Part shown: positions 1-64,000 of the stretch, one piece after another
How positions within the stretch are numbered: the first letter of the stretch is position 1
How the letters are laid out: each line of letters begins with the position of its first letter
Origin: Clostridia bacterium
Lineage (GTDB): Bacteria > Bacillota > Clostridia > Lachnospirales > Lachnospiraceae
NCBI GenBank assembly: GCA_009929525.1
Contig: SAAH01000003.1
Span: 13,650-77,649 of the forward strand
Length of the DNA stretch: 64,000 nt
Direction of reading: 5' to 3'
The notes under the pieces: model-generated
Told to the model about the DNA's origin: nothing
Database searches by the model: none
What the model saw: only the letters and a program-made list of their open reading frames with translations
Translations under genes and position numbers: made by a program

Positions 1-555
1 TCTTATACTGTAGGCTCCAGTGAATTTACGATCAATTATGCCGCTGCAAATGGTATTATCAGCCTGATGGACAATGGACATTATCACCCGACAGAAGTGG
101 TATCTGATAAGATCGCATCCATGCTGCTTTTCAATAAAAAGATTGCCCTTCATGTTACACGCCCGGTACGCTGGGACAGTGATCATGTAGTACTGTTTGA
201 TGATGAAACGAGGGAGATTGCAAAAGAAATCGTCAGAAATGATGCTCTGGACAGAGTGCTGCTTGCTCTTGACTTCTTTGATGCAAGTATCAACAGAATC
301 TCAGCGTGGACAGTTGGTATGAGAAATATGCAAAAAGCACTTTTATATGCGCTGCTGTCACCAAACGAAAAGTTGAAAAAACTACAGGATGAAAATAGGT
401 TTACTGAGCTTATGATGCTTCAAGAAGAAATAAAGACCTATCCATTTGGTGCAGTATGGGATTATTTTTGTGAGAGTAATGGGGTTCCGGTAAGGCAGGA
501 ATGGTTTGAAGAAGTGAAAAAGTATGAGGAAGAAGTGCTTTCTTTAAGAAAATAG
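1..555 (+). CDS. rhaA: L-rhamnose isomerase, C-terminal part (5' end lies upstream of the window)
   Basis: Frame 1 is open from base 1. The translation [13 protein letters not shown]...[20 protein letters not shown]...[25 protein letters not shown] tracks the C-terminal third of E. coli/Bacillus RhaA. Stop TAG 553-555, followed by a hairpin terminator. Confidence 0.9.
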
Positions 556-586
556 GTACAAAAAGAAAAAATAATATGTAAATACG

Positions 587-653
587 AAAGCTGTTTTATG
601 CGTTTATTGTCAGGAATATTCTTGAAATTAACGAATAAAACAGCTTTTTATTA
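587..653 (+). terminator. intrinsic terminator after rhaA
   Basis: 12-bp stem AAAGCTGTTTTA (587-598) pairs with TAAAACAGCTTT (636-647), followed by TTTATT. Confidence 0.6.
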
Positions 654-789
654 TCATTTCATATTTTTTTAAGATTTTGTTTGTTGTATCAAATGGACAA
701 AATAGGTATAATGTATGGTATGTTAGCGTAACTTTTGGGTACTGGATTAGGATTGGACCAGTAAGGAGAATGTGGCAGGAGGATATAGT

Positions 790-2151
790 ATGGCAGGATT
801 TAAGTTGAAGGTAACACCGGAGATGGAGTCACTTACTGATGTTTGTCTTTCAAACAGTAAGATGGACGTATCTCTTTATGGAAAATACGATGTAAAAAGA
901 GGCCTTCGTGATATAAACGGAAAAGGTGTCTTGGCAGGCTTGACTCAGATTTCAGCGATCCATTCGACGGATATCGTTGATGGAAAAGTGATCCCATGCG
1001 AAGGAAGATTATATTATAGAGGATACGATATCCATGAACTGACTCAGGGTTTTTTGAAAGAAGGCAGATTTGGCTTTGAGGAAGTGGCATATCTGTTGCT
1101 TTTTGGAACATTGCCGGATGAAAAGGAACTGGCAAGCTTCCGGAGGATATTGTCAGAACAAAGATCCCTTCCGAGAAACTTTGTGCGTGATGTAGTCATG
1201 AAAGCACCAAGCAAAGACATGATAAATACACTTTCAAGAAGTGTTCTTACGTTATATGCATATGACACGAATGCCGATGATACTTCACTGCCAAACGTAC
1301 TGCGTCAGTGTCTTAACCTGATCAGCGTTTTTCCTATGCTGTCTGTATATGGATATCATGCTTATAATCATTATATCAAAGGAAAAAGTTTATATATCCA
1401 TCATCCGGATCCTAAATTGTCTGTAGCAGAGAATATACTCAGGATGCTCAGACCAGACAAGAAATATACACATCTGGAAGCTACCATTCTTGATCTTGCT
1501 CTTGTTCTTCATATGGAGCATGGCGGTGGTAATAACTCTACATTTACAACCCATGTAGTAACTTCATCTGGAACAGATACGTATTCTGCAGTAGCTGCGG
1601 CGCTTGGTTCATTGAAAGGACCAAAGCATGGCGGAGCCAACATAAAAGTAGTTAAAATGTTCGATGAGATAAAAAAAGAAGTAAAAGACTGGAATGATGA
1701 TGAAGAGGTGGGCAATTATCTTCGTAAACTTCTTAACAGAGAGGCATTTGATAAAAAAGGTCTGATCTATGGAATGGGTCATGCAGTATATTCGATTTCT
1801 GACCCGCGTGCAGAAATATTCAAAAAATTCGTTGAAAAGCTGGCAAATGAAAAAGGAAGGACAAAAGATTTTGCCCTTTATAATTCAGTAGAGAGACTTG
1901 CACCGAAGATCATAGCTGAAGAACGCCATATATATAAAGGTGTTAGTGCAAACGTAGATTTTTACAGCGGATTTGTGTATAGTATGCTGGATCTTCCAAC
2001 AGAATTATATACACCGATGTTTGCAATCGCACGTATTGTAGGATGGAGTGCACATAGGATGGAAGAGTTGATCAATATGGATAAGATCATTCGTCCGGCA
2101 TATATGAATGTAAAGAGTGTGGAGGACTATATAACTCTGGAAGAAAGATAA
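790..2151 (+). CDS. citrate synthase family enzyme (Si-type)
   Basis: Citrate-synthase signatures LVLHMEHGGGNNSTF, GLIYGMGHAVYSISDPRAEIF and VDFYSGFVY. Start placed at ATG 790 (GGAGG 778-782, 7-nt spacer) rather than GTG 772. Confidence 0.85.
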   Translation: MAGFKLKVTPEMESLTDVCLSNSKMDVSLYGKYDVKRGLRDINGKGVLAGLTQISAIHSTDIVDGKVIPCEGRLYYRGYDIHELTQGFLKEGRFGFEEVAYLLLFGTLPDEKELASFRRILSEQRSLPRNFVRDVVMKAPSKDMINTLSRSVLTLYAYDTNADDTSLPNVLRQCLNLISVFPMLSVYGYHAYNHYIKGKSLYIHHPDPKLSVAENILRMLRPDKKYTHLEATILDLALVLHMEHGGGNNSTFTTHVVTSSGTDTYSAVAAALGSLKGPKHGGANIKVVKMFDEIKKEVKDWNDDEEVGNYLRKLLNREAFDKKGLIYGMGHAVYSISDPRAEIFKKFVEKLANEKGRTKDFALYNSVERLAPKIIAEERHIYKGVSANVDFYSGFVYSMLDLPTELYTPMFAIARIVGWSAHRMEELINMDKIIRPAYMNVKSVEDYITLEER

Positions 2152-2221
2152 GAATAACCGTCCGGCTGCAGGGTCAAACGGTCATGAATCAAGACAAAGT
2201 GAGTGGGAAGAGGGAAGATCA

Positions 2222-3076
2222 ATGAATCGAGCAGGAATAGTTTTAGAAGGCGGAGCAAACAGAGGGATATTTACAGCAGGTTTACTGGATTATCTTATGG
2301 AAAAGGATTTTTATTTTCCTTATGTTGTAGGGACATCGGCTGGTGCTTGTAATGCAGTGGGATATGTTTCGCGTCAGCCGGGCAGGATGAAAAAATGCAG
2401 TATCATCACGGAGAAAAAGTACCGGTATGTGTCCCTTCATAATACGATAAAGACACATACCATACTTGATATGGATATGATGTTCCAGAAGTATCCGGAT
2501 GAGATATTCCCATTTGACTATGATACATATTTTAAGTCTGATATGCAGTGTGAGGTTGTGGTTACGAATTGCATCACAGGTAAAGCGGAATATCTTAGTG
2601 AACATTCAAATAAGAAACGCCTGATGAACATCTGCCGGGCTTCCAGCAGTATGCCGATATTTACCAAGATCGTAACGGTGGATGGCAATCCATATCTTGA
2701 TGGAGGGATTGCAGATTCTGTTCCTATCGTACACTCACTAAAGACTGGACACAGCAGAAATGTGATCGTGTTGACACGGAATAAGGGATATCGAAAGGAT
2801 GATAGTGGAAAGAAAAGCAGAATCCTTCAGATGACCTATGGAAAAACCTATCCAAATCTGGTAAAATGCATGGAGAACCGTGCGAAAATCTACAATAAAA
2901 CCATGGACTATATCGATAAATGGGAGCAGGAAGGCAAAGTTTTTGTAATAAGACCGGAGATAAAACCTGTAGGCAGGATCGAGAGAGACCTGGATCGCTT
3001 GGAAGAATTCTATCAGCATGGATATGATAAGATGGAAGAAGAATTCGAGAGAATGAAATGGTTTTTGAATAGATAA
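2222..3076 (+). CDS. patatin-like phospholipase
   Basis: GGANRG oxyanion motif, GTSAGA (GxSxG nucleophile) and DGG (YLDGGIADSVP) catalytic Asp motif. Confidence 0.85.
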   Translation: MNRAGIVLEGGANRGIFTAGLLDYLMEKDFYFPYVVGTSAGACNAVGYVSRQPGRMKKCSIITEKKYRYVSLHNTIKTHTILDMDMMFQKYPDEIFPFDYDTYFKSDMQCEVVVTNCITGKAEYLSEHSNKKRLMNICRASSSMPIFTKIVTVDGNPYLDGGIADSVPIVHSLKTGHSRNVIVLTRNKGYRKDDSGKKSRILQMTYGKTYPNLVKCMENRAKIYNKTMDYIDKWEQEGKVFVIRPEIKPVGRIERDLDRLEEFYQHGYDKMEEEFERMKWFLNR

Positions 3077-3117
3077 CGCAGAGAAATAAGGATATCATCG
3101 AGAATGGAGAACAGAAG

Positions 3118-3630
3118 ATGTTGTTTGAAACCTTTTACCCGGATTGTTGGATGGAATCAACTTACAAAATTGATTTTGAAAAATTATATCAGGAAGGATA
3201 TCGTGGATTGATATTCGACATTGATAATACACTGGTTCCTCATGGAGCTCCGGCAGACGATCGAGCAAAGGCTTTATTTGAACGCCTGAAAAAGCTGGGA
3301 TTTTCCTGTTGTCTCTTGTCAAATAATCAGATTGGCCGGGTGACGATGTTTAATAATGATGTAAATGTTAATTTTATTGAGAATGCCCATAAGCCTTCCC
3401 GAAAGAATTATTTGAAAGCGATGGAGCTTATGCATACAGAATTGTCGAATACTATTTTCATAGGTGACCAGCTTTTTACTGATGTATATGGTGCGAAAAG
3501 GTGTAGGATGAGGAATATTCTTGTGAAACCGATCAATCCAAAAGAAGAGATCCAGATTGTTTTGAAACGATATTTGGAGAAAATTGTACTCTATTTTTAC
3601 GAAAAGAACAGGAAATCTGGTCGGATTTGA
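3118..3630 (+). CDS. yqeG: YqeG-type HAD-IIIA phosphatase
   Basis: HAD motif I FDIDNTL, LLSNN and GDQLFTD motifs. The ~170-aa size is typical of YqeG. Confidence 0.75.
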   Translation: MLFETFYPDCWMESTYKIDFEKLYQEGYRGLIFDIDNTLVPHGAPADDRAKALFERLKKLGFSCCLLSNNQIGRVTMFNNDVNVNFIENAHKPSRKNYLKAMELMHTELSNTIFIGDQLFTDVYGAKRCRMRNILVKPINPKEEIQIVLKRYLEKIVLYFYEKNRKSGRI

Positions 3631-3639
3631 AAAAATAAG

Positions 3640-3668
3640 TTGAAAAATCCCTGCAGGTATTATAGAAT
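3640..3668 (+). promoter_or_regulatory. sigma-A-type promoter upstream of efp
   Basis: TTGAAA (3640-3645), 17-nt spacer, TAGAAT (3663-3668). Confidence 0.45.
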
Positions 3669-3779
3669 ATAGAATAGCCTAGATTGATTATGGGAAAAGG
3701 TAAGTGTTCAGTAAACTGCCAGATAAAGGAAATATAAGGGCAGATACTGGATCATTATAAATTAAGGAGGAATATCAAT

Positions 3780-4337
3780 ATGATTTCAGCAGGAGATTTC
3801 AGAAACGGTGTTACATTGGAAATCGATGGCAACGTTGTTCAGATTCTTGAATTTCAGCATGTAAAACCTGGTAAAGGTGCAGCTTTTGTCAGAACAAAAT
3901 TAAGAAACGTTATTAACGGTGGTGTGGTTGAGAAAACTTTCAGACCTACAGAGAAGTTCCCTCAGGCACGTATAGACAGAATAGATATGCAGTATTTGTA
4001 CGCAGACGGTGATCTGTTCAACTTCATGAACGTTGAGAATTACGAGCAGCTTGCTATCGATGCAGAGTCTGTTGGTGATGCACTGAAGTTTGTAAAAGAG
4101 AACGAAATTGTTAAAGTATGTTCTTACAACGGCAACGTATTTGCCATCGAGCCTCCACTGTTCGTAGAACTGGAGATCACAGAGACAGAGCCTGGATTCA
4201 AAGGTGATACAGCGCAGGGAGCTACAAAGCCAGCTACAGTTGAAACTGGTGCAGTAGTATATGTTCCACTGTTTGTAAACCAGGGAGATAAGATCAAAAT
4301 CGATACAAGAACAGGTGATTATCTGTCCAGAGTATAA
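3780..4337 (+). CDS. efp: translation elongation factor P
   Basis: 185 aa. [10 protein letters not shown]...[21 protein letters not shown] is the canonical EF-P N-terminus with the KPGKG loop. Strong RBS AAGGAGG. Confidence 0.95.
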
Positions 4338-4384
4338 GCGTTTGGGAATATCAAACAGGAATTAGAGTCTATAAGATAAGAAGT

Positions 4385-4420
4385 GCCCTCAGAAGATGTG
4401 ATGTTTTCTGGGGGCTTTTT
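4385..4420 (+). terminator. intrinsic terminator after efp
   Basis: GCCCTCAGAA (4385-4394) pairs with TTCTGGGGGC (4406-4415), then TTTTT. Confidence 0.7.
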
Positions 4421-4594
4421 ACATCACGGGAAATTATGCTTTATGATATAAAATATTTATACATTTTCGAAATTGTTCATTTGCATATATCAATATAATG
4501 AGTTATGCTTAATAAGAAATATTCCTAAAGCACATTCGTGCATAAATCCCCCCACAAGAATATCCGAATTATCCAAATAAAAAGGAGATACGGA

Positions 4595-5497
4595 ATGAAT
4601 TATCAAAATTTTAAAATGCAGCTGATCGAGCTGGTCCAGGAAGAGATAACGTTAGAGTGTGATGATGAGGTAGAGGTAGCGCTTACCAGAGTGCCTAAAA
4701 ATAATGGCATAGTCATGGATGGAATGGTATTTTCAAAAAATGGTGAAAATGCATCACCTATTGTATATCTGGACGAATACTATGAGTTTTGGAAAAAGGG
4801 TGTAGCGATAGATCAGCTGGTGGAAAAAATCCTCTGGAACTATGGGCACTGTGAATCCCGATTGAAATTTCCGCCTGATTTTTTCAAAAATTACGAAAAG
4901 ATGAAATCTCATATATATTATAAAGTGATCAATTATGAGAAAAATAGAGAACAATTAAAGGAAATGCCTCATATACGCATACTGGATATGGCGATGGTAT
5001 TTTATTATCGTGTAGAAAATGTGGAACCGGCAGCAACGATCATGATCCAGAACAGTCATTTGAAAATGTGGAAGATCGCTCCAAAAGAATTAGAGGAAAA
5101 TGCAAGGAAGTATACATGTCTGCATCTTCCAGCAGAATTTTTGACAATGGCACAATTAGCCGGCATCGACGAAGAGATGATCGGCGAGATGGAGCGGGCT
5201 GCCGGAGTGGAGCGAGTGCCTATGTATATTCTGACAAATAAGGAAAGGCAGCTTGGTGCAGGAGCCATCTTTTATCCTGGGATATTAAAACAAGCAGAAG
5301 AATTGTTGGGAGAATCCTTTTATGTGCTGCCCAGCAGCATCCATGAATGCATTCTTGTTCCGGGAGGTGACAGATTCAGCCAGGAGGAGTTGGCCGAGAT
5401 GGTTACGGAAATCAATGAGGACCATGTAGACCCGAGAGAGGTGCTGTCAGATATGGCGTACTACTATAGGAAGGAAGATGGAAAACTCCATATCTGA
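4595..5497 (+). CDS. hypothetical protein (possibly DUF5688-like)
   Basis: Long ORF with coding-like composition. Start moved to ATG 4595 (AAAGGAGA 4581-4588). No catalytic motif recognised. The family assignment is from memory only. Confidence 0.6.
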   Translation: MNYQNFKMQLIELVQEEITLECDDEVEVALTRVPKNNGIVMDGMVFSKNGENASPIVYLDEYYEFWKKGVAIDQLVEKILWNYGHCESRLKFPPDFFKNYEKMKSHIYYKVINYEKNREQLKEMPHIRILDMAMVFYYRVENVEPAATIMIQNSHLKMWKIAPKELEENARKYTCLHLPAEFLTMAQLAGIDEEMIGEMERAAGVERVPMYILTNKERQLGAGAIFYPGILKQAEELLGESFYVLPSSIHECILVPGGDRFSQEELAEMVTEINEDHVDPREVLSDMAYYYRKEDGKLHI

Positions 5498-5547
5498 AAG
5501 AAGACTTAACCCGAGGCTGGATGCAATCTGTGACAATGGCTTTTTTC

Positions 5548-5576
5548 TTTACAAAATCTATCAAATGTGCTATAGT
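5548..5576 (+). promoter_or_regulatory. promoter for the tRNA-Arg gene
   Basis: TTTACA (5548-5553), 17-nt spacer, TGcTATAGT extended -10 (-10 hexamer at 5571-5576). The tRNA starts about 30 nt downstream. Confidence 0.5.
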
Positions 5577-5606
5577 AAGTAAGTGTGAGTGAAAAACTCA
5601 CCATAC

Positions 5607-5679
5607 GCATCTGTAGCTCAGGGGATAGAGCAATGGTTTCCGGTACCATGTGTCGGGGGTTCGAATCCCTCCAGATGCG
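5607..5679 (+). tRNA. tRNA-Arg (anticodon CCG)
   Basis: Hand-folded 73-nt cloverleaf. Acceptor GCATCTG/CAGATGC, D arm GCTC/GAGC, anticodon stem ATGGT/ACCAT with loop TTCCGGT (U33, CCG, G37), T arm GGGGG-TTCGAAT-CCCTC, discriminator G. CCA is not encoded. Confidence 0.85.
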
Positions 5680-5735
5680 TTTTCTATTATGAAAAAGCAA
5701 GGACGTTGATCATGCCCGGTAAAGGAGGTTGACAA

Positions 5736-6665
5736 ATGGATAATTTTAGAGAATGGCTGTCAGATAATCTCCGATATATTCTGCTGGGATTTTTTATTAT
5801 AGTAATTCTTTTGGTTATGTTTTTTGGAATTCGCTTCCTCTCGTCACATTTTGGCGGAGAACAGACGAAAGAAAATAATGTAACTGAGGAACAGCAGGAT
5901 AATAGCGAAGAAGATAATGACAAAGAGGCAAATCAAACCCCGGAAGAGGAGACGACTCCTGAACCTACAGTGGAAGCTGCAGCAGAGGATCCTTTGGAGA
6001 AAAATGCTTACCCAACAGTAAATGCATTAATGCAAAACTATTATACAGCTCTTGGAAACCGTGATGTGCAGACGTTGAAGACGTTTGTAGATCAGCTGGA
6101 TCCAACAGAAGAAAGTGCAATTGCAAATTCCCGGTACATAGAGGGCTACAGCAGTATAGAAGCCTATACGAAGAAAGGTCTTACAGATACTTCTTATGTG
6201 GTACTTGTGTGTTATGGACATAAATATGTGGGATATGAGACAGTACTTCCTGGTGTAAGCTGTATGTATGTTGATACGAAGGAGGATGGAAGCCTTTATA
6301 TCGTAGCAGAGCCAACACAGGAACAGCAGGACCATATCACAGAAGTGACCAATGAGCAGGATGTACAGGAACTGTTGTCAGATAAACAGCAGGAGTATGA
6401 CGAAGCACTTGCTTCAGATGAAGAACTTAGTACATATCTGTCAGAACTTGGAGTAGAGGGTTCAGCAGCTATGGAAGCGGAGACAGGTGCAACGATCACT
6501 GCAAAGTCCAATTGTAATGTGAGAGAGCAGGCATCTGCGGATTCTGATAAAGTTGGAGAACTGGTTGCCGGACAGCAGGTCACGAAGACTGGTGAAGAGG
6601 ATGACTGGATAAAGATTGAATTTGATGGCCAGGAAGGCTATGTGCGTGGAGATTTATTTCAGTAG
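5736..6665 (+). CDS. membrane-anchored protein with acidic linker and C-terminal SH3b-like domain
   Basis: N-terminal TM helix (YILLGFFIIVILLVMFFGI), an E/D/T-rich linker, and a C-terminus (ATITAKSNCNVREQASADSDKVGELVAGQQVTKTGEEDDWIKIEFDGQEGYVRGDLF) typical of bacterial SH3 domains. Confidence 0.65.
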   Translation: MDNFREWLSDNLRYILLGFFIIVILLVMFFGIRFLSSHFGGEQTKENNVTEEQQDNSEEDNDKEANQTPEEETTPEPTVEAAAEDPLEKNAYPTVNALMQNYYTALGNRDVQTLKTFVDQLDPTEESAIANSRYIEGYSSIEAYTKKGLTDTSYVVLVCYGHKYVGYETVLPGVSCMYVDTKEDGSLYIVAEPTQEQQDHITEVTNEQDVQELLSDKQQEYDEALASDEELSTYLSELGVEGSAAMEAETGATITAKSNCNVREQASADSDKVGELVAGQQVTKTGEEDDWIKIEFDGQEGYVRGDLFQ

Positions 6666-6699
6666 AAGTAATTCTGCTGGCACACGATGACGTATGATG

Positions 6700-6738
6700 G
6701 GAGTGTTGCAAGTGTGCAGCACTCCTGTTTGGTTTTAA
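6700..6738 (+). terminator. intrinsic terminator
   Basis: GGAGTGTTGC (6700-6709) pairs with GCAGCACTCC (6716-6725) with one G-U, followed by a T-rich tail. Confidence 0.6.
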
Positions 6739-6761
6739 GTCTTGAAATGAGGAGAATATAA

Positions 6762-7505
6762 GTGGAAGAAGTCAGGTTGAATAAATATCTGAGTGAAGCT
6801 GGGGTATGCTCGAGAAGAGAGGCTGATCGGCTGACTCAGGAGGGGAAAATTACCGTGGATGGTGTTACAGCCGAGCTGGGCATGAAGATATCACAAAGTT
6901 CCATAGTAAAGGTGAACGGGAAACTGGTCACAAAAGAAGAAGAGAGGATTTTGCTGGCTTTTCATAAGCCGGCAGGTATCGTATGTACGGCTGAGAAACG
7001 GGAAAAAAATAATGTGATTGATTATATCAATTATCCTAAACGTATTTTCCCTATAGGACGGCTGGATAAGGATTCGACAGGTCTCTTGCTGATGACAAAT
7101 GATGGTGAACTGGTGAATAAAATCATGCGCGCAGGGAATTATCATGAAAAGGAATATCTTGTGAGAATCAATCGTCCCGTTACAAAGGATTTTTGCCTGA
7201 AGATGGCTGAGGGAGTCTCGATATTGGATACAGTCACACGCCCATGTAAGGTGGAACAGACAGGAAAAAATGAATTTAGGATCATACTGACCCAGGGATT
7301 AAACCGGCAGATACGAAGAATGTGTGAGGCACTGGGATGTAAGGTGACCGCATTGAAGCGGGTAAGGATCATGAATATCACTTTGGGTAACTTGAAAGAG
7401 GGAACATACAGGAGTCTCTATGAGGGAGAAGAAAAAGAACTCAAAAAGCTCCTCGCAGATTCCACATCCATGTCAGTAAAAGAACGTCTTAGTATAAAAC
7501 AATAG
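6762..7505 (+). CDS. rRNA pseudouridine synthase (RsuA/RluB/RluF family) with S4 domain
   Basis: S4 motif RLNKYLSEAGVCSRREADRL and catalytic-Asp motif GRLDKDSTGLLL. GTG start 6 nt after AGGAGA. Confidence 0.88.
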   Translation: MEEVRLNKYLSEAGVCSRREADRLTQEGKITVDGVTAELGMKISQSSIVKVNGKLVTKEEERILLAFHKPAGIVCTAEKREKNNVIDYINYPKRIFPIGRLDKDSTGLLLMTNDGELVNKIMRAGNYHEKEYLVRINRPVTKDFCLKMAEGVSILDTVTRPCKVEQTGKNEFRIILTQGLNRQIRRMCEALGCKVTALKRVRIMNITLGNLKEGTYRSLYEGEEKELKKLLADSTSMSVKERLSIKQ

Positions 7506-7565
7506 ATGTATTTTTATATACAAAGGTCTGATAGAAAGAAAATGAGAAAGGTATGGCAGGCTACT

Positions 7566-9524
7566 ATGACAAGACAGGAAGCGATAGATAGAATGAAAGA
7601 ATTGTCTTCTGTTTTACAGAAGGCATCAAAGGCATATTACCAGGATGATCAGGAAATCATGGATAACAGAGAATATGATGAACTTTATGATGAACTGGTC
7701 CGTCTTGAGAAGAAAACAAATATGGTGCTCACGGGCAGCCCAACGGTGACTGTAGGCTATGAGGCAGTAGATGAACTTCCAAAAGAGACTCATGATTCTC
7801 CGATGTTGTCGTTGGATAAGACGAAGGAAAGAGAAACACTGAGGGGATTCGTAGGAGACAGAAAAACTCTGCTTTCATGGAAAATGGATGGACTGACGAT
7901 CGTGCTTACCTACAGAGATGGAAAGCTGTACAAGGCAGTCACCCGCGGAAATGGTGTGATTGGCGAGGTTGTGACTAATAATGCACGTGTCTTTGATAAC
8001 ATACCGCTTCAGATACCTTATCAGGGCGAGCTGATCCTGAGGGGAGAAGCAATTATCACATATTCTGAATTTGAAAGGATCAATAGCCAGATAGAAGATG
8101 TTGATTCAAAATATAAAAACCCAAGAAATCTGTGCAGTGGGTCCGTAAGACAGTTGAATAATGAGATAACAGCCAATAGACATGTGCGTTTTTATGCATT
8201 TGCACTGGTAAGGGCAGACCAGGTGGACTTTGATAATTCCAGAGAGAAGCAGATGGAGTGGCTTGTCGGCCAGGGCTTTGAGGTGGTTGAATATCGTGTA
8301 GTTGATATGAATACCTTAGATGAGGCGATGGATTATTTTGCACAGAAGATTCAGAAAAATGATTTTCCATCTGATGGACTTGTGGCTTTATATGATGATA
8401 TTGCCTATGGAGATTCGCTGGGAAGGACGGCCAAGTTCCCGAGAAATGCATTTGCATTCAAATGGGCAGATGAGATGGCTGAAACAACGCTCCGCGAGAT
8501 CGAATGGAGCCCATCCAGAACGGGACTTATCAATCCAGTGGCAATCTTTGACTCTGTCGAACTGGAAGGCTCCACGGTAAGTCGTGCAAGTGTGCACAAT
8601 ATCAGTATTATGAGAAAACTGGAACTTGGTATCGGAGATCACATAAAGGTCTACAAAGCCAATATGATCATCCCACAGATAGGGGAAAATCTGACAAAAA
8701 GTGGAGTACGTGATATTCCTGCAAGCTGTCCGGCATGTTCCGGTCCGGTTCATATAGAGATGGTAAATGATGTAGAATCATTATATTGCCGTAATCCAGA
8801 ATGTCCGGCAAAGGCCATCAAAGGATTTACGTTATTCGTAAGCCGTGATGCCATGAATATTGATGGACTTTCTGAAGCAACGTTGGAAAAATTTATTGCG
8901 AAAGGATTTATCCACGATTTTGGAGATATTTTTGAAATCGAAAAATATAGAGATGAAATTGTTACGATGGATGGTTTTGGAGAAAAGTCATTCCAAAATC
9001 TTATGGAGAGCCTTGAAAAAGCAAAAAAAACAGAGCTTCCGCGAGTTTTGTACGCATTGGGGATTCCTAATATAGGACTTGCCAATGCAAAAGTTATTTG
9101 CAGACAATTTGATCATGATCTGGATAAAATGCTTCAACTTACAGAGGAAGAACTTTCTGAAATCGATGGAATCGGTCCGGTGATCGCAAAAAGCTTTGTG
9201 GAGTATTTTCAAAAGGAAGGGCAGATAAAAAAGATAGAGCATCTGTTGTCTCATCTTGAACTGCAGTCTGTTGCAAAAAATGAAAATGAGCAGATCTTTC
9301 AGGGAAAGAATTTTGTTATCACTGGCAGCGTAAATCATTTTGCAAATCGAAATGAAGTAAAGGCTGAGATTGAAAAGAGAGGCGGAAAAGTGACTGGAAG
9401 TGTTACCTCAAAGACAGACTATTTGATCAATAATGATACGGCTTCTTCTTCCTCAAAGAATAAAAAAGCAAGAGAATTAGGGGTTCCGGTAATATCAGAA
9501 GATGAATTTATTCAGATGATGTAG
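7566..9524 (+). CDS. ligA: NAD-dependent DNA ligase
   Basis: Adenylation motif SWKMDGLT (KxDG), Zn finger CPACSGPV...CRNPECPAK, HhH region, and C-terminal BRCT (GKNFVITGS...). ATG 7566 is chosen by N-terminal length comparison with other LigA proteins. In-frame alternatives exist at 7506 and 7542. Confidence 0.93.
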   Translation: MTRQEAIDRMKELSSVLQKASKAYYQDDQEIMDNREYDELYDELVRLEKKTNMVLTGSPTVTVGYEAVDELPKETHDSPMLSLDKTKERETLRGFVGDRKTLLSWKMDGLTIVLTYRDGKLYKAVTRGNGVIGEVVTNNARVFDNIPLQIPYQGELILRGEAIITYSEFERINSQIEDVDSKYKNPRNLCSGSVRQLNNEITANRHVRFYAFALVRADQVDFDNSREKQMEWLVGQGFEVVEYRVVDMNTLDEAMDYFAQKIQKNDFPSDGLVALYDDIAYGDSLGRTAKFPRNAFAFKWADEMAETTLREIEWSPSRTGLINPVAIFDSVELEGSTVSRASVHNISIMRKLELGIGDHIKVYKANMIIPQIGENLTKSGVRDIPASCPACSGPVHIEMVNDVESLYCRNPECPAKAIKGFTLFVSRDAMNIDGLSEATLEKFIAKGFIHDFGDIFEIEKYRDEIVTMDGFGEKSFQNLMESLEKAKKTELPRVLYALGIPNIGLANAKVICRQFDHDLDKMLQLTEEELSEIDGIGPVIAKSFVEYFQKEGQIKKIEHLLSHLELQSVAKNENEQIFQGKNFVITGSVNHFANRNEVKAEIEKRGGKVTGSVTSKTDYLINNDTASSSSKNKKARELGVPVISEDEFIQMM

Positions 9525-9647
9525 GGGCAGAAAGCAGAATCGTTGACATTCATCGTAAATTTGATTAGAATGGTTAGTGGTGATCAGCTTCATCTGTTTC
9601 TGGGGGGAATGATCAGATACAGATAATAATGGAAGATTAGGTGAAAC

Positions 9648-11240
9648 ATGGGTAAAGTTCAAGAAATACGTGATTCAGAAAAGGGACAGCATATTGTAGA
9701 AAAAGGTAAAAAAGGGTTTTTCCATATTATATTCGGAAGAACTGGAATTATCCTTTTAATGATACTGCTTCAGATAGGAGTATTGTTCGTTGCATTTGGA
9801 AGGCTGCAGGAGTATTTGGTTTATACATATTGGTCCTTTAGCTTGCTGTCTGTGATCGCGGCGATCGTGATCATTAACAGACCGGGAAATCCTGGATTTA
9901 AGCTTGCATGGATGGTTCCGATCATGATCCTTCCTGTTTTTGGAGTTTTGTTCTATGTATTTATCGAAACCCAGCTGGGAACGAGAATGATGAATAAGAA
10001 ATTGATGGATTCATCAAAAAAAATGCAAAAATATTCAGTTCAGAATCCCCAAATATATGAAGAATTGAAAATAGAAGACCGGCAGATGGCAAATCTTTCA
10101 CATTATATTTCGACAAAAGGGGGATTTCCTACTTATAAGAATACAAATGTGAGTTATTTTCCGTTGGGAGAAAATAAGTTTGAGCAATTGATCATAGAAC
10201 TTGAAAAAGCAGAAAAATTTATCTTCATGGAGTATTTCATAGTTGCGGAAGGGCGAATGTGGGGTACGATACATGAGATTTTGAAAAGAAAAGTAAAGGA
10301 AGGGGTGGAAGTGCGGTTTATGTACGATGGAACCTGTACGATCGCATTACTTCCTCATAATTATAGAAAGAAGCTGGAGGCGGAGGGAATCTACTGTAAG
10401 ATATTCAATCCGATCAAACCGGCACTTTCAACCACTCAGAACAATCGGGACCATAGAAAAATCGTGGTGATCGATGGACATACGGCATTTACAGGCGGTG
10501 TCAATCTGGCAGATGAATATATCAATGAAAAAGAACGTTTTGGACATTGGAAAGATACAGCGGTTATGATAAAGGGTGATGCGGTGCGAAGCTTCACCTG
10601 GATGTTCCTGCAGATATGGGATATCAATATAAAAAATGAGGAGTATGAACATTATCTGGATGTCCAGCTTCCGAAGCTGGAAAAACCTGCTGAAGGATAT
10701 GTGATTCCTTACAGTGACTCGCCGCTTGATCAGGAGAGTGTAGGTGAGCTGGTTTATATGGATATTCTGAATACTGCCAGAGAGTATGTTCATATCATGT
10801 CTCCTTATCTGATCTTAGATAATGAACTGATCACTGCACTGACTTATGCGGCAAAACGTGGGGTGGATGTGAAGATCATCATGCCATTTATCCCGGACAA
10901 GGGATATGCATTTGCTCTCGGAAAAACATATTATCCGGAACTTATCCAGGCAGGTGTTAAGATATATCAATACCTTCCGGGATTTATCCATGCAAAAAGT
11001 TTTACTTCTGATGGCGAAAAAGCAGTAGTTGGAACGATCAATTTGGATTACAGGAGTCTGTATCTTCACTTTGAATGTGCCGTCTATATGTATAAAGTAA
11101 ATGAAATCGCTGAAGTCGAGAAGGATTTTCAGGAAACCTTGGAGCAGTGCAAAGAAATCACAATGGAAGAATACAAAAAGGAGAAATTAAGGACGCGTAT
11201 CTACGGAAAGATCCTGCGTCTGATCGCTCCGTTGATGTAA
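9648..11240 (+). CDS. cls: cardiolipin synthase
   Basis: Two N-terminal TM helices and two HKD motifs ([18 protein letters not shown]). Confidence 0.9.
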
Positions 11241-11268
11241 ACAAAATAGCAGACAGGAGAGAAGAAAA

Positions 11269-12195
11269 ATGCCTATAAAAATTCAAAAAGATTTACCGGC
11301 ACGGGAGATACTGGAAAAAGAAAATATATTTGTGATGGATGAATCAAGAGCTATGCATCAGGATATCCGTCCGATAAAGATACTTATATTGAATCTGATG
11401 CCGTTAAAGGAAGAGACAGAACTCCAGCTGCTGCGCTCCTTATCAAATACACCTCTGCAGGTGGATGTGACATTCATGGTAGCAAAAAGTCACGAATCGA
11501 AGAATACCTCAACAAGCCATCTGAACAAGTTTTATCTTGGATTTTCCCAGATAAAGGATCAGAAGTTTGATGGCATGATCATCACCGGAGCACCGGTGGA
11601 GCAAATGGAATATGAGGATGTGGATTACTGGGAAGAACTGAAAGAAATCATGGACTGGACAGAAAACCATGTAACTTCAACCCTTCATCTGTGCTGGGCT
11701 GCCCAGGCAGCTTTATATTATCATTATGGCCTGCCAAAAAAACAGCTTCCGAATAAGATGTTTGGATTATACTGGCATAAGGTACAGAATAGAAAAATCC
11801 CGTTGGTGAGAGGATTTGACGATGCATTTTTGGCACCGCATTCCCGTCATACAGAGGTTTCAGCAGATGATATCCATGCATGCAAAGACCTGACGGTACT
11901 GGCTGAGTCAGAGGAAGCAGGAGTGTTCCTTTGCATGGCAGAGGACGGAAGGAAGATCTTTGTTATGGGACACCCGGAATATGATCGGGTGACTTTGGAT
12001 GGTGAATATAAGAGAGATAAGGGAAAAGGATTAGATATCCAGCTTCCAAAAGGATATTATCCGCAGGACGACCCGGAGAACAGACCGTTGCTTTTGTGGC
12101 GCGCGCATGCGAATAATTTGTATACTAATTGGCTCAATTATTATGTTTATCAGTGTACACCTTATGATTTGGATGGGACACCGGATTTTAACTAA
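11269..12195 (+). CDS. metA: homoserine O-acyltransferase (MetA type)
   Basis: N-terminus [11 protein letters not shown]...ENIFVM and the active-site Cys context [12 protein letters not shown] are characteristic of MetA. Confidence 0.9.
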
Positions 12196-12470
12196 AAAAG
12201 GGCGTAAATAATGGATCAAAAAAGGCTAAGATTTTCAATGTAGTAAAAAATGTAGTGAAGTCATACGAGAGAACACGAAAATCTGGCTGTTTAAATAGTA
12301 TATTTTTTAGTAGGATTATAGATTTTATCTGGATAATATAAACAATATGTGATATATTAAAGAAGTATAAATTGCAAAGCTGAGTTAAGTGCTTAACGGG
12401 CGTCTTCCATTGATTTTGGCTCATATCTATGGATGGATAAAACAGACGTATTTTCTCCAGGGTAAAGAGA

Positions 12471-14501
12471 ATGGAGAAACTGGAAAAGCAAATAAGCACA
12501 AGGTTTGTGAATCAATTTGATAAGGAAGGTGAGCAATTGGAAAACTATACCAAGTATAAGTTGAAAGGGAACGATGAATTGGCATCATTATTGGCCGATA
12601 AAGACGACCTGTTTATCATTGCCTGCAACAAATGCTTCAAAGAATTTGAAACCGTTGACGAGCCGGATTGTGGTGAACTTGAGAAAATCGTAACTGAACA
12701 AGGGAAAACAATCACAGGCTGTGCAAAGGTCGATTTTTTATGCAACAAAACCCATACAGAAAAGCAGTTACAGGATATGATTCCAGAAGGAACTAAAAAT
12801 GTCCTGATCGCATCCTGTGGTCTGGGTATTCAGACAGTTGCAGATTTAGCAAAAGTACCTGTATATGCGGCCAGTAATTCATTAAATTATACAGGACATC
12901 ATGGTATGGCGCTGACAAAGAAAAGTTGTGATGCGTGTGCACAGTGTTACCTGAATATAACAGGTGGCGTCTGTCCTATTGTTGACTGCTCAAAGAGTCT
13001 GGTCAATGGACAGTGCGGAGGCGCAAAGAACGGAAAATGTGAAGTTGACAGCAACAAAGACTGTGCTTGGGAGAAAATCTACAGAAGACTGGAAAAACAG
13101 GGTCGTCTGGAAGAATTTTTAAATCAGCCAGTACAGCTTAGGGACTATTCAAAAGTTAATTTCAAAGTTGTAAATGATTATGTAAAATCTATTCGCGAAG
13201 AAAGATTTGCAGGCTATTATGGCGGTGTTCATCCTTCAGAACGTAAAGAACTCAGTGAACATATTTCCCTGGAGAGATTTCCAGATCCAGAGATCGTGTC
13301 CATTTCAATGTCCCAGCACTTAGGCGCTCCGGCAAATCCTATTGTACAGGTAAATGATACTGTAAAAGTAGGACAGAAAATAGGAGAGGCAGCAGGATTT
13401 ATCAGCAGCCCGATCCATTCAAGTGTCAGTGGTACAGTAATTGCAGTTGAGCCGCGTCTGCATCCAACAAGAGGCGGAGAGGTAATGTCTGTAGTTATCA
13501 AATCAGATGGAAAAAATACCCTGCACGAATCTGTACAGCCACATAAAAATCTTGATAGTCTGACTCCAGACGAAATTATTGAGATCGTACGTGAGGCCGG
13601 AATCGTAGGAATGGGTGGTGCCGGATTCCCGACATCAGTTAAATTAAAACCGGGTAAACCGATCGAAGCCGTTTTATTAAACGGATGTGAATGTGAGCCG
13701 CTTCTTACTGCCGACCATAGAGTACTCTTAGAGTTTGCGGATGATGTGATCTTCGGTTTAAAAGCAATGCTTAAGACGGTAGGTGCTCCAAAAGGTATCA
13801 TCGTTATTGAGGACAATAAAAAAGATGCAATTGAACTGTTAAAAGCAAAGACTGCTGACTGCAGTGATATTGAAGTATTAACAGCTAAGACAAAATACCC
13901 TCAGGGTGCAGAAAAAATGCTGATCAAACGTGTGATGGGAAGACAGGTTCCTCGTGGCGGTCTGCCAGCAGATGTAGGTGCTGTAGTAAGTAATATCAGT
14001 ACAGTAAAAGCAATTTCGGACGCAATTCAAAAAGGCATGCCTTTGGTAGAACGTGTTGTAACCGTAACTGGTGAACATATGAAGAAACCAGGCAATTATA
14101 TCGTGAAGCTTGGTACCAATGTGGCAGAGCTGATTGATCACTGTGGCGGTATTGTCGGTGATGATGTGACTATTAAGATGGGTGGTCCTATGATGGGATT
14201 TGCTCTTTCAGATTTAAATGTTCCAATCCTCAAAGGTTCCAATGGAATTATAGCCATTGAAACTGACCATACTGAGACTGTTGAATGTATCAAGTGCGGA
14301 CGTTGTGTGGATGTGTGTCCTATGGAACTTTCTCCACTTTATTTCGCAAAATACGCAGACGAGCAAAATTGGCAGGGTATGCTGGACAAAAATGTCAGGG
14401 ATTGTGTTGAGTGCAGATGCTGTGAATACATCTGTTCTTCTAAGATTCCGTTAGTTAGTAAGATAAAAGCCGGAAAAAAGGCTATAATGGAGATGAAGTG
14501 A
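12471..14501 (+). CDS. rnfC2: RnfC-like flavin/FeS subunit of methylene-THF reductase, with an N-terminal MetV-like domain
   Basis: Residues ~1-215 are paralogous to the next gene (CAQCYLNITGGVCPIVDCSKSLVNGQCGGAKNGKCEVDS). The remainder is RnfC/NuoF-like (GMGGAGFPT) with two ferredoxin motifs, CIKCGRCVDVCP and CVECRCCEYIC. Confidence 0.8.
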   Translation: MEKLEKQISTRFVNQFDKEGEQLENYTKYKLKGNDELASLLADKDDLFIIACNKCFKEFETVDEPDCGELEKIVTEQGKTITGCAKVDFLCNKTHTEKQLQDMIPEGTKNVLIASCGLGIQTVADLAKVPVYAASNSLNYTGHHGMALTKKSCDACAQCYLNITGGVCPIVDCSKSLVNGQCGGAKNGKCEVDSNKDCAWEKIYRRLEKQGRLEEFLNQPVQLRDYSKVNFKVVNDYVKSIREERFAGYYGGVHPSERKELSEHISLERFPDPEIVSISMSQHLGAPANPIVQVNDTVKVGQKIGEAAGFISSPIHSSVSGTVIAVEPRLHPTRGGEVMSVVIKSDGKNTLHESVQPHKNLDSLTPDEIIEIVREAGIVGMGGAGFPTSVKLKPGKPIEAVLLNGCECEPLLTADHRVLLEFADDVIFGLKAMLKTVGAPKGIIVIEDNKKDAIELLKAKTADCSDIEVLTAKTKYPQGAEKMLIKRVMGRQVPRGGLPADVGAVVSNISTVKAISDAIQKGMPLVERVVTVTGEHMKKPGNYIVKLGTNVAELIDHCGGIVGDDVTIKMGGPMMGFALSDLNVPILKGSNGIIAIETDHTETVECIKCGRCVDVCPMELSPLYFAKYADEQNWQGMLDKNVRDCVECRCCEYICSSKIPLVSKIKAGKKAIMEMK

Positions 14502-14502
14502 T

Positions 14503-15132
14503 ATGTTAATTACCCAATTAAAACCAAAGGAAACTATCGTATCACTGGTGGAAGGAAAGGTTTTTATCATTAACTGCCAGGGATGCAAGGAAGTCAGCTT
14601 CCCGGAAAAAGAAGCAGTAGAATTTCAAAAGGAATTAACTGCTCAGGGAAAAGTGACAGGAATTATTACAACAGATTACATATGTAATCCAGAAAATATG
14701 AAACTGCGTCTTCAGAAACATATGAGTGAAATCGAAGCTGCCGATATGGTGCTTGTATTCTCATGCGGAGTTGGAGTACAGACGATCGCAGAGTATCTGG
14801 AGGACAAAAAGGTATGTGCAGCATGCGATACCTATCCACTGCCTGGATTCCAGGGAGTAACACCGCTGGAGTACGACTGCAAGCAGTGCGGTGAGTGTTA
14901 CCTGAATCTGACCGGCGGAATCTGCCCGATCACAGCATGTTCAAAGAGCCTGGTAAATGGACAGTGCGGCGGTTCTAAGAACGGAAAATGCGAAGTGGAC
15001 AGTGATATGGAATGTGGATGGGAGCGTATTTACAGACGACTTAAACAGATTGGACGTCTGGATGTGTTGAAATGTCCAACACAGATTCGTAATTTCGCAA
15101 CTGATGATGAAGTATCTAAACAAAATAACTAA
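14503..15132 (+). CDS. metV: MetV (methylene-THF reductase C-terminal-domain protein, Zn/FeS-type Cys-rich)
   Basis: CGECYLNLTGGICPITACSKSLVNGQCGGSKNGKCEVDS motif. ATG follows the upstream stop by 1 nt. metF is immediately downstream. Confidence 0.8.
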   Translation: MLITQLKPKETIVSLVEGKVFIINCQGCKEVSFPEKEAVEFQKELTAQGKVTGIITTDYICNPENMKLRLQKHMSEIEAADMVLVFSCGVGVQTIAEYLEDKKVCAACDTYPLPGFQGVTPLEYDCKQCGECYLNLTGGICPITACSKSLVNGQCGGSKNGKCEVDSDMECGWERIYRRLKQIGRLDVLKCPTQIRNFATDDEVSKQNN

Positions 15133-15198
15133 TTAGCAGTATCTGTGAGAAAATCAGGCAGATACGTTAAAATTTATAATGAGTAGGAGCAATGTACA

Positions 15199-16077
15199 AT
15201 GAAAATTACTGAGTTATTTGAACGTGGTGAATTTGTAGTTTCTGCGGAAGTAGGACCACCAAAAGGAATTCATATTGAACATTTGCTGGAGGATGCGAAG
15301 ACTTATTTAAGCGGCATTACCGCTGTAAACGTGACAGATAATCAGTCATCTGTTATGCGTCTTGGTTCACTGGCAACATGTAAGGCTCTGAAAGATGAAG
15401 GACTTACCCCAATCTTCCAGCTGACCTGTCGTGACAGAAACCGTATCGCACTGCAGTCAGACCTTCTGAGTGCTGCGATGTTAGGAATTGATAATCTGCT
15501 GCTGTTAACTGGCGATCACACCAAGATGGGCGATCATCCGCAGGCAAAACCTGTTTTTGACCTTGATTCTGTATCTTTGATCCATGCTGTAAAACAGTTA
15601 GAATCAGGTGTAGACCTTGGTGGAAATGAATTGGTTGGTGAACCACCAAAATTTGCAAAAGGAGCAGTAGTATCTCCTTGCAGCGATTCTGTAGATGCGC
15701 AGTTGGCCAAAATGGAACGTAAAGTTGCAGCAGGCGCTGACTATTTCCAGACTCAGGCAGTATATGAACCTGAGAAATTCATCAAATTTATGGAAAAAGC
15801 AAAACAGTTTGGCAAACCAGTTCAGTTAGGAATCGTAATTCCAAAATCTGTAGGTATGGCCAGATTCATGAATGCAAATGTTGCCGGAGTTCATGTTCCG
15901 GAAGAAATGATTGAAGAGCTGAAAGCAGATAAAGAAAAGACAAAAGCTGGAATCACAGGTGTTGAGATTGCTGCTCGTATTATCAAAGAGTGTAAGCCGT
16001 ACTGTCAGGGTGTACATATCATGGCATTAGGTTGGGAATCGAAAGTACCGGATATTATAAAACTGGCTGGGATCTAG
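15199..16077 (+). CDS. metF: 5,10-methylenetetrahydrofolate reductase
   Basis: 292-aa MTHFR-family protein (AVNVTDNQSS, LLLLTGD, FQTQAVYE motifs). Strong RBS. Confidence 0.85.
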   Translation: MKITELFERGEFVVSAEVGPPKGIHIEHLLEDAKTYLSGITAVNVTDNQSSVMRLGSLATCKALKDEGLTPIFQLTCRDRNRIALQSDLLSAAMLGIDNLLLLTGDHTKMGDHPQAKPVFDLDSVSLIHAVKQLESGVDLGGNELVGEPPKFAKGAVVSPCSDSVDAQLAKMERKVAAGADYFQTQAVYEPEKFIKFMEKAKQFGKPVQLGIVIPKSVGMARFMNANVAGVHVPEEMIEELKADKEKTKAGITGVEIAARIIKECKPYCQGVHIMALGWESKVPDIIKLAGI

Positions 16078-16125
16078 ATTGTAATATAAAAAGTAGTAGT
16101 TTCATTTATTTGAAAACTATACACG

Positions 16126-16169
16126 AAGCCTCTGCATAAACTGTAAAACAGGTATGCAGAGGCTTTTTA
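16126..16169 (+). terminator. intrinsic terminator after metF
   Basis: 13-bp stem AAGCCTCTGCATA (16126-16138) pairs with TATGCAGAGGCTT (16153-16165), then a T tract. Confidence 0.8.
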
Positions 16170-16252
16170 TAAAGGAAAACAATATGGTAAGCGATATGAT
16201 CGCATAGTGCAGTGAAGTAGTGCTTTTTACTGTGCAGTGGAAGGGAATTAGT

Positions 16253-17299
16253 ATGAACGGACAGAAGAAAATCTCAGGACTTGGAATGATAGGACTTATA
16301 TTTACATTAATTGGAGCGTCTTTTTGCATCATAGGGATTGCGGTATTCCTATTTGTAAAAGTTGATGAAGCGGCTATTTTGGGACTGATTTATACACCGA
16401 TCGGGGCAGTCTTTCTGGTCCTGGGATTATTGTTTCTATTTTTACAAAGACGAAAAGAAAAAATGCATAAACAAGTCAGGGAGGCAGGACACTATATCAT
16501 GGCGACTGTAGACCGAGTCATCTGCAATACCAATCTCACATACAATAATATGCATCCGTATATCGTGTATTGCAATTATGTAGACGAGAGAGGCGTCATG
16601 CACCATTTCAAAAGCAGAAATGTAATGTTTAATCCGACGGGAATGTTTCGTGACAATCAGGTGAAAGTTTTTGTAGAATCGGAAAATCTGAAATATTACG
16701 ATGTAGATATCGATTCAATATTACCGAACACCGTGATTCATACAGTCAATGGATATCAGAGTAAAAACAAGGGCGTGTTTTTATGCGGTGTTATATTTAC
16801 AATTATGGGCTCTGTTTTCGCAGGGATTGGACTGGCAATTTCATTGCTGGCAGTTTCTTATCCGGATAGATGGATGTTCTTTTTGATTTTTGGTGGCATT
16901 GGCGGAATCTTCCTGGTGATTGGGATTATTTTTCTGGCAAGAGAACTTCGTAAGAAGTCGCAGGTGAAACGTCTGAAGAACAGCGGAGATTATGTAAATG
17001 CAGTGATTAAAAGTGTAGCAGTTGATTCAAGCATTGAATACGGAGGGATGGCTGGAACTTCTGCGTTGTATAAGAACTTATCGGCAGCAGGCAGCCACGA
17101 ACAGGTATATACGTCGCATCCATTATATTTCCAATGTAGTTATGCAGCACCGGATGGTATCGAGCACATTTTTCGCTCGGAGAGCAAGGTCGGGCTGGAC
17201 CAGGAACGCTATATTGGACAAAACGTAAAAGTGTATTATAAAGGTGATGATTTCAGAAAATATTATGTAGCATTGGAAGAAGTTCACACTTTTTTGTGA
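16253..17299 (+). CDS. membrane protein made of two tandem DUF3592-like modules
   Basis: Two repeats, each with 2 TM helices, a basic stretch and a beta-rich domain (FLQRRKEKMHKQVREAGHYIMATVDRV versus FLARELRKKSQVKRLKNSGDYVNAVIKSV). Start at ATG 16253 after GGAAGGG. Confidence 0.6.
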   Translation: MNGQKKISGLGMIGLIFTLIGASFCIIGIAVFLFVKVDEAAILGLIYTPIGAVFLVLGLLFLFLQRRKEKMHKQVREAGHYIMATVDRVICNTNLTYNNMHPYIVYCNYVDERGVMHHFKSRNVMFNPTGMFRDNQVKVFVESENLKYYDVDIDSILPNTVIHTVNGYQSKNKGVFLCGVIFTIMGSVFAGIGLAISLLAVSYPDRWMFFLIFGGIGGIFLVIGIIFLARELRKKSQVKRLKNSGDYVNAVIKSVAVDSSIEYGGMAGTSALYKNLSAAGSHEQVYTSHPLYFQCSYAAPDGIEHIFRSESKVGLDQERYIGQNVKVYYKGDDFRKYYVALEEVHTFL

Positions 17300-17383
17300 C
17301 GGAATATGGAAATGATGGAAACCAGAGTCATGGGGTAGTGCTTTGGGTTTTTAGAAATAAAGTACAATATATGGGGGATGGAT

Positions 17384-18088
17384 ATGAAAAGTGAGAAAAA
17401 ATATACGCGTATAATTTTTATAATTCTTTCGATAGCAGCATTAGTTGTAATCGGTGTAAAGGCTTATGGCTACCATGTCAAAAGAGAAGAAGTCCGCGAA
17501 AAAGAAGAAAAATATCAGGAAGCCATTTCGTTGATAAAGGATGAGGAATATCAGGAGGCGAGCGATATTCTGAGAAAGATATCTTTATACAAGGACAGTA
17601 AGACACTGCGTGTTTATGCGGATGCCTGTATGGGGATAAAAATTTATGGTCATATGTATTATGATGACTATCTAAGTATCCCGGAAACCTACGATGGTGA
17701 TATGGCGGAAGAAATACTGGAAAAGAGAGCTCAGATCGAGGAGAAAAATGAAGACTACCTTGAGGAGCAGGAGTACCTGGCCCGCAAGGCGGAGGAAGAA
17801 CAAAAAGAGATGGAAAAGCAGGAGGCAAAAGAGAGCGAGTCTTCCAAAGAAAGCTATTCGGCGGGAAGTTTTTTTACTGGTGGGTCAGGAAGTAAAAGTG
17901 GAATTTATGAAGATGGCTATGATGATCATGATAAAAAGGGCACACAAAAAAAAGATACCAAAAAAGAAGACAAATCAATGAACGATGATTATTATGATGA
18001 TTGGGAAGATGAAGATGAAGCTGAGGAATACCTGTATGATTATTATGGAGACGAGGGAAGCGATGAGTACTGGGATGAGGTAGAGTAG
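17384..18088 (+). CDS. single-pass membrane protein with highly acidic low-complexity tail
   Basis: TM helix IIFIILSIAALVVIGV, then E/K coiled-coil-like and D/E/Y-rich sequence. Start ATG 17384 (GGGGGA 17373-17378). ATG 17378 is also possible. Confidence 0.55.
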   Translation: MKSEKKYTRIIFIILSIAALVVIGVKAYGYHVKREEVREKEEKYQEAISLIKDEEYQEASDILRKISLYKDSKTLRVYADACMGIKIYGHMYYDDYLSIPETYDGDMAEEILEKRAQIEEKNEDYLEEQEYLARKAEEEQKEMEKQEAKESESSKESYSAGSFFTGGSGSKSGIYEDGYDDHDKKGTQKKDTKKEDKSMNDDYYDDWEDEDEAEEYLYDYYGDEGSDEYWDEVE

Positions 18089-18232
18089 CAGGAACACCGA
18101 TGTTGATTTTGATCCATATCCAAGTTTTTATTTTAATTCACGGTCTTGTCTGCTATACTATATAGATAAAAGACTAAAATGGAAACGCTGCATCGGTATA
18201 TCAGGGGGAAGAACGCAGGAGGAAATGTGGTT

Positions 18233-19048
18233 ATGGGTTATCAGGAAACAAGGCAGATGACGATCGACGCAAACGAAGAATATTATAATGGAAATACTGG
18301 CTTGTTTTTCAGCTATATGCATCCAAAGGTAGTGATGATCTCTATAGGAGAAGGTCAGATAGTCGAAGGAAAAGAAAATCTGAAAAAGGTATATGGAAGT
18401 TCAATAGAAAGCAGGACCAGATATATGATCTCAGATATGTCATGCAAAGCTTATCCTGTATCCGCAAGAACTTGTTTTACCGTTCTCCAGATGGAATTAT
18501 CATCGTTTCATCCTGATGGGAGTATGAGCAGAGTCAATCAAAGGACTACTGTGTACTGGAATTATTTTCGTGATCTGGCGGCTGGGACAGGAGAGAAGCG
18601 AACCGGCTGGTTTATTATGAATATCCACGTATCTATTGGTCTGAAGACAGATCAGCCGATGATCAGTTTTGAACACTTATCAGAAAATATACGGAGTAAT
18701 ATCATCCAGCAGATGGACACAGACAAAAGAATGACTTTTCATGATCAGAATGGTGCGGTCAATTATATCAGTCCGATTGAGATCGTCTATATAAAGGCGG
18801 ACAAGATTCACTGTGATATCTGGACCGGGCGGGACAAAAAAATCGTAGTCCGCCGTTATATTGCCCAACTTGAGGCGGAACTTGGTGAGGAGTTTTTCAG
18901 GAGCCATAAAAGTTACCTGGTGAATCTTCGCTATGTGAAAGCGATACAAAACAGAGATTTGATACTGTCAAATGACATTGTTGTGCCGGTATCACGCAGG
19001 CAGCTGCCTAAAATCAAGGAATTGCTGGAAAAAATGAAGGAAAAGTAG
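18233..19048 (+). CDS. LytTR-family DNA-binding protein with a non-receiver N-terminal domain
   Basis: C-terminal LytTR signature (FFRSHKSYLVNLRYVKAI). No receiver Asp pocket in the N-terminal ~170 aa. Start ATG 18233 follows GGAGGA. In-frame ATG 18179 lacks an RBS. Confidence 0.7.
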   Translation: MGYQETRQMTIDANEEYYNGNTGLFFSYMHPKVVMISIGEGQIVEGKENLKKVYGSSIESRTRYMISDMSCKAYPVSARTCFTVLQMELSSFHPDGSMSRVNQRTTVYWNYFRDLAAGTGEKRTGWFIMNIHVSIGLKTDQPMISFEHLSENIRSNIIQQMDTDKRMTFHDQNGAVNYISPIEIVYIKADKIHCDIWTGRDKKIVVRRYIAQLEAELGEEFFRSHKSYLVNLRYVKAIQNRDLILSNDIVVPVSRRQLPKIKELLEKMKEK

Positions 19049-19088
19049 AGGAAAGTAGATGAAAATGCAAGGAAAATCAAATTCCCTC

Positions 19089-19116
19089 TTGCAAATCTGG
19101 AATTTTCCTGTAAAAT
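19089..19116 (+). promoter_or_regulatory. sigma-A-type promoter upstream of the ABC-F gene
   Basis: TTGCAA (19089-19094), 16-nt spacer, TAAAAT (19111-19116). Confidence 0.45.
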
Positions 19117-19228
19117 AGTATAGGATTGTTATGAGAGCCGGTGGTCTTGCAAAGATTCCCGGCTTTGAATAACTTTTAACTCTATCATTGGTTCTGAAGG
19201 ATTTTCAAGAGAGAAAAGGATTGATAAC

Positions 19229-20860
19229 ATGATTGCAGCTAATAATGTAACATTACGAATTGGAAAAAAAGCTTTATTTGAAGATGTAAATATTAAGTTC
19301 ACCGAGGGAAACTGCTATGGTTTGATCGGTGCCAATGGAGCAGGAAAATCTACATTTTTGAAGATTTTGTCTGGACAGCTAGAGACTACAAATGGAGATA
19401 TCACCATTACTCCGGGTCAGAGACTTTCCTTCCTGCAGCAGGATCATTTCAAATATGATGCGTATACAGTACTTGATACAGTCATCATGGGAAATGCTCG
19501 CCTGTATGAGATTATGAAAGAAAAAGAATTGATTTATGCAAAAGAAGATTTCACAGAGGATGATGGTATCCGTGCAAGTGAACTGGAAGCAGAATTTGCT
19601 GAGATGGATGGATGGAATGCAGAGTCAGATGCTGAACAGCTTCTGAATGGTCTTGGTATCCCTAATGATGTGCATTATGCACAGATGGCAGATCTGACTG
19701 GTAGCGAAAAAGTAAAAGTCCTTCTTGCTCAGGCATTGTTTGGAAGCCCGGATATCCTGCTTCTCGATGAGCCTACCAACCATTTGGATCTGGATGCGAT
19801 CGCATGGCTTGAAGAATTTTTGATCAATTTCCCGAATACCGTTATCGTGGTATCCCATGACCGTTATTTCCTGAACAAGGTATGTACCCATACGGCTGAT
19901 ATCGATTATGGTAAGATCCAGTTATATGCTGGTAACTATGACTTCTGGTTTGAATCCAGTCAGCTTATTGTTAAGCAGATGAAGGAAGCAAACAAGAAAA
20001 AAGAAGAGAAGATCAAAGAACTGCAGGATTTTATTTCCCGGTTCAGCGCCAATGCTTCTAAGTCAAAACAGGCGACTTCCCGTAAGAAAGCGTTGGAGAA
20101 GATCCAGCTTGATGAGATCCGTCCTTCAAGCAGAAAGTATCCATACATTGATTTTCGACCAAATCGCGAGATTGGAAATGAAGTTCTTATGGTTGAGAAT
20201 CTGTCCAAGACGATCGATGGCGTGAAGATTCTTGATAACATATCGTTTACTCTGAGCAGAGAAGATAAAGTTGCATTCGTAGGTGGAAATGAACTTGCAA
20301 AGACAACCTTATTCAAAATCCTTGTAGGAGAGATGGAGCCGGATTCCGGAACTTACAAATGGGGTGTTACAACATCTCAGACATATTTCCCGAAGGACAA
20401 TACAAAAGAGTTTGACAATGATCTGGTGATCGCAGACTGGCTGACCCAGTATTCAGAGATCAAGGATGTCACATATGTACGTGGATTCCTGGGAAGAATG
20501 CTTTTTGCCGGCGAAGATGGAGTGAAAAAGGTGAAAGTACTTTCCGGTGGTGAGAAAGTAAGGTGTCTTTTATCTAAGATGATGATCTCAGGTGCCAATA
20601 TTCTTATCCTGGATGAGCCTACCAACCATCTGGATATGGAGTCGATCACAGCACTCAACAACGGTTTGATCAAGTTCCCGGGTGTGCTTCTGTTTGCATC
20701 ACACGATCATCAGTTTGTACAGACGATCGCAAACCGTATCATGGAGATCATGCCGAACGGTTCTATGATCGATAAGAATACTTCTTACGATGAATATCTG
20801 GCAAGTGATGAGATGGCTAGAAAACGTCAGGTATATCTGATGGAAGAGGAAGACAACTAA
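19229..20860 (+). CDS. ABC-F family translation-associated ATPase (YbiT/YdiF-like)
   Basis: Two ABC cassettes without TM domains (GANGAGKST, LSGSEKVKVLLAQAL, LLLDEPTNHLD; second set LSGGEKVRCLL, LILDEPTNHLD). Collinear similarity to E. coli YbiT along the whole length, from memory. Confidence 0.9.
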   Translation: MIAANNVTLRIGKKALFEDVNIKFTEGNCYGLIGANGAGKSTFLKILSGQLETTNGDITITPGQRLSFLQQDHFKYDAYTVLDTVIMGNARLYEIMKEKELIYAKEDFTEDDGIRASELEAEFAEMDGWNAESDAEQLLNGLGIPNDVHYAQMADLTGSEKVKVLLAQALFGSPDILLLDEPTNHLDLDAIAWLEEFLINFPNTVIVVSHDRYFLNKVCTHTADIDYGKIQLYAGNYDFWFESSQLIVKQMKEANKKKEEKIKELQDFISRFSANASKSKQATSRKKALEKIQLDEIRPSSRKYPYIDFRPNREIGNEVLMVENLSKTIDGVKILDNISFTLSREDKVAFVGGNELAKTTLFKILVGEMEPDSGTYKWGVTTSQTYFPKDNTKEFDNDLVIADWLTQYSEIKDVTYVRGFLGRMLFAGEDGVKKVKVLSGGEKVRCLLSKMMISGANILILDEPTNHLDMESITALNNGLIKFPGVLLFASHDHQFVQTIANRIMEIMPNGSMIDKNTSYDEYLASDEMARKRQVYLMEEEDN

Positions 20861-20891
20861 TATTTGCTAAATGGTTACATTTATAATGAGT

Positions 20892-20950
20892 AAGGGGCAA
20901 TGCCTGAAGAAAAGATTCTCTTCAAAGGGCATGCCCCTTACCGTTGTTTT
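20892..20950 (+). terminator. intrinsic terminator after the ABC-F gene
   Basis: AAGGGGCAATGCC...GGCATGCCCCTT stem extended by TGAAGA/TCTTCA, followed by CCGTTGTTTT. Confidence 0.7.
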
Positions 20951-20955
20951 AGGGT

Positions 20956-20975
20956 ATATGAAAGGGCGTTCATAT
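20956..20975. promoter_or_regulatory. 7-6-7 inverted repeat, candidate operator upstream of the His-rich CcdA-like gene
   Basis: ATATGAA-AGGGCG-TTCATAT, with perfect 7-bp arms, 62 bp upstream of the start codon. Confidence 0.3.
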
Positions 20976-21037
20976 GTTCATGTATGGACAATATAAGAAA
21001 TAAAGGAATGCCGAAAGGCAAAGAAAGGTGATATAAA

Positions 21038-21874
21038 ATGACAGAATGGTTAAATTTACTTGCTGAGATGATACAACGATATAGGTGGATAGCTCCGCTT
21101 CTGGCACTGGCTGCGGGTCTGCTCACATCGATTACTCCATGCTCCCTGTCGAGCATCCCTATGGCTATCGCCTATGTGGGTGGATCTGCAAAGAAAGATA
21201 CAAAGAAAGCATTTCGATTATCTCTTACTATGGCGGTTGGGTTAGCACTTACATTTTTAGTGTTCGGTTCACTGGCTTCTGTGATAGGACATTATATGCA
21301 TGAGATAGGAACCTGGTGGTATGTATTTCTTGGGATCATCATGATATTGATGGCACTGCAGATCTGGGGTGTGATCCATATTATACCGAATCATCCTCAT
21401 GATTATGGAAAAGGAAATCCTCATGAGGAACATGGGTGCGAATGCCACGACCACAGTCATCATCATGAACATGAGCATGAGCATAAGCACGAGCATCCTA
21501 CACACTGTGATGAGGCTGGCGGACAGTGTCACTGCGGTCCGAAAGTGAGCAAAAGAGGGTATCTGGGAGCCTTGTTAGCAGGTATGCTCAGTGGTGCAGT
21601 CGCTTCTCACTGCTCTACACCGGTGATGATAGCACTCCTTGCGATGGCAGCTCAGTCCGGCAGTACGTTTTGGGGAATCTTCCTTCTGGCGATGTTTGCT
21701 GTTGGCCATAGTATCCTTTTGGTGGCAGCAGGAACAAGCTATAGTGTGGTGGAAGGCTGGATGTATAATCCTAAATATGAAAAGATCAGCAAAAATCTCC
21801 GTACGATCATGGGAGTATTGATCCTGGTGATAGGCTTCGCTATGATCTATATGGCATTTTTCTATGAGGCATAA
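21038..21874 (+). CDS. CcdA/DsbD-fold integral membrane protein with a His/Cys-rich loop
   Basis: TM1 LLTSITPCSLSSIP and a later SHCSTPVMIAL match the two conserved Cys-Pro TM motifs of CcdA. A central insert reads HPHDYGKGNPHEEHGCECHDHSHHHEHEHEHKHEHPTHCDEAGGQCHCGP. Confidence 0.7.
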   Translation: MTEWLNLLAEMIQRYRWIAPLLALAAGLLTSITPCSLSSIPMAIAYVGGSAKKDTKKAFRLSLTMAVGLALTFLVFGSLASVIGHYMHEIGTWWYVFLGIIMILMALQIWGVIHIIPNHPHDYGKGNPHEEHGCECHDHSHHHEHEHEHKHEHPTHCDEAGGQCHCGPKVSKRGYLGALLAGMLSGAVASHCSTPVMIALLAMAAQSGSTFWGIFLLAMFAVGHSILLVAAGTSYSVVEGWMYNPKYEKISKNLRTIMGVLILVIGFAMIYMAFFYEA

Positions 21875-21882
21875 TACGTACT

Positions 21883-21931
21883 AAAAATCCCCCAACTCTT
21901 TGCATATTGCAAAAAAGTTGGGGGATTTTTC
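21883..21931. terminator. bidirectional intrinsic terminator between convergent genes
   Basis: AAAAATCCCCCAACT (21883-21897) pairs with AGTTGGGGGATTTTT (21916-21930). There are A/T tracts on both sides. Confidence 0.8.
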
Positions 21932-21943
21932 AATCCGTATCTG

Positions 21944-22603
21944 TTAAACAATAAAATTGCGGCAGCATTCCTCAAACTCATGAAAGAATGCCTCAGCATG
22001 ATACCCGTCATTGACAGCATGATGGAATTCCGCTGTCACAGGCATCTTGATCCGTTCCCCGTCTTCATAATATTTTCCAATCATGATAAATGGAATATAA
22101 CTGGTGTTCGGGGTTCCATAATGGGTGAAGGATGCCGGTTTTGAATAGCTGAGCGAAGAGAAGCTGGTGTTTGGCATGATCGAGATGTGGACATTGTCCA
22201 TATCGTCGCTCGTGTCGAAGTACAGGCGGTCTCCAGCCTCGGCTTTTTCTTTGTCCAGAAGAAACTCCTTATAGAATTCGGAAAATTCTTCTTTGTAAAA
22301 TGTACGCTGATGGGTAAACAGATGGTCGGAAGCGGTGCGAAGCACAGTATAATGTGCATTAACCTTTTCCCAATATCCAATCTTGCCATCAACCTTTGCA
22401 TATCGATAATCCTGATGCTCATTGACTGTTTTTACAATACAGTAGCAGATGGATGGATAGAACTTGTAATGATTTTTGTGGATCATATTAAGAAATTCTG
22501 TCACATCAAGCTGGACTGTCATACAGTACATATAGCCGTTAAACGCATCAAAGATCTCACGGCGATCCCAAGTATCAAAATCAATAGGATGAAAAGGATT
22601 CAT
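21944..22603 (-). CDS. cat: type A chloramphenicol O-acetyltransferase family protein
   Basis: 219 aa. N-terminus MNPFHPIDFDTWDRREIFD and catalytic-His signature HHAVNDGYH (CAT consensus HHAVCDG[FY]H). RBS AAGGAGG. Confidence 0.85.
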   Translation of the reverse strand: MNPFHPIDFDTWDRREIFDAFNGYMYCMTVQLDVTEFLNMIHKNHYKFYPSICYCIVKTVNEHQDYRYAKVDGKIGYWEKVNAHYTVLRTASDHLFTHQRTFYKEEFSEFYKEFLLDKEKAEAGDRLYFDTSDDMDNVHISIMPNTSFSSLSYSKPASFTHYGTPNTSYIPFIMIGKYYEDGERIKMPVTAEFHHAVNDGYHAEAFFHEFEECCRNFIV

Positions 22604-22620
22604 GATATCCTCCTTTATGC

Positions 22621-23346
22621 TTACAGTAAGGAAGCAGTAGCCTCATCAATAACGATAGTAACATCAGAATGCAGCTGTAAGATAGAAGCTGGAACCTGTG
22701 GAAGGACTGGTCCGAAAAATGCTTTTTTAACGATCTCAGCTTTGTCTTTTCCGCTTGCAACAAGAAGAATCCTTCTTGCCTGCATGATGGTGCCAACACC
22801 CATAGTATAAGCCTGTGTTGGTACATCTTCCATTTTTTCGAAGAAACGTGCATTTGCCTGGATCGTGCTTTCGGTCAGATCAACGCAGTGGGTAAACTTT
22901 GGAAATTCATCTGCTGGTTCATTGAATCCGATATGTCCGTTGTGGCCAAGACCGAGAAGCTGAAGATCCATGCCGCCATAACTTTTTACGATTGCTTCGT
23001 AGTCTGTACATGCTTTGTCAGAATCAGGCTCTGTTCCGTCTGGTACATGTGTCTGATCAAGATTGATATTTACATGTTTGAACAGATGATTCATCATGAA
23101 ATAATAGTAACTCTGATCATTATCATGGTCTAATCCACGATACTCATCCAGGTTCACTGTGGAAACTTCAGAAAAGTCCAAGTCACCTTTCTTATACCAT
23201 TCGATCAGTTTGTCATAGGTTCCGATAGGCGTGGATCCTGTTGCAAGTCCAAGCACACAGTCAGGTTTTGTAATGATCTGGGCAGAAATGATATTTGCAG
23301 CTTTGCGGCTCATATCATCATAGTCTTTTGTTATAATGATTCTCAT
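22621..23346 (-). CDS. nagB: glucosamine-6-phosphate deaminase
   Basis: MRIIITKDYDDMSRKAA..., GLATGSTP and LLGLGHNGHIGFNEP motifs are typical of NagB. Confidence 0.92.
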   Translation of the reverse strand: MRIIITKDYDDMSRKAANIISAQIITKPDCVLGLATGSTPIGTYDKLIEWYKKGDLDFSEVSTVNLDEYRGLDHDNDQSYYYFMMNHLFKHVNINLDQTHVPDGTEPDSDKACTDYEAIVKSYGGMDLQLLGLGHNGHIGFNEPADEFPKFTHCVDLTESTIQANARFFEKMEDVPTQAYTMGVGTIMQARRILLVASGKDKAEIVKKAFFGPVLPQVPASILQLHSDVTIVIDEATASLL

Positions 23347-23498
23347 TGGAGTAATCCCCCTTTTATTTTGTTTGTGTAACTACTGATGGTGTTTATAGCT
23401 ACTGTTTATTATATTATTAAGCTATCGTATTTGAACCGAAAAAGCAAGAGATAATCCGTCAGTAAAAAAAGTTGAAAGTTCTTCCAGAAAATGCACGC

Positions 23499-24386
23499 CT
23501 AATCAGCCAGTGCCTTGATGGATGAGGCATATTCTGAAGGAGACATACCTGTGATCTTCTTGAACTGTCTGGAAAAATAATGGATCGAGGTATATCCGAG
23601 GTAATCGGATATCTGAGTGAAATTCTCCCGGTCTTCCCGGATGAGCTGCTTTGCCATTTCTATCTTCATATGAGAAAAATAATCGATCACGCCGCATTGA
23701 TTTTCTTCGCGAAACAGCTTCTGAAGTTGGGAGCGTCCCACCAGATTGGCCTGACATATCTCTTCAATAGTAAGTCTTTCACATATATGTGTTTCAAGAT
23801 AAGAGGTGACACGGGAATAAAGCAGGGCATCATTTTTTTTCTTGACTGATTTTACAGTGGGAGCGGGTCGTTGTCCGCTGTTTATCCGGCGGATCATGGA
23901 TATCATCAGCAGTTCCATGTGGATTTTTATCATCTGTTCGCAGCCAAAGGGGGCATCCTCTTTTCTGTCCATCTTCTGAGTATATGGATTATCAAGACAT
24001 GTTGCGATGCACTGTTTGGCCTCAGAGATGATCTTGGCCAACAGAGTACGTTCATTTTCCCCGATAGAAGTGATAAGACCCTCAAAATATTTCATGCATG
24101 GCGAATCACATTCAAAAGCAATGACTACCAGGTTGGGAGCAATCTTTCCGTTTGAATTGACATTGTGAAATTCATTTGGTTTATGAAAGATGATCTGTCC
24201 CTTTGTAAGTGTGTGGTGGGTATGTCCGGCTACAACTTCGACTTCACCTTTATCCACACATAAAAATTCCCAGAAATTATGAGATTCTCCCGGAAAATGA
24301 TAGGTGCTCGTATACTCAAAATAATGTATCGTAATAATCTTTGATATGATCAGTTCTTCTTTTAGGGTAAGACTTTCAAATGCCAT
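23499..24386 (-). CDS. AraC-family transcriptional regulator (cupin sensor plus HTH)
   Basis: N-terminal cupin-like domain (FHKPNEFHNV) and C-terminal AraC HTH (YLGYTSIHYFSRQFKKITGMSPSEY). Confidence 0.88.
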   Translation of the reverse strand: MAFESLTLKEELIISKIITIHYFEYTSTYHFPGESHNFWEFLCVDKGEVEVVAGHTHHTLTKGQIIFHKPNEFHNVNSNGKIAPNLVVIAFECDSPCMKYFEGLITSIGENERTLLAKIISEAKQCIATCLDNPYTQKMDRKEDAPFGCEQMIKIHMELLMISMIRRINSGQRPAPTVKSVKKKNDALLYSRVTSYLETHICERLTIEEICQANLVGRSQLQKLFREENQCGVIDYFSHMKIEMAKQLIREDRENFTQISDYLGYTSIHYFSRQFKKITGMSPSEYASSIKALAD

Positions 24387-24491
24387 GATTCTCCTCCTGA
24401 TATAAAGTGCACAAATTCTTCACTGCAAACGGGACAGCCTAGATACATACATTATAGAGGATTAAAGTTCAAAATGCTATGGTAAAAAACA

Positions 24492-24546
24492 ATTGTGTAA
24501 ATAAAAGTGAGTTAATAGTACAAACAAAAGTAAATATTGTGTAAAT
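24492..24546. promoter_or_regulatory. pair of perfect 11-bp direct repeats ATTGTGTAAAT, candidate AraC-type operator
   Basis: Copies at 24492-24502 and 24536-24546 (44-bp periodicity) in the divergent araC/nucleotidyltransferase intergenic region. Confidence 0.4.
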
Positions 24547-24630
24547 CCAAAGATAAAGAAAAGTGATACTCTGTATATATCAACGGGAGACAAAAGCAAA
24601 TGCAATAGAGTCGAAAGGATGGGTAAAAAG

Positions 24631-25557
24631 ATGATGAAAAAACCGGTATTAGTAATTATGGCAGCAGGGATGGGAAGTCGTTACGGTGGATTAAAACAGA
24701 TCGACCCGATCGATCCGCAGGGACATATCATAATGGATTTTTCTATATATGATGCGAAGAAGGCCGGATTTGAGGAAGTAATCTTTATAATAAAGAAGGA
24801 AAATGAAAAAGACTTTAAAGAATGTATCGGAGACCGGATCAGCAAAATCATGAAAGTATCCTATGTATATCAGGATCTTAATAATCTGCCGGCAGGATAT
24901 CAGGTGCCGGAAGGAAGAGTGAAACCATGGGGGACGGGGCATGCTGTGTTAAGCTGTCTTGGAACCTTAGATGCACCATTTGCAGTTATCAATGCAGATG
25001 ATTATTACGGAAGCCATGCATTTAAGATGATCTATGATTTCCTGACTACGCATGAAGATAACGAAAAATATCATTACACCATGGTAGGTTATGTGTTGGA
25101 GAACACGCTTACAGAAAATGGTCACGTAGCAAGAGGCGTGTGTGTGACAGACGAGCAGGGGTATCTGCAGGGTATCAATGAGTGGACAAGAATCGAAAAG
25201 CGTCCTGACGGAGCAGCTTATACAGAGGATGATGGAGCTACCTGGATATCTATCCCGGAGGGAAGCACCGTGTCCATGAATATGTGGGGATTCTCAGCAA
25301 GTCTGCTGAAAGAATTGAACGAACGTTTTGAAGCATTTTTAAAGGAAGCTATGAAAACGAATCCTATGAAAGGCGAGTATTTCCTGCCTTCCGTAGTAGG
25401 TGAACTGCTGGCAGAGGGAAAAGCAGATGTACAGGTGCTGAAATCTCTGGACAAATGGTATGGTGTTACATATAAGGAAGATAAACCGGTAGTAGTAAAT
25501 GCTATCTGTAAGATGAAAGAAGAAGGAAAATATCCGGAAAAACTTTGGGAGGAGTAA
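24631..25557 (+). CDS. sugar-1-phosphate nucleotidyltransferase
   Basis: N-terminal nucleotide-binding loop VIMAAGMGSRYGGLKQ (GxGxR). ~310 aa. Start ATG 24631 (AAAGGA 24615-24620). Confidence 0.7.
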   Translation: MMKKPVLVIMAAGMGSRYGGLKQIDPIDPQGHIIMDFSIYDAKKAGFEEVIFIIKKENEKDFKECIGDRISKIMKVSYVYQDLNNLPAGYQVPEGRVKPWGTGHAVLSCLGTLDAPFAVINADDYYGSHAFKMIYDFLTTHEDNEKYHYTMVGYVLENTLTENGHVARGVCVTDEQGYLQGINEWTRIEKRPDGAAYTEDDGATWISIPEGSTVSMNMWGFSASLLKELNERFEAFLKEAMKTNPMKGEYFLPSVVGELLAEGKADVQVLKSLDKWYGVTYKEDKPVVVNAICKMKEEGKYPEKLWEE

Positions 25558-25562
25558 GAAAA

Positions 25563-26666
25563 ATGGGAGCGATCACACAGGAGGAATTGGCAGTTGTTGT
25601 AAGAAATTTTACACTGGAAGGAGAAATCAACAACATCTGCCCTTATGGAAGCGGCCACATTAATGACACATTTCGTTTGAGTATGAATCAGGATGGAAAA
25701 GAAAAAAGCTATATACTTCAGCGGATGAATGGAGAAATATTCAAAAACAGAGAGGAACTGATGGAGAATATTACCAGTGTTACCAGTTTCCTGAAAGAAA
25801 AGATCCTTGCCCAGGGAGGCAATCCTGACAGAGAAACACTGCAGATCATACCGACAAAAGATGGAAAGTCTTACTATACAGAGAAAGATGGAGACGGATG
25901 GAGGATTTATCCATTTATCACAGATACCATAAGCTTTGATCTGGCAGAAAATGCGGAGGATTTTAACAGAAGCGGATATGCATTTGGCAATTTCCAGTAT
26001 CTGTTGGCTGACTTTCCGGCAAAGAAACTTCATGAGACGATCGTAAACTTCCATAACACAGTGGATCGTTTTGCAAAGTTCAAAAAAGCAGTGGACGAAG
26101 ATATTATGGGCAGAGCAAAGGATGTACAGCCTGAGATACAGTTTATCCTTGATCGTGAAAAAGACTGCCATTTTTTTGGAGATCTTCTTGCCAATGAGGA
26201 AGTACCGCTCCGTGTAACACATAATGATACAAAACTTAATAATGTTCTTTTTGACAAAGAGAGCAAAAAAGCAATCTGTGTTATTGATCTTGATACTGTT
26301 ATGCCGGGATTTGCTGCCCATGATTTTGGGGATGCCATTCGTTTTGGTGCAAGTACAGCAGTGGAGGATGAGCAGGATCTGGAGAAAGTATCCTGTGATA
26401 TGACATTATTCGAAGCATATTTTGATGGTTTCATGGAGGGATGCAGAGGAAGCCTTACAAAACGTGAGGTGGAGACACTTCCTATGGGAGCTAAGATCAT
26501 GACATTTGAGTGTGGGATGAGGTTTCTGACAGATTATCTTGAAGGAGATGTATATTTTAAGATACATCGAAAAGGACATAACCTGGATCGTACCAGAACA
26601 CAGCTTAAACTGGTAAAAGATATGGAAGATAAATGGGACATCATGGAAAAAATTGTTAATAAGTAA
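25563..26666 (+). CDS. nahK: APH-fold sugar kinase resembling N-acetylhexosamine 1-kinase
   Basis: N-terminus ...FTLEGEINNICPYGSGHINDTFRL parallels Bifidobacterium NahK (from memory). Catalytic loop HNDTKLNN and IDLDT metal-binding motif. ATG 25563 follows GGGAGGAG. Confidence 0.65.
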   Translation: MGAITQEELAVVVRNFTLEGEINNICPYGSGHINDTFRLSMNQDGKEKSYILQRMNGEIFKNREELMENITSVTSFLKEKILAQGGNPDRETLQIIPTKDGKSYYTEKDGDGWRIYPFITDTISFDLAENAEDFNRSGYAFGNFQYLLADFPAKKLHETIVNFHNTVDRFAKFKKAVDEDIMGRAKDVQPEIQFILDREKDCHFFGDLLANEEVPLRVTHNDTKLNNVLFDKESKKAICVIDLDTVMPGFAAHDFGDAIRFGASTAVEDEQDLEKVSCDMTLFEAYFDGFMEGCRGSLTKREVETLPMGAKIMTFECGMRFLTDYLEGDVYFKIHRKGHNLDRTRTQLKLVKDMEDKWDIMEKIVNK

Positions 26667-26674
26667 TATTTTAG

Positions 26675-26727
26675 GGGAGTGTATCTGCACGATATATGTG
26701 TAAATACGCTCCCTGATTTGTTTTTTT
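26675..26727 (+). terminator. intrinsic terminator after the kinase gene
   Basis: GGGAGTGTAT (26675-26684) pairs with ATACGCTCCC (26704-26713) with one U-G, then TGATTTGTTTTTTT. Confidence 0.7.
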
Positions 26728-26759
26728 CGAAAAACATTCCATGATTTTTTCGCAAAAAA

Positions 26760-26788
26760 TAGACAGGATTCTTAAAGCGTGATATAAT
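26760..26788 (+). promoter_or_regulatory. sigma-A-type promoter of the PFOR gene
   Basis: TAGACA (26760-26765), 17-nt spacer, TATAAT (26783-26788). Confidence 0.55.
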
Positions 26789-26873
26789 CATGCATAAGGG
26801 TTAAATTATGCGCAGCTATGAATAGGTTATAGCTGCAATTAAGTTTTTAATTCAATTCAAGGAGGAAATAAGA

Positions 26874-29800
26874 ATGGCAAGAAAAATGAAAACCATGGAT
26901 GGTAATCATGCTGCCGCTCATGCATCTTATGCATATTCCGATGTAGCAGCCATTTACCCAATTACTCCATCATCTGTTATGGCAGAAGCTACAGATGAAT
27001 GGGCAACCCAGGGAAGAAAGAATATCTTTGGACAGGAAGTTCAGGTAACAGAAATGCAGTCTGAGGCAGGTGCAGCAGGTGCAGTTCACGGTTCTCTGGC
27101 AGCAGGCGCTTTGACAACAACTTATACAGCTTCTCAGGGTCTTCTGCTGATGATTCCAAACCTTTACAAAATCGCTGGAGAGCAGCTGCCAGGCGTATTT
27201 AACGTATCCGCTCGTGCTCTTGCTAGCCATGCGTTATCTATTTTCGGAGATCACTCCGATGTATATGCCTGCCGTCAGACAGGTGTAGCTATGTTGTGCG
27301 AATCTTCCGTACAGGAAGTTATGGACTTAACTCCAGTTGCACATCTGGCATCTCTTAAAGGAAAAGTTCCGTTCATCAACTTCTTTGATGGATTCCGTAC
27401 TTCTCATGAGATCCAGAAGATCGAAACTTGGGATTACGAAGATCTGAAAGATATGGCAGATATGGACATCATCGATGCATTCCGTAAGAACGCACTGAAT
27501 CCAAATCATCCATGTCAGAGAGGTTCAGCTCAGAACCCGGATATCTTCTTCCAGGCAAGAGAAGCTTGTAACTCTTATTACGATGCTCTTCCAGCTATCG
27601 TAGAAGAATACATGGACAAAGTAAATGCAAAACTTGGTACAGATTACAAACTGTTCAACTACTATGGCGCTGCTGATGCAGAAAAAGTTATCGTAGCTAT
27701 GGGTTCTGTAAATGATACTATTGAAGAGACAATCGATTATTTGTTAGCAGCAGGCGAGAAAGTCGGCGTTATCAAAGTTCGTCTGTACAGACCATTCTGT
27801 GCACAGGCTTTAGTTGATGCTATTCCTGAGACTGTAAAACAGATCACTGTTCTCGACAGAACAAAAGAGCCAGGAGCACTTGGCGAGCCTCTGTATCTTG
27901 ACGTTGTTGCTGCACTGAAAGGCACAAAGTTCAATGATACACCAATCTTTACAGGTCGTTATGGTCTTGGATCAAAAGACACAACTCCTGCACAGATCGT
28001 TGCTGTATACAACAATACAGAAAAACAGAAATTCACGATCGGTATCGTAGATGATGTTACAAATCTCTCTCTGGAAACAGGAGCTCCTCTGGTTACAACT
28101 CCAGAAGGAACTATCAACTGTAAGTTCTGGGGTCTGGGTGCTGACGGTACTGTAGGTGCTAACAAGAACTCCATCAAGATCATTGGTGACAATACCGATA
28201 TGTACGCTCAGGCATACTTCGATTATGACTCCAAAAAATCCGGTGGTGTTACAATGTCTCACCTTCGTTTCGGTAAAAAAGCGATCAAATCTACATACCT
28301 GATCCATAAAGCTAACTTTGTAGCTTGCCATAATCCTTCCTATGTTAACAAATATAACATGGTTCAGGAGCTGGTTGATGGTGGTACATTCCTGCTGAAC
28401 TGTCCTTGGGACATGGAAGGTCTGGAAAAACATCTGCCAGGACAGGTTAAAGCATTTATCGCTAACCATAACATTAAGTTCTATGTAATTGATGGTGTTA
28501 AGATCGGTATCGAAACTGGTATGGGCCCAACACGTATCAATACTATTCTTCAGTCTGCATTCTTCAAACTGGCTGATATCATTCCAGAGACTCAGGCTAT
28601 CGACCTGATGAAAGCAGCAGCTAAAGCTACTTACGGACGTAAGGGTGATGATGTAGTTGCTAAGAACTGGGCAGCTATCGACGAAGGAGCTAAACAGGTT
28701 GTTGAGATCCAGGTTCCAGAAAGCTGGAAAAATGCTGAGGACGAAGGACTTACAATGACTCATGCAACAAGCGGAAGACAGGAAGCTATCGATTTTGTTA
28801 ACAATATCCAGGCTAAAGTTTCTGCTCAGGAAGGTAACAACCTGCCTGTATCTGCATTCAAAGATTATGTTGATGGAACTACACCATCAGGTACATCTGC
28901 ATACGAGAAACGTGGTATCGCAGTAAACGTTCCTGTATGGAATCCGGAAAACTGTATCCAGTGTAACCGTTGCGCATATGTATGTCCGCATGCAGCTATC
29001 CGTCCGGTTGCTATGACTGCTGAAGAAGCAGCAAATGCACCTGCATCTTTAGAGATGACAGGACTGAAAGAATACAAATTTGCTATGGCTGTATCTGTAC
29101 TGGATTGTACCGGATGTGGTTCTTGTGCAAATGTTTGCCCAGGCAAGAAAGGTGCTAAAGCACTGGCTATGGAAAACCTGGAAGCAAATCTGGAAGCTCA
29201 GAAGTTCTTCGATTACGCTGTTACTCTTGATGAGAAAAAAGATGTTATCGAGAAATTCAAAGAAAATACAGTTAAAGGTTCTCAGTTCAAACAGCCTCTG
29301 TTAGAGTTCTCAGGAGCTTGTGCAGGTTGTGGTGAGACACCTTACGCAAAACTGATCACACAGCTGTTCGGTGACAGAATGTACATCGCTAATGCAACAG
29401 GATGTTCTTCTATCTGGGGTAACTCCTCACCGTCCACACCTTACACAATGAACTCTAAAGGACAGGGTCCAGCTTGGTCTAACTCACTGTTCGAAGATAA
29501 CGCAGAGTTCGGTTATGGTATGCTGTTAGCTCAGAAAGCTATCCGTGATGGTTTAAAAGCTAAAGTTGAATCCGTAATGGCAAGCGACAAAGCTTCTGAT
29601 GAAGTAAAAGCTGCTTGTAAAGAATGGATCGACACATTCAGCGTTGGTGCTACTAACGGTGCAGCTACAGATAAACTGGTTGCAGCATTAGAAGGATGCG
29701 ACTGCGATACATGCAAAGACATCGTTAACAACAAAGATTTCCTGGCTAAGAAATCCCAGTGGATCTTCGGTGGTGACGGATGGGCTTACGATATCGGATT

Positions 29801-30401
29801 CGGTGGTGTTGACCACGTATTAGCTAGTGGAAAAGACATCAACGTAATGGTATTCGATACAGAAGTATATTCTAACACAGGTGGACAGTTCTCCAAATCT
29901 ACTCCTACTGGAGCAATCGCTCAGTTCGCAGCAGGCGGAAAAGAAACCAAGAAGAAAGATATGGCATCTATCGCTATGTCCTATGGTTATGTATATGTAG
30001 CTCAGATCTCCATGGGTGCTGACTTTAACCAGACAGTTAAAGCTATCGCAGAAGCAGAAGCTTATCCGGGACCATCCCTGATCATCGCTTACGCTCCATG
30101 TATCAACCATGGTATCAAGAAAGGTATGAGCAAAGCTCAGACCGAAGAAGAATTGGCAGTTAAGAGTGGTTACTGGCACAACTTCCGCTTCAACCCAGAA
30201 GCAGACAGCAAGTTCACTCTGGATTCCAAAGCTCCTACAGAAGATTATCAGGCATTCCTGGATGGCGAAGTTCGTTACAATTCTCTGAAACGTTCTAACC
30301 CAGAAAAAGCTGCTAGACTGTTCGCTCTGAATGAGGCTCAGGCTAAAGCAAGATACGAGTACCTGAACAAGTTGATTACTCTGTATGGTAGTGAAGAATA
30401 A
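26874..30401 (+). CDS. nifJ: pyruvate:ferredoxin (flavodoxin) oxidoreductase
   Basis: 1175-aa single-chain PFOR. N-terminus MDGNHAAAHASYAYSDVAAIYPITPSS, ferredoxin motifs CIQCNRCAYVCP and CTGCGSCANVCP, and TPP motif GGDGWAYDIG. Confidence 0.95.
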   Translation: MARKMKTMDGNHAAAHASYAYSDVAAIYPITPSSVMAEATDEWATQGRKNIFGQEVQVTEMQSEAGAAGAVHGSLAAGALTTTYTASQGLLLMIPNLYKIAGEQLPGVFNVSARALASHALSIFGDHSDVYACRQTGVAMLCESSVQEVMDLTPVAHLASLKGKVPFINFFDGFRTSHEIQKIETWDYEDLKDMADMDIIDAFRKNALNPNHPCQRGSAQNPDIFFQAREACNSYYDALPAIVEEYMDKVNAKLGTDYKLFNYYGAADAEKVIVAMGSVNDTIEETIDYLLAAGEKVGVIKVRLYRPFCAQALVDAIPETVKQITVLDRTKEPGALGEPLYLDVVAALKGTKFNDTPIFTGRYGLGSKDTTPAQIVAVYNNTEKQKFTIGIVDDVTNLSLETGAPLVTTPEGTINCKFWGLGADGTVGANKNSIKIIGDNTDMYAQAYFDYDSKKSGGVTMSHLRFGKKAIKSTYLIHKANFVACHNPSYVNKYNMVQELVDGGTFLLNCPWDMEGLEKHLPGQVKAFIANHNIKFYVIDGVKIGIETGMGPTRINTILQSAFFKLADIIPETQAIDLMKAAAKATYGRKGDDVVAKNWAAIDEGAKQVVEIQVPESWKNAEDEGLTMTHATSGRQEAIDFVNNIQAKVSAQEGNNLPVSAFKDYVDGTTPSGTSAYEKRGIAVNVPVWNPENCIQCNRCAYVCPHAAIRPVAMTAEEAANAPASLEMTGLKEYKFAMAVSVLDCTGCGSCANVCPGKKGAKALAMENLEANLEAQKFFDYAVTLDEKKDVIEKFKENTVKGSQFKQPLLEFSGACAGCGETPYAKLITQLFGDRMYIANATGCSSIWGNSSPSTPYTMNSKGQGPAWSNSLFEDNAEFGYGMLLAQKAIRDGLKAKVESVMASDKASDEVKAACKEWIDTFSVGATNGAATDKLVAALEGCDCDTCKDIVNNKDFLAKKSQWIFGGDGWAYDIGFGGVDHVLASGKDINVMVFDTEVYSNTGGQFSKSTPTGAIAQFAAGGKETKKKDMASIAMSYGYVYVAQISMGADFNQTVKAIAEAEAYPGPSLIIAYAPCINHGIKKGMSKAQTEEELAVKSGYWHNFRFNPEADSKFTLDSKAPTEDYQAFLDGEVRYNSLKRSNPEKAARLFALNEAQAKARYEYLNKLITLYGSEE

Positions 30402-30431
30402 GATATAGTGACTCTTTGAGTTACTTGATGG

Positions 30432-30466
30432 AAAGGCGTCAGCCCCTTGGGGTTGGCGCCTTTTTT
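30432..30466 (+). terminator. intrinsic terminator after PFOR
   Basis: AAAGGCGTCAGCCCC pairs with GGGGTTGGCGCCTTT (two G-U pairs), then TTTTTT. Confidence 0.8.
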
Positions 30467-30937
30467 ACGGCAAGGCTGGGTATGGAAAGAGATTGGGTGC
30501 TATGACTCTCTTTTATTTCCATAGGGGTGGACGTGTTCTGCTTTTGATTGGAATTCTTTTAAATCATAGATTTTCATGTTGCCATTGAATTGGGCTATGG
30601 TCACTCCGTCAAAGCTTCCGATGGTATTTTCATAACCGCATTCAAAGTACCATTCTATAAATGCAGTTTTATCTACAATAGTGATGTCTTCGTTGCTATG
30701 CTGATCCGGCGGGGCATATACACAAAAGTGCAGAAATATATTCCGTATTGCCAAGCTAAACACGATGATTTTAAGTGAATTGGGGCATCTGCAACAAATT
30801 TATACTATTGCCGCGTTATTGAGTCCTGACACAGGGCAGGAGGCGAATATTACTTGTCTTTGACCAAGATAGCAGAAACGCTAATACAAAGAAACAGAAT
30901 CAATTCACACAACGTACTTTCACTCCACCAATACACA

Positions 30938-31218
30938 GCCACCCATGGACCGGAGCTTGCCAGGGCAGGAAGGGCGGAAAGAGTGGCATCGAGCCTGCGC
31001 TGATAAAAATCTTGGTGCGGGAAGGGCAGAGTGGGTTGAGTGAAGTGTGCTCACCAAAGCACACTTCAAAGACACCTGAGGTGCGTATGCATCAGCATAC
31101 GTGCCGAATGTGGCTGATCTCGATCCAACCTGCCCTTCCCGCACCTAGATTTTTACAGCAAAGGATCTGCCATTCTTTCCGCCCTTCCTGCCCTGGCAAG
31201 CTCCGGTCCATGGGTGGC
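30938..31218. repeat. 281-bp nested near-perfect palindrome (long-hairpin element) of unknown function
   Basis: Outer arms 30938-30988 and 31168-31218 are reverse complements at 50/51 positions. Inner arms 31005-31029 and 31130-31154 match at 24/25. Apical hairpins at 31041-31068 and 31080-31105. The element is GC-rich in an AT-rich gap. Confidence 0.85.
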
Positions 31219-31273
31219 GTCCCCTCCCTCCCAATACAAATTGCAAAATCCCCTTTATAACCCTCAATTAAAA

Positions 31274-31282
31274 TGCTATAAT
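31274..31282 (+). promoter_or_regulatory. extended -10 promoter element (TGcTATAAT) for the PRTase-like operon
   Basis: TGCTATAAT at 31274-31282, 77 nt upstream of ATG 31359. No good -35, consistent with an extended -10 promoter. Confidence 0.45.
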
Positions 31283-31358
31283 AAACACATAAAAACTCGG
31301 GGGCAATCCCCGCCATATTTATGCAATATGGCGGTGGATACAAGTAAGGAGGTATTTT

Positions 31359-32000
31359 ATGGAAAGTAGAATGCATAAGATTTTTGCTGAAGAAGACAGA
31401 AAGATTGCTTTGAAGGTGTATGAAGGACATTTTGCAACACCTCATTCTCATATCACGCATTATTTTGATATGACAACACTGCGGACGCGAGCTTCAGAGG
31501 CGTCGGCGGTTGCAAGGGTGCTGGCAAGGCATTATGAGCTTAGTACGATCGTAGATACGATCATCTGTATGGACGGGACAGAGGTTATTGGCGCATATCT
31601 GGCTGAGGAACTTTCAAATGCAGGTATCATGTCTATGAATGCACATGAGACGATTTATGTAGTAGCACCGGAGATCAACATTAATGGACAGCTCATGTTT
31701 CAAGATAACATGACTCCGATGATCAAGAATAAAAATGTATTGATATTAACGGCTTCTGCTACAACGGGTGGTTCCTTACAGACCTGCATGGACTGTGTAA
31801 AATATTATGAAGGAAAGCTTCAGGGAGCATGTGCGATATTCAGCGCGATCAGAAAAGTAAATGATATGCCGGTCATCTCTATCTTTTCATCAGATCAGGT
31901 AGCAGAATACAGAAGTTATACAACAAGAGAATGCCCGAATTGCCGTGCACAAAAAAAGATAGATGCGATAGTGAATGGGTTCGGATATTCCAAATTATAA
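31359..32000 (+). CDS. phosphoribosyltransferase-fold protein with a degenerate PRPP motif and two CxxC pairs
   Basis: The PRPP-loop-like segment VLILTASATTGGSL lacks the usual acidic pair (consensus VLIVDDvxTTGgT). CMDC and CPNC motifs lie in the C-terminal part. RBS AAGGAGG with an 6-nt spacer. Confidence 0.7.
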   Translation: MESRMHKIFAEEDRKIALKVYEGHFATPHSHITHYFDMTTLRTRASEASAVARVLARHYELSTIVDTIICMDGTEVIGAYLAEELSNAGIMSMNAHETIYVVAPEININGQLMFQDNMTPMIKNKNVLILTASATTGGSLQTCMDCVKYYEGKLQGACAIFSAIRKVNDMPVISIFSSDQVAEYRSYTTRECPNCRAQKKIDAIVNGFGYSKL

Positions 32001-32028
32001 ACAGGAAAGAGTAGGAAAAGACAGCAGT

Positions 32029-32580
32029 ATGGACAGATTGATGAAAAATATCGTGGATCAGATCAAGGAAGCACAAATGAAACTGGGATATATCAAGGAA
32101 ACAGTAAGACTGTATTATCCGATTTCTTCGCTGAACGCACTTTTGGGTACTAAGATGGAAGATGAAGAGGGAATGCTTTCTAAGCTAAGGGAAATGGTAA
32201 AATCAGAGTCATTTGTATCTAAGTATCCGGCATTTGCATCGATTCTATTTGATATGCACAGCGGGAGGGCTGAGATAAGTATACCTCCGGAAGGTGCAGC
32301 TTATGTCCATAAAAGTGTAAAAGAATCTTCTTTTCTTAAAGACATTATCGAATTATTCCAAACACATCACAGCTGCAGTCTGGATGAAATCCGTGCGATT
32401 TTTGACAGATACAGCGATGATTACATGTGTAAAAGGATGGAAGTTGGGATGGACTTTGATTATGTGATACATTTTTCAGATGAGTCCATTGATGAATATT
32501 ATTATTGTATCAAAATGGAGATGGGACATACGATTTATCATCGGTTTATGAAGGAAGATTATGAGCTGCTGTTTGCATAA
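32029..32580 (+). CDS. hypothetical protein (possibly DUF3877-like)
   Basis: Coding-like ORF immediately after the PRTase-like gene. The start at ATG 32029 is chosen to avoid overlap; in-frame ATG 31975 is the alternative. The family name is from memory only. Confidence 0.55.
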   Translation: MDRLMKNIVDQIKEAQMKLGYIKETVRLYYPISSLNALLGTKMEDEEGMLSKLREMVKSESFVSKYPAFASILFDMHSGRAEISIPPEGAAYVHKSVKESSFLKDIIELFQTHHSCSLDEIRAIFDRYSDDYMCKRMEVGMDFDYVIHFSDESIDEYYYCIKMEMGHTIYHRFMKEDYELLFA

Positions 32581-32670
32581 GGAAGAAAACGTCTGGAAGA
32601 ATGCAATCCCTTTGTTACTGAACAATGAATGAGCAGGAACACATATACCTGCTGAAAATGTAATTTGAAA

Positions 32671-32701
32671 AGATGGCTGTATTGTACAGCTGTCTTTTTT
32701 A
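32671..32701 (+). terminator. intrinsic terminator after the PRTase-like operon
   Basis: GATGGCTGTA pairs with TACAGCTGTC (two G-U pairs), followed by TTTTTT. Confidence 0.65.
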
Positions 32702-32892
32702 TGCTATAATATCAAAGATATTATACTGCCATGAGAAGGCAGGACGACATACTAAGAGTACTATATGGGAGTATATTCATATATGAATGAAAAACTGGAT
32801 ACTTACAGTTGTCTATATAAAATGATGTACAGATCAGATAATGAAAAAAGAAACGCATAGCTGCGTATAATGGAAAGGAAATATAAAGACAC

Positions 32893-33693
32893 ATGACGGT
32901 AAACAACGTATTTATTATTAGGAGATTACAAGGCCTGGATGAAATGTTTGTGGCTTTTTCAGCAGTAACAAGGATGCCTTATGCAACATGTGATGAGGAA
33001 ACTTTCAACGATCAGGTATGGATCTTTACAGATCAGGAAAAAGTTCAGGAATTTGCGAAAAGTCATACAGAAAAGAAGATACTTATCATGGGAGTGAAGG
33101 TAAAAAAAGAGGAAGCCCCCATGTTTTATATGAACCTGTTTTCTATGGGGATCAATGAAATTGTATTTCAGGATGGAGAAGCACAGCACAAACTTGAACT
33201 GACAAGTGTGGTGAAGATGCCTGATTATGAAAAATTAGAAGAAAAACAAAGACCGATATTAAATCCACAGTTACAGCTCTCGGCGATTTATTTTTTGCAG
33301 CAGCTTAGAAGACCGGGCGTTGAACCGGACAAGGCTGCATTGAAAGAACTTGAGGAAGAGATGTCAGTTAATCTGGTAAAGTCCAAGTATCTTTTGCCTG
33401 TAGATATTCAAGAGGGGAAGGATGGAGAGAGTACTCCAGAGAATATTCGCCTCATTTATGTGCAGAATAAAGAAGGAGAAAGATTCCAGCCTATATTCTC
33501 AGACACAGGAGAACTGATGAAGCATTACCGGAATAAAGAACAAAAACACAGGTTATTACAACCTACTTTCGAACAGCTTCCGAAGTATATGATAAAAGAT
33601 GTACAGGGATATGTGCTGAATCCAGAAGGAATCAATCTTATCCTGAAGAAAGAACAGATTGAGATTTTATTAAAATATTATAACAAACAGTAG
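32893..33693 (+). CDS. hypothetical protein (SseB-like, tentative)
   Basis: 266-aa ORF with coding-like composition, located upstream of the M16 peptidase gene. The SseB similarity is recalled, not verified. Confidence 0.5.
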   Translation: MTVNNVFIIRRLQGLDEMFVAFSAVTRMPYATCDEETFNDQVWIFTDQEKVQEFAKSHTEKKILIMGVKVKKEEAPMFYMNLFSMGINEIVFQDGEAQHKLELTSVVKMPDYEKLEEKQRPILNPQLQLSAIYFLQQLRRPGVEPDKAALKELEEEMSVNLVKSKYLLPVDIQEGKDGESTPENIRLIYVQNKEGERFQPIFSDTGELMKHYRNKEQKHRLLQPTFEQLPKYMIKDVQGYVLNPEGINLILKKEQIEILLKYYNKQ

Positions 33694-33778
33694 TATGATA
33701 AAAAATCAAGAGCGGAGCGGGCCAATTGCCGGATGGTAGGAGGACCCGCTCCTATAAAATGAAATGGAGGTTATAACA

Positions 33779-36700
33779 GTGCTGATCACAGATTGTAAAG
33801 CATATGAGCTGCTCGAACGCCAGATGATAGAAGATATCCACGCAGAAGGATATCTGCTGCGTCATAAAAAGAGTGGTGCAAGAGTGATGCTCCTCGAAAA
33901 TGATGACGAAAATAAAGTTTTTAATATTGCATTCAGGACGCCGCCCTCAGACAGTACAGGGGTTGCCCATATATTGGAGCACAGTGTTTTGTGCGGATCC
34001 AGGAATTTTCCATTGAAAGACCCATTTGTAGAACTTGTGAAAGGGTCTTTGAATACATTTTTAAATGCGATGACATATCCGGATAAGACAATGTATCCAG
34101 TAGCCAGCTGCAATGATCAGGATTTTCAGAATCTGATGCATGTCTATCTGGATGCGGTATTTTATCCAAATATCTATGAGAAAGAAGAAATATTCCGTCA
34201 GGAGGGCTGGAGTTATCAGTTGGAGTCTGTGGATGAGCCTCTTAGGTATAATGGTGTTGTATACAATGAGATGAAGGGTGCTTTTTCTTCTCCTGATGAG
34301 GTGCTTGACAGGGAAATTTATAATATCCTTTTCCCGGACACACCATATGGGGTAGAATCAGGCGGTGATCCTAAGAATATACCGGATCTTACCTATGAAG
34401 CATTTCTGGATTTTCATAAAAAATATTATCATCCGTCTAACAGCTATATTTATCTCTATGGAAATATGGATATGGCTGAAAAGCTGGAATGGATGGATAG
34501 GGAATACCTTGGAAAATTTGATGAGATTTCAGTGGATTCGAAGATTTTAGGTCAGAAAGCATTTGATAAGCCGGTAGAACATGTGATAGAGTATCCTGTT
34601 TCTGAAAATGGATCGGAAGAGGAGAACACTTATCTGTCCTGCAGTACCGTAGTGGGCAATGGATTGGATGTGGAGCTGTGTACCGCATTTGAGGTTCTGG
34701 ATTATGTCCTTTTGTCAGCCCCGGGAGCACCGCTTCGACAGGCACTTTTGGATGCAGGGATTGGAAAAGATGTGGAAGGCGGATATAATGATGGAATCTA
34801 CCAGCCATTTTTTACGATAGTTGTTAAGAACAGTGAAGAAAAATATAAGGAAAAGTTCCTTCAGACGATACAGGAAACCTTGGAGAAAATCGCAAAAGAA
34901 GGAATCGACAAGAAGGCTGTCGCAGCAGGGATCAATTACCTGGAGTTCAGATTTCGTGAGGCAGATTATGCTTCTTATCCAAGAGGGCTGATGTATGGGA
35001 TCGATGTGTTTGACAGTTGGCTTTATGATGATACAAAACCATTTATTCATCTGCAGAGGCTGGGAGCGTTTGAAAGCCTGAAAGAGAAAGCCGGACAGGG
35101 ATATTTTGAAGATTTGATCAAAGAATATTTGTTGGATAATTCTCATACAGCGATCGTTATCAGCGTACCCAAAAAAGGACTGGCAAACAGGCAGGAGCAG
35201 GAGATAGAGGAAAAACTTGCAGCCTATAAGGATACGCTTAGCAGACAGCAGCTGGACGAACTTGTGGAAAAGACACAGCATCTGAAAGAATACCAGGAAA
35301 GTGAAGATTCAGAGGAAGCAAAAGCAAGGATACCTATGCTGAAACGTTCGGACATTGATAAAGAGACAGTCAAACTTTACAATACACCGCACATGGTTCA
35401 TGGAAGTACAGTGCTGCATCATAATGTGGAAACCAATGGGATCACTTATCTGACACTTCTCTTTGATACAAAGAATGTGCCGGACGAATTGATCTCATAT
35501 ATGGGTATTTTAAAATCAGTGCTGGGATATGTGGATACAGCTCACTATACCTATGGGGAACTTTTCCATGAGATCAATGCACAAAGCGGAGGCATCAACT
35601 GTGGTCTTCAGGCCTTTGTTCAGGAAGACGTCAAAGATGATTCTATCAGAATGTTCGGTGTTCGCACCAAATACCTGACAGCAAGTGAGAATTTTGTTTT
35701 TGGAATGATCAGAGAGATTCTGTTTACATCAAAGTTGGATAGTGATAAACGTATCCACGAGATTATTTCTCGTCAAAAAGCAAAATTAGAATCTGCATTG
35801 AGTGAGGCTGGACACTCCACAGCGGTAAGAAGGGCTGCTTCTTATTACTCCCCAGGTTCGGAGTTTTTAGATCGAGTAGGGGGAATCGCTTATTTCCGTC
35901 TCATCGAAGATTTAGACAAAAACTTTGAAGAGAAAAAGCAAGATCTTAAGGAAAAACTTGGAAAGCTGATCCAGATGATATTTAGGCCTGAGAACTTGTT
36001 TGTCAGTGTGACAGCAAATGATGAAGGATATAAGGGCGTAGAAAGACAGATTGCCCTGTTCCAGCCACTGCTTTATAAAACACCGGTGGAAAAAGGAAGC
36101 ATAAAATATGAATTGATCCAGAAGAATGAAGGCTTTTTCACTGCCGGGCAGGTTCAGTATGTGGCGGCAGGCGGTAATTTTAAAGAAGCGGGGTATGAAT
36201 ATACAGGTGCACTTCGGATATTGAAGGTCATCTTAAGCTATGACTATCTGTGGATGAATATACGTGTCAAGGGTGGTGCTTATGGATGTATGAGCAGTTT
36301 TAGAAGGACCGGAGACAGTTTTCTGGTATCTTATCGTGATCCCCATCTAAAGGAAACACTGGATGTCTTTGAAGGAACACCAAAGTATCTGGAAGAATTC
36401 CAGGTAGATGAGAGAGAAATGACAAAGTATATCATTGGAACGATCAGTGAACTGGATGTACCTATGAATCCATCCGCAAAAGGAGAACTTTCTTTGAATG
36501 CTTGGATTGGAAACATCACAAGAGAATCACTGCAAAAGGAAAGAGATGAGATCCTGAATGCTTCCGTAGAAGATATAAGAGCACTTTCAGGTTTGATCCA
36601 GTCAATTTTAGACCAGAAAAATATCTGTGTGGTGGGAAGTGAATCCATGCTGATGAAAAACAAAGAGATACTCAAAAGTGTAGAATCGTTGATCGGCTGA
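33779..36700 (+). CDS. M16-family (PreP-like, M16C) zinc metallopeptidase
   Basis: Inverzincin motif HILEH with downstream E residues, ~970 aa. GTG 33779 lies 8 nt after GGAGG. The in-frame ATG 33764 lacks an RBS. Confidence 0.85.
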   Translation: MLITDCKAYELLERQMIEDIHAEGYLLRHKKSGARVMLLENDDENKVFNIAFRTPPSDSTGVAHILEHSVLCGSRNFPLKDPFVELVKGSLNTFLNAMTYPDKTMYPVASCNDQDFQNLMHVYLDAVFYPNIYEKEEIFRQEGWSYQLESVDEPLRYNGVVYNEMKGAFSSPDEVLDREIYNILFPDTPYGVESGGDPKNIPDLTYEAFLDFHKKYYHPSNSYIYLYGNMDMAEKLEWMDREYLGKFDEISVDSKILGQKAFDKPVEHVIEYPVSENGSEEENTYLSCSTVVGNGLDVELCTAFEVLDYVLLSAPGAPLRQALLDAGIGKDVEGGYNDGIYQPFFTIVVKNSEEKYKEKFLQTIQETLEKIAKEGIDKKAVAAGINYLEFRFREADYASYPRGLMYGIDVFDSWLYDDTKPFIHLQRLGAFESLKEKAGQGYFEDLIKEYLLDNSHTAIVISVPKKGLANRQEQEIEEKLAAYKDTLSRQQLDELVEKTQHLKEYQESEDSEEAKARIPMLKRSDIDKETVKLYNTPHMVHGSTVLHHNVETNGITYLTLLFDTKNVPDELISYMGILKSVLGYVDTAHYTYGELFHEINAQSGGINCGLQAFVQEDVKDDSIRMFGVRTKYLTASENFVFGMIREILFTSKLDSDKRIHEIISRQKAKLESALSEAGHSTAVRRAASYYSPGSEFLDRVGGIAYFRLIEDLDKNFEEKKQDLKEKLGKLIQMIFRPENLFVSVTANDEGYKGVERQIALFQPLLYKTPVEKGSIKYELIQKNEGFFTAGQVQYVAAGGNFKEAGYEYTGALRILKVILSYDYLWMNIRVKGGAYGCMSSFRRTGDSFLVSYRDPHLKETLDVFEGTPKYLEEFQVDEREMTKYIIGTISELDVPMNPSAKGELSLNAWIGNITRESLQKERDEILNASVEDIRALSGLIQSILDQKNICVVGSESMLMKNKEILKSVESLIG

Positions 36701-36765
36701 TAGTGCTGGGATGTAACGATGACAGCTGTCAGGTCTTGAAAAGACCGGAATATAAGGAGAAATGA

Positions 36766-37671
36766 ATGAACGAAAATTTCAAATCAGGTTTTGTAGCAAT
36801 CATAGGACGGCCAAATGTAGGAAAATCTACATTGATGAATCATTTGATAGGACAGAAGATCGCGATCACTTCAAAAAAACCACAGACCACCAGAAATAAG
36901 ATACAGACAGTATATACCTGCGAAGATGGACAGATTGTATTTCTTGATACCCCTGGGATCCATAAGGCAAAAAATAAACTGGGCGAATATATGGTAAATG
37001 TTGCGGAGCAGACACTGAAGGATGTGGACGTGGTAATGTGGCTGGTAGAGCCTTCTACTTTCATAGGTGCCGGTGAAAAACATATCGCAGAGCAGCTGGA
37101 GAAGGTAAAACTTCCAGTTGTACTGGTGATCAACAAGGTGGACACCATTAAAAGAGAGGATGTCCTGAAGGTGATCGATACCTATCGTAAGCTGTATGAT
37201 TTTGCGGAGATTATTCCGGCGTCAGCTCTTCGCGGGCAAAATACTGCTGATATCATCCCCAGTCTGTTCAAATATATGACGTATGGCCCGATGTTTTATG
37301 ATGAGGATACCGTGACGGATCAGCCGCAGAGACAGATCGTATCTGAGGTCATAAGAGAAAAAGCACTTCATGCCCTGGATGAGGAGATTCCCCATGGGAT
37401 CGCAGTCACCATAGAGAAGATGAAAGAAAGAAAAGGACAGCCGATCATAGATATCGAGGCTACCATAGTTTGTGAGAGAGAATCTCACAAAGGAATCATC
37501 ATTGGAAAACAGGGAGCTATGCTGAAAAAAATCGGAAGCAATGCACGTTTCGAGATTGAAAAGATGCTGGAAGAAAAGGTAAATCTGAAAATCTGGGTCA
37601 AGGTGAGAAAAGATTGGCGTGACAGTGATATTCAGATGAAAAACTTTGGATATAACAAGAAAGAGATATAA
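36766..37671 (+). CDS. era: GTPase Era
   Basis: G1 [10 protein letters not shown]3 DTPG, G4 NKVD and a C-terminal KH domain ([16 protein letters not shown]). Confidence 0.95.
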
Positions 37672-37676
37672 TCAAT

Positions 37677-38423
37677 ATGAGTGATTCCATTACTGTTACG
37701 GGGATGGTTCTTGCAGCCACGCCTGTAGGCGATTATGACAAAAGAGTGGTCATACTTACCCGGGAGAGAGGGAAGATCACTGCATTTGCAAGAGGAGCAA
37801 GGAAGAGTACGAGCCAGTTTCTTGCGGCGGCAAATCCCTTTGTATTTGGAAGTTTTCAGCTATACGAGGGAAGAAGCGCTTATACGCTTGGACAGGCGAA
37901 CATCAAAGAGTATTTTACAGAACTGGCGGCCAGACAGCCCGGAGTATATTATGGATTCTATTTTCTGGAGATAGCTGATTATTATGGACAGGAGGGAAAT
38001 CGGGAAACTTCGATGCTGAACCTTTTGTATGTGACGATGAAGGCACTGCTTAATGACAGGATCTCTGATAAACTGATAAGAGCAATCTTCGAACTTCGTG
38101 CCATGGTCATAAACGGGGAATATCCCAATGTATTTGAATGTACAGCCTGCAAAAAAAAAGAAGAGTTGACTCATATATCTCAAGGACATGCAGGGAGTGT
38201 ATGCAGCGACTGCGTAGGAGTGATCCATGATGCAAGACCGGTATCTGCGACAGCACTTTATACACTTCAGTATATTATCACGGCACCTATTGAGAAATTA
38301 TATACGTTTACGCTTAAACCAGAGGCGGAGAGAGAAGTTGGAAAATGGATGGCGAGTTACATAGACCGGCATACGGACCGCAGATTTAAAAGCCTTGAGA
38401 TTCTGAATCTTATGGACTCATGA
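37677..38423 (+). CDS. recO: DNA repair protein RecO
   Basis: 248 aa, directly downstream of era (conserved synteny). OB-fold N-terminus and a Cys4 cluster CTACKK...CSDC. Confidence 0.88.
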
Positions 38424-38476
38424 CACTTTACAAACAAAAGGTCAGAATGTATAATACTAATAGCTGTTCGGAGGGA

Positions 38477-39109
38477 ATGATTATGAGGAAACGCAGTATT
38501 GCTTTGGTCTTGTCAGCAGTTGTGCTGTTGTCGGGATGTGGAAAAATAGAAGATGTTACAGAATCCACAGTAACTGTGGACGAAAAAGGCGTTGTAACAG
38601 AGGCACTGGTTGAGACATTTTCTTCAGAGCAGTACGATCTTACAGAATTGGAATCAAGTGTCAAAGAGTTGGTGGATGCCTATAATAAAGATGCAGGTAA
38701 GACGCAGGTAACTCTGAAAAAAACAGAAGTAAAGGATGAAACCGCCCATGTTTTGATGGAATATGGAACAGATGATGATTATCGTGGGTTTAATCAGGTA
38801 GATTTCTTTGCGGGGACAGTGAAGGATGCTGTGAAAGACGAATACAGCTTTTCTGGTGATTTTACAGATAAGTCAGGAAAAGATGTTTCCGAAGGTACAG
38901 TCCCTGACAATTGTGAGGATGCGAAAGTTGTGATCATTCGGGAACCGCTGTGTGTATTGGTTCCGGGTACGATCCTATATGTGAGTAAGAATATGGAGAT
39001 ATTAGGGAATGACAGGGCAAGACTTGTTGATGATACTGGGATTCCCTATGAAAATGCTCAGGTGTCTACAGAGGCATATGGATACGTAATTTACAATGAA
39101 GAAAAGTAA
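38477..39109 (+). CDS. lipoprotein of unknown function
   Basis: Signal peptide with lipobox MIMRKRSIALVLSAVVLLSGC. Start at ATG 38477 or 38483, after GGAGGGA. Confidence 0.7.
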   Translation: MIMRKRSIALVLSAVVLLSGCGKIEDVTESTVTVDEKGVVTEALVETFSSEQYDLTELESSVKELVDAYNKDAGKTQVTLKKTEVKDETAHVLMEYGTDDDYRGFNQVDFFAGTVKDAVKDEYSFSGDFTDKSGKDVSEGTVPDNCEDAKVVIIREPLCVLVPGTILYVSKNMEILGNDRARLVDDTGIPYENAQVSTEAYGYVIYNEEK

Positions 39110-39182
39110 AAGCTGCAGAAAATGAATTGTTAAAAAACAGATAGGCAAAAGCACATCTGGATAATATAAAAGGAGATCAATT

Positions 39183-40577
39183 ATGGAAAAAACAATGGAG
39201 AAAATCGTTGCACTGGCAAAGTCCAGAGGTTTTGTTTATCCAGGTTCCGAGATTTATGGCGGACTGGCAAATACCTGGGATTATGGTAATCTTGGAGTAG
39301 AACTTAAGAACAATGTAAAAAGAGCATGGTGGAAGAAGTTTATTCAAGAAAACCCATATAATGTAGGTGTAGATTGTGCGATACTGATGAACCCACAGAC
39401 ATGGGTAGCTTCAGGACATCTGGGAGGATTTTCGGATCCTTTGATGGACTGTAAAGAATGCCATGAGCGTTTTCGTGCAGATAAGATCATTGAGGATTTT
39501 TGTGCAGAGAAAGGTATTGAACTTGAAGGAAGTGTAGATGCATGGAGCCAGGAACAGATGAAATCTTTTATTGATGAGCATCAGATTCCATGTCCAAGCT
39601 GTGGAAAACATAATTTCACAGATATCCGTCAGTTCAACCTGATGTTTAAAACATTCCAGGGTGTAACGGAAGATGCAAAGAATACCGTATACCTGAGACC
39701 AGAGACAGCTCAGGGTATCTTTGTGAACTTCAAAAATGTTCATAGAACTTCAAGAAAGAAACTTCCATTTGGTATCGGACAGATCGGAAAATCTTTCCGT
39801 AATGAGATCACTCCTGGAAACTTCACATTCCGTACAAGAGAATTTGAGCAGATGGAGCTGGAGTTCTTCTGTAAACCGGATACAGATCTGGAATGGTTTG
39901 CTTATTGGAAGCAGTTCTGCCTGAACTGGCTCCATGAGTTGGGACTTAAAGACGAGGAAGTACGTTACCGTGATCATTCACCGGAAGAACTTTCTTTCTA
40001 CAGCAAAGCAACTACCGATGTGGAATTTTTATTCCCATTTGGCTGGGGTGAGCTGTGGGGAATTGCAGATCGTACGGATTATGACCTTACACAGCATCAG
40101 AATGTATCCGGACAGGATCTGACATATTTTGATGATGAAGCAAAAGAAAAATATATTCCATATGTTATCGAGCCATCATTGGGAGCTGACCGTATGGTAC
40201 TTGCTTTCCTGTGCAGCGCTTACGACGAAGAAGTATTGGATGCAGAGAGAAATGATGTTCGTACAGTCATGAGATTCCATCCGGCACTGGCACCAGTAAA
40301 AGTTGGTGTGTTGCCATTATCTAAAAAGTTAAACGAAGGTGCAGAGAAGGTATATGCTGCATTGGCTAAAAACTGGAACTGTGAATTCGACGACAGAGGA
40401 AATATCGGTAAGAGATATCGCCGTCAGGATGAGATCGGAACTCCGTTCTGTGTAACATACGATTTTGATTCAGAGACAGATGGCGCAGTTACCGTTCGTG
40501 ACCGTGATACCATGGAGCAGGAGAGAGTGAAAATCGAGGAATTGGAAGCTTATCTGGCTGCAAAACTGGCATTTTAG
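39183..40577 (+). CDS. glyQS: glycine--tRNA ligase (single-chain alpha2 type)
   Basis: 464 aa. The N-terminus [29 protein letters not shown] and class II motifs ([25 protein letters not shown]) are typical of GlyQS. Confidence 0.95.
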
Positions 40578-40635
40578 TTTGTTCTGGAAGGAGTGCAGCA
40601 CAGCACTCATACTGGAGATTTTTAGAATATAAGAG

Positions 40636-40687
40636 TACAACAAAGAAGAGAATTTGCGAAATTTTGCAGATTCTCTTCTTTGTTGTA
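40636..40687 (+). terminator. 18-bp perfect-stem hairpin after glyQS (terminator candidate lacking a clear U tract)
   Basis: TACAACAAAGAAGAGAAT (40636-40653) pairs with ATTCTCTTCTTTGTTGTA (40670-40687), with a 16-nt loop. Confidence 0.45.
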
Positions 40688-40846
40688 TTAGTGGAAATGT
40701 CTGATTTCGGAAGGGCAGGATATTGTAGACAAAATGCCAGCAACATTGTTGGAAGATACTCCATGGAATAGCAAAAAATGTCATTTACCCGTATCGTCAC
40801 ATATGGTAGGATGAAAAAAATGAGTAAATTCATATTGGGAGGACAT

Positions 40847-42967
40847 ATGCTGAGTATAAAGATTGAAAGAGAAGATCAGAGAGAACACCTGCTCCATATA
40901 CAAAAGGATAAGGAGTTGGTAAAAGCGAATGGGAGATATGCGGCTACAGGAAATTACCTTACAAGAGATGGTAAACCATGGTATCCCATCATGGGAGAAT
41001 TTCATTTTTCCAGATGCAATCCAGCTTTTTGGAGGGAAGAAATAGCTAAGATGAAGGCAGGGGGAATAGACATTCTCGCTACCTATGTGTTCTGGATCTA
41101 TCATGAGGAACGACAGGGAGAGTGGGACTTTACAGGGGAGAAAGATCTTGGAGAATTTGTCAGGCTGTGCAGGGAAGAGGATATGCCAGTACTTCTCCGG
41201 ATAGGACCGTGGGCCCATGGAGAGTGCCGTAATGGCGGATTTCCTGACTGGCTGGTGGCACGTAAAGATCTGAAACTTAGAAGTGATGATGAGGACTATC
41301 TGGAACTGGTAGAGGCATTTTGGAAGAAAGTCTATGAACAGGTGGATCACATGATGTACCCTCAGGGTGGTCCAGTGATCGGCATACAGATTGAAAATGA
41401 ATATGGACATTGCGGAGGACTACAGGGAGAAGCCGGAGTCCAGCACATGAAGACTTTGAAAGCAATGGCAATAAAGCTTGGATTTTGTACATCCTATTAT
41501 ACTGCTACAGGATGGGGAGGCGGTATCGTGCCGGAAGGATGTCTGCCGGTTCTGGCGGCATACTGCGGAGCTCCATGGGAGCAGCACGTACATCAGATGC
41601 CTCCAAATGCCAATTTCGTTTTTAGTCATTACAAAGACGATAAAAATGTTGGCAGCGATCTTAGTGTGGGTGAAGAAACCGGATTTTCCTATGATACAGA
41701 AGCGATGCCGTATCTTATGGCAGAACTTGGAGGCGGCCTTCAGGTGACCGGACACAGACGACCATATGTCACGGCTCAGGATACCGCCTGTATGGCACTT
41801 TGTAAGGCCGGTTCCGGGGCAAATCTGCTGGGATACTATATGTATCATGGCGGAACGAATCCTAAGGGAAAATACACCTCTCTCCAAGAATCAAAAGAAA
41901 GCGGATATATCAACGATCTTCCAGTGAGATCTTATGATTTTCAGGCACCGATCGGCGAATATGGGAGTATCAATGAAGGATATTTTGCATTAAAGCCGCT
42001 TCATATGTTCCTCAAAGAATTTGGAGAATTGGTTGCGGAAGGAGAATGCATTTTGCCTTCTTGGAATAGTGAAAATCCCTCAGATATGGAGGCGTACAGG
42101 ATCGGTCTGCGTCATCTTAGGGGAAAGGGACAGGGATTTTTGTTCTACAACAGATATCAAAGACATGATAAGATGGATTCGAAAACTGCTGGAGTGACTA
42201 TAGAGGAAGAAAAATGGCAAATTGAGATACCGGAGATTTGTATGGAAGCAGGTACTGCCGGGTGGATTCCTTATGCAGCCCAGGAGACAGATGGAATGGT
42301 ATTGACACCGGAATTTCGTTTGTATTCTTCGAACTGTCCGGTCCTTTGCCGATTGGGTGAGGATGTTGTGTTTTTTGGAGAAGGAGAGCCGGAAGTAGTA
42401 TGGCAGGGAAGCGGAGATGCTCTTTTTATCAGCAAATGGGAAGCAGAACATGCATTAAAGTATAAGGAGCAGCTATATGTGGCAGATGGATGTCTGATAC
42501 AGGAAAAAGATAAGCTCAGTCTGATCACTCAAAAGGAAAGAAACGAAATCATGGTCTATCCGGAGGAAAAACGCGAGGAAGTATGCTGCGAGCCGGCTGA
42601 AGTATCCATTAAATTAAAAGAATGCGAAGAAAATGGGATATACGTGGAGTATGAACTTCTCATATATGGCAGTCTGGAAAAATGCCATGATCTTTGGATC
42701 AATCTGGATATTATCGGGGACCGGGGAGAATTTTGGACAGGCGATAAGGCGGGTGATCTGGAGCAGCCGGACGGTGATTGGTATTATCAGGGAAAGACAT
42801 GGAAGATCAGCTGGAAGTATATCGGATGCCCGGATAAGATGATCTTTAGGATCTATCATGCAAAGAGCAGTGAAGAGACATATTACGAGATCCTGCCAGT
42901 GGGGAAAACAGGGATACGTAAAGCCGATCTCAAGGCTGAGTATAAGATAAAGCTTATAAGTGAATGA
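40847..42967 (+). CDS. GH35-family beta-galactosidase
   Basis: GKPWYPIMGEFHFSR..., LRIGPWAHGECRNGGFPDWL and GGPVIGIQIENEYG (acid/base Glu motif of GH35). Start ATG 40847 follows GGGAGG. Confidence 0.8.
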   Translation: MLSIKIEREDQREHLLHIQKDKELVKANGRYAATGNYLTRDGKPWYPIMGEFHFSRCNPAFWREEIAKMKAGGIDILATYVFWIYHEERQGEWDFTGEKDLGEFVRLCREEDMPVLLRIGPWAHGECRNGGFPDWLVARKDLKLRSDDEDYLELVEAFWKKVYEQVDHMMYPQGGPVIGIQIENEYGHCGGLQGEAGVQHMKTLKAMAIKLGFCTSYYTATGWGGGIVPEGCLPVLAAYCGAPWEQHVHQMPPNANFVFSHYKDDKNVGSDLSVGEETGFSYDTEAMPYLMAELGGGLQVTGHRRPYVTAQDTACMALCKAGSGANLLGYYMYHGGTNPKGKYTSLQESKESGYINDLPVRSYDFQAPIGEYGSINEGYFALKPLHMFLKEFGELVAEGECILPSWNSENPSDMEAYRIGLRHLRGKGQGFLFYNRYQRHDKMDSKTAGVTIEEEKWQIEIPEICMEAGTAGWIPYAAQETDGMVLTPEFRLYSSNCPVLCRLGEDVVFFGEGEPEVVWQGSGDALFISKWEAEHALKYKEQLYVADGCLIQEKDKLSLITQKERNEIMVYPEEKREEVCCEPAEVSIKLKECEENGIYVEYELLIYGSLEKCHDLWINLDIIGDRGEFWTGDKAGDLEQPDGDWYYQGKTWKISWKYIGCPDKMIFRIYHAKSSEETYYEILPVGKTGIRKADLKAEYKIKLISE

Positions 42968-43011
42968 AATGCAAAAATAATTTCAAGAAAATAAGTCACG
43001 GATGATAATAT

Positions 43012-43060
43012 AAAAGCCAGAGTTTCATTTGAATACAGAATGAAATTCTGGCTTTTAAAA
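43012..43060. terminator. bidirectional intrinsic terminator between convergent genes
   Basis: 18-bp stem AAAAGCCAGAGTTTCATT (43012-43029) pairs with AATGAAATTCTGGCTTTT (43039-43056). There are A/T tracts on both sides. Confidence 0.8.
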
Positions 43061-43084
43061 ATATCTTATATAAGATTCTGATGA

Positions 43085-43858
43085 TCAATAATCAATCTTG
43101 AATACAGGATCAGCTGGATAACCACTGGAAAGCTTCTGTATACCCCGCTGGATACTGTCGCGGGAATTGCCCCAGTCCTTATCCTTGTTGAGATAATCCT
43201 GTTTAGCACAGAACCATGTGACTTCCTCCTCGACCCTCTTCATATTTTTTTCCATCAGGTCAAATAAAACAGGATAAAATGCTGCTTTCTCTTTGTCATT
43301 TAACTTCTTTTCGCCCATTTCGACCAGATCCTTAAAATGAGGAAGACAAAATCCTTTACTGTTTTTGAAAAGTTCAGCAAACTCAGTGCTGTTCTTGTAC
43401 ATATAGAAAAAATTTTCAAGGTAGCGCTGATAATTTGCATGGAAATGATCACACACATAGCAGCTGTTTTCCTTTTCCTGTATCCACTGCCCGAGTGCAG
43501 TCTCCGGGTTCTCCGGATCGATGGATGTCTTTTTGATACGTCCCATAAAGGAGGACTTGCCGGCAGTAAAAGCCTTCATCTGCTGGGTCATTTCCTGATT
43601 CAGCTTCTTTAAGTGTGTGCTGAGGATCAGGCCGCAGCCAAGCCGGTTGCCATAATCGTACATCATCTTATAATGATGACGGCAGAATCCGATCTTATCA
43701 GTTTCCATGCGTACATCATCCTCCATGTAGGAAGCTCCGCTTCCCAGGATGAATTCTAAAGCATGCTGTTCTGCCTCACGTTCAAGATAGCAAAAAGGAC
43801 ATTCGTCATCTGCGTGGAAGGCATCGTTGAGTGGAATAGTATAAATTGTTTCTTTCAT
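43085..43858 (-). CDS. Cys/His-rich protein of unknown function (DUF6062-like, tentative)
   Basis: Two copies of a CxxC-(35/36 aa)-GFCxxH module (CPFC...GFCRHH and CYVC...GFCLPH). RBS GAGGAG. Probably co-transcribed with the upstream gene. Confidence 0.65.
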   Translation of the reverse strand: MKETIYTIPLNDAFHADDECPFCYLEREAEQHALEFILGSGASYMEDDVRMETDKIGFCRHHYKMMYDYGNRLGCGLILSTHLKKLNQEMTQQMKAFTAGKSSFMGRIKKTSIDPENPETALGQWIQEKENSCYVCDHFHANYQRYLENFFYMYKNSTEFAELFKNSKGFCLPHFKDLVEMGEKKLNDKEKAAFYPVLFDLMEKNMKRVEEEVTWFCAKQDYLNKDKDWGNSRDSIQRGIQKLSSGYPADPVFKIDY

Positions 43859-43863
43859 GATAG

Positions 43864-44577
43864 TTACTCCTCGTCTAAGTCATCTATAGCTGAGCGGATC
43901 CCTGCGTTATCAGCTAAGTCTGGGTCGTCATCTGAATCCAGATCATCATCATCCGGATCCGAATCATCACGTGTTCGAATCGGTCTTCTTTTCTTTTTTG
44001 CCGGCTCATCAAGAAGAGAAAATCTGCCGGCGGCTGACAGACAAAAACACAGCCACATATCAGCAAGCCCATTCAGAATAAGTACGATTCCGATATAACG
44101 CAGTGTGGAGTCCACTTGTTTAAATGGATTAAAGAAAAGAATGATCGCAAATACAAGCAGGACACCGCCTGTTGCCAGGGCAGACCACCAATAGGGGTGG
44201 GTGCGTTTGGAAAGCTTCCAGGCTTTTAGAGCATCAACAAGTCCATGAATGAAAAATAAAACACCGCATAGGATAGGAATGATAGAAAGAAAAGTAGTTG
44301 GATTAACAAAAATCCATATTCCGATCGCTATAAGGACAGCGGAAAGTTCGATCACATAAGGATAATCGGACTGTTTTGCCAGCTTTGAAAGTCCCAGGAT
44401 AAAGGAAACACATCCGGAGATGATCAAAACCAGAGCAACGATAAACCATAGTACCCGGGATGTCACAGAAGGCCAGACAGCAAATATCAGTCCAAGGACC
44501 AGCCATAAGGCCGCCAGGATATAGCTGATGTAGCCGGAGAGTGATACCGGAGTTTCTTTCTTACTTTTTTTGCTCAA
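43864..44577 (-). CDS. DUF308/HdeD-like polytopic membrane protein with an acidic C-terminal tail
   Basis: About six hydrophobic helices. The tail reads RDDSDPDDDDLDSDDDPDLADNAG...DDLDEE. TTG start 7 nt after GAGGTG. Confidence 0.6.
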   Translation of the reverse strand: MSKKSKKETPVSLSGYISYILAALWLVLGLIFAVWPSVTSRVLWFIVALVLIISGCVSFILGLSKLAKQSDYPYVIELSAVLIAIGIWIFVNPTTFLSIIPILCGVLFFIHGLVDALKAWKLSKRTHPYWWSALATGGVLLVFAIILFFNPFKQVDSTLRYIGIVLILNGLADMWLCFCLSAAGRFSLLDEPAKKKRRPIRTRDDSDPDDDDLDSDDDPDLADNAGIRSAIDDLDEE

Positions 44578-44748
44578 ATATATACACCTCAGCTTTCGAT
44601 ATTCATATACAAAAAGAATACTCTGTTTTTAAGGAAAGGTCAACAAAAATGACAAAAAGACCTCCCTGCAAATGGAAAACAAATCGTGTAAATGACATGA
44701 AAATATAAAAAATTCAAACAATAGACCGTCAAAAACTACAAAAAGATA

Positions 44749-44777
44749 TTGCAAAATGGATAAAAAGTTGTTATAAT
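44749..44777 (+). promoter_or_regulatory. sigma-A-type promoter of the phosphofructokinase gene
   Basis: TTGCAA (44749-44754), 17-nt spacer, TATAAT (44772-44777). Confidence 0.6.
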
Positions 44778-44835
44778 GACGATTAACGTATAAGAACGAC
44801 ACAATATTAGACATATTATTGAGGAGGAGAGAAAC

Positions 44836-46086
44836 ATGGCAACTAAGAAGAGAAATATTATCGTAGGACAGTCAGGAGGACCGACATCCGTGATCAACTC
44901 AAGCCTGGCCGGTGTTTATAAGAATGCTATCGAGCGTGGATTTCATAAGGTATATGGTATGCTCCATGGGATTCAGGGACTTTTAGATGAGCAGTATGTG
45001 GATATGTCCACACAGATTCATTCAGATCTGGATATTGAACTTCTGAAGAGAACACCATCTGCTTTTTTGGGATCCTGCAGATTCAAACTTCCAGAGATTC
45101 ATGAAAATATGGAAATCTATGATAAGATTTTTGAGATTCTTGACAAACTTGAGATTGATTCCTTTATTTATATTGGTGGAAATGATTCCATGGATACTAT
45201 CAAGAAGTTATCAGATTATGCGATCATCAAGGGACATCAGCAGAAGTTCCTCGGTGTACCGAAGACTATTGACAATGATCTTGCTCTGACAGATCATACC
45301 CCAGGCTTTGGAAGTGCAGCGAAGTATATCGCAGCATCCACAAAAGAGATCATCCGTGATGCTCTGGGACTGACTTATAAGAAAGATATGATCACAGTGA
45401 TCGAAGTCATGGGACGTAACGCCGGATGGCTTACAGGAGCAACAGCTCTGGCTAAGACAGAAGAGTGTGAAGGACCGGATCTTATTTATCTTCCGGAAGT
45501 ACCATTTGACGTAGATAAGTTCCTGAAGAAAGTAAAAGACATCCTGAAAAAGAAAAGCTCTATCGTGATCGCAGTATCAGAAGGAATCAGACTGGAGGAC
45601 GGACGTTACGTATGTGAATTGTCCGGAGGAAGTGATTACGTGGATGCATTTGGCCACAAACAGTTACAGGGTACAGCTGCATATCTGGCAGGATTCCTTG
45701 GTGCTGAGATCGGATGCAAAACCAGAAGCGTAGAATTCTCCACCTTACAAAGAAGTGCATCACATATGGCATCCCGTGTGGATATCGATGAAGCATTTAT
45801 GGTAGGCGGTGCTGCAGTGAAAGCAGCAGACGAAGGATATAATGGAAACATGGTCGTTATCGATCGTGTATCTGATGATCCATATATGGCATCTGCAGGC
45901 ATCTATGATGTACACAGGATCGCTAATGAAGAAAAGGTTGTTCCGAGAGAATGGATGAACAAAGAGGGCAACTATGTGACAAAAGACTTTGTAGATTATG
46001 TAAAACCATTGATCCAGGGTGATTATCAGCCGATCATGGTGAATGGTCTGCCACGTCATCTTGTTCTGGATCTGAAAAAGAAATAG
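44836..46086 (+). CDS. 6-phosphofructokinase, predicted pyrophosphate-dependent type
   Basis: PFK family (SGGPTSVINSS, MGRNAGWL). IGGNDS places Asp at the E. coli Gly104-equivalent position. PKTIDND places Lys at the Gly124-equivalent position. Both are PPi-PFK hallmarks. Confidence 0.8.
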   Translation: MATKKRNIIVGQSGGPTSVINSSLAGVYKNAIERGFHKVYGMLHGIQGLLDEQYVDMSTQIHSDLDIELLKRTPSAFLGSCRFKLPEIHENMEIYDKIFEILDKLEIDSFIYIGGNDSMDTIKKLSDYAIIKGHQQKFLGVPKTIDNDLALTDHTPGFGSAAKYIAASTKEIIRDALGLTYKKDMITVIEVMGRNAGWLTGATALAKTEECEGPDLIYLPEVPFDVDKFLKKVKDILKKKSSIVIAVSEGIRLEDGRYVCELSGGSDYVDAFGHKQLQGTAAYLAGFLGAEIGCKTRSVEFSTLQRSASHMASRVDIDEAFMVGGAAVKAADEGYNGNMVVIDRVSDDPYMASAGIYDVHRIANEEKVVPREWMNKEGNYVTKDFVDYVKPLIQGDYQPIMVNGLPRHLVLDLKKK

Positions 46087-46092
46087 CAATAT

Positions 46093-46135
46093 AAGGACAT
46101 TCTTTTCAAAAAGCAGAAAAGGATGTCCTTTTTTG
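46093..46135 (+). terminator. intrinsic terminator after the PFK gene
   Basis: AAGGACATTCTTTT (46093-46106) pairs with AAAAGGATGTCCTT (46117-46130), then a T tract. Confidence 0.8.
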
Positions 46136-46155
46136 TGAATTTAACTGGATTTGTC

Positions 46156-46184
46156 TTGACTATATTTGGGATTTTGTTTACAAT
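46156..46184 (+). promoter_or_regulatory. sigma-A-type promoter of ppdK
   Basis: TTGACT (46156-46161), 17-nt spacer, TACAAT (46179-46184). Confidence 0.55.
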
Positions 46185-46283
46185 TATGATATACGAGTGC
46201 TTTGCGCACGAGTGCGGTATCCATGGCTTTTTTAGCGTGCGATATTAGTGAAATAAATTACACTTTTTAGGAGGAAGTAAAAA

Positions 46284-48908
46284 ATGGCAAAATGGGTTTA
46301 CTTATTTAGTGAAGGAAATGCCAACATGAGAAACCTTCTTGGCGGAAAAGGTGCCAACCTTGCAGAAATGACAAATCTTGGCCTTCCGATTCCACAGGGT
46401 TTCACTGTTACAACAGAAGCTTGTACAGATTACTATGATAATGGAAAGAAGATTTCTTCTGAAATCCAGACACAGATCTTTGATTCTATGGCTGAACTGG
46501 AGAAGATCCAGGGAAAGACTTTCGGAAGTACAGAAGATCCGTTATTGGTATCCGTACGTTCCGGTGCTAGAGCTTCCATGCCAGGTATGATGGATACAAT
46601 CCTGAACCTGGGTCTGAACGACGTTGCTGTTGAAGGCTTCGCAAAGAAAACTGGCAATGCAAGATTTGCATATGACTCATACAGACGTTTCATTCAGATG
46701 TATTCAGACGTAGTTATGGAAGTTCCGAAGTCCTTCTTTGAGAAGATCATTGACGAAGTAAAAGAATCTAAGGGTGTTAAGTTCGATACAGAACTGACAG
46801 TAGATGACCTGAAAGAACTGGTTACTAGATTCAAAGCTGTTTATTCAGATGCAATGGACGGAGAAGAATTCCCACAGGATCCTAAGGAACAGCTTATGGG
46901 AGCAGTTAAAGCTGTATTCCGTTCTTGGGACAACCCTCGTGCTATCGTATATCGTCGTATGAACGATATCCCGGGCGATTGGGGAACAGCTGTTAACGTA
47001 CAGGCAATGGTATTTGGTAACATGGGTGAAACATCAGGTACTGGTGTTGCATTTACACGTAACCCATCTACTGGTGAAAAAGGTATCTACGGTGAATACC
47101 TGATCAATGCTCAGGGTGAAGACGTAGTTGCTGGTGTTCGTACACCACAGCCTATCACAAAACTGGCAGAAGATATGCCAAAATGTTACAAACAGTTCAT
47201 GGAACTGGCTATGAAACTTGAGAACCATTACCGTGATATGCAGGATATGGAGTTCACTATCCAGGAAGGTAAATTGTACTTCCTTCAGACACGTAACGGT
47301 AAGAGAACAGCTCCAGCAGCTATCCAGATCGCTTGTGACCTGGTAGATGAAGGAATGATCACTCCAGAAGAAGCAGTTTGCCGTATCGAAGCTAAATCTT
47401 TAGATCAGTTACTGCATCCTACATTCAATGCAGCAGCTCTTAAAGCTGGTGAAGTTATCGGTTCCGCACTGCCAGCATCTCCTGGTGCAGCAGCAGGTAA
47501 AGTTTACTTCACAGCTGAGGATGCTAAGAATGCTCATGAAGGCGGAGACAGAGTTATCCTTGTTCGTCTTGAGACATCTCCAGAAGATATCGAAGGTATG
47601 CATGCAGCAGAAGGTATCCTGACTGTTCGTGGTGGTATGACTTCTCATGCAGCCGTAGTTGCACGTGGTATGGGAACATGCTGTGTATCTGGTTGTGGCG
47701 AGATCAAAATCAGTGAAGAAGAAAAATGGTTCACACTTGGTGGATATACATTCAAAGAGGAAGATTACATCTCACTTGATGGAACATCCGGAAAAATCTA
47801 CAAAGGTGATATCATGACAGAAGAAGCATCTGTTGGTGGAAACTTTGGCCGTATCATGAGATGGGCTGATCAGTTCCGTAAACTGCAGGTTCGTACAAAT
47901 GCAGATACACCTACAGATACAGAGAATGCAGTTAAACTGGGTGCAGAAGGTATCGGTCTTTGCCGTACTGAGCATATGTTCTTTGATCCAGAGCGTATTC
48001 CGAAGATCCGTAAGATGATCCTGTCTGACTCTGTAGAAGCAAGAGAAGCAGCTCTTAACGAACTGATCCCTTATCAGAAGAGCGATTTCAAAGCTATGTA
48101 CAAAGCACTGAGAGGACGTCCGATGACAGTTCGTTATCTGGATCCGCCGCTTCATGAGTTCGTACCTACAGATCCAGAAGATATCAAAGCTCTGGCTGCA
48201 GATATGGGACTTACAGTAGAAGAAGTTAATGCAAAATGTGAAGAACTTCATGAGTTCAACCCTATGATGGGACATCGTGGATGCCGTCTTGCAGTTACTT
48301 ATCCAGAAATTGCTAAGATGCAGACAAGAGCCGTTATGGAAGCTGCTATCGAAATCAAAGAAGAGATGGGATATGACATCGTTCCAGAAATCATGATTCC
48401 ACTTGTTGGCGAGAAGAAAGAGCTGAAATACGTTAAAGATGTAGTTGTAGCTACAGCTGAGGAAGTTATGAAAGAGAAAGGCGAATACATTAACTATCAT
48501 GTAGGAACCATGATCGAGATCCCTCGTGCAGCTCTGACAGCAGATGAAATTGCAGAAGAAGCAGAATTCTTCTCATTTGGTACAAATGACTTAACACAGA
48601 TGACATTCGGATTCTCACGTGATGACGCTGGTAAGTTCTTAGGTTCCTACTATGCTAACAAGATCTATGAGTCAGACCCATTTGCAAAACTGGATCAGAC
48701 TGGTGTAGGTCAGTTAGTTGCTATGGCAGCTAAGAAAGGCCGTGCTACTAACCCAACACTTAAGATGGGTATCTGTGGAGAGCATGGTGGAGATCCATCA
48801 TCCGTAGAATTCTGCCACAAAGTTGGTCTGAACTACGTATCCTGCTCACCATTCCGTGTACCGATCGCAAGACTGGCAGCAGCTCAGGCAGCATTGAACA
48901 ACAAATAA
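46284..48908 (+). CDS. ppdK: pyruvate, phosphate dikinase
   Basis: 874 aa. N-terminus KWVYLFSEGNANMRNLLGGKGANLAEM, phospho-His motif GGMTSHAAVVARG, and C-terminal PEP-utilising motif. Confidence 0.95.
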   Translation: MAKWVYLFSEGNANMRNLLGGKGANLAEMTNLGLPIPQGFTVTTEACTDYYDNGKKISSEIQTQIFDSMAELEKIQGKTFGSTEDPLLVSVRSGARASMPGMMDTILNLGLNDVAVEGFAKKTGNARFAYDSYRRFIQMYSDVVMEVPKSFFEKIIDEVKESKGVKFDTELTVDDLKELVTRFKAVYSDAMDGEEFPQDPKEQLMGAVKAVFRSWDNPRAIVYRRMNDIPGDWGTAVNVQAMVFGNMGETSGTGVAFTRNPSTGEKGIYGEYLINAQGEDVVAGVRTPQPITKLAEDMPKCYKQFMELAMKLENHYRDMQDMEFTIQEGKLYFLQTRNGKRTAPAAIQIACDLVDEGMITPEEAVCRIEAKSLDQLLHPTFNAAALKAGEVIGSALPASPGAAAGKVYFTAEDAKNAHEGGDRVILVRLETSPEDIEGMHAAEGILTVRGGMTSHAAVVARGMGTCCVSGCGEIKISEEEKWFTLGGYTFKEEDYISLDGTSGKIYKGDIMTEEASVGGNFGRIMRWADQFRKLQVRTNADTPTDTENAVKLGAEGIGLCRTEHMFFDPERIPKIRKMILSDSVEAREAALNELIPYQKSDFKAMYKALRGRPMTVRYLDPPLHEFVPTDPEDIKALAADMGLTVEEVNAKCEELHEFNPMMGHRGCRLAVTYPEIAKMQTRAVMEAAIEIKEEMGYDIVPEIMIPLVGEKKELKYVKDVVVATAEEVMKEKGEYINYHVGTMIEIPRAALTADEIAEEAEFFSFGTNDLTQMTFGFSRDDAGKFLGSYYANKIYESDPFAKLDQTGVGQLVAMAAKKGRATNPTLKMGICGEHGGDPSSVEFCHKVGLNYVSCSPFRVPIARLAAAQAALNNK

Positions 48909-48999
48909 TATTTTGTTTTGGGGTAATACTCATTATCGCCCAGTGCGAGAAAGTCATTATCCTCTAAGCCAAAATATTGAATAAGAAGTGACAAATAAT

Positions 49000-49043
49000 A
49001 GACCTTGAAATTCAGGAGCAATCTTGAGTTTTGAGGTCTTTTG
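49000..49043 (+). terminator. intrinsic terminator after ppdK
   Basis: 17-bp stem 49000-49016 / 49023-49039 containing four G-U pairs that are valid only on the + strand, then TTTT. Confidence 0.6.
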
Positions 49044-49073
49044 TCGTATGTTTGCTTATGCAGTAGTAAGAAA

Positions 49074-49120
49074 AAGACCTTTAATCATAAGAAATCTTAT
49101 GGTTAGAGGTCTTGTTTTTT
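49074..49120. terminator. second hairpin between ppdK and the convergent sigma-fusion gene
   Basis: AAGACCTTTAATCATAAG pairs with CTTATGGTTAGAGGTCTT. It is flanked by AAAAA upstream and GTTTTTT downstream. Confidence 0.55.
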
Positions 49121-49147
49121 CTACAGGGAAAATATGGAAACTGAGAT

Positions 49148-51334
49148 TTATTGGTGGTTGTCAGTGGAACGAAGCGGATAGGTAGTACCCTGTTCACTTC
49201 CGGTATATTGAAAGGTATAGTGGAGGATCCTATCATCGCTTTTTATCATCCAGTATATGTTTGCCAGTTCCAGATTACTGAATCCATCTGGATTGTTTTG
49301 GTTGTGAATTTGGAGTAATGCGCCTGCATCCCCGCCTTGCTCTAATACGATTAGGTTATTGGGACTGTTCCACAGAACATTCCAGCCACCACTGCCACAC
49401 ATCCAACCACCGTATAGTTCGCAATCAGCCAGATCACCACTCTGCTGTTCGGATACGCCCAAAATAGAAGGTTCGCTATTGGAATATGGTAATATGGTAA
49501 TATATTTCGCACAAAAGTTATGAGATAGGCATTGATATGGCCCATCGGCAGAACCATTTTCTGTTTGAACATATAAATAATCATCAAAATATTTTGGATA
49601 CTGCAGAGAAAAAGTGGCACTGGTTAATGTTGACATATCTGTATAATCATTGAGATTAATAATGTAATTCGTTTCCTTAGTGCTGTTCCAACTTTCAGGA
49701 TCGGGTACCCAACCACCAAAAAAACTTATATCGCAATAGGAAGTAGTAATAGAACCTAAATTGATTGCCTGATCTATCCAGTCATAAAAGGAAGCACCAG
49801 TATAGATATTATTTTCATGAAATGATTTATCTGTGGCGCTGTATTGGTAAGTGCGCTGCCCGGATGACTCAGTGTAGTCAGATTCTTGAGCATATGGTGA
49901 ATCATGTACTACAATAGTGTTCCCAGACAAATACAAAGCGTGAAAAGTGCTATCTTGTGTTGTTGTATCAAGCTTATTATTCTCTGTAAAAGGCAATGAA
50001 GCGACCGATGACCAATTTTGGTCTTTATCTTGTTTAAACACTTCAATGGTATAATCGTATCCGTATTCTTCGTTTGGAGATAGAATTAAAGCAACCGTTT
50101 CATTTTGCCCGTCCGAGTCAATATCCGATTCAGCTGCAGAAATACAACCAGTAGGAACCTTCACGAAAGTATCTTCTGAGATTAGTTGATTCCCAATATA
50201 TTCATATCCAATTTGTTTTGCAAGACGAGCAGAAGAACTGCCGGCTTCCGAAGTAGATTCTTCTGGTGCAGTAGGATTTGTATCGTCAATATCATCTAAA
50301 GAAGATTCAGAGCTATCTGTGGAAGTACCATGATCTGCAGTATTTGCTACATCATCAGTTACATTTTCTGTTTGCTGAGTTTTATATAATCGTTCAGCCA
50401 GACGATATCCTCCATATCCAGCACCTCCGCCAAAGACACAAACGGCTGTAACAATGGCGAGTATCTTTCCGACGCCTAATTTTGCTGTAGCAGATGTTAT
50501 GATTGTCTGTTGTGGAATTGCATTTCCTGCCCAATTGTGTATTTGCACCGGAATTTGATTGCCATTTGCAAACTGCGGGTTTATACTTGAGGTAGGAACT
50601 GTATTTGGTATATGCTGTACCAGATTTGCATACGAAGCAACGCTGGACATTGCCGGTTTTGCTGGCGTGTAGAGCATATCGTACATCCGCAACAGCCATA
50701 TAAAGAATGGAATTGGTGCAAGACCGTGGAGATTTACGCCCTGTGTCTTTAGCTCTTCCACTCGAGACATTATTTTCTTTTTGGCATAATAAATGTTACT
50801 CTTAGCGGTGCCCAGCGGAATTTCCATTTCTTCTGCAATTTCTTTTGTGCTATAAGACTCCTGCCAGAGCAGAATGCAGGCCCGTTGTATTTCCGGCAAG
50901 TCACCCAGGATAGAATCCAGTATTTCTTTGGTTTCCTGTGCATCCATTTGCTCCTCCGGAGTCTTGAAATTAGAGTATTCAGACGCAGAGAGCGTATCAA
51001 GACCTTTCTGGTCATCTTCGGATGTTATGGGTCGATATTCGGTTCGTTTTGTAATTCGTTCTTTACTTTTTAGTGCATTGACAGCTCGGCTGCGGCAAAT
51101 AGTCAGCCCCCAGCCAATGAAATTCAGTGGATCGCGCAAATCAGCCAGGTGCTCATAAATATAGAGATAAACCTCCTGGAGAACATCATCAGTCTCAAAC
51201 TCAGTTTTCATATACTTCAATGTTTCTGATTTGAATATTTGTATGGATTGGTTGTAGATAAATTGAAAAGCATCCATATTTCCGTCTAAAAATTCGTGGA
51301 TGCTATCCGTAAAATTAATTCTTGTGCTTATCAT
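49148..51334 (-). CDS. sigma-70/ECF-like sigma factor fused to a transmembrane segment and a large extracytoplasmic domain
   Basis: Region 2 (DDVLQEVYLYIYEHLADLRDPLNFIGWGLTICRSRAVNALKSK) and region 4 HTH (LPEIQRACILLWQESYSTKEIAEEMEIPLGTAKSNIYYAKKKI). These are followed by TM helix ILAIVTAVCVFGGGAGYGGY, a Ser/Thr/Asp linker and a ~420-aa domain containing a DIDSDGQNE Ca-loop-like motif. Confidence 0.75.
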   Translation of the reverse strand: MISTRINFTDSIHEFLDGNMDAFQFIYNQSIQIFKSETLKYMKTEFETDDVLQEVYLYIYEHLADLRDPLNFIGWGLTICRSRAVNALKSKERITKRTEYRPITSEDDQKGLDTLSASEYSNFKTPEEQMDAQETKEILDSILGDLPEIQRACILLWQESYSTKEIAEEMEIPLGTAKSNIYYAKKKIMSRVEELKTQGVNLHGLAPIPFFIWLLRMYDMLYTPAKPAMSSVASYANLVQHIPNTVPTSSINPQFANGNQIPVQIHNWAGNAIPQQTIITSATAKLGVGKILAIVTAVCVFGGGAGYGGYRLAERLYKTQQTENVTDDVANTADHGTSTDSSESSLDDIDDTNPTAPEESTSEAGSSSARLAKQIGYEYIGNQLISEDTFVKVPTGCISAAESDIDSDGQNETVALILSPNEEYGYDYTIEVFKQDKDQNWSSVASLPFTENNKLDTTTQDSTFHALYLSGNTIVVHDSPYAQESDYTESSGQRTYQYSATDKSFHENNIYTGASFYDWIDQAINLGSITTSYCDISFFGGWVPDPESWNSTKETNYIINLNDYTDMSTLTSATFSLQYPKYFDDYLYVQTENGSADGPYQCLSHNFCAKYITILPYSNSEPSILGVSEQQSGDLADCELYGGWMCGSGGWNVLWNSPNNLIVLEQGGDAGALLQIHNQNNPDGFSNLELANIYWMIKSDDRILHYTFQYTGSEQGTTYPLRSTDNHQ

Positions 51335-51526
51335 ATTCTGTCCCCTCGCAGTAAATAAGTTTTCGTTCCTGATAGTAAATTAGAAAATTGGTTTCAAAAA
51401 TACCACCTTCTATAGTAGTATAAACTGTATTACAAAAAGTTGCAAAAAAATTTGAAAAATAAATCCGGATAAGAGCTTGGATTGTCTAGTTAGTATAAAA
51501 AGAAAAACAAAGGGAGAGGTAAAAAA

Positions 51527-51889
51527 ATGTCAAGAGAAAAGAAACAGGTTTTGGTTTTGGATATTATTGCAATTGCAGTATGTTTTCTTGGATTTGTTGT
51601 AACAGGAATGTATCTATCCAATTTTGTGGGATCAATAATTTGTATGATCGGATATACACTGTCCATAATTATAGGTATTGCCTACTTTGCAGGCGATGTG
51701 ATCCGCTTTATTGGCAGAAAGTTTGCAGAAGGAAAAAATGATGTTATTCAATCTAACAGTCCTGTGTCAATGCATCCGGAAACGGATAACATAAGCAGTG
51801 GTACGAAAAATAATTTTTGTAGATTCTGTGGGCAGAAACTGGAAGACGAAAATGTTCTATATTGCCCAAACTGTGGAAACAAACAATAG
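51527..51889 (+). CDS. two-TM membrane protein with a C-terminal zinc ribbon
   Basis: Hydrophobic N-terminal half. C-terminal CRFCGQKLEDENVLYCPNCG (CxxC-x12-CxxC). RBS AGGGAGAGG. Confidence 0.6.
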   Translation: MSREKKQVLVLDIIAIAVCFLGFVVTGMYLSNFVGSIICMIGYTLSIIIGIAYFAGDVIRFIGRKFAEGKNDVIQSNSPVSMHPETDNISSGTKNNFCRFCGQKLEDENVLYCPNCGNKQ

Positions 51890-51919
51890 GATTTATTACA
51901 AAAATGGAGGATAGTAAAG

Positions 51920-52549
51920 ATGGGAAAGGCAATCAAAGCAGTATTGAGTATAATTATCGGAGTTGCGTGTATTACAATTGTTTTTTGTTTATGGAAAGCA
52001 TCATCACATCCAATGAAACAAAGAACAAATGATGTAGAGAGTTTTATTGAGAAAAACAATGTAAACAGCAATGATGAGACTGCACAAGAGGATAATCCGC
52101 CAGTTGAACCAGCAGAACAAGAGGATAATAAGGAAGAGAGTCAAGAAAACGATAGTTCTTCGGCTGAAACAGAGAATACGGATAGTGATGAGGCAACGGA
52201 TGGCCAAAGCGTGGGTGCAACAACCACCTGCTATGGGGGAATGGTAGAGTTTACTCTGCTGGAAACAAATCAGGAAAGTAACACAATAACGATACGTATC
52301 CAGAATAATTTGGGCGAAGAGGTCAGAACCTTTGGATTACCGTCTGTTGTAGTAGATGGAGAAAGCATTCAATTAGACCAATTTGCCAATATGTCAGTTT
52401 CTCAAGTAGGCATTGTGGCAAATTCATATGCGGATATTACATATACTGTGGATGCGAGTGTATTCAATGGTACAAGTAGTATTACAGGAAAAATGTGGGT
52501 TATGGATGCATCGAAGCAGGATAATATATTTAGTTTGAATATTCAATAA
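51920..52549 (+). CDS. membrane-anchored protein with an acidic linker and a beta-rich C-terminal domain
   Basis: N-terminal TM/signal anchor AVLSIIIGVACITIVFCLW, an E/D/N/S-rich linker, and a ~110-aa beta-strand-like domain. RBS GGAGGA. Confidence 0.6.
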   Translation: MGKAIKAVLSIIIGVACITIVFCLWKASSHPMKQRTNDVESFIEKNNVNSNDETAQEDNPPVEPAEQEDNKEESQENDSSSAETENTDSDEATDGQSVGATTTCYGGMVEFTLLETNQESNTITIRIQNNLGEEVRTFGLPSVVVDGESIQLDQFANMSVSQVGIVANSYADITYTVDASVFNGTSSITGKMWVMDASKQDNIFSLNIQ

Positions 52550-52638
52550 GTTTAGAAAAATTAAGAAATGGACCTTTACCATAAGAGAAAAATTCAATTG
52601 GAAACCGTTGAATAAAGGAAGGGTTGGAGGAAGTCAGT

Positions 52639-53970
52639 ATGAACACAAAGAAAACTCAGAAGAATCTTATCATGATCATTGATGATTCTGAGATGGAACG
52701 TGCGTTATTGAAAAAGTACTTAGAAGATGATTTTATCACAATGGGATGTGAGAGTGCAGAAGAAGCACTTACCTATCTGGAAGAGCATCCAGGAGCTGTA
52801 AAACTTATTCTTGTCGATTATTTGATGCCTAATATGAGTGGAATGGAATTTTTGAAGATATGTCAGGAGCATGAGGAGTGGAAATATATTCCTAAGATCA
52901 TGATAACTTCCAATGACCGTCCAAAAGATCAGATCCAGGCTTTTAGGGCAGGAGCATATGATTTTATTAATAAACCGCCAGTGCCGGAAGTGGTAAGAGC
53001 ACGTATCCACCATGCAATGGATGTGATCGGACAGTTGAAAAACTCGATAGATGAAGGAAGGATTTATCGCCGGGAGGCAAAGGTAGATAAAGCAACAGGA
53101 CTTTTGAATAAGATTTCTTTTGAACAGGAGATAGAAGAAAGTCTGAAACATTCGCCATCAGAACAAAAAGCTTTGATGGTTATAGATATTGATGATTTCA
53201 AAACGATCAATGACTGTTTCGGACATATACAGGGAGATGAAGTGATCAAAACCGTTGCAAATGTATTGGTGGAAAATTTCCGAAGTACAGATTATGTGGG
53301 AAGATTTGGTGGTGATGAATTTGTTGTTCTGATCGATTCGTTGACGAGAAAAACGATGGCAAAACGTAAGGCAGAAGACATTATCAAGGCAGTTAGCCTG
53401 CAATGTGAGAAATCATTGCACATCAGCACTTCTCTTAGTATTGGAATCGCATATTCTGAGGAGAATGATGATTTTGAGGAATTGTTTTCCAGAGCCGATC
53501 AGGCACTTTACAAAGCTAAAAATACGGGAAAGGGGAAATCTGTAGTATATGGAGAATATGTGCCGGAGATTGAAGATAATGATAAACCGCTTATTTTGGT
53601 ATGTAGTTCGGATAGTCAGCTGTTTACTTCAGTTGCTTTGGCCTATGGATCCGATGCAGGATTCATCCATGCTTCAGATTACACAAAATTGAAAGATTCC
53701 TTTTCAAAATATAAAGACAGAATCCGGGTGGTCTGTATTTCCATGAAGGATATAGAACAAGAGGATTCAAAACAATTTGGAGAATATATCAAGAGACAGG
53801 GAGGCGGAACTGCTATTCCTCTGATTGCGGTTGGGCAGGAAGGAGATATGAAGCAGCTCCGGGATGCAGTGGATTTGGGAGTGAATGATATCCTTGCATG
53901 GCCACTGCAGGTAGACGTGGTTCAAAGAAAATTCTCCAGAGCCATATTATCCACTATAAATAGAAAATGA
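52639..53970 (+). CDS. response-regulator diguanylate cyclase (REC-GGDEF-pseudoreceiver)
   Basis: Receiver domain (IMIIDDSE, LILVDYLMPNMSG, MITSN...KP), a GGDEF domain with RFGGDEF and an RSTD I-site 5 residues upstream, and a C-terminal receiver-like domain lacking the phospho-Asp and Lys. ATG 52639 lies 8 nt after GGAGG. Confidence 0.85.
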   Translation: MNTKKTQKNLIMIIDDSEMERALLKKYLEDDFITMGCESAEEALTYLEEHPGAVKLILVDYLMPNMSGMEFLKICQEHEEWKYIPKIMITSNDRPKDQIQAFRAGAYDFINKPPVPEVVRARIHHAMDVIGQLKNSIDEGRIYRREAKVDKATGLLNKISFEQEIEESLKHSPSEQKALMVIDIDDFKTINDCFGHIQGDEVIKTVANVLVENFRSTDYVGRFGGDEFVVLIDSLTRKTMAKRKAEDIIKAVSLQCEKSLHISTSLSIGIAYSEENDDFEELFSRADQALYKAKNTGKGKSVVYGEYVPEIEDNDKPLILVCSSDSQLFTSVALAYGSDAGFIHASDYTKLKDSFSKYKDRIRVVCISMKDIEQEDSKQFGEYIKRQGGGTAIPLIAVGQEGDMKQLRDAVDLGVNDILAWPLQVDVVQRKFSRAILSTINRK

Positions 53971-54060
53971 TGAAATTCAAGGTGTGATTCGTGGAAAGTA
54001 CTCTGTAAGTGCAGGAAGTAACTTTGGTTGATTTTCCTGTGAGTCAGCCATTTTATCAGT

Positions 54061-55224
54061 CTATTTTGGAGGATCCGTTTTTATCAGCTTAAAATTCTTA
54101 TGTGACTGCTGATAATTTCTAATAAAAGTACTAAAATATTCCGGTTCTGATATGATCTCATGAGCCTGAAAAGTACTCATTTCTCTCAACTTTAACAAGA
54201 TTTTGACGCTTTCATCGGCAGTCCAGTTCTGCACACTGTCGCGAATGGAGGGCTCTGAAAAGATATAATATGTTTTTTCTTCCTTGGGGATCAGGTCATT
54301 TAGTTTGTATCGTTCATTGTGAGGAGAATCCTTCTCCTTCTCAAAAATCTCTTTTTCAACCATGATAGGGCCGGTATTAAGTGACAGGATGCCCCTGAGA
54401 AGATCCTGATCGTGCTTGTCAGACAGATCCTGGGGTACGCGAAAGAGGGCAAGCTTTTGGAATAATGGCTTGTGTATTTCATTCAGCGATACGGTAAGCA
54501 TACCGGCAGTGCGATAGTATAACACATCTTTGCTGAACTCTTTATATTCAAACATGATAGCCATATTGCGGCGTGCAACAGAATCCGATATAAAGCTGTA
54601 GGCGATTTTTGTATTCTCTATCAGATACAATTTCCCAGACAAGACAAATTTATCCAGATCTTTTTGATCATAGAAATCTCGTATACTTGACTGTTCTGTT
54701 AAGATCACCTGGGGTTCTCCATTAACAGTAGTGATCTTTATCTTGGCTTCTTCTATCACAGAACCTGAGACTGGTGTTTTTCCTTCAAGATCAACGCGGT
54801 CGAAGTGTTTTGCTTTAAAGTAATAAGCGTAATATTCTCCCTCATAATATTTACTTATGGCGTTGGAAATCCCAGAATTTTTTTCTTTTTCATCTTTGAT
54901 AAAACTCCATGGACGTTCCAGCAAAATAGACGGTGTGGCTGGAAAATCACAGAGGGTTGACAAAGGAATCTGAAGCATCTGTGTTAAGGCTACTAACTCC
55001 GGGAGTTTAATCTCCCGGTCTTTGGTATTGTCAAACATGATGCGAAGCTTTTGCTCTGAGGTTGGAAAATGATAGATGGCTTCCATTTGTTCTGCAAGTA
55101 TGCTGAAGTTTATATCAAAACCATTGTCTCTAAAGTTCTTCAGCCAGTTTGCCAGGCGCTCGCTGACCAGCTTGCTGTAATTAATATAATCGTATGACTC
55201 TTCTTGTCTGTTTTCTTTATTCAT
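54061..55224 (-). CDS. protein with a probable N-terminal XRE-like HTH and a large uncharacterised C-terminal domain
   Basis: The segment LAEQMEAIYHFPTSEQKLRIMFDNTKDREIKLPELVALTQMLQIPLSTL fits an XRE-type HTH pattern. No motif was recognised in the remaining ~290 aa. RBS GAGGGA. Confidence 0.55.
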   Translation of the reverse strand: MNKENRQEESYDYINYSKLVSERLANWLKNFRDNGFDINFSILAEQMEAIYHFPTSEQKLRIMFDNTKDREIKLPELVALTQMLQIPLSTLCDFPATPSILLERPWSFIKDEKEKNSGISNAISKYYEGEYYAYYFKAKHFDRVDLEGKTPVSGSVIEEAKIKITTVNGEPQVILTEQSSIRDFYDQKDLDKFVLSGKLYLIENTKIAYSFISDSVARRNMAIMFEYKEFSKDVLYYRTAGMLTVSLNEIHKPLFQKLALFRVPQDLSDKHDQDLLRGILSLNTGPIMVEKEIFEKEKDSPHNERYKLNDLIPKEEKTYYIFSEPSIRDSVQNWTADESVKILLKLREMSTFQAHEIISEPEYFSTFIRNYQQSHKNFKLIKTDPPK

Positions 55225-55467
55225 ATCAATCCCTCGTTATTATAAAAATCGTGACAAAATCCTATGAGAATCAAAAAAACTAAATCCTGATAAAAGTGTA
55301 GCATAAAAATTGCTTCAAGTAAATTATGGATAATCGAAAAGCAATCATTTGTAATTTTAGAAAAGTAACATATGTAATTGAAAGTGATACTATTAGTGTT
55401 ATTGATGAAATATCGTTTGCTGGTTATAGTATAACTATCAAAAAACAAGTCCAAGGAGGATTCCAAG

Positions 55468-55509
55468 ATGAATAATAGGGTATTTGTAGAAAGGGAAAAG
55501 AAATGGTAA
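55468..55509 (+). other. 13-codon upstream ORF (MNNRVFVEREKKW) overlapping the PHP gene start
   Basis: Best SD in the region (AAGGAGG 55453-55459) lies 8 nt before ATG 55468. Its stop TAA 55507-55509 overlaps ATG 55503 of the downstream gene, out of frame. Confidence 0.3.
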
Positions 55510-56510
55510 AAGCAAAACGTACAAAAGCAACAACTCCAAACATGGGCAGAAAAGTCCTGGAATTCAAAGCAAGAGAACACGAAGACGGGAATACTAAAAT
55601 AATTTCTCCAAAAATCGATCTTCACGTACATACAAGTCTTTCAGATGGACTAAAATCACCGGAAGAGGTGATAAAACTGGCTGCCCAAAAGGGGATTGGA
55701 GTATTGGCAATAACGGATCATAATATAATGCATCCGGAACTCGTACCTTTGGGAGAAAAGTATGGGGTGCGTGTATTGATAGGAAGCGAAGTGTCAACGA
55801 TCATCACATTACAGAGTGGGAAACGTCAGGAAATCCATATTATTGCATTGGATTATGATCCTGATAACAGTAAGATGAAGGATATGCTTCAGAAAAACTT
55901 TTGTAACAGAGAAGAGTACCTGAGGGGCATCCTTAAAAAATTAGAGTCAAAAAAGTTTTATATTTCCTATGAGGAGTTAAAGGATGAATTTCCAGATACG
56001 TTGTTTTTGGCAAGATCGCATATTGCATATATGATGAAGAAAAAAGGGTATATCAGCGATACAGAAGAAGCATTTGATAAGTACATAGGCAATTACCAGG
56101 TGACACCTTGCTATATCAATCCTGCCGAGGTCAATCACTATGCAGATCTTGAACAGGCTGTTAAGGCGATCCTGGATGCAGGAGGAAGACCAGTCCTTTG
56201 CCATCCCTTCTATTATCCTGTCTCCAGGGAGGAAATGGAAGAGGTATATCAAACCTTTAGCCGGGCATGCGGCAGACATCGGGGAGCGATGGAGGTATAT
56301 TATGGATCCTACAGCAGGCAGCAGATACAGGAACTTCTTGAGGTGTGTCGGGAATATTCATTCTTGCCGTCAGCAGGCAGTGATTATCATGGAAGAGATC
56401 ACCAGACCCTAAACGGCTATCCTTATGAGATCTGGGAAGGGCTGAGCAAAGGGTCAGCATATGGATTAAATAAACCAGGAAGCAAAAAATCACCAAGCTT
56501 TTGGATATAG
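55503..56510 (+). CDS. PHP-domain phosphoesterase (TrpH/YciV-like)
   Basis: PHP motif I IDLHVHTSLSDG and AITDHN, with later His/Asp motifs (CHPFYY, GSDYHG). A basic N-terminal extension. Alternative start at ATG 55542. Confidence 0.8.
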   Translation: MVKAKRTKATTPNMGRKVLEFKAREHEDGNTKIISPKIDLHVHTSLSDGLKSPEEVIKLAAQKGIGVLAITDHNIMHPELVPLGEKYGVRVLIGSEVSTIITLQSGKRQEIHIIALDYDPDNSKMKDMLQKNFCNREEYLRGILKKLESKKFYISYEELKDEFPDTLFLARSHIAYMMKKKGYISDTEEAFDKYIGNYQVTPCYINPAEVNHYADLEQAVKAILDAGGRPVLCHPFYYPVSREEMEEVYQTFSRACGRHRGAMEVYYGSYSRQQIQELLEVCREYSFLPSAGSDYHGRDHQTLNGYPYEIWEGLSKGSAYGLNKPGSKKSPSFWI

Positions 56511-56512
56511 CA

Positions 56513-57133
56513 TTAGTGCTGATAATAAAATACGGCAACCTGTGTACGGTCGCGCAGCTCCAGCTTATCGAGGATAGAACTTAGATAATTGCGGACAGTT
56601 CCCTCGCTGAGAAAGAGCTGGGCGGCTATTTCTTTGTTACTGAGGCCGTCAGCAATAAGCCGGATGATCTCAAGTTCACGTTCATTGATACCTTTTGAGG
56701 CATAGTCAAAGGAAGAGGCAGAGGCCAAAAGGTCAGGAATCTTCTTAGTGATCTCTGTTCCAAATACAGTCTGACCACTGTAAACTGCCTTTATAGCAGG
56801 TACGATACTTTCATAATCTTGTTTTAAAAGGTAGCCTTTTGCACCGATCTGGAGTGCTTTTACAATATATTCATCATCAGAAAATGTGGTGAGAAGGAGG
56901 ATCTTCGCATTAGGAAACTGGGTCAGGATCTTTTTTGAGGCTTCCAGACCACTCACCTGTTTCATCTGGATATCAACCAGCAGTACGTCGGGCTGGTATT
57001 CTTGATATAATTTTATCGCATCGGAACCATCACTTCCTGTTGCAAGTACCTGGATAGATTCATTCGCATTTAGTATGGTCTCAAGAGAAGCGGCAACAAG
57101 AAAATCATCATCTACAATTACAAGTGATATCAT
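56513..57133 (-). CDS. NarL/LuxR-family response regulator
   Basis: Receiver domain (LVIVDDD, VLLVDIQM, LLTTF...KA) plus a LuxR HTH (LSNKEIAAQLFLSEGTVRNYLSSILDKL). Confidence 0.9.
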   Translation of the reverse strand: MISLVIVDDDFLVAASLETILNANESIQVLATGSDGSDAIKLYQEYQPDVLLVDIQMKQVSGLEASKKILTQFPNAKILLLTTFSDDEYIVKALQIGAKGYLLKQDYESIVPAIKAVYSGQTVFGTEITKKIPDLLASASSFDYASKGINERELEIIRLIADGLSNKEIAAQLFLSEGTVRNYLSSILDKLELRDRTQVAVFYYQH

Positions 57134-57168
57134 AAATATACCTCATTTCTTTCATCTTACAGACAAAA

Positions 57169-58266
57169 TCAATCATTATTTCCGGATGTTTGCCAGAGGA
57201 TCGTATTGTCTTTCGGGATAGTGATAAAGATACGGAATCCATTTTCCTGGGTGATCTGGATACTTCCTTTGAGACTGTCCACCCGATCTTTCATATTAGA
57301 CAGCCCGATGCCCTTTCCATAAAGCTCCCCTTTCGTTGTTCCATTATCATGGATCAATAACTGATAAAGTCCAGGATGTTCCCGTTCGAGAATATTAACA
57401 TGAGTGGCATTACTATGCCGCTCAATATTGGCGAGCCCTTCTTTTAGGATGGCTATGAAGCAATATTTGACCTCACGTGGAATGGAATCTCCCATATCAT
57501 AATTACAATCAATGGAACAAAAGGTAAACGACTGTACCAGATTTTGAGTTGCTTCTTTGAGGTTTACCGACTCATCATGGAGATCGTGGACGCTGGTACG
57601 GATGTTGTTCATCGCAGTATCAAGAGTTTCAGCCAAGGTGCCGAGAGAAGGACCTAAGGTCTCGTCTTTATTGATCGTTCGTATAGCACCGAGTAAAAGG
57701 ATGGAGCGGGAAAGAATATGCCCCACATTATCATGGATCTCTCTGGCGATACGGTTACGTTCTTTTAGGGTTGCGTTATAGATTTCATAATCCTGCTTCT
57801 CTAAAAGATGTTTATTCTTTTCTTCCAGAAGCAGATTCAATTCAGTACTGTCATCACGGGTTTTTTGATAAAGTTGATGCAGTTTCGTATAGGATGATTC
57901 ATTATAGGCCAAATAACAGGATATGACGATGCCCAGACAAAGAATCCAAAGCAGATCATCTCTTCTGTTAAAATGTCGCAAAAAGCAACTTGCAGCAAGA
58001 AGAAACAATGCAGGATAGCTGTGATATTTCATTGCATCATATCCAAGGACCGGAGCAAAATAAAGCAACTCAGGAAAGAAAAAAGATGCAATAGAAAACA
58101 GACAGGTAGATATCTGGCTGTATAGTTTGTGATTGCAGAAGTAAATGGATGTTGTAAAAATAAGAGAAATCAGCAGGGACACAACAAAAAGCATGTCTGC
58201 TCTTACAAACATGATCATAGATAACGAATACATAAATAAGATTGCCTTACTGAATAATTGATTCAT
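57169..58266 (-). CDS. HisKA_3-type sensor histidine kinase with a polytopic membrane N-terminus
   Basis: H-box ARELHD-like IAREIHDNVGHILS and ATPase motifs (NIERHSNAT, GKGIGLSNMKDRV). Start ATG 58266 follows GGAGGA. Confidence 0.85.
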   Translation of the reverse strand: MNQLFSKAILFMYSLSMIMFVRADMLFVVSLLISLIFTTSIYFCNHKLYSQISTCLFSIASFFFPELLYFAPVLGYDAMKYHSYPALFLLAASCFLRHFNRRDDLLWILCLGIVISCYLAYNESSYTKLHQLYQKTRDDSTELNLLLEEKNKHLLEKQDYEIYNATLKERNRIAREIHDNVGHILSRSILLLGAIRTINKDETLGPSLGTLAETLDTAMNNIRTSVHDLHDESVNLKEATQNLVQSFTFCSIDCNYDMGDSIPREVKYCFIAILKEGLANIERHSNATHVNILEREHPGLYQLLIHDNGTTKGELYGKGIGLSNMKDRVDSLKGSIQITQENGFRIFITIPKDNTILWQTSGNND

Positions 58267-58307
58267 AAATATATATCCTCCAATTTCATTATAGCTTTCA
58301 GGCATTT

Positions 58308-58370
58308 ATTTGTCATGTGATTTTTCTCTAAAACGGGGGTGCAGCGGAAACATGTGACATTTGTCATGTG
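58308..58370. promoter_or_regulatory. perfect 12-bp direct repeat ATTTGTCATGTG (x2), candidate response-regulator binding sites
   Basis: Copies at 58308-58319 and 58359-58370 (51-bp spacing) in the divergent kinase/ABC intergenic region. Related CATGTGACA (58351-58359) and palindromic GTCATGAC (58374-58381) lie nearby. TATAAT at 58414-58419. Confidence 0.4.
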
Positions 58371-58466
58371 CGGGTCATGACAGTATGCACTTATTATCTT
58401 TGCAGCAAACCGATATAATGTAACTATGATAAAGAGTTTCTTATAATAGATATGGAGGAATGAAGG

Positions 58467-59396
58467 ATGATAAAAATAGAAAATCTTGTGAAACGATATG
58501 GAGAATTGGTAGCACTGGATCACCTTAATCTGGAGATTCATGAAGGAGAGGTGTTTGGCCTTCTTGGACCAAACGGTTCAGGAAAAACAACGGCAATTAA
58601 CTGTGTTCTTGCTCTGCTGAAATATGATAAGGGAACCATCCAGGTATTTGGAAAAGAGATGACGCCGGACAGTTACGAAGCAAAGCAGCAGATTGGTATC
58701 GTACCTCAGAATGTGGCAGTATTTAATGAGATGAATGTTCAGGAAAATATCGATTATTTTTGTGGACTATATGTAAAAGACAATGCAAGAAGAAAGAAAA
58801 TGGTCCAGGAAGCCATTTCTTTTGTGGGACTGGAGGAGTACAAAAAGATGCGTCCCAAACAGTTATCAGGCGGCCTGTTGAGAAGACTGAATATCGCCTG
58901 CGGGATTGCCCACCAGCCGAGACTGATCTTCATGGATGAACCAACCGTTGCAGTTGACACGCAAAGCAGAAATAAGATTCTTGAGGGGATCCAAAAACTC
59001 AATGAAAATGGCTCAACGATCATTTATACTTCCCACTACATGGAGGAGGTAGAACAGATCTGCACCCGGATCGCGATCATTGACCATGGGCGATGTGTAG
59101 CGATAGGGACAAAAGAAGAACTTAAAAAAATGATTAAGACAGGGGAAACCGTTACTGTGGAAAATGTTATCTTAAAGGAAGAGAACATTGCAGATATCAA
59201 GGAATTAGCTCATGTATTTAATCTGAAGTATGAGGATGAAACGATCATAGTACAGTATAGCGGAGGGAAACATAACTTGATCCGGATACTGAATTATTTC
59301 CAGGAAAAAGAGATATCATTTGGCAGGGTATTTTCGGAACTGCCAACCTTGAATGATGTATTTTTGGAAATCACGGGAAAAGAACTCAGGGATTAG
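58467..59396 (+). CDS. ABC transporter ATP-binding protein
   Basis: Walker A GPNGSGKTT, signature LSGGLLRRL and Walker B LIFMDEP. Confidence 0.92.
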   Translation: MIKIENLVKRYGELVALDHLNLEIHEGEVFGLLGPNGSGKTTAINCVLALLKYDKGTIQVFGKEMTPDSYEAKQQIGIVPQNVAVFNEMNVQENIDYFCGLYVKDNARRKKMVQEAISFVGLEEYKKMRPKQLSGGLLRRLNIACGIAHQPRLIFMDEPTVAVDTQSRNKILEGIQKLNENGSTIIYTSHYMEEVEQICTRIAIIDHGRCVAIGTKEELKKMIKTGETVTVENVILKEENIADIKELAHVFNLKYEDETIIVQYSGGKHNLIRILNYFQEKEISFGRVFSELPTLNDVFLEITGKELRD

Positions 59397-59407
59397 GAGG
59401 GGACAAT

Positions 59408-60532
59408 ATGCTGCATTTATTAAAATATCGCTTACTCAGCACCATGAGAGACCGGACTTCGATGTTCTGGGCACTGGCATTTCCCATTATCCTGGGAACC
59501 CTGTTTTTCTTTGCTTTTAAAGGAATAGGGACAGATAGTCTGGAGCCGATTCCGACGGCTGTGGTAACTGAAGGAGAAACTGATACAAATTTTATGACAT
59601 TCCTTGATCAGATGCAGGAGGGTGAGGAGTCATTTATCACATATGAAGAAATGTCCAGTGAAGAGGCCTTAGAAAAATTAAAAGCCAGAGAGGTATCGGG
59701 AATCTACTATGTAAAAGAGATACCGACACTTACGGTTGGAGGCACTGGGTTGGAAGAGAGTATCCTGCAGTCACTTCTGGAAAGTTATAATCGAAATGCC
59801 TCAATTATAAAAAATGTACTTCAACATAATCCGGAAGCACTTTCTAAAACCATGGAAAGTATGGCAGATTACCAGAATCTCGTAAAAGATGTTTCCATCA
59901 ATGGAAAAGAGATAAATGGAACTTTTCAGTATTTCCTGGCACTGATCGCAATGGCATGTCTTTATGGGGCATTTTTAGGGTTTACGACAGCTTTGGAATT
60001 GAAAGCAAATCTGTCAGCTCTTGCTCTTAGAAGAAGTGTTACACCGACAAGCAGGCTCAAGATCATTTTCATAGATCTGATAGTTACGTTTTTTATCCAT
60101 TTTATCAATATTATGATTTTATTGGGGTATCTGAAGTATATATTAAAAATAGATTTTGGCGATGATCTGGGAAGAACGATCCTGGTGTGTTTTGTTGGCT
60201 GTCTGATCGGTGTTGCACTGGGAATCTTTGTGGGAAGCATTGGCAGGATGAAAGAAGGGGGTAAGATCGGTGTGATCTTGATAGTCACGATGGGGTGTTC
60301 TTTTGGAGCCGGCCTTATGATGGCAGATATCAAAAATTTTATTGAACACAGTTGTCCGATCATCAATCGGATCAATCCGGCGGCCTTGATATCGGATGCA
60401 TTTTATTGCATGAGTATCTATGATAATCCGGAACGGTACATGAGGGATGTGATAACATTGACAGTTATGGCAGCAGTACTGGTCATCGCAGCATTTTTAG
60501 TAGTCAGGAGGGAACGTTATGACAGTGTTTAA
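59408..60532 (+). CDS. ABC-2 type permease
   Basis: An N-terminal TM helix, a large extracytoplasmic loop, then about five C-terminal TM helices. Translationally coupled within the operon. Confidence 0.75.
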   Translation: MLHLLKYRLLSTMRDRTSMFWALAFPIILGTLFFFAFKGIGTDSLEPIPTAVVTEGETDTNFMTFLDQMQEGEESFITYEEMSSEEALEKLKAREVSGIYYVKEIPTLTVGGTGLEESILQSLLESYNRNASIIKNVLQHNPEALSKTMESMADYQNLVKDVSINGKEINGTFQYFLALIAMACLYGAFLGFTTALELKANLSALALRRSVTPTSRLKIIFIDLIVTFFIHFINIMILLGYLKYILKIDFGDDLGRTILVCFVGCLIGVALGIFVGSIGRMKEGGKIGVILIVTMGCSFGAGLMMADIKNFIEHSCPIINRINPAALISDAFYCMSIYDNPERYMRDVITLTVMAAVLVIAAFLVVRRERYDSV

Positions 60533-61670
60533 AGGATATATGAAAATAACAAAAAGAAATATTGGATTTATCCTGATGTATGTGGCGATTTTCCTTGGTG
60601 TTTCAATTGCCATGCAGGCAAGCGCATCCCAAAATGAGGTGGAAAGCTATGCAGCCGAAAAGCTGGATATCGCAGTGGTGGATGAAGATGGAGGAACTCT
60701 GGCAAGCGGATTGCTCACATATCTGGAGCAATATCATGAAGTATCATTGATGGAAAATAATGAAGAGGTCATGCAGGAAGCGATATATTATGAAACGGTA
60801 GATCTTATTGTTCGCATCCCGGAAAATTTTGAGAAAAAATGCCTTGAAAATGGAGAAGAACTGAGAGTGACAAAGGTTCCTGGAACTTACAATTCTGTCT
60901 ATGCCCAACAGCAGATCAATACATTTTTAAATGAAGTAAAAACATATATGGCAGTAGGATACAGCATGGAAGACAGTATGAAGCAGATCAGTGAACAGGA
61001 AGCCAGTGAGGTGACATTGATCGATCTGAATGGAAACAGAGGCCAGATGCCTGGATATGCTTATATGTTTCGGTATGCACCTTATATGTACCTTGCGGCG
61101 TTATGCTATGTGCTGGGGATGATATTGACTTCTTTTCAGGAAAAAGATGTAAAGAGCAGGATGCTGGTATCAGCAACACGCCAATACAGGCAGGTAGGAG
61201 AAGCTATCTTATCATTTCTGGTATTGGGAGCAGTACTGTATGGGATCAATATAGGAATTACATTTGCATTAAATGGAATGGAATTTTTGCAGGCACCTAA
61301 TCTGATCTACTATCTGGCAAATTCATTTGTCATGATGCTGGTTAGCCTTGCACTGGCATTTTTGCTGGGAATGTTTGTTACGAGAGCAACATTGGTCAAT
61401 ACGATCGTTACACCATTGTCTCTTGGCATGTGCTTTCTTTGCGGAGTGTTTGTCCCTCTGTCTTTGTTGGGGAAAAGTGTCAAACATTTTTCACAGTTTC
61501 TTCCGGTTTACTGGTATGAGATAAATAATGATCTGCTCAGTGAATATCAGACGATCGAGGGCAGTGTTAAGAGTGCTATGTTAAAGGGATATGGGATACA
61601 GTTGTTATTTGCCGCAGCATTTATTGGAATAGCACTTGCTGTCAGCAAATATCGTAAGCAGGTAAGTTAG
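60519..61670 (+). CDS. ABC-2 type permease (second subunit)
   Basis: Same architecture as the preceding gene, with a 14-nt overlap. RBS AGGAGGGA. Confidence 0.75.
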   Translation: MTVFKGYMKITKRNIGFILMYVAIFLGVSIAMQASASQNEVESYAAEKLDIAVVDEDGGTLASGLLTYLEQYHEVSLMENNEEVMQEAIYYETVDLIVRIPENFEKKCLENGEELRVTKVPGTYNSVYAQQQINTFLNEVKTYMAVGYSMEDSMKQISEQEASEVTLIDLNGNRGQMPGYAYMFRYAPYMYLAALCYVLGMILTSFQEKDVKSRMLVSATRQYRQVGEAILSFLVLGAVLYGINIGITFALNGMEFLQAPNLIYYLANSFVMMLVSLALAFLLGMFVTRATLVNTIVTPLSLGMCFLCGVFVPLSLLGKSVKHFSQFLPVYWYEINNDLLSEYQTIEGSVKSAMLKGYGIQLLFAAAFIGIALAVSKYRKQVS

Positions 61671-61756
61671 ACAGCTAAGGCGGGCTGTAGCAGGATGGCA
61701 GGATGAAAATCAGCAGCCATGCACAAAAAGCATGGGAATGTATCAACTCTAAGTAT

Positions 61757-61785
61757 TTTACACCATTCTAAAAAGAAACTATAAT
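61757..61785 (+). promoter_or_regulatory. sigma-A-type promoter of the MATE gene
   Basis: TTTACA (61757-61762), 17-nt spacer, TATAAT (61780-61785). Confidence 0.5.
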
Positions 61786-61833
61786 AGTCATATAGTTAGT
61801 AGATCGAATAAAAGATAAAGAGGATGGTGTAAA

Positions 61834-63162
61834 GTGATATTTACGAATAAAGATTTGAGAAAAATGATAGTCCCCCTGTTTTTTGAGCAGCTTCTTTTGA
61901 TGCTTGTGGGAATTGCGGATACATTGATCGTCAGTTATGCGGGAGAAGCAGCTGTCTCAGGAGTATCTCTTGTAAATATGTTCAATACGATTTTCATTTT
62001 TTTGTTTACAGCGCTTGCTTCAGGCGGTGCTGTGATCATCAGCCAGTATATCGGCAATAAAAATAATGAACAGGCGGGGGAGTCATCCAGTCAGCTGCTG
62101 ATGTTTTCCGTAGTGTTTTCCGTGGTGATATCAATAGCAGTCCTATGCCTGAACCGATGGCTTTTACGTCTTTTGTTTGGCAGTGTTGACCCGGAAGTAA
62201 TGGATGCATGTGAGACATATCTTCGGATTTCGGCATATTCTTATCCGATGCTGGCGATTTATAATGCAGGAGCAGCGCTTTACCGTAGTGTGGGAAAGAC
62301 ATCTGTGACTATGTATATCTCCATTGTTTCGAATATCATCAATGTGGTCGGAAATCTCGTTGGAGTATTTGTAATGCATGCCGGCGTTGCAGGTGTAGCC
62401 TACCCATCTTTGATCGCACGTACATTTTCAGCAGCAGCAATTACCATTTTTTGCTTTAGCAAAAAAAATGAGGTTGTTTATCGATGGAAGTGGATCTTGA
62501 GATGGAATGGACAGCTTCTTAAGAAAATCCTTAATATCGCGGTTCCAAATGGTATCGAGAGTGGTATTTTCCAATTGGTAAAAGTAGCACTCAGCAGTAT
62601 TGTAGCTTTGTTTGGAACCTATCAGATAGCGGCAAATGGTGTGGCACAGAGTGTGTGGTCACTGGCTGCACTGTCAGGAACAGCACTGGGCCCGGTATTT
62701 ATTACCGTAATTGGTCAGTGCATGGGCAGCAGGGATGTGGAAGCAGCAGAGTATTATTTTAAGAAGCTGTTAAAGATCACCCTAATCTTTTCAGCAGTGT
62801 GGAATGTGGCTGTGTTTGCCCTTACTCCACTGTTTATGAGAGCGTATGCGTTGTCTGATGAGACAAAAGAGCTGGTAATTTTGCTGGTGTTGATACATAA
62901 TATATTTAACGCAGTTGCATTTCCATTTTCAGGAGCTTTGGGAAATGGGCTCAGAGCGGCAGGAGATGTGAAGTTTACGATGATCATATCGATTTTATCC
63001 ACGGTTGTTGTCAGATTTGTTTTATCCTATCTGTTTGCAGTGGTATTTAATCTGGGTGTGATCGGAATAGCACTTGCCATGGTATGTGACTGGATCGCAA
63101 GAGCAGTCATATTTGTGGTAAGACTTCACGGTGGAAAATGGAAAGAATTTAAAGTTATCTAA
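61834..63162 (+). CDS. MATE-family multidrug/toxin efflux transporter
   Basis: 442 aa with ~12 TM helices. The N-terminus DLRKMIVPLFFEQLLLMLVGIADTLIVS is typical of MATE (NorM/DinF-like) proteins. GTG start. Confidence 0.85.
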   Translation: MIFTNKDLRKMIVPLFFEQLLLMLVGIADTLIVSYAGEAAVSGVSLVNMFNTIFIFLFTALASGGAVIISQYIGNKNNEQAGESSSQLLMFSVVFSVVISIAVLCLNRWLLRLLFGSVDPEVMDACETYLRISAYSYPMLAIYNAGAALYRSVGKTSVTMYISIVSNIINVVGNLVGVFVMHAGVAGVAYPSLIARTFSAAAITIFCFSKKNEVVYRWKWILRWNGQLLKKILNIAVPNGIESGIFQLVKVALSSIVALFGTYQIAANGVAQSVWSLAALSGTALGPVFITVIGQCMGSRDVEAAEYYFKKLLKITLIFSAVWNVAVFALTPLFMRAYALSDETKELVILLVLIHNIFNAVAFPFSGALGNGLRAAGDVKFTMIISILSTVVVRFVLSYLFAVVFNLGVIGIALAMVCDWIARAVIFVVRLHGGKWKEFKVI

Positions 63163-63186
63163 AAAGAAAAAAATGGGGGATGTAAG

Positions 63187-63990
63187 ATGCAGGCAAAAGC
63201 ACCGGAAACAAAACATTTTGGTAAAGAAGCATTTGAAGATCAGGAAGGGACATCGATTCGCTGGCTGGGAAATGCGGGAGCTATGATCAACTGCAGAGGA
63301 ACAGTAATTATGGTAGATCCTGTTTTGAGTGGATTTGATATGCCGCTTTTGATCGATATGCCAATTTTGGAAGAACAGGTTCCAGCACTGGATGGGATAT
63401 TAGTGACTCATTGCGATAATGATCATTATAGCCGTCAGACATGTGAGAGACTTAAAAAGGTTACAAAGGAATTTCATTCGACTCAGTATGTCAGTAAGCT
63501 GATGAAGGAAGAGCAGGGGATAGCGGGGACAGGCCATGATATCGGCGAGAAATTTGCTGTGGGCGATATTACGGTAACGTTAACACCGGTGGATCATGCA
63601 TGGCAGAATGCATTTCCAGAGTCACATACAAGGGAGTTTCAGCCAGAGGATTACTGTGGATTCTGGATGGATACTCCGGATGGTTCTGTCTGGGCAGTTG
63701 GCGACAGCAGGCTTTTGGAGAGCCAGCTTCATATGCCGGCACCGGATGCTATGCTGTTTGATTTTTCCGATAGTGACTGGCATATCGGATTGGATGGGGC
63801 AAAGAAAATGGCTGCTGCCTATCCGGATACCCCGCTGATCTTATGGCATTGGGGAAGTGTGGATGCACCGGAGTGGAAAGAATTCAATGGAGATCCCCAG
63901 GTGCTGCGAAGCATGATCGTCAACCCGGACCGGATCGTAGTATTGGCACCAGGAGAAGAATATAGAGTTTGTAAAAAAGGCAAACGCTAA
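63187..63990 (+). CDS. MBL-fold metallo-hydrolase
   Basis: Beta-lactamase-fold metal motif ILVTHCDNDHY (HxDxDH variant) with later His/Asp ligands (PVDHAW, GDSRL, WHWG). Confidence 0.75.
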   Translation: MQAKAPETKHFGKEAFEDQEGTSIRWLGNAGAMINCRGTVIMVDPVLSGFDMPLLIDMPILEEQVPALDGILVTHCDNDHYSRQTCERLKKVTKEFHSTQYVSKLMKEEQGIAGTGHDIGEKFAVGDITVTLTPVDHAWQNAFPESHTREFQPEDYCGFWMDTPDGSVWAVGDSRLLESQLHMPAPDAMLFDFSDSDWHIGLDGAKKMAAAYPDTPLILWHWGSVDAPEWKEFNGDPQVLRSMIVNPDRIVVLAPGEEYRVCKKGKR

Positions 63991-64000
63991 GTGAACAGAC

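Follow-up and report, generated by a model that had tools for sequence, protein, structure and literature searches.

The stretch of DNA analysed here (the window, 64,000 nucleotides of a Lachnospiraceae contig) has a chromosomal setting with housekeeping neighbours. Its largest interval without a credible intact gene, at 30402-31358, lies between the gene for PFOR and an operon of PRT-like, DUF3877, SseB and PreP genes, and contains a G+C-rich palindrome together with a SnoaL-like pseudogene fragment. The original prediction had described this gap as the largest of the window and the palindrome as G+C-rich and free of any credible open reading frame, and we find the same: G+C content is 57% in the element as against 41% both in the remaining gap and in the window, the open reading frames within the element are attributable to this G+C content, and six-frame protein searches returned nothing. 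A six-frame search for copies of the element called as spurious open reading frames gave one weak match only, to an unrelated repetitive reading frame. The features of the gap that bear on the argument are as follows.

30437-30466, plus strand: intrinsic terminator of PFOR, a G+C-rich hairpin followed by T6, kept in the empty-site locus L009
30500-30763, minus strand: fragment of a SnoaL_2-type gene, the C-terminal ~60% of ~121 aa; a pseudogene remnant
30928-30935, plus strand: left-hand CCAATACA of an 8-bp direct repeat, separated from the left arm by 2 nt; may be a target duplication
30938-31218, minus strand (the orientation homologous to two copies at locus L011): the entire 281-bp foldback element
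31231-31238, plus strand: right-hand CCAATACA of this 8-bp repeat, separated from the right arm by 12 nt
31254-31282, plus strand: predicted promoter of the PRT-like operon, TTTATA-17-TGcTATAAT, conserved in 8 orthologues

The element itself is built from two nested pairs of arms and an apex.

30938-30988: outer left arm, 51 nt, with Watson-Crick pairing at 50/51 positions to 31168-31218
30989-31003: left side of the internal loop, 15 nt, facing 12 nt at 31156-31167 with partial complementarity
31004-31040: inner left arm, 37 nt, with 32 Watson-Crick and 2 G.T pairs to 31119-31155
31026-31133, minus strand: conserved apex module, a three-way junction and two hairpins, matched by covariance model R1
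31041-31068, minus strand: apical hairpin of 11 bp, equivalent to family hairpin 2; minus-strand loop TTTGGTG in GCTTTGGTGAGC, which in the L011 copies is GCTTTGTGAGC
31076-31109, minus strand: apical hairpin corresponding to family hairpin 1; 8-bp covarying stem with loop TGAT, between two motifs
31119-31155: inner right arm, partner of 31004-31040
31168-31218: outer right arm, partner of 30938-30988

The coordinates and counts given in the original prediction for the palindrome are all reproduced to the base. The sole mismatch of the outer arms is G30983.T31173; the inner arms as first noted (31005-31029 / 31130-31154) match at 24/25 positions, with a T.T at 31013/31146, and can be extended beyond that segment to the limits listed above, with 32/37 positions in Watson-Crick pairs. 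The first apical hairpin (31041-31051 / 31058-31068) is paired at 11/11 positions, and the second (31080-31089 / 31096-31105) has 8 Watson-Crick pairs together with T31082.G31103 and G31083.T31102. The stem totals 51 + 37 bp, interrupted by the internal loop, with the arms pairing over 88 positions, and is capped by a 78-nt asymmetric apex that is predicted to form a three-way junction with two short hairpins. On the minus strand family hairpin 1 carries the motifs ATTCGGC (31103-31109) and ACCTCAG (31076-31082), and the two adjacent wobble pairs that had been singled out earlier are located at the inner edge of both. We also note, from reading the sequence, that a GGAAGGGC..AGTGG motif of the outer arm recurs in the inner left arm. 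Folded as RNA, the plus strand reaches -228.9 kcal/mol (z -25.2) and the minus strand -219.7 kcal/mol (z -21.8), with 0/200 shuffles folding as well as the palindrome; the plus strand is the more stable by ~9 kcal/mol and both are far beyond chance. With DNA parameters the corresponding values are -137.3 (plus) and -129.1 (minus) kcal/mol. No other inverted repeat with arms >26 nt occurs within the 64 kb window.

The palindrome belongs to a small, previously undescribed family carried by some gut Clostridia. In another MAG, two palindromes built alike (outer arm of 31 nt, inner arm of 44 nt, apex of 82/84 nt), at L011:5471-5714 and L011:6665-6909, flank an orthologue of the PRT-like gene; both have the same orientation, they bracket the gene and its promoter, and each begins ~20 nt past a stop codon. 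At a further locus (L110) the downstream family copy is present and the upstream one missing. A covariance model (R1) trained on the apices of the two L011 copies only, with the window copy left out, matched the window apex on the minus strand at 32.7 bits (E~1e-6), as against 7.8 bits on the plus strand and 13.2 bits for the next-best match in the 64 kb window. The orientation of the family relative to neighbouring genes is opposite in the window and at L011. R1 found the window copy with filters off, and default filters missed it; a search of 0.9 Mb of distant loci with default filters, which found nothing, is thus a weak negative. The original prediction had treated the element as single-copy, which is correct for the 64 kb window but not beyond it, given the relatives elsewhere; the spans searched hold one copy in the 64 kb of the window and two in the 12.6 kb of L011.

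Searches with exact stem sequences found no other copy. A stem 20-mer had five matches in species-representative genomes, none of them a further copy: the two in Firmicutes, which were read, both lie inside coding sequence, and the other three, single matches in unrelated G+C-rich MAGs, are taken as chance with their sequences unread. A stem 24-mer had zero matches in JGI metagenomes. Exact stem k-mers are poor probes because the stem is the variable part of the family. Over viral contigs, the apex motifs and a gapped family pattern gave chance matches only and no palindrome, and phage and plasmid collections gave no BLASTN match to the elements from the window, L011 or L035.

Comparison of the copies separates a conserved apex from freely diverging stems. 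Between the two L011 copies the apex is 87% identical by alignment and the stems ~57% by hand count; their outer arms are ~58% identical to each other, and the window arms cannot be aligned to them. The conserved part of the family is the apex, with minus-strand ATTCGGC, ACCTCAG, the loop TGAT and GCTTTG(G)TGAGC. The stem sequence diverges freely while the two arms of each copy remain complementary, at 86-97% within each L011 copy. From one L011 copy to the other, 32/93 pairs have changed on both sides and are still paired, and 1/93 has changed on one side. With the window copy included, 39/62 pairs carry double changes and 92.7% of cells are paired, as against 32-48% with the partner slid; 0/500 shuffles reach the observed value.

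Where unpaired loop and junction motifs are conserved and the hairpin stems covary fully, the classical reading is a functional fold, and the element could on these grounds encode a structured non-coding RNA. This would be a long hairpin headed by two smaller ones, similar to TwoAYGGAY; the head would bind a protein or other partner, and the stem would merely have to be double-stranded, serving for instance as a substrate of RNase III or to confer stability. The greater stability of the window's plus strand as RNA points the same way, as do the G.U pairs over its whole minimum-free-energy (MFE) structures, of which there are 5 on the plus strand and 3 on the minus strand. The original prediction had made more of this, observing that three of four mismatches are transitions that pair as G-U on the plus strand. 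That count is numerically true for the segments chosen, but the signal is weak over whole MFE structures, and the strand argument built on it fails, since the relatives show no consistent bias of G.U over A.C: over the three family copies the MFE-based count on the homologous strand is 6 vs 10. One-sided G-U intermediates are almost lacking between the L011 paralogues, whose differences are nearly all complete double changes, transversion pairs included, and this near-exclusive pattern fits duplex-level copying better than selection on a G.U-tolerant RNA. Moreover, no promoter-like site to drive the element was found and no terminator follows it, it faces its neighbouring genes differently in the window and at L011, and it is missing in close relatives. 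Stems of 88-140 near-perfect bp are a further difficulty, as they go well beyond the length that any bacterial RNA is known to need. We regard an RNA gene as unlikely, though its probability is not negligible.

A further point for an RNA comes from a second, unrelated type of palindrome. Near the same PRT-like gene in other Clostridia there are 370-bp near-perfect palindromes (L035, L037 and L038; family B) whose core is the Rfam TwoAYGGAY motif (RF01731), with scores of 83 bits at L035 and 76.8 bits at L038 against an Rfam gathering threshold of 43 bits. TwoAYGGAY occurs in intergenic regions of human-gut Clostridiales with no tie to 5' UTRs, and is listed by both Rfam (RF01731) and Weinberg et al. 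(2010, PMC2864571) as a probable RNA, to which the latter did not ascribe a cis-regulatory role; it has the same topology as the head of the window element. The family B palindromes are flanked by an abutting 10-bp direct repeat, AAAAAAATAC, and end 16-20 bp upstream of a -35 hexamer. Their outer stems are hypervariable yet complementary: 37% of stem sites differ, compared with 28.5% of third codon positions in the flanking gene, and 48/51 double changes keep pairing, which suggests change at roughly the neutral rate with complementarity preserved. We found no TwoAYGGAY match at 30400-31400 of the window or at 5400-7000 of L011, even at E<=10, and the model of the window's family (family A) gives only 13.9 bits on the L035 apex. 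The loops of the window element, CACCAA(A) and ATCA on the plus strand or TTTGGTG and TGAT on the minus strand, are not AYGGAY. The two families have an architecture in common, with family identity not demonstrable.

The spacer in which the palindrome lies is filled in some close relatives and empty in others. Orthologous sites at L009/L010 (PRT protein 93% identical), L018 (88%) and L111 (87%) have PFOR, a spacer of ~200-250 bp and PRT, and no palindrome, so that a search for empty sites, which had been proposed as a check, finds the element present or absent among close relatives at exactly this spacer. We note that the SnoaL fragment is missing from the empty sites along with the palindrome; the indel may therefore have comprised a block of ~760 bp and not only the palindrome. 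A cassette made of the palindrome and a SnoaL gene was considered and rejected; SnoaL homologues occur in other genomes without a palindrome nearby.

These relatives also bear on whether the element controls the genes beside it, either as a cis regulator or insulator of the PRT-like/DUF3877/SseB/PreP operon or as a barrier to read-through after PFOR. Its position invites such a reading: the palindrome ends 36 bp before the -35 hexamer and ~70 bp short of the predicted start of transcription, and the family B palindromes likewise end close to a -35 hexamer. However, the predicted promoter lies downstream of the element and is kept with the gene in every orthologue regardless of upstream sequence, including close relatives that have the same operon and no element; the family orientation is reversed at L011; and at L011 and L110 copies are found beyond the gene, on its downstream side. 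The original prediction's suggestion of a regulator of the downstream operon is accordingly disfavoured. Read-through is countered by PFOR's own terminator ~470 nt upstream and by the lack of a T-tract after the element on either strand. A reading of the palindrome as a terminator was likewise rejected on defining features. If the conserved predicted promoter is the one used, the element is outside the downstream transcription unit. We consider a role as regulator, insulator or barrier very unlikely. A riboswitch or 5' leader was rejected on the position of the promoter at 31254-31282, downstream of the element, and on the close orthologues without the element. In agreement with the lack of a recognisable riboswitch consensus noted earlier, at the Rfam gathering score the whole window gives only a tRNA, and at E<=10 the gap gives only plant miRNA-precursor models, which match any long hairpin.

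We have also considered that the element is a structure-specific DNA site acting as a cruciform or single-stranded hairpin, whether as a recombination or cassette boundary, a priming or sso-like site, or a template or target of a reverse transcriptase (RT) or other nucleic-acid enzyme whose gene is elsewhere in the genome. The constraint is equal on both strands, the apex is conserved with a T/Y-shaped head typical of structure-read sites, the L011 copies bracket the PRT-like gene and its promoter in the fashion of a cassette, and the gene is found in at least four contexts among close relatives. At the level of vocabulary, the terms twoAYGGAY, reverse transcriptase and cDNA are counted 52, 14 and 24 times, respectively, in a 2026 preprint (10.64898/2026.09.22.753630). 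Against a site of this kind, no recombinase, Rep, relaxase or RT is present in the window or beside any copy, the setting is chromosomal and housekeeping with no plasmid or phage match, the apex lacks the ssoA CS-6 (TAGCGT) and the ends lack the attC R-box (GTTRRRY), and SnoaL homologues elsewhere have no adjoining palindrome. We judge a dedicated DNA site to be improbable.

Four specific candidates among such sites were rejected. Single-strand origins of the ssoA type belong to rolling-circle replicons and carry a CS-6 TAGCGT/A loop motif; here the neighbours are chromosomal, there is no plasmid match and TAGCG is absent from the apex on either strand. Integron attC sites are 57-141 bp long, with R boxes RYYYAAC/GTTRRRY and an IntI gene or cassette array, while the element is 281 bp with ends GCCACCC.../...GGGTGGC, and an integrase was not found. 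A retron msr-msd would have a reverse transcriptase gene beside it, and no window ORF has an RVT match. An inverton would have inverted repeats around a promoter, an invertase gene close by and both orientations within populations; the apex contains nothing promoter-like, the window has no recombinase, and one independent assembly (L003) shows the apex in the same orientation as the window.

A palindrome in a metagenome assembly might also be a false inverted duplication made by the assembler. Two independent contigs (L002 and L003) break inside the repeat, and the full left half is seen in the window only. L002 starts at exactly the first 31-mer extending past the arm, which is the behaviour expected of a de Bruijn assembler with k=31. 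However, these two further assemblies are identical to the window over its right 167 nt of the element, and full-length homologous elements are spanned in other assemblies, at L011/L012 for the window's family and at L035, L037 and L038 for family B, the latter differing in sequence among themselves. The element is not an assembly artefact: its arms are imperfect, its internal loops unequal (15 vs 12 nt) and its apex asymmetric, and independent assemblies share its right part. A false duplication is thus extremely improbable.

Of the three options that the original prediction had left unranked, a mobile or indel-polymorphic palindrome gains the most support, from the empty sites, the paralogues elsewhere and the 8-bp direct repeat near both ends, of a kind that arises by chance at 0.7% of window positions, and the element resembles mobile or selfish DNA more than a switch acting on neighbouring genes. 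Our preferred reading, which we hold with about even confidence, is that the 281-bp element is a non-coding, MITE-like foldback DNA element, polymorphic for insertion and recognised through its apex. Its arrival (or loss) would have been an indel close to a site containing AATACA, directly before the promoter, with an 8-bp duplication perhaps left behind, and an enzyme acting in trans could have mobilised it by reading the hairpins of the apex, and not the ends, in single-stranded or cruciform DNA. The arms may stay complementary mainly by DNA-level arm-to-arm copying, through template switching in replication or intra-palindrome conversion, and selection for hairpin formation, if any, would act equally on both strands. 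Effects on neighbours would be a by-product, either a topological or cruciform barrier upstream of a promoter or an RNase III-sensitive hairpin on read-through. Further points in favour of the foldback reading are the conserved apex with its free stems, the lack of an RNA-strand signature, the abutting direct repeat and the near-neutral but complementary stems of family B, the location between the PFOR terminator and the conserved promoter, and the G+C contrast with the surroundings. Several observations count against it. The CCAATACA repeat does not abut the arms (2 nt, 12 nt), the 64 kb window has a single copy, and phage and plasmid collections gave no match. The termini differ between copies, no clear target duplication was found at the L011 copies, the element termini do not recur in 1.2 Mb of related loci, and no transposase, integrase, HUH or RT gene was found in the window.

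A broader proposal, which we put forward as a speculation with low probability, is that a single unrecognised class of 'apex-read' hairpins in gut Clostridia may have the window family as one branch and the TwoAYGGAY-cored palindromes as another. A trans-acting enzyme would recognise the two-hairpin head and spread would take place via a folded single strand (ssDNA, or RNA converted to cDNA by a reverse transcriptase), with complementarity of the stem, and not its sequence, inherited as the constraint. Such elements would land beside promoters and gene ends, marking or promoting changes of gene order like those behind the four contexts in which the PRT-like gene is found.

If our preferred reading is right, uncultured gut Lachnospiraceae-like bacteria carry a small family of foldback insertions, long and G+C-rich, that no RNA or repeat library contains, and the combination of a conserved apex with near-neutral, still complementary stems would be a clean natural example of palindrome maintenance at the DNA level, in which compensatory changes by themselves are no proof of an RNA. 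The orphan TwoAYGGAY motif would gain a context, as the core of much longer palindromes with flanking direct repeats. Elements of this kind would also break short-read assemblies at reproducible points, and would be found at gene-order breakpoints. Their physiological importance is probably small, since the element does not appear to regulate the adjacent operon.

Among known systems, the AAV ITR and ssoA resemble the window element in shape only. The ITRs of AAV and other parvoviruses have a long stem with two small hairpins on top, giving a T shape, and sso elements keep their fold despite low sequence conservation and act as a folded single strand; the window element has no Rep gene and no CS-6 or RSB motif. 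TwoAYGGAY shares with it a long basal stem capped by two adjacent hairpins, as seen in MFE and consensus structures, but the window element and its L011 relatives fall below detection by RF01731 and have other loops. REPINs, paired REP sequences mobilised by RAYT transposases, are non-autonomous elements of ~70-110 nt. Their copies in one genome number tens to hundreds and are highly similar in sequence, a RAYT gene is linked to them, and the enzyme probably recognises them in trans as a folded single strand; the window element is likewise hairpin-forming, but none of the REPIN size, similarity, copy-number or RAYT features is seen for it. The YPAL/RU-2 element of Yersinia, ERIC/IRU and Correia/NEMIS are palindromic repeats whose 5' and 3' ends pair into one long stem-loop, and the target duplications of YPAL vary in length from 3 to 26 bp (Delihas 2008, PMC2229807). 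The window element is, like YPAL, intergenic, not A+T-rich and without TA termini. It differs from typical MITEs in its size (281 bp vs ~100-200 bp), in that no related IS or transposase was found in the window, in the low number of copies in the spans searched, and in that its family conserves the centre and not the termini, whereas the ends of transposase-read MITEs are conserved. It resembles MITEs in being small and non-coding, in having inverted repeats for ends, and in occurring as filled and empty sites among close relatives.

The arm pairing and apical hairpins of the original prediction could be reproduced as described from the sequence, and its description of the 281-bp element (30938-31218) as GC-rich also holds, with 57% G+C against a background of 41%. 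The element and its surroundings comprise the following features.

30401: stop codon of the PFOR gene
30437-30466: intrinsic terminator, ~470 nt upstream of the element
30500-30763, - strand: 87-codon ORF matching SnoaL_2 (PF12680), a pseudogene remnant since only the C-terminal ~60% of a ~121-aa protein is left
30938-30988 and 31168-31218: outer arms, 50/51 paired plus one G.T
31005-31029 and 31130-31154: inner arms, 24/25 paired with one T.T, extendable to 37 nt at 86%
Apex: two hairpins, one of 11 bp and perfect, the other of 10 bp with two neighbouring wobble pairs
31254-31282: predicted promoter TTTATA-17-TGcTATAAT, beginning 36 bp past the palindrome
Downstream of the promoter: phosphoribosyltransferase-like (PRT-like) gene, 213 aa, then DUF3877, SseB-like and PreP genes

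Folding of both strands, as had been proposed, gave -228.9 kcal/mol (z -25.2) for the + strand RNA and -219.7 kcal/mol (z -21.8) for the - strand, and -137.3 (+) and -129.1 (-) kcal/mol with DNA parameters. No second inverted repeat with arms longer than 26 nt occurs elsewhere in the 64 kb window; a 52-bp spacerless palindrome (26-nt arms, 92%) at 40636-40687 is flanked by a GH35 glycosidase gene and the gene of a class II aminoacyl-tRNA synthetase that we read as GlyRS. Two other assemblies, L002 and L003, have contigs that stop inside the 281-bp repeat, that of L002 starting at exactly the first 31-mer extending past the arm. It is nevertheless scarcely credible that the element is an assembly artefact, as its arms are imperfect, its internal loops are unequal and its right part is identical in these two independent assemblies.

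The genes of the window are ordinary chromosomal ones (EF-P, LigA, MetA, MTHFR, PFOR, Era, RecO, GlyRS, PPDK and the like), and none of those in the 64 kb encodes a transposase, integrase, Rep or reverse transcriptase. We note that a chloramphenicol-acetyltransferase-family (PF00302) gene (21944-22603, - strand) lies amid the housekeeping region. The promoter block (GAAAAAA..CTTTAT..TGnTATAAT) is kept with the PRT-like gene in 8/8 aligned orthologues regardless of upstream context. If transcription does start from this predicted promoter, the downstream unit excludes the element, which is then upstream of it. A role in insulating the PRT-like operon or regulating it in cis is very unlikely because the element is upstream of that conserved promoter. 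The block (A-tract, CTTTAT, 17 bp, TGnTATAAT; 31243-31290 in the window) is present in L009, L018, L111, L110, L011, L014 and L112, and among orthologues 79-93% identical the PRT-like gene follows at least four different upstream genes (PFOR, AspRS, PFL activase and, in L110, a gene we guess to be URO-D-like), so that the gene seems to take its promoter along when it moves. Two neighbouring hairpins in the predicted 5' UTR (31298-31334; CGGGGGCAATCCCCG and CCGCCATATT-TATGC-AATATGGCGG) show no conservation among the aligned orthologues. The PRT-like and DUF3877 genes share a 26-nt overlap (31975-32000), which suggests translational coupling.

The original prediction had proposed a search for empty sites, and these were found in L009/L010, L018 and L111, where PRT-like proteins 93%, 88% and 87% identical are encoded downstream of PFOR and a spacer of ~200-250 bp. 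Both the palindrome and the SnoaL fragment are missing from these spacers, a difference of ~760 bp, and the element is thus an indel polymorphism among close relatives. An 8-bp direct repeat, CCAATACA, lies 2 nt to the left and 12 nt to the right of the arms (such a repeat is expected by chance at 0.7% of window positions). It is a candidate target duplication, but one set off from both arms, and the indel as a whole spans ~760 bp.

The element is also homologous to palindromes at other sites. In L011/L012 (GCA_018374355.1) a 90% PRT-like orthologue occupies a different context, with AspRS upstream, and is bracketed by palindromes at 5471-5714 and 6665-6909, each with an outer arm of 31 nt, an inner arm of 44 nt and an apex of 82/84 nt with two hairpins, and each starting ~20 nt past a stop codon. 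A ~170-nt G-rich tract with GGGAGTGG-type motifs (L011:5715-5880) just after the upstream palindrome has a composition like that of a 5' arm left unpaired in an element of this kind. In L110, where an 88% orthologue has a third context, only a downstream palindrome copy is present. Aligned by eye, the apices read ATTCGGC-[8-bp stem]-TGAT-[stem]-ACCTCAG ... GCTTTGGTGAGC in the window (- strand) and ATTCGGC-[8-bp stem]-TTGAT-[stem]-ACCTCAG ... GCTTTGTGAGC in L011, and global alignment scored z = 4.2 in reverse orientation against 1.4 in forward orientation in a shuffle test. A covariance model built from the two L011 apices alone, excluding the window copy and searched with filters off, matched 31133-31026 on the - strand (32.7 bits, E~1e-6), as against 7.8 bits for the + strand of the same site and 13.2 bits for the next-best window site. 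On this match and the apex alignment we assign the window element to the same family, here called family A, which comprises three complete copies and draws on two organisms; relative to the PRT gene the window copy is inserted the other way round. Searches of the other compared loci yielded no more family A copies; the larger search used default filters, which also missed the window copy, and the collection scans were probed with k-mers from the stem, the variable part of the family.

Within family A the apex is conserved while the stems turn over: the L011 copies are 87% identical in their apices and ~57% in their stems (hand count), with arm complementarity of 86-97% within each copy. Double changes that preserve pairing account for 32 of the 93 predicted pairs, and a one-sided change for a single pair. 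The proposed alignment of homologues bore out covariation, with double changes at 39/62 pairs and 92.7% of cells paired across three sequences, against 32-48% when the partner was slid, and 0/500 shuffles matched the observed values. The suggested + strand G-U signature is not significant, because neither counts nor energies have a constant strand direction: minimum-free-energy G.U pairs number 5 (+) and 3 (-) in the window, 2 and 3 in the upstream and 1 and 2 in the downstream L011 copy, with family-strand totals of 6 versus 10, and the energy gap between strands is at most 4% and varies in sign. Nearly all changes between the L011 paralogues are complete double substitutions, transversion pairs included, with hardly any wobble intermediates. 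One explanation that fits this pattern is DNA-level copying between the arms, one serving as the model for the other, through template switching or conversion within the palindrome (a mechanism reviewed in PMC8794818). A constraint equal on both strands also fits it; selection on one RNA strand would fit it less well. A structure-specific DNA site, used in recombination or priming or by a reverse transcriptase whose gene lies elsewhere, is a quite unlikely account of the element.

Scanning by self-BLAST the loci that surround PRT-like orthologues, 1.17 Mb in all, yielded further long palindromes.

L035:11255-11625: 138-nt arms, 93%
L037:11260-11626 and L038:7351-7717: orthologous to L035 and like it near-perfect, ~370 bp
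L036:5715 to contig end: partial copy of the same family (family B)
L093:19764-19926, L097:19767-19929 and L104:16887-17053: 165-bp type

The 165-bp type fills the spacer between metallophosphoesterase and SpoVT/AbrB-like genes, its + strand folding ~12 kcal/mol better than its - strand. The cores of L035 and L038 are Rfam TwoAYGGAY (RF01731; 83 and 76.8 bits, gathering score 43), the family B apical loops reading ATGGAT and ACGGAT, and the palindrome extends ~100 bp past the Rfam model on each side. The L037 and L038 palindromes have an abutting 10-bp direct repeat, AAAAAAATAC, and lie upstream of a MarR-family gene, their ends 16-20 bp from its -35 hexamer. TTTCAC..TGAAA motifs in the conserved inner stem of L035 (11375-11390 and 11492-11507) resemble two operator-like sites (TTCACATTGTGAA and TTCACTTTATGAA, ~11690-11730) immediately downstream of the MarR-gene promoter. 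Between L035 and L037, whose flanking genes are 88-89% identical, stems differ at 37% and third codon positions at 28.5%, and the 156 pairs include 51 with changes on both sides, 48 of which still pair, and 15 with a change on one side only, so the stems change at about the neutral rate with complementarity kept. Their outer stems are unalignable, yet paired within each copy. Family B G.U pairs number 2/4, 5/6 and 2/3 on the two strands. We note that contig ends of L002, L003, L013, L036 and L110 (short-read, Logan) fall reproducibly within these palindromes, which makes such elements systematic breakpoints when gut metagenomes are assembled.

The two families are alike in topology and are at most candidates for shared membership; the family A model scored only 13.9 bits on the L035 apex, and at a threshold as loose as E<=10 the TwoAYGGAY model matched neither the L011 copies nor the window element. 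That the element is a TwoAYGGAY-like structured RNA gene is unlikely. We give about an even chance to an insertion-polymorphic, non-autonomous foldback DNA element with MITE-like behaviour, its apex conserved and nothing but self-complementarity required of its stems. Such an element would be mobilised in trans by some enzyme that reads folded DNA, with the two-hairpin apex presumably the recognised part; insertion would have produced the 8-bp duplication, and the arms would be maintained at the DNA level.

Among bacterial palindromic repeats, YPAL/RU-2 is nearest in behaviour, being not A+T-rich, lacking TA ends and having variable target duplications (Delihas 2008). The window element differs in being longer, in having variable termini and a conserved centre, and in occurring once in the 64 kb window. 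In shape and habitat TwoAYGGAY is nearest, and for it the term counts of a September 2026 preprint (10.64898/2026.09.22.753630), 52 for twoAYGGAY, 14 for reverse transcriptase and 24 for cDNA, offer a lead rather than evidence.
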